From a virus, in IMG/VR virus record IMGVR_UViG_3300045988_001250, positions 1 through 5,548 of that record: 5,548 nucleotides of DNA, one strand, 5' to 3'. The notes under the pieces are model-generated. The model ran no database searches and was not told where the DNA came from. It saw only the letters and a list, made by a program, of their open reading frames with translations. Positions 1 through 5,548 of this stretch are shown here, piece after piece. Position 1 is the first letter of the stretch; the number at the start of each line of letters is the position of its first letter. The translations under genes were made by a program, and so were the position numbers.

Positions 1-55
1 CGCTGGCGGACTATCTGGGACTGCCTACCAAAGTTAAAGGCATCAGCGTAAGCGC
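1..55. repeat. Terminal redundancy (copy 1), identical to 5494..5548; signature of a circular contig rather than a biological repeat
   Basis: Read directly: cgctggcggactatctgggactgcctaccaaagttaaaggcatcagcgtaagcgc occurs at both window ends, 55/55 identical. Confidence 0.95.
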
Positions 56-1223
56 TCTGCCCGGTCGAGCATACGGCCTAATCTACAACGAGTGGTTTCG
101 AAACCAGAACGTCACGCAGCCGACGCTCGTAGAAGTGACGGATGCGACCACGACCGGCAAAAACGACGGCAGCACTACCAACGACAGCGCTATCACGTTG
201 GCAAAACCTCTCAAAGCAGCGAAAGTGTTTGACTACTACACCGGAGCTTTGCCGGAGCCTCAGAAAGGCGAGCCAATAACGATTCCGCTGGGAGACACCG
301 CAAAAGTCTACGCATATGAACAAAACGGAGCTAAGTTCGAAGGAAGTCAAGACCTAACAAACTTCCACATATACAACGAAGACAATAAAACAGAAGGACT
401 CACAGCGTACCCCGGAAATGTCGCCCTTGGAATGCTTACGTTAAAAACAGACCTCAGCAGCGTCACCTCAGCTACCATCAACCAGTTACGTCAGGCATTC
501 CAGATTCAGAAACTGCTCGAAAAAGATGCACGAGGCGGCACGAGATACCGCGAGGTACTGCGCGAACACTTCGGAGTTATCTCTCCTGACTCTCGTATGC
601 AGATTCCGGAATATCTGGGCGGCTACAGACTGCCTATCAACGTGTCTCAGGTTATCCAAACCTCTTCGACCGACAGCACGAGTCCGCTGGGCAACACAGC
701 GGCGCTAAGTGTTACCACGATGAACAAACCTATGTTTACCAAGTCCTTTACGGAACACGGATTTATCATGGGACTCGCAGTAGTACGAACCGACCAAACC
801 TATCAGCAGGGTATCGAGCGCATGTGGAGCCGCAAAGGCCGGTATGATTACTACTGGCCGGTACTGGCAAACATCGGCGAACAAGCCATTCTCAACAAAG
901 AAATCTATGCACAGGGCAACAAGGCAGATGAAGAAGCGTTCGGCTACCAAGAGGCATGGGCCGACTACAGGTACAAGCCCAGCAAAGTAACTGGGCTTTT
1001 CCGAAGCAACGCAGCACAGAGCCTCGATGCATGGCACTATGCACAAGATTACGACGCACTACCCACGCTGAGTACGGCATGGATGGAGCAGACCGACAGA
1101 GAAATGAAGAGAACACTGGCGGTGCAGAATCAGCCAGACTTCATCGCGGACTTCTACTTTATGAACAAAACAACCAGATGCATGCCGGTGTACAGCATTC
1201 CCGGCCTCATCGACCATCACTAA
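1..1223 (+). CDS. VP1: Major capsid protein VP1, C-terminal part (first complete codon at nt 3); joined product 5124..5493+1..1223 = 1593 nt, 530 aa
   Basis: The frame is open from the window edge (LADYLGLPTKVKGISVSALPGRAYGLIYNEWFRNQNV...) to TAA 1221-1223. It is in the same phase as 5124.. because 5493 is divisible by 3. The track's GTG-135 start is an artefact of the window cut. The size and the YNxIxNEWFRDQN-type block fit Microviridae F/VP1. Confidence 0.93.
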   Translation, partial: LADYLGLPTKVKGISVSALPGRAYGLIYNEWFRNQNVTQPTLVEVTDATTTGKNDGSTTNDSAITLAKPLKAAKVFDYYTGALPEPQKGEPITIPLGDTAKVYAYEQNGAKFEGSQDLTNFHIYNEDNKTEGLTAYPGNVALGMLTLKTDLSSVTSATINQLRQAFQIQKLLEKDARGGTRYREVLREHFGVISPDSRMQIPEYLGGYRLPINVSQVIQTSSTDSTSPLGNTAALSVTTMNKPMFTKSFTEHGFIMGLAVVRTDQTYQQGIERMWSRKGRYDYYWPVLANIGEQAILNKEIYAQGNKADEEAFGYQEAWADYRYKPSKVTGLFRSNAAQSLDAWHYAQDYDALPTLSTAWMEQTDREMKRTLAVQNQPDFIADFYFMNKTTRCMPVYSIPGLIDHH

Positions 1224-1234
1224 AGAAAGGAGAC

Positions 1235-1262
1235 AGCCGGGGACAAAACCCCGGCTATTTTT
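1235..1262 (+). terminator. Hairpin plus T-tract just after VP1 (intrinsic terminator/attenuator or mRNA-stabilising hairpin)
   Basis: AGCCGGGG (1235-1242) pairs with CCCCGGCT (1249-1256), giving a perfect 8-bp GC-rich stem. The loop is 6 nt (ACAAAA) and is followed by ATTTTT (1257-1262). Confidence 0.6.
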
Positions 1263-1266
1263 GAAA

Positions 1267-2121
1267 ATGGCAATACCAGCCTTTTTAGGAGCCTTATCAA
1301 CAGGCGCGAAAATACTGGGCGGAGTAAGCGGCCTCATAAACGCCGGAACAGGCATCTTCAACGCGCTCAAAGGCACATCAGGCAGCGGCAGCACCTCAGC
1401 TGACAGTTACAACCAAGCGCACGGCGAAGGCGGCTCTAGCATGACCAGCGAAAGCGGAGTAAACATGGACCAGACAAAAGAGCTAGCCAAATACTTTCTG
1501 GGGCAGAGCCAACAAGCGCAGGGCATGCAGAGCATGCAAAACAACAAGAACTCTCTCATGGCACTGGGATTAAACACTCTGGGAGCTATCCAGCAGGGCG
1601 TTTACAATCGTATCCAGCAAGACGCAGCAATGTCCTACAACTCCGCAGAGGCAGCAGCTAACAGAGCATGGCAGGAGCGTATGAGTAACACAAGCTATCA
1701 GAGGGCAATGGCCGACATGAAAAAAGCGGGGCTTAATCCTATACTGGCCTACGCACAAGGCGGCGCAAGCACTCCGACAGGCGCACACGGAACAATCGGG
1801 CAAAGCAGCATAAGCGCACCAAGCGTTGGAACGCAGGCAGCAAGTATGCCGACAATCTCCGGCACAACCGCAAACTACTCGAAAACCAAAGCGGAAAGTT
1901 GGAACTGGACAGACTCAAGCGGAGAAATGCACAGTAGCGGTTACAACAGCTATCAGACGGACTTTCCAGACCTAACCGGATGGCTCAACCAAAACAACAA
2001 CAGCGGCAAAAAAGCCGGAAGCAACACGGTGGACGCGCTAAGCGGAGCTGACCACAAAGCAAAAAGCGGCAAAGTGCCAAATCTTAATCCGATGAACAAA
2101 TATATTAACGGAGGTAAATAA
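1267..2121 (+). CDS. VP2: VP2 minor capsid / DNA pilot protein (phiX174 H analogue), 284 aa
   Basis: The ORF runs to TAA 2119-2121. It has a Gly/Ala-rich hydrophobic N-terminus and the conserved microvirus VP2 block AWQERMSNTSYQRAMADMKKAGLNPILAY. Its position directly after VP1 fits. ATG 1267 is preferred over the track's TTG 1261. Confidence 0.88.
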   Translation: MAIPAFLGALSTGAKILGGVSGLINAGTGIFNALKGTSGSGSTSADSYNQAHGEGGSSMTSESGVNMDQTKELAKYFLGQSQQAQGMQSMQNNKNSLMALGLNTLGAIQQGVYNRIQQDAAMSYNSAEAAANRAWQERMSNTSYQRAMADMKKAGLNPILAYAQGGASTPTGAHGTIGQSSISAPSVGTQAASMPTISGTTANYSKTKAESWNWTDSSGEMHSSGYNSYQTDFPDLTGWLNQNNNSGKKAGSNTVDALSGADHKAKSGKVPNLNPMNKYINGGK

Positions 2122-3144
2122 ATGAGCTGCGCAAGACCACTCATCAGAATATACAATCCAAATGACCACAACATAACAGGGTCAATCATGACTCTGGAAA
2201 CATACCGCGAAAGAGCACACAATCCAACAGCAACGTATGAGAGCCTCGCATACCGCACAGACGTGATGCTACTGCCATGTGGCAAATGTCTCGGGTGCAG
2301 ACTCAGACAGCGGCAAGACTGGGAGACAAGAATGTTGATGGAGTCAAAAACACTGACGCCAGTATGGTTTTTGACGCTAACATGGAATCAAGAGTATGTG
2401 CCAGGAATGGCAAGAGAAACAGGCGAAATCATAAGAGGTGCAGTGCATCAGTGGACGACCGGAGACGCACCGGAAGTGGTGCAAATTCTCCTACAAGAGG
2501 ACATGGTACGCTTTAACAAGAGGCTGAGGAAAAAACAAGAAACGTCCAATAAATGGGGCTTAGACCTGAGATATTTTTACTGTGGCGAATACGGCGAAAA
2601 CACAGGAAGACCGCATCATCACGGCATTTATTATGGTTTGGAGATACCAGACCTCAAGAAAAAAAGGGGTGATAATCCGTACTTCGAAAGCGAAGAGATA
2701 AACAAGATATGGGGCATGGGCAACGTCATCATCGCAGAAGCATCGCCGGAAACGATGGCTTATGTAGCAGGATATGTAACCAAAAAGACATACGGAAACG
2801 ACAGCAAAAGGTATAGGGAGTTAGGTTTAACACCGCCGTACTGTTGCATGTCAAGAAATCCGGGTCTAGGCTATGACTACTACACGAGCCATAAAGAGCA
2901 GATGTACGCAGATGATGGGCTATACTTTAACGGTAAAAAAAGGCCGATACCGAGGTACTTTGATAAAAAATACGAAGAAGAAAACCCGAAAAGCCTATGG
3001 AGCATAAAAGAAAAACGACATTCGAGCGCAATCAACGCCTTAAAACTCAAAATGGCCAATACAGGATTGACCATAGAGCAGGAAGCAAAAGTAGAGGAAG
3101 AGACAAAGAAACAGAGATTTAGAAAAGCCAGAGGGCTATTATAG
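2122..3144 (+). CDS. VP4: VP4 replication initiation protein (HUH rolling-circle endonuclease, phiX174 A analogue), 340 aa
   Basis: An SD GGAGGT lies at 2110-2115, and the ATG abuts the VP2 stop. A Cys cluster LPCGKCLGCRLRQRQDW is present. RCR motif 1 is FLTLTW. Motif 2 (HUH) is RPHHHGIYYG, with cat cat cac at 2614-2622. Motif 3 has two tyrosines, AYVAGYVTKK (tat at 2761 and 2773), the YxxxY arrangement of phiX174 gpA. Confidence 0.95.
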   Translation: MSCARPLIRIYNPNDHNITGSIMTLETYRERAHNPTATYESLAYRTDVMLLPCGKCLGCRLRQRQDWETRMLMESKTLTPVWFLTLTWNQEYVPGMARETGEIIRGAVHQWTTGDAPEVVQILLQEDMVRFNKRLRKKQETSNKWGLDLRYFYCGEYGENTGRPHHHGIYYGLEIPDLKKKRGDNPYFESEEINKIWGMGNVIIAEASPETMAYVAGYVTKKTYGNDSKRYRELGLTPPYCCMSRNPGLGYDYYTSHKEQMYADDGLYFNGKKRPIPRYFDKKYEEENPKSLWSIKEKRHSSAINALKLKMANTGLTIEQEAKVEEETKKQRFRKARGLL

Positions 3145-3148
3145 TGTC

Positions 3149-3197
3149 AGTGGGCCTAATCCTATCAAGAAGAGGATTAGGCCCACTATTTATTTTC
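3149..3197 (+). terminator. Strong rho-independent terminator after Rep (15-bp perfect stem, 9-nt loop, T-rich tail)
   Basis: AGTGGGCCTAATCCT (3149-3163) pairs with AGGATTAGGCCCACT (3173-3187) as exact reverse complements. The loop is ATCAAGAAG (3164-3172). The tail is ATTTATTTTC (3188-3197). The structure starts 5 nt after the Rep stop codon. Confidence 0.8.
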
Positions 3198-3202
3198 GCT
3201 TA

Positions 3203-3212
3203 TTATATATAA
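3203..3212. repeat. AT-only perfect palindrome TTATATATAA, followed by AACTTGTTG (3211-3219), a 9-mer that recurs at 3320-3328
   Basis: Read directly. The palindrome is self-complementary and the 9-mer AACTTGTTG occurs twice in the intergenic region. Confidence 0.5.
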
Positions 3213-3246
3213 CTTGTTGTAGCCGTAGTAGTAGGGGCTGTGGAAA

Positions 3247-3432
3247 AGTTGAAAACCATAAATTTGAAACATAACATCGTAAAAAATAAGCATATTTCAT
3301 TGTTGAAAGATTTGTTGAAAACTTGTTGAAATGTTGAAACACTTTACCAGACTAAAATCTATTGCGTATAATGATGTTGAAAAGTATGTTGAAAATGTTG
3401 AAAAGCATGAGTTTTCCACAAAGTGTTGAAAA
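3247..3432 (+). repeat. Iteron-like array: 8 perfect direct copies of TGTTGAAA plus 1 degenerate copy, all in the same orientation, in two clusters
   Basis: Perfect TGTTGAAA occurs at 3301-3308, 3313-3320, 3324-3331 and 3332-3339 (cluster 1), and at 3375-3382, 3387-3394, 3396-3403 and 3424-3431 (cluster 2). A degenerate copy aGTTGAAA lies at 3247-3254. Start-to-start spacings are 12, 11 and 8 nt, then 12, 9 and 28 nt. The array lies in non-coding DNA between the Rep terminator and the main promoter. Confidence 0.9.
3343..3372 (+). promoter_or_regulatory. Candidate secondary promoter embedded between the two repeat clusters
   Basis: The -35-like TTTACC at 3343-3348 matches TTGACA at 4/6. An 18-nt spacer precedes a perfect -10 TATAAT at 3367-3372. 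No SD-led ORF lies immediately downstream. Confidence 0.35.
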
Positions 3433-3443
3433 TTCGAATTAAA

Positions 3444-3514
3444 GGCAGTCCGACGAGCGAAACCGGAAAGCCACGTCATGCTCTTCACACGGCGCACCGC
3501 GCCTACCGCATGAC
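3444..3514 (+). other. GC-rich structured block (at least two hairpins) between the repeat array and the main promoter; candidate ssDNA/RNA structural element
   Basis: Hairpin 1 pairs GGC/GCC (3444-3446 with 3470-3472) and TCCG/CGGA (3449-3452 with 3464-3467). Hairpin 2 pairs GTCATGC (3475-3481) with GCATGAC (3508-3514). It encloses GGCGC-ACC-GCGCC (3491-3503). The block contrasts sharply in composition with the AT-rich 3188-3440. Confidence 0.4.
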
Positions 3515-3554
3515 ATTCAAGGCAAAATTCTTCTAACTTTTTTCAAAAAAACTC

Positions 3555-3583
3555 TTGACAAAATAGAAAAAGCATGGTATAAT
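3555..3583 (+). promoter_or_regulatory. Near-consensus sigma70/sigmaA promoter with extended -10 and an A/T-rich upstream tract
   Basis: TTGACA lies at 3555-3560, followed by a 17-nt spacer and TATAAT at 3578-3583. The -10 is preceded by TGg (3575-3577), an extended -10 TGn. T6/A7 tracts at 3538-3550 resemble an UP element. This is the only perfect -35/-10 pair I found, and it sits at the head of the gene array. Confidence 0.8.
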
Positions 3584-3608
3584 GCAAACAGAAAAAGAGG
3601 TAAGAACC

Positions 3609-3794
3609 ATGAAAGCAAAATCTTTAGAGCATCTGAACATGAAAGCAATCGGCGAGCTGTACGACAAAGGAATCTACGAAACCAAAAAATACAGATACAT
3701 AGTTGACCGGGGCGACGGCGAGATATACCGCATCGAAAAGGACCTCCTGGGAACAACGGAAGCACTCGACCCGGAAAACTGGATAAAGCAGTAA
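3609..3794 (+). CDS. Hypothetical small protein (61 aa), first gene after the promoter
   Basis: An SD AAGAGGT lies at 3595-3601, 8 nt before ATG 3609. The track's ATG 3582 lies inside the -10 box and so cannot be on the transcript. The protein is hydrophilic: MKAKSLEHLNMKAIGELYDKGIYETKKYRYIVDRGDGEIYRIEKDLLGTTEALDPENWIKQ. I recognise no family. Confidence 0.6.
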   Translation: MKAKSLEHLNMKAIGELYDKGIYETKKYRYIVDRGDGEIYRIEKDLLGTTEALDPENWIKQ

Positions 3795-3809
3795 AGAGAG
3801 GTGACAAAA

Positions 3810-4007
3810 ATGAAAAAACCTAGATTTACAAGAGAAGAGCTGAACTGTCTGGAGGCTGGACACGAAGTAGAAAAAGGAAAATATACCTACCGAATCCACG
3901 GAAAGTATGTCAACGACTCATGGCACTGGGTACTTCAGAGGGCCGAAGAAACTGATGAAGACTGGGAAGACTGCGAAGTAATAAAAGAGAACAAAAATGT
4001 ACGATAG
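3810..4007 (+). CDS. Hypothetical small protein (65 aa) with an acidic, Trp-containing C-terminal half
   Basis: An SD AGAGGTG lies at 3797-3803, 6-8 nt before ATG 3810 (the track used GTG 3801). The sequence is MKKPRFTREELNCLEAGHEVEKGKYTYRIHGKYVNDSWHWVLQRAEETDEDWEDCEVIKENKNVR. I recognise no family. Confidence 0.55.
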   Translation: MKKPRFTREELNCLEAGHEVEKGKYTYRIHGKYVNDSWHWVLQRAEETDEDWEDCEVIKENKNVR

Positions 4008-4203
4008 AGCATATTATGAACTGTATAAAGGATACAGAGGGCCGGAAACACCGAACGAATGTGAATATTTTATCCGAAAGCTTTACAGACAGCTCAAAAA
4101 AGCATATACTGTAGAGGAAGCGAAAGCCATCATAGAAGAAATATACAAATACAAAAACCAAAAGGCAAAAATGGAGGTGAAACAGTGGCAATCATCAGTG
4201 TGA
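3997..4203 (+). CDS. Hypothetical small protein (68 aa), Tyr/Lys/Glu-rich, probably helical
   Basis: ATG 3997 overlaps the previous ORF by 11 nt. The only SD candidate is weak (AAGAGA, 3984-3989). The sequence is MYDRAYYELYKGYRGPETPNECEYFIRKLYRQLKKAYTVEEAKAIIEEIYKYKNQKAKMEVKQWQSSV. I recognise no family. Confidence 0.5.
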   Translation: MYDRAYYELYKGYRGPETPNECEYFIRKLYRQLKKAYTVEEAKAIIEEIYKYKNQKAKMEVKQWQSSV

Positions 4204-4328
4204 AGAGTGTCGAGAAAGCCATCAAAATCATGATGGACATTCTCGAAAAGCTGGACGAAATTTATCACGCGCTGCACGACAAGGAGGATGACAGCAATGG
4301 CAAAACGCACGAAAATGACCAGCAGTAA
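4185..4328 (+). CDS. Possible very small ORF (47 aa from GTG 4185, or 32 aa from ATG 4230) bridging the ORFan cassette and the J-like gene
   Basis: It is not in the track because it is under 60 aa. GGAGGTG at 4173-4179 lies 5-7 nt before GTG 4185, and the frame is open to TAA 4326-4328. The peptide is ...KSVEKAIKIMMDILEKLDEIYHALHDKEDDSNGKTHENDQQ. It overlaps both neighbours and has no homology support. Confidence 0.25.
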   Translation: MAIISVKSVEKAIKIMMDILEKLDEIYHALHDKEDDSNGKTHENDQQ

Positions 4329-4416
4329 AGACAAAAAGGTCTTTACTCAGACGGCAAAAAAGACCAAGGCCGTCAACGTCAGCCCGAAGAACATGAGAGG
4401 AGGCACTAGACTCTAA
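4297..4416 (+). CDS. Small basic DNA-binding/packaging protein (gokushovirus ORF8-like, phiX174 J analogue), 39 aa
   Basis: It is not in the ORF track because it is under 60 aa. An SD AAGGAGG lies at 4281-4287, 9 nt before ATG 4297; the in-frame ATG 4288 abuts the SD. The sequence is MAKRTKMTSSKDKKVFTQTAKKTKAVNVSPKNMRGGTRL, which is Lys/Arg-rich. It ends in the MRGGxRL/F motif typical of Chlamydia-phage ORF8-type proteins. Its stop overlaps the next start (TAATG, 4414-4418). Confidence 0.7.
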   Translation: MAKRTKMTSSKDKKVFTQTAKKTKAVNVSPKNMRGGTRL

Positions 4417-4658
4417 TGTTTAAGAAATACTACGCAATCTATGACAAGGTCGCCAAGAACTACAGCGGCCTCATCGAATTTCAGAACGACGCCGTCGCAA
4501 GCCGGCTCTTCGAAAACCAGCAGAAGAACAAAGACAGCTTTATCAGCATCAAGCCGGAAGATTTTCAGCTACACTACATCTGCACCATGGAGGACGAGAC
4601 CGGCGAAATCGTCGATAACGTCAACACGTGCGTATGTGAGGGCAAACCCAATGAGTAA
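4416..4658 (+). CDS. VP5: VP5-like non-structural protein (gokushovirus ORF5 family, phiX174 C-like role proposed), 80 aa
   Basis: GGAGG lies at 4399-4403. MFKKYYAIYDKVAKNYSGLIEFQNDAVASRLFENQ...KPEDFQLHYICTMEDETGEI follows the ORF5-family pattern: hydrophobic-IYD-K...y..pf...n.a.A.R.F, then PED(Y/F).L..iG.fDe.tGei. Its position immediately upstream of VP3 is canonical. Confidence 0.75.
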   Translation: MFKKYYAIYDKVAKNYSGLIEFQNDAVASRLFENQQKNKDSFISIKPEDFQLHYICTMEDETGEIVDNVNTCVCEGKPNE

Positions 4659-5127
4659 GTTTCGGAGCGCATACAGCGAACAGGTAAGGCATACGAGCCT
4701 GACCGGCAACGGCCACGAGCCTGAGTATGAGTACAAGGTAACGGACGAAGGCCGGGAGCTGGTAAAAACCGGCGAAACAGACGTCTATGCACTCATCCAG
4801 AGCCGTCTGGATGAAACCAAAATCGAAAACATCATCAAGCGGGCAACATACGACCCGACTGCACTGGGCAGTCAGGACTGGCAGACCAGCGAAACGATGA
4901 CCGATATTTCGGACGCACCAACAAACTACCACGAGTGGTATGGGCGTATCAAAGACGCGGAAGCGGAGTTTGACAAGCTGCCCATCGAAGTCAAAAACAA
5001 GTGGGACAACGATGTAGAAAAATACATCATGGCCTACGGAACCCAAGAGTGGGCAGACAAAATGGGCATAGCAAAACAGAAGGCCGAAGCAGAAAAGCCG
5101 GCTGAAAAAAGTGAGGTGAAAGAATGA
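4651..5127 (+). CDS. VP3: VP3 internal scaffolding protein, 158 aa
   Basis: ATG 4651 overlaps the VP5-like stop by 8 nt (ATGAGTAA). GAGGG lies at 4638-4642. The N-terminus is MSKFRSAYSEQ..., and a C-terminal block reads EFDKLPIEVKNKWDNDVEKYI, typical of the gokushovirus scaffold (Chlamy_scaf-type). It ends in a Lys/Glu/Ala-rich tail. Its stop overlaps the VP1 ATG. The track's start at 4441 is an out-of-context upstream extension. Confidence 0.8.
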   Translation: MSKFRSAYSEQVRHTSLTGNGHEPEYEYKVTDEGRELVKTGETDVYALIQSRLDETKIENIIKRATYDPTALGSQDWQTSETMTDISDAPTNYHEWYGRIKDAEAEFDKLPIEVKNKWDNDVEKYIMAYGTQEWADKMGIAKQKAEAEKPAEKSEVKE

Positions 5128-5548
5128 ACCGCAACAGTGAATACAACTTTGCACAGAATCCGCAAGTCGGAGTGAGCCGCAGCCGATTCCAGCGCAACAG
5201 CGACAACAAAACGACCTTCAACACGGGCGACCTCATCCCAATCTATCTGGATGAGGTGTTACCGGGTGATACGCACCAAATCGACGTTGCCTGTGTCATG
5301 CGAATGGCGACACCCATATTCCCGGTAATGGACAACGCCTATTGCGACTTCTACTTTTTCTTCGTGCCGAACCGCTTGCTCTGGAAGCACTGGAAGGAGT
5401 TTATGGGTGAAAACAAGGAAACCGCATGGACACCTAAGACGGAGTACAGTGTGCCGCAAGTAACGGCACCGAAAGACGGATGGGAAGAAGGTACGCTGGC
5501 GGACTATCTGGGACTGCCTACCAAAGTTAAAGGCATCAGCGTAAGCGC
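5124..5548 (+). CDS. VP1: Major capsid protein VP1 (phiX174 F homologue), N-terminal part; runs off the window end and continues at position 56 (equivalently 1..1223)
   Basis: ATG at 5124 overlaps the VP3 stop (ATGA). An SD GAGGTG lies at 5113-5118. There is no stop through 5548. Translation is MNRNSEYNFAQNPQVGVSRSRFQRNSDNKTTFNTGDLIPIYLDEVLPGDTHQIDVACVMRMATPIFPVMDNAYCDFYFFFVPNRLLWKHWKEFMGEN. This carries the conserved gokushovirus VP1 N-terminal blocks (KTTFxxGxLIPI, EVLPGDT, ATPIFPxMDN, FFVPNRLxW). It is missing from the ORF track because it has no in-window stop. Confidence 0.93.
   Translation, partial: MNRNSEYNFAQNPQVGVSRSRFQRNSDNKTTFNTGDLIPIYLDEVLPGDTHQIDVACVMRMATPIFPVMDNAYCDFYFFFVPNRLLWKHWKEFMGENKETAWTPKTEYSVPQVTAPKDGWEEGTLADYLGLPTKVKGISVS
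5494..5548. repeat. Terminal redundancy (copy 2), identical to 1..55
   Basis: Same 55-mer as at 1..55. Confidence 0.95.

Follow-up and report, generated by a model that had tools for sequence, protein, structure and literature searches.

An oriC-like module with DnaA-trio-like repeats and a DnaA-box-like cluster in the non-coding stretch of a gokushovirus and its relatives

The stretch of DNA analysed here (the window; 5,548 nucleotides, positions 1 to 5,548 of the IMG/VR record IMGVR_UViG_3300045988_001250) holds the circular genome of a gokushovirus (Microviridae) of about 5,493 nt, of which positions 1-55 recur at 5494-5548. The Microviridae serve as the textbook example of rolling-circle replication driven by Rep, with the help of host primosomes. 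All genes of this phage are carried by the + strand: VP1 runs from 5124 through the junction to 1223 and is followed by VP2 (1261-2121), by VP4 (2122-3144), the HUH Rep or rolling-circle enzyme (Pfam REP_ORF2-G2P, 1.1e-14), and then by VP5 and the Chp2-type scaffold VP3. The nearest records, at 83-94% identity, are gut gokushoviruses from the faeces of human, dog and pig, and a Firmicutes host would be in keeping with the strong ribosome-binding sites (GGAGG) and with a promoter that perfectly reads TTGACA-17-TATAAT. A non-coding stretch of 464 nt separates VP4 from the next small ORF, and inside it lies an array of DnaA-box-like repeats.

The array belongs to a module that spans 3186-3432. 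At its left end is an AT-rich tract, CTATTTATTTTCGCTTATTATATATAACTTGTT (3186-3218), which occupies the position of a DNA unwinding element (DUE) and contains the least stable duplex of the whole genome, the minimum of nearest-neighbour energy falling at 3186-3215 when 30 bp are scored at a time and at 3199-3218 when 20 bp are. Between the DUE and a row of trinucleotides sits the near-invariant motif AACTTGTTG (3211-3219, + strand). The trinucleotides, TAG CCG TAG TAG TAG (3220-3234, + strand), resemble a DnaA-trio array in direct reading, 5'-TAG-3' being the same as 3'-GAT-5', and a 4-bp GC cluster, GGGC (3235-3238), leads from them to the boxes. The trio-proximal box is TTTTCCACA on the - strand (TGTGGAAAA on the + strand; 3239-3247) and lies at the box#7 position of a Bacillus-type oriC; a second, tandem box on the - strand (AGTTGAAAA on the + strand; 3247-3255) lies 8 bp from it, at the box#6 position. 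Two clusters of boxes follow, both facing the - strand: cluster 1 (3301-3340) consists of four TGTTGAAA units at 3301, 3313, 3324 and 3332, spaced by 12, 11 and 8 bp (TTTCAACA in reverse complement), and cluster 2 (3375-3404) of three TGTTGAAAA units at 3375, 3387 and 3396, spaced by 12 and 9 bp, with TTTTCAACA as reverse complement. The right end is formed by an inverted terminal box, TTTTCCACA on the + strand (3412-3420), and by a last direct unit, TGTTGAAAA (3424-3432, - strand), with which the inverted box makes a weak imperfect palindrome.

An earlier interpretation made from the letters alone (the sequence-only reading) had drawn attention to the two boxes at 3239-3247 and 3412-3420, which form an exact 9-bp inverted repeat with arms 164 nt apart and both fit TTWTNCACA. 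These coordinates are reproduced, the two sites being the only matches to TTWTNCACA in the whole window, and it is also correct that an array unit with its trailing A differs from the 9-mer by a single base (TGTTGAAAA vs TGTGGAAAA). What does not survive is the special status given to the inverted pair, since taken alone it is marginal (two matches vs 0.39 expected, with two or more in 11 of 200 shuffles) and is not kept as a pair in relatives. That the pair brackets the array is roughly true, with the qualification that the unit at 3424-3432 falls outside the right 9-mer and that a further unit, AGTTGAAA (3247-3254), directly abuts the left one, 46 nt before the first array. Taken together, the boxes are far more numerous than chance predicts. 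TGTTGAAA occurs exactly eight times, always on the + strand (at the seven unit starts of the two clusters and at 3424) and nowhere else; allowing up to one mismatch it has 18 matches vs 5.07 expected, a number that none of 200 shuffles reaches. For TTWTCMACA there are eight matches in the window, seven of them within 3239-3432, vs 0.14 expected (0/200 shuffles), and the pattern of a basal unwinding system (BUS), TAGTAGTAG-N4-TGTKGAWA, has one match in the window and none in 200 shuffles. The proposal that DnaA-box-like sites of differing strength are clustered here is upheld by evidence beyond that of the sequence-only reading, namely the BUS position of the left 9-mer, directly after the TAG trios and the 4-bp GC cluster, and the second phage lineage described below.

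A blastn search with 3140-3610 yields 56 phage records, in many of which the non-coding stretch is the sole DNA-level alignment. The module is present in all 16 GenBank relatives fetched, which were found by similarity, and in genomes with a Rep identity of 31-47% it is the only part alignable at the DNA level. In the 16 GenBank loci the AT tract is followed by (A)ACTTGTTG and TAG-NNG-TAG-TAG-TAG; after a 4-nt spacer come two directly adjoining units, and after a further spacer two groups of 3-4 units each, separated by ~35 nt. The patterns by which relatives from IMG/VR were retrieved include trios or boxes themselves, which biases the counts from them, and the 16 GenBank loci alone are pattern-independent; a first pattern for the scan of viral contigs, CTTGTTGTAGNNGTAG, was dropped as unspecific, giving mostly chance matches in large phages. 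Subject to this bias where IMG/VR relatives are counted, the 37 non-identical related modules have an AT-rich tract at the DUE position in 37/37 cases and TAG-NNG-TAG-TAG-TAG or a longer row in 35/37. TAACTTGTTG and CTTGTTGTAG are found in 15/15 genomes of the direct class, and their reverse complements in 5-6 of the 6 of the inverted class. The spacer at the position of the GC cluster is GGGC, GGGG, GGAG, GCAA or AGTA in relatives, the left 9-mer position holds TGTGGAAA, AGTGGAAA or TGTTGAAA across the 37 modules, and the second tandem box is AGTTGAAAA, TGTTGATAA or TGTTGAATA. The canonical GG (CC in the box) is found at the trio-proximal position in ~21/37 relatives vs ~10% of all units. The 336 direct units of these modules read T-G-T-[T 299 / G 36]-G-A-A-A-[A 180] and are spaced by 8, 9, 11 or 12 bp. 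Cluster 1 is conserved in relatives; the inverted TTTCCACA is found in 12/37 modules, each time at the distal end of cluster 2, and is absent from the other 25, and the two 9-mers are thus not conserved as a pair.

Several other readings of the array were tried and rejected. A dif/XerCD-like site at ~3358-3385 is similar by eye in its XerC-like arm alone, and its spacer is not conserved in relatives. If the units are taken as -35 hexamers, or 3343-3372 as an internal promoter (TTTACC-18-TATAAT), the TATAAT is found to be TATAAC in close relatives. A coding region or an RNA gene is disfavoured as well, because no reading frame survives the variable 8/9/11/12-bp spacing and Rfam gives no match.

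The left end of the module resembles the BUS of bacterial oriC, which is made up of tandem DnaA boxes, a GC spacer, DnaA-trios and an AT-rich DUE and is exemplified by incC of B. subtilis and by the dnaA-dnaN spacers of Firmicutes. In that system the DnaA-trio consensus is 3'-GAT-5', with a minimum of three trios, and the first box has at most two mismatches to TTATCCACA and lies no more than 16 bp from the trios (PMC8287927). In the phage, TTTTCCACA at 3239-3247 has one mismatch and lies 4 bp from the trios, and the second box, which should be co-oriented and may have up to four mismatches, is present as AGTTGAAAA at 3247-3255 with 8-bp spacing. At least three trios with a central A are expected on one particular strand, and TAG is found three times in a row at 3226-3234 and once more at 3220, on the TGTGGAAAA strand, which is the correct one; the short spacer, GGGC at 3235-3238, is GC-rich, and an AT-rich element lies past the trios (3199-3218 and 3186-3215). 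The BUS of B. subtilis is given as TTATCCACA-AATCCACA-GGCC-CTACTATTA... (table of Pelliciari et al., PMC8287927 supplement), and its trio strand is ...TAA TAG TAG / GGCC / TGTGGATT / TGTGGATAA (PMC8287927), to be compared with AT-rich / AACTTGTTG / TAG CCG TAG TAG TAG / GGGC / TGTGGAAA / AGTTGAAAA on the phage + strand at 3186-3255. The two agree in order, in orientation, in having a 4-bp GC cluster and in the 8-bp spacing of the boxes. The GC cluster itself is GGGC in the phage and in P. megaterium, GGCC in B. subtilis and GCCC/GGGC in [C.] saccharolyticum.

A closer counterpart in letters is the dnaA-dnaN spacer of P. megaterium (a Priestia megaterium replicon), which is the top blastn match (E = 0.06, weak if taken by itself) when 3195-3440 is compared with 7.3 Gb of plasmid records, all other matches in that search being insignificant. 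The alignment contains 15 identical bases, TAGGGGCTGTGGAAA, with the trios and the second box alongside: on the aligned strand the phage reads TAG CCG TAG TAG TAG GGGC TGTGGAAA AGTTGAAAA CC and P. megaterium reads TAG TAG TAG TAA TAG GGGC TGTGGAAA TGTGGATAA CC, preceded by an AT-rich tract as in the phage. Two features count against the BUS reading, namely the second phage trio, which is CCG (NNG in relatives) and not NAN, and the invariant AACTTGTTG, for which the BUS rules give no explanation. A natural deletion bears on the same comparison: KT264799 (93.6% identical to the window) keeps the AT tract/DUE, the trios and the two boxes and lacks both clusters, which is consistent with a basal BUS to which accessory clusters are added.

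The boxes of the phage are mostly TTTTCAACA and not TTATCCACA as in the Bacillus-type BUS, most units having an A at the position at which C is required by E. coli DnaA (TTWTNCACA). Boxes of this kind are predicted in clostridial origins: in the oriC of Ruminococcus albus 7 the BUS prediction gives TTTTCAACA-N3-TTTTCAACA, the predicted box of C. acetobutylicum and R. thermocellum is TTATCAACA, and A at position 6 is common in Clostridia (PMC8287927). The TGTTGAAA(A) units of the phage are the reverse complement of TTTTCAACA, i.e., of the predicted R. albus box. The putative status of the array units as boxes draws on predicted clostridial origins and not on measured affinities. A scan of genome contigs for a host oriC or prophage with TTGTTGTAGNNGTAGTAGTAG gave mostly low-complexity chance matches and was discarded; the only gokushovirus in it is a free contig of 5.8 kb assigned to the bin of a Prevotella MAG. 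On the larger viral contigs scanned, no dnaA or dnaN lies beside BUS-like sites.

A second lineage of microviruses bears directly on the identity of the units. A scan of viral contigs for TAGTAGTAGNNNNTGTGGAWA recovers at least 71 microvirus genomes, among them the lineage L312/L314, the capsid of which matches Pfam Phage_F (2e-114) and the Rep of which shares only 28% identity with VP4. Immediately downstream of the rep gene, the coding strand carries four perfect TTATCCACA boxes, CCACA-TTTCCACA-TTTCCACA, ATGC, (CTA)5 and an AT tract; AACTTGTTG is absent from the L312 lineage, which keeps trios and boxes. The architecture is that of the main lineage with the units replaced by consensus DnaA boxes, and this comparison provides the strongest evidence on what the units are. 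The suggestion of the sequence-only reading that the phage reads a host regulator is in line with these observations, and DnaA is the most likely regulator in view of the left 9-mer at the box#7 position and the perfect TTATCCACA boxes of L312.

The location of the array just downstream of the rep gene could also point to the phage's own Rep, with the units acting as iterons for VP4 at a rolling-circle origin that is nicked in or near AACTTGTTG. Iterons beside nick sites are usual in rolling-circle replicons, AACTTGTTG is repeated inside the array at 3320, and its AACTTG resembles the phiX174 origin (core CAACTTG). However, the units do not change over a range of 31-96% Rep identity, with no co-variation with Rep, and at 28% Rep identity (L312) they become perfect host DnaA boxes; a role as Rep iterons is disfavoured because the units do not track the divergence of Rep and turn into host boxes. 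In addition, some genomes carry the module the other way round and keep the same skew on the coding strand, and the whole left end of the module matches the bacterial BUS. We consider recognition by Rep quite unlikely.

Five of the 16 GenBank relatives carry the whole module in the opposite orientation relative to the genes; in one inverted clade it is flipped in place, downstream of VP4, and in the clade with 31-34% Rep identity it is located between VP2 and VP4. The A>T skew at four-fold sites of the coding strand is 0.43-0.69 where the module is direct and 0.51-0.71 where it is inverted, and since it does not change, nothing indicates that the packaged strand switches along with the orientation of the module. 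This argues against, although it does not decide against, the module as a Rep origin that sets the packaged strand. The occurrence of both orientations fits an element of duplex DNA and makes a strand-specific signal in ssDNA unlikely, assuming that the packaged strand is the coding strand.

A strand-specific signal of this type had been put forward in the sequence-only reading, in which a DnaA box presented on a ssDNA hairpin nucleates an ABC-type primosome for synthesis of the complementary strand (single-strand initiation, ssi). The right 9-mer and the next unit do form a small palindrome (3409-3435), and some relatives have a unit and an inverted unit as TGTTGAAAAC-N5-7-GTTTTCCACA. Yet the ssDNA fold of 3190-3530 (341 nt) is no better than that of shuffles, with z of 0.00 and -0.09 for the + and - strands, the two 9-mers do not pair in either folded strand, and the sole local hairpin with a box in its stem, that at 3409-3435, has -4 kcal/mol and a C/T mismatch inside the box, 58 of 200 shuffles being as good. 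With the inverted unit missing in 25/37 modules and the module present in both orientations, an ssi signal is highly improbable.

The same low standing applies to the other regulator that had been named, Spo0A, or to another host regulator (e.g., one of OmpR type, with TGTTxA direct repeats) that would couple phage development to the state of the host. TGTTGAA is one base away from TGTCGAA, spacings of 11-12 bp are common in the arrays, and 0A boxes overlap DnaA boxes at the B. subtilis oriC. Against this, TGNCGAA does not occur in 3145-3608, its two matches in the window (vs 2.77 expected) both lying in coding DNA; related modules have 0-2, and TGTCGAAAA is found once among the 336 units of relatives. 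The mismatch affects the conserved C, units are spaced by 8 and 9 bp as often as by 11 and 12 bp, and the trios, the GC cluster, the DUE and the perfect DnaA boxes of L312 would be left unexplained. A Spo0A box cluster, or one for an OmpR-type regulator, thus has very little probability.

Taking together the observed anatomy of the module, the orientation and spacing of its parts, its conservation and the instability of its duplex, we consider it probable that host DnaA opens the double-stranded replicative form (RF) of the phage at the oriC-type module 3186-3432. From this architecture we infer the following course of DnaA binding, unwinding and use of the opening. Host DnaA would occupy ~12 box variants, i.e., the tandem pair at 3239-3255, the two clusters of TGTTGAAA(A) units and the one inverted box, and a DnaA-ATP oligomer would extend from the tandem pair over GGGC onto the TAG-bearing + strand at 3220-3234, upon which the adjacent AT-rich tract (3186-3218) would melt. 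The resulting bubble may load host helicase and primase, allowing a Rep-independent (theta-type) replication of the RF or priming, which would be the simplest reading of how the opening is used. Further points against DnaA are that the spacing of 8 and 9 bp between 9-mers is tight for adjacent binding of domain IV and that phiX-type microviruses are known to replicate without DnaA.

DnaA could also bind these boxes without productive unwinding. A datA-like sink or sensor would serve titration or regulation, the multicopy RF sequestering the initiator, blocking host initiation or timing phage development. A multicopy RF with ~12 boxes in every genome suits such a role, as does the dispensability of the clusters in KT264799. 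Pure titration is nevertheless the weaker alternative, because the best conserved parts are the AT tract and the TAG trios, in strict BUS order, which a pure sink does not need, and the DUE coincides with the least stable duplex of the genome. We regard a sink or sensor of this kind as unlikely, and opening of the RF by DnaA at this module remains the preferred reading.

If gut gokushoviruses, which are abundant, do have a conserved DnaA unwinding module of oriC type, they would recruit the chromosomal initiator as well, with a bearing on the amplification or maintenance of the RF in Firmicutes hosts and possibly on phage persistence. A bolder extension, which we put forward tentatively and hold to be rather doubtful, is that many gut gokushoviruses and other module-bearing phage contigs have their RF replicated or maintained as DnaA-dependent 'mini-chromosomes' by means of a host-matched, flippable oriC-like cassette. 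This, if true, would give a lytic-type ssDNA phage a second mode of replication, theta-type and coupled to the cell cycle, that could underlie plasmid-like persistence in the gut. The box variant, TTTTCAACA vs TTATCCACA, could mark the hosts of uncultured microviruses. The BUS and DnaA boxes are well known in bacterial chromosomes, and the literature searched contained no work on DnaA boxes, DnaA-trios or iterons in connection with gokushoviruses or microviruses; as far as these searches tell, what is new is the conserved presence, the free orientation and the apparent matching of the boxes to the host in ssDNA microviruses.

Among known systems, the bacterial BUS differs from the phage module in setting and in detail, as the latter is located on a 5.5-kb ssDNA phage genome and not beside dnaA/dnaN, has its accessory boxes in dense arrays of the same orientation with 8-12 bp spacing, contains the extra invariant AACTTGTTG and is free in its orientation relative to the genes. 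At the E. coli oriC, the high-affinity boxes R1 and R4, which face in opposite directions, flank arrays of low-affinity sites. The near-consensus phage boxes at 3239 and 3412, likewise in opposite orientation, flank weaker sites of the same family, whereas, unlike in E. coli, the weak sites all face one way, one unit lies outside the right box and the right box is missing in most phage relatives. Phage phi29 carries 0A boxes for Spo0A and is an example of a phage that reads a host master regulator; the present module would do the same, without a match to the 0A box. ABC primosome ssi signals, in which a DnaA box lies in the stem of a ssDNA hairpin, share with the module the (here predicted) use of DnaA on a small replicon, and are set apart from it by the stable box-presenting hairpin, which the orientation-free phage module lacks. 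The origins of pSC101, P1 and F combine Rep iterons with DnaA boxes and are not known to carry trios in BUS arrangement. The phage shows neither a separate iteron family nor a theta-type Rep, its Rep being an HUH enzyme, but like these origins it is predicted to carry a cluster of host DnaA boxes in the origin of a mobile replicon.

Directly 3' of the stop codon of VP4, the HUH Rep, the coding strand of the window folds into a strong hairpin at 3149-3187 (within 3140-3190; -17 kcal/mol, z = -7.4) that carries the loop CTATCAAG at 3162. In relatives, conservation covers the loop CTATCAAGTA as well as a GGTGTCA located upstream, while the stems comprise three different, co-varying sequences. In every case this hairpin lies on the coding strand, including those genomes in which the DnaA module is inverted, and it is a candidate for either the hairpin nicked by Rep or a terminator.

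Inversion of the entire module relative to all genes is found in several lineages (L008/L137, L009/L138, L013/L139, L015/L140, L016/L141, L041, L042, L065, L312 and L314). In one inverted clade the module is flipped in place and has alternating-GC tracts on both sides, and in another it is located between VP2 and VP4. Many relatives contain perfect alternating CG/CA hairpins adjoining the module, e.g., GCATGCGCGCGCGCGCGTTTCGCGCGCGCGCGCATGC, as in L003 (1385-1430), L010 (1125-1170) and L027 (3326-3369); none occurs in the window. These hairpins could function as a complementary-strand origin or could drive the module inversions. The close relative KT264799 (L379; 93.6% identical) keeps the hairpin at 3480-3590 together with the AT tract, the trios and two boxes. 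It is missing both box clusters, through natural deletion or through collapse during assembly.

Between the module and the small ORFs lies a conserved GC-rich hairpin (3475-3513; GTCATGC...GGCGCACCGCGCC...GCATGAC; z = -2.2), followed on its 3' side by a perfect TTGACA-17-TATAAT promoter (3555-3583), whose -10 element is extended by TG and which drives the small ORFs. Where the first small ORF starts, the 11-nt sequence CATGAAAGCAA occurs twice as an exact direct repeat, at 3608-3618 and 3638-3648, 30 nt apart.

Sites resembling the basal unwinding system (BUS) of bacterial oriC are also present on larger viral contigs from IMG/VR (L264/L302, L306, L297, L332 and L277; 9.6-159 kb), in which textbook TAG-trios, a GC spacer and TGTGGATA-TGTGGATAA are accompanied by 4-10 additional DnaA-box-like 8-mers, perfect or near-consensus. 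Neither dnaA nor dnaN was found beside these sites within the stretch retrieved. BUS-type origins may be widespread in phages.

The window carries a 55-nt terminal redundancy (1-55 = 5494-5548) and is a circular genome (~5,493 nt) with a junction spanned by VP1. The motif AACTTGTTG at 3211-3219, which is repeated within the array at 3320-3328, is almost invariant within the main lineage, is absent from the separate microvirus lineage of L312, and is presumably similar to the phiX174 origin core CAACTTG. Four-fold degenerate sites of the coding strand display a very strong A>T bias (skew 0.43-0.71) across the whole genome and 22 relatives, independently of module orientation. In this respect these genomes differ from phiX174, whose + strand is T-rich.

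Follow-up and report, generated by a model that had tools for sequence, protein, structure and literature searches.

Gut gokushovirus genomes carry a candidate DnaA-dependent, oriC-like module with arrays of probable DnaA boxes

Results

The window, which is the whole stretch of DNA that was analyzed, is a complete gokushovirus genome of 5548 nt that encodes a Phage_F capsid protein, a Rep, a Chlamy_scaf scaffold, and ORF5 and is 85–94% identical to gokushoviruses in GenBank. The Rep, VP4, matches REP_ORF2-G2P, is of the HUH rolling-circle type, and is the only Rep in the genome. Between VP4 and a set of small ORFs lies an oriC-like module of ~245 nt (3188–3432), the distal part of which is an array of TGTTGAAA repeats. 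Along the + strand, the module would comprise an AT-rich unwinding element, DnaA-trios made of TAG units, the tetranucleotide GGGC, a consensus DnaA box, a second box in tandem, and approximately nine more boxes, nearly all of which share one orientation. The core of this module (3188–3255), which contains the AT-rich element, the TAG trios, and the consensus box, was missed in the initial annotation.

The AT-rich stretch (3188–3213) is a candidate DNA-unwinding element (DUE) that ends in a phage-specific invariant ATAAC(TTGTTG); the A+T content is 85% at 3187–3213 compared with 52% for the whole window. Host origins have an AT-rich stretch in the corresponding place, between the trios and dnaN. 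The trinucleotide repeat TTG TTG TAG CCG TAG TAG TAG follows on the + strand (3214–3234), and its TAG units fit the consensus of the DnaA-trio, which is defined as 3′-NAN-5′ with the consensus 3′-GAT-5′ (PMC8287927). The uninterrupted run, (TAG)3, begins at 3226 in the window (3226–3234) and is (TAG)5 in relatives, and an alignment places a TAG run in Clostridia dnaA-dnaN origins as well. A GGGC spacer or "GC-rich region" (3235–3238) separates the trios from the first box; it is identical in seven of 10 aligned chromosomal origins, and the spacer between trios and box averages 4 bp in published data (PMC8287927). The box nearest to the trios, TGTGGAAAA (3239–3247, + strand), is the reverse complement of TTTTCCACA, which fully matches TTWTNCACA, the relaxed consensus, and differs from TTATCCACA at one position. 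The second, weaker box of the tandem, AGTTGAAAA (3247–3255, + strand), overlaps the first by 1 nt, lies within the invariant GTGGAAAAGTTGA core, and has three mismatches to the consensus. It is distal to the better box, and host origins are arranged alike; it is also invariant among the aligned chromosomal origins, in part by construction, as its bases are included in the search pattern.

The basal unwinding system (BUS) of bacterial origins has been defined by a 9-bp DnaA box with at most two mismatches to TTATCCACA, at least three consecutive trios no more than 16 bp from the box on the strand running 5′-trios-box-3′, and an optional second tandem box that is less conserved, with at most four mismatches and at most 3 bp away (PMC8287927). 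The box, the trios, and the AT-rich region of the window module conform to this definition, and the polarity of the trios is that of 10 chromosomal origins. No such combination of box, trios, and AT-rich region was obtained in 3000 Markov-simulated windows. The tandem boxes of the module differ from the published survey: there the upstream box of a tandem pair tends to be the better one, whereas here the better box is the one nearest to the trios, and the two boxes overlap by 1 nt.

The distal part of the module contains exactly eight copies of TGTTGAAA on the + strand, starting at 3301, 3313, 3324, 3332, 3375, 3387, 3396, and 3424 (span 3301–3431). Two hundred dinucleotide-preserving shuffles gave 0.23 copies on average and never more than two, so the same-strand array of eight that was initially reported is real and nonrandom. 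The spacings are 12, 11, and 8 nt in the first cluster and 12, 9, and 28 nt in the second. These agree with the initial description, but its division into two clusters of four applies only to the first, the second being three copies plus one. Distal array 1 (3301–3340, + strand) is accordingly composed of four boxes, TGTTGAAAG, TGTTGAAAA, TGTTGAAAT, and TGTTGAAAC, and distal array 2 (3375–3404, + strand) of three TGTTGAAAA boxes; the last TGTTGAAAA box (3424–3432, + strand) contains the exact TGTTGAAA copy at 3424. Copies of TGTTGAAA with one mismatch are found upstream of the array (TGTGGAAA at 3239 and AGTTGAAA at 3247), and a single inverted copy of TGTGGAAA is located at 3413–3420. The latter belongs to an inverted consensus-type box (3412–3420, − strand) that reads TTTTCCACA on the + strand and is opposite to all other boxes.

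The TGTTGAAA repeats are most likely DnaA boxes, with the bacterial initiator DnaA as the likely binder, as judged from their sequence and surroundings. The full repeat unit is the 9-mer TGT[T/G]GAAAA (TTTTC[A/C]ACA on the opposite strand), such that the 8-mer is a truncated DnaA box. Compared with the reverse complement of the DnaA box TTWTNCACA, the T form of this unit has one mismatch. At array positions homologous to those in the window, other phages have TGTGGATAA, TGTGGAAAA, TGTTGATAC, or TGTTGATAA in place of TGTTGAAAA, and TGTGGATAA is a perfect DnaA box, the exact reverse complement of the consensus TTATCCACA. Among 842 boxes from 100 unique modules, the fourth base is T in 83% of cases, G in the other 17%, and never C or A. 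The number of boxes per genome is ~11 in the window and 8.4 on average over these 100 modules. With respect to strand, 842 boxes are found on the trio strand and 25 on the opposite one; with 25 inverted boxes counted over 100 modules, no more than one module in four carries one. At the conserved position C6, TTTTCAACA deviates from the classical DnaA-box consensus, and it is called a DnaA box here because of its dominance in the dnaA-dnaN spacer and its exchange with consensus boxes at homologous positions. Conservation among close relatives, 0.95 for boxes versus 0.93 for spacers, is uninformative, as the whole region is almost identical at that divergence. The initial annotation had taken the array for same-strand sites of a sequence-specific protein, perhaps host-encoded, with a bearing on replication, and these three points are supported.

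The module is present in more than 100 gut gokushovirus genomes (Rep identity 32–98%), and 46 GenBank microvirus records contain it. Conservation in related microviruses had been proposed as a check on the array. Seventy-one gokushovirus genomes with VP4 identities of 32–98% carry the module, 63 of which were retrieved by the array pattern itself; among 42 relatives collected without this bias by VP4, the core pattern is exact in 39 and has one-base variants in three, and at least four boxes are present in 40. The cultured gokushoviruses Chp2, phiMH2K, and SpV4 do not have the module. In 62 array-selected contigs, TAG trios occur on the array strand in 60 and on the other strand in none. A strict BUS count, which requires at most two mismatches to TGTGGATAA, retains only 31 of the 62 because TGTTGAAAT is the proximal box in many phages; by inspection, trios, spacer, and a TGT[T/G]GAAA box are found in 60. 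Three variants (L003, L150, and L160) have lost both distal arrays and retain the AT-rich element, the trios, and two boxes, which suggests that this unwinding core is what the module cannot do without. Relative to the genes, the module runs in reverse in 16 of the 71 genomes, the TAG trios being on the gene-sense strand in the other 55, and in some genomes it is located between VP2 and VP4. Placement in either orientation fits a self-contained element that acts on double-stranded DNA. A siphovirus fragment and further large viral contigs contain similar modules as well. The expectation that nothing alike had been described for Microviridae was borne out by a literature search, which returned no relevant match and no description of such a module in this family.

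Several elements flank or interrupt the module. A perfect hairpin with a 15-bp stem and the loop TATCAAGAAG (3149–3187, + strand) is positioned just past the VP4 (Rep) stop codon and adjoins the AT-rich end of the module. All 15 stem positions are complementary, and the hairpin is present in both the MFE and the centroid folds. In KT264800, compensatory changes in the stem surround the same loop core, and L059 has a similar hairpin directly before the VP4 start; the hairpin adjoins the AT-rich end of the module in the window and in L059 but not in KT264800, and its position was accordingly given no weight as evidence. It is a possible terminator or Rep-related hairpin and is outside the invertible module. 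The spacer between the two arrays contains a weak promoter-like element, TTTACC-18-TATAAT (3343–3372, + strand). The element is present as initially noted, but its geometry, flanked by two clusters, is not conserved: the −10 sequence is TATAAC in the closest relatives, MG945135 and KT264798, and the entire intercluster spacer is replaced in other module types. A consensus promoter of the sigma-70/SigA type, TTGACA-17-TATAAT with a TG extension (3555–3583, + strand), drives the small ORFs and is a neighbor of the module that lies outside it. Directly downstream of the module is a conserved GC-rich element with two predicted hairpins (3441–3516, + strand), which has a 91.9% match in an otherwise unrelated microvirus (H17) and essentially no covariation; it may be part of the same replication region. 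No Rfam family was returned for the whole window at E ≤ 1. The small ORFs at 3609–4416 matched no DNA-binding family in Pfam or PHROGs, the single PHROG being one of unknown function.

A scan of 185,579 species genomes, with the phage core sequence itself as the query, returned 10 chromosomal loci without phage genes, eight of which are from Bacillota, mostly Clostridia; owing to this seed, identity within the pattern is partly by construction and the host inference is biased toward exact matches. Three loci by Pfam, and four more by visible gene ends, have the core in the dnaA-dnaN interval with its trios toward dnaN, and recF is next in two of these. A core of 31–33 nt is identical between the phages and dnaA-dnaN origins of Clostridia MAGs (Ruminococcus flavefaciens and Oscillospiraceae), and a 67-nt stretch matches at 84%. 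The repeat that dominates these origins is TGTTGAAA, with 32, 16, and 10 copies in the dnaA-dnaN spacer of three loci and four, zero, and three copies in the rest of the same 8-kb loci. It is a probable lineage-specific DnaA-box variant, which would go together with a His-to-Tyr substitution in the recognition helix of DnaA. A recent transfer of the whole module from a host was rejected, since past the 31–67 nt core the likeness is at the motif level only. A prophage or integration at the host origin was likewise rejected, VP1 and VP4 being absent from the 8-kb host loci.

Discussion

The best explanation of the locus is that the TGTTGAAA repeats are DnaA boxes and make up the distal arrays of a self-contained miniature of a Firmicutes dnaA-dnaN-type origin, which would open the replicative form. 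The module would mimic the origin of Clostridia hosts of the Ruminococcus/Oscillospiraceae group, the origins of which are built from the same TGTTGAAAA variant. We place the probability of this explanation as a whole at approximately 0.6. Its function would most likely be the recruitment of host DnaA to the double-stranded replicative form and the opening of the AT-rich element for phage DNA synthesis, an arrangement that suggests that these phages borrow the replication-start machinery of the host. Host DnaA-ATP would occupy the boxes on the double-stranded replicative form and, from the box next to the trios, spread past the spacer along the TAG trios of a single strand, so that the AT-rich element melts. 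Phage DNA synthesis would then be started at, or assisted by, the opened DNA. One route could be the loading of the host helicase and primosome (DnaD-DnaB-DnaI-DnaC), leading either to priming or to replication of the replicative form in a theta or episomal mode; alternatively, single-stranded DNA exposed near the phage-specific ATAACTTGTTG could be offered to VP4, the HUH Rep. An inevitable by-product would be that the boxes titrate DnaA away from the host origin. Microviruses replicate by a rolling-circle mechanism with their own HUH Rep, and no microvirus is known to need DnaA; a replication role for the module is therefore not required by known biology.

Box clusters could also serve without any unwinding, as a sponge in which the arrays titrate host DnaA-ATP onto the multicopy replicative form, thereby blocking or reprogramming host initiation and freeing the replisome. 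A cluster of boxes on a multicopy replicon must titrate DnaA, and the box counts given above are in keeping with such a role. datA and the DnaA-box clusters of B. subtilis are a model for the blocking or reprogramming of chromosome initiation, and the inc regions of B. subtilis are named for the DnaA-titration kind of incompatibility. In T5-like phages, eight conserved DnaA boxes are found in a region judged unrelated to replication (10.1101/866236). The most conserved parts of the module are those that no sponge needs, namely the TAG trios, the GC spacer, and the AT-rich element; they survive in the variants that have lost the arrays, and trios and arrays share a strand in 60 of 62 contigs. 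Titration is the chief competitor of the origin reading, but we consider it unlikely as the main purpose.

Two further readings are improbable. In the first, DnaA bound to the arrays would act as a transcriptional operator or sensor at the promoters at 3343–3372 or 3555–3583, coupling early expression to the replication state of the host. DnaA is a known transcription factor, DnaA boxes in Firmicutes overlap the autoregulated dnaA promoter, and the strongest promoter in the genome lies directly downstream of the module. The last box is, however, ~120 nt upstream of the −35 sequence of that promoter, the inner promoter-like element varies among relatives, the module is inverted in some genomes and lies between VP2 and VP4 in others, and the trios and unwinding element would have no role. 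In the second, the module would be a single-strand (complementary-strand) origin, in which a hairpin in the packaged ssDNA presents a double-stranded DnaA box beside single-stranded trios and DnaA nucleates a primosome as at the "A site" (ABC primosome). The perfect 9-nt inverted pair of TGTGGAAAA (3239–3247) and TTTTCCACA (3412–3420) would allow such a hairpin, the region folds better than shuffles (z = −2.7), and the trios are gene-sense in most genomes. The long-range pair is missing from the centroid fold, and this A-site hairpin model was rejected because the inverted box is not conserved and the orientation of the module varies.

Least probable of all is an iteron or operator for another protein. 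The repeats are direct, at 11–12 nt spacings, and candidate binders would be one of the small proteins of the phage, Spo0A, or a response regulator of the OmpR family (TGTT-type direct repeats with 11-nt spacing). Against this, the same boxes recur in phages with different, unrelated, or no small ORFs and in dnaA-dnaN spacers, co-occur with trios and consensus DnaA boxes, and lie beside small ORFs without a DNA-binding family, which makes the small phage proteins put forward initially unlikely binders. TGTTGAA is one mismatch from the Spo0A 0A box, TGTCGAA (as in the phi29 case), and TGTTGA is one mismatch from WalR, PhoP, and ArcA half-sites. An array of 0A boxes (TGNCGAA core) was rejected, as the defining C is found in none of the 842 boxes, and OmpR-family half-sites were dropped in view of the consensus DnaA boxes at homologous positions and in dnaA-dnaN spacers.

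If the module is a DnaA-dependent origin copy, a broader and more tentative proposal can be made, which we regard as possible rather than probable. A large, globally distributed group of mammalian-gut gokushoviruses would have acquired and would maintain a complete DnaA-dependent, chromosomal-type origin, at which the host initiator opens the replicative form, resulting in an oriC-type minichromosome (a non-integrative carrier state) or in licensed nicking by the HUH Rep at ATAACTTGTTG; the hosts would be Clostridia of the Ruminococcus/Oscillospiraceae type whose DnaA recognizes TTTTCAACA. Microviridae are textbook replicators by their own HUH Rep and are thought to be nearly free of noncoding DNA, and a conserved 250-nt copy of a host origin with DnaA-trios is unexpected in this family; it suggests dependence on, or manipulation of, DnaA. 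The module would further provide a sequence-based host prediction for abundant uncultured gut phages, namely Clostridia with origins of TGTTGAAAA boxes, and thereby a handle for isolation. It could also help to explain how gut microviruses achieve the long-term persistence or pseudolysogeny that has been reported for them. The ~100 natural variants of a minimal origin core, which include deletions, duplications, and inversions, represent comparative data for the DnaA-trio model. The modules in the siphovirus fragment and the large viral contigs suggest that the strategy is wider than microviruses.

Among known systems, the origins of iteron theta plasmids (pSC101, P1, F, RK2, and R6K) share with the module direct-repeat arrays, DnaA boxes, and an AT-rich region, as well as the logic of cooperative binding, titration, and copy control. 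Iterons are 17–22 bp in length and are bound by a plasmid-encoded Rep initiator of the RepA/Pi/TrfA type. The unit here is 8–9 bp, and the only Rep is the HUH rolling-circle protein, with no initiator of the plasmid type in the genome; contrary to the initial iteron-like reading, the repeats are thus not iterons in the plasmid sense. The array is an accessory part of a larger module, and a distant blastn search of PLSDB plasmids with 3186–3440 gave no match. The phage phiX174 has an HUH Rep of the same family, a gpA site of CAACTTG/ATATTAATAAC, and an origin inside gene A that is not known to need DnaA. The phage-specific ATAACTTGTTG shares AACTTG (3211–3216) with the gpA cleavage site, and this 6-mer is all that the window has in common with the conserved 30-nt gpA sequence; a search for AACTTG as a common Rep nick site in Chp2, phiMH2K, and SpV4 gave no informative match.

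A close counterpart is the B. subtilis-type oriC core between dnaA and dnaN, which has the same order of parts, the same polarity, and TAG trios (3′-GAT-5′) (PMC6669920, PMC8287927). Similar to the window module, this core has a 4-nt GC spacer, a box one mismatch off the consensus, and further boxes upstream. The phage module differs in its location on a 5.5-kb rolling-circle ssDNA phage with neither dnaA nor dnaN nearby, in the addition of ATAACTTGTTG at the junction of the trios and the AT-rich element, and in the 1-nt overlap of its tandem boxes. A chromosomal oriC is found on a chromosome by dnaA and dnaN and drives chromosome replication; the element described here belongs to a phage genome of 5548 nt and is not itself an oriC, although it would act like one or mimic it. 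T5-like phages contain ~8 conserved DnaA boxes in the noncoding injection-stop (iss) region, which has been called reminiscent of oriC, and these include the same C-to-A variant, TTATCAACA (10.1101/866236). In T5, which is a large dsDNA phage, the boxes occur as pairs inside inverted repeats; neither trios nor an unwinding element are reported, and the role proposed for the region is membrane anchoring and injection stop rather than replication (10.1101/866236). Within the gokushovirus subfamily itself, enterobacterial members mimic dif, which is bound by XerC/XerD, for integration, and episomal "pseudolysogenic" carriage has also been reported (PMC7062461). In both cases, a chromosomal cis-site of the host appears to be copied to borrow machinery instead of encoding a protein. 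Here the site would be the origin rather than dif, and integrated copies were not found beside host origins; the module would thus extend the copying of host cis-sites by gokushoviruses from dif, the site of XerCD, to the replication origin.

The repeat array and an origin-like core

The gokushovirus genome of the window is complete and circular, with 85–94% identity to gokushoviruses deposited in GenBank from the faeces of humans, dogs and pigs. VP1 (Phage_F capsid) spans the genome ends, and VP2 (1261–2121) and VP4, the Rep (2122–3144), are followed by a 437-nt non-coding region (3145–3581) and then by small ORFs, VP5 and VP3. The eight repeats reported in the initial annotation are real: TGTTGAAA occurs in exactly eight copies, all on the + strand between 3301 and 3431, whereas dinucleotide-preserving shuffles contain 0.23 copies on average and never more than 2. 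With one mismatch allowed, the array reaches upstream to TGTGGAAA (3239) and AGTTGAAA (3247), and a single inverted TGTGGAAA is present at 3413–3420. Both promoter-like sites of that annotation are also found in the window; the perfect TTGACA-17-TATAAT promoter with an extended −10 (TG), located upstream of the small ORFs (3555–3583), is typical of Firmicutes SigA and therefore fits the inferred Clostridia host.

The repeats had been taken for an iteron-like array. A protein-binding array tied to replication is retained here, but its identity changes: with a probability of about 0.9, the repeats are the DnaA boxes of an origin mimic, a module resembling the oriC of a Clostridia host. As a 9-mer, the repeat unit is TGT[T/G]GAAAA. 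On the opposite strand, the G form, TGTGGAAAA, reads TTTTCCACA, a fit to the DnaA-box consensus TTWTNCACA; the T form (reverse complement TTTTCAACA) is one position off this consensus. Upstream of the arrays, the + strand carries an AT-rich stretch (85% AT, 3187–3213), the sequence TTG TTG TAG CCG TAG TAG TAG (3214–3234), GGGC directly after these trios and, after GGGC, a TGTGGAAAA box that overlaps AGTTGAAAA by 1 nt. The basal unwinding system (BUS) of bacterial origins is defined by an AT-rich element, at least three DnaA-trios, which are TAG repeats (3'-GAT-5'), a ~4-bp spacer, and a DnaA box carrying no more than two mismatches (PMC8287927, PMC6669920). All of these published sequence features are present in the window, and the same combination arose in 0 of 3000 first-order Markov simulations of it. 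Between the AT-rich element and the TAG trios lies ATAACTTGTTG (3209–3219), which is invariant in phages and absent from host origins in the alignment of phage and chromosomal cores. It contains AACTTG, a hexamer also present in the phiX174 gpA cleavage site, making ATAACTTGTTG a candidate VP4 nick site; looking for this motif in the cultured gokushoviruses Chp2, phiMH2K and SpV4 gave no informative match.

Conservation of the module among phages

Scanning IMG/VR for three nearby TGTTGAAA copies returned at least 119 stretches. Counting the matches listed, the window and eight relatives from GenBank, 71 loci carry a gokushovirus VP1 or VP4, with VP4 identities to the window of 32–98%; the other matches among those listed are mostly coding tandem repeats, with a few other phages. 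In gokushoviruses, the module is kept whole but its flanks are not. It comprises TATAATATATAAC-TTGTTGTAG-nnG-TAGTAGTAG, a 4–5-nt spacer, a box followed by GTTGAAAA, a spacer of ~50 nt, and then four boxes, a spacer, and three or four further boxes. Homologous box positions are occupied by TGTTGAAAA, TGTGGAAAA, TGTTGATAC or TGTGGATAA, the last of which reads exactly as the consensus DnaA box, TTATCCACA, on the complementary strand. Across 100 unique modules (mean 8.4 boxes per module), 842 boxes are on the strand bearing the trios versus 25 on the opposite strand, spacings are 8, 9, 11 or 12 nt, and box position 4 is T (83%) or G (17%) and never C.

In 60 of 62 contigs chosen by their arrays alone, TAG trios, spacer and box are found on the array strand, and in none of the 62 on the opposite strand; the other two contigs are short (4.4 and 4.7 kb). 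Within an unbiased set of 42 VP4 relatives (83–99% identity), the core lies downstream of VP4 in every member, matching the search pattern exactly in 39 and as one-base variants in three. At least four boxes are present in 40 of the 42. Three natural variants (KT264799, 3514–3600, and contigs L150 and L160) lack both distal arrays, and therefore all eight of the original repeats, and retain the AT-rich element, the trios and two boxes. Sixteen of 71 genomes have the module flipped with respect to the genes, and in some it is located between VP2 and VP4. It is independent of phage-gene orientation, and its minimal core is preferentially retained. In three genomes (L138, L167 and L084), the core of trios, boxes and spacer is tandemly duplicated inside the module. 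The module is widespread. It is present in 47 GenBank records, 46 of which are microviruses, where it either carries no annotation or is overlapped solely by features for hypothetical or adjacent genes. Neither trios nor a box cluster was found in the cultured gokushoviruses Chp2, phiMH2K and SpV4.

Chromosomal origins of candidate hosts

A GTDB scan of one genome per species with the pattern TAGTAGTAG-N3-6-GTGGAAAAGTTGAWAA matched 10 loci, all from MAGs. Eight are from Bacillota, mostly Clostridia, and include Ruminococcus flavefaciens, Oscillospiraceae, Butyrivibrio/Lachnospiraceae and unclassified Clostridia; VP1 and VP4 were found in none of the 10. Pfam annotation of three loci places the match between dnaA and dnaN in each, trios and AT-rich side adjoining dnaN, and recF is next after dnaN in two of them. 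In four further loci, the start of dnaN or the end of dnaA is visible beside the match. This arrangement is that of a B. subtilis-type origin. Phage and host cores are identical across 31–33 nt, including the GGGC spacer and extra TAGs, both of which lie outside the search pattern. One host is 84% identical across 67 nt that take in the boxes, the trios and the AT-rich element; beyond this stretch the likeness is at the motif level only, so mimicry or an old capture, not wholesale transfer in recent times, accounts for it.

In three Clostridia MAG loci, L131, L135 and L137, TGTTGAAA is the dominant repeat of the origin, with 32, 16 and 10 copies, respectively, inside the dnaA-dnaN spacer and 4, 0 and 3 in the remainder of each 8-kb locus. 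Lachnospiraceae-type origins have TGTTGATAA boxes, and one Bacillota origin has the canonical TGTGGATAA. The spacer of L131, from an R. flavefaciens MAG, is unusually long (1484 nt), and at 6740–6850 a ~40-nt homopolymer, poly-A on the trio strand, replaces the mixed AT-rich element of other origins. The dnaA 3' ends (L131, 5070–5363; L135, 3835–4128; L137, 7041–7334) show that DnaA of these three TGTTGAAAA-rich genomes reads GGRDHSTIVY(A/S), compared with GGRDHTTV(L/I)HA in E. coli and B. subtilis. The Tyr occupies the position of E. coli His439, and the His is retained in three hosts with other box types. This difference may reflect box recognition altered in a lineage-specific way; it is treated only as a lead, given that the DnaA residues contacting bases are assumed.

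Neighbouring elements

Directly after the last box is a GC-rich element of ~76 nt (3441–3516; AAAGGCAGTCCG...GTCATGC...GGCGCACCGCGCC...GCATGAC), which is nearly invariant among gokushovirus clades with VP4 42–99% identical to that of the window. Two hairpins are predicted in it, with almost no covariation; a single-strand origin or a primosome site is a possible role. The minimal core of L150 is fused directly to this element. After the VP4 stop codon, a hairpin with a perfect 15-bp stem and the loop TATCAAGAAG is present at 3149–3187. Its counterparts are at L006 (~1995–2030) and L059 (2930–2965), a similar hairpin standing immediately before the VP4 start in L059; in KT264800, the loop core is retained and the stem changes are compensatory. 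The orientation of this hairpin is fixed to the genes and not to the invertible module. Many close relatives (L087, L146, L075, L148 and others), but not the window, have a GC-rich insert of 165–190 nt between the VP4 hairpin and the AT-rich element, containing G6/C6 hairpins and an alternating (CG/CA)n tract (ACGCGCACGCGCGAAACGCGCACGCACGCACG).

Proposed mechanism and alternative explanations

The architecture of the module, its identity with chromosomal origins, its conservation and its strand polarity are established at the sequence level. A function of the module in phage DNA synthesis, through opening that depends on DnaA, is put at slightly better than even odds. By analogy with B. subtilis, host DnaA-ATP would bind the boxes on the double-stranded replicative form, oligomerise onto the TAG strand, starting at the trio-proximal box, and melt the AT-rich element. 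By default, the resulting bubble would serve helicase and primosome loading, leading to theta-type/episomal replication or to priming. Alternatively, and speculatively, melting might present single-stranded DNA to the HUH Rep near ATAACTTGTTG, given that this phage-only invariant shares AACTTG with the phiX174 gpA site. Helicase and primosome loading would be in keeping with pseudolysogenic carriage, which has been reported in a different gokushovirus (PMC7062461).

The best rival is a DnaA sponge, in which the boxes titrate host DnaA; this is physically unavoidable on a multicopy replicon, but leaves unexplained the trios, spacer and AT-rich element, the most conserved parts, which outlast loss of the arrays. 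Were the boxes instead a transcriptional operator regulating nearby promoters, the variable position and orientation of the module would be difficult to accommodate, as would an inner promoter that is not conserved and a strong promoter ~120 nt away. An ssDNA "A-site" origin fits poorly with an inverted box that is uncommon (25 occurrences in the 100 modules) and with the flipped orientation in 16 of 71 genomes. Against binding by another protein, such as Spo0A or a phage small-ORF product, the small ORFs have no match to a DNA-binding family and differ among phages having the same boxes. A Spo0A box is ruled out by the absence of C at box position 4.

Comparison with known systems

Full-text literature searches on DnaA, its boxes or oriC in Microviridae or gokushoviruses, and on DnaA-trios in phages, returned nothing relevant, and no prior description of the module was found in the searchable literature. 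BUS-like modules are also present in L111 (1780–1990), a fragment of a siphovirus that has TGTTGAAA-type boxes and encodes tail proteins (Dit, Gp37-like), and in several larger viral contigs with TAG trios, a GC spacer and arrays of canonical TGTGGATAA boxes (L181/L190/L201, L189, L194, L199, L205 and MT836079, 8509–8547); some of these larger contigs may be mis-binned host origins.

The module is neither a chromosomal origin nor an iteron origin, although its core is sequence-identical to chromosomal DnaA-box/DnaA-trio origins, like which it would work. Among viruses, the nearest precedent comes from T5-like phages, whose injection-stop region has a conserved set of eight DnaA boxes that includes the same TTATCAACA-type variant; unlike in the module, trios are not reported for this set and its proposed role differs (10.1101/866236). 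Within the subfamily, the closest conceptual precedent is the mimicry of dif for XerCD (PMC7062461).
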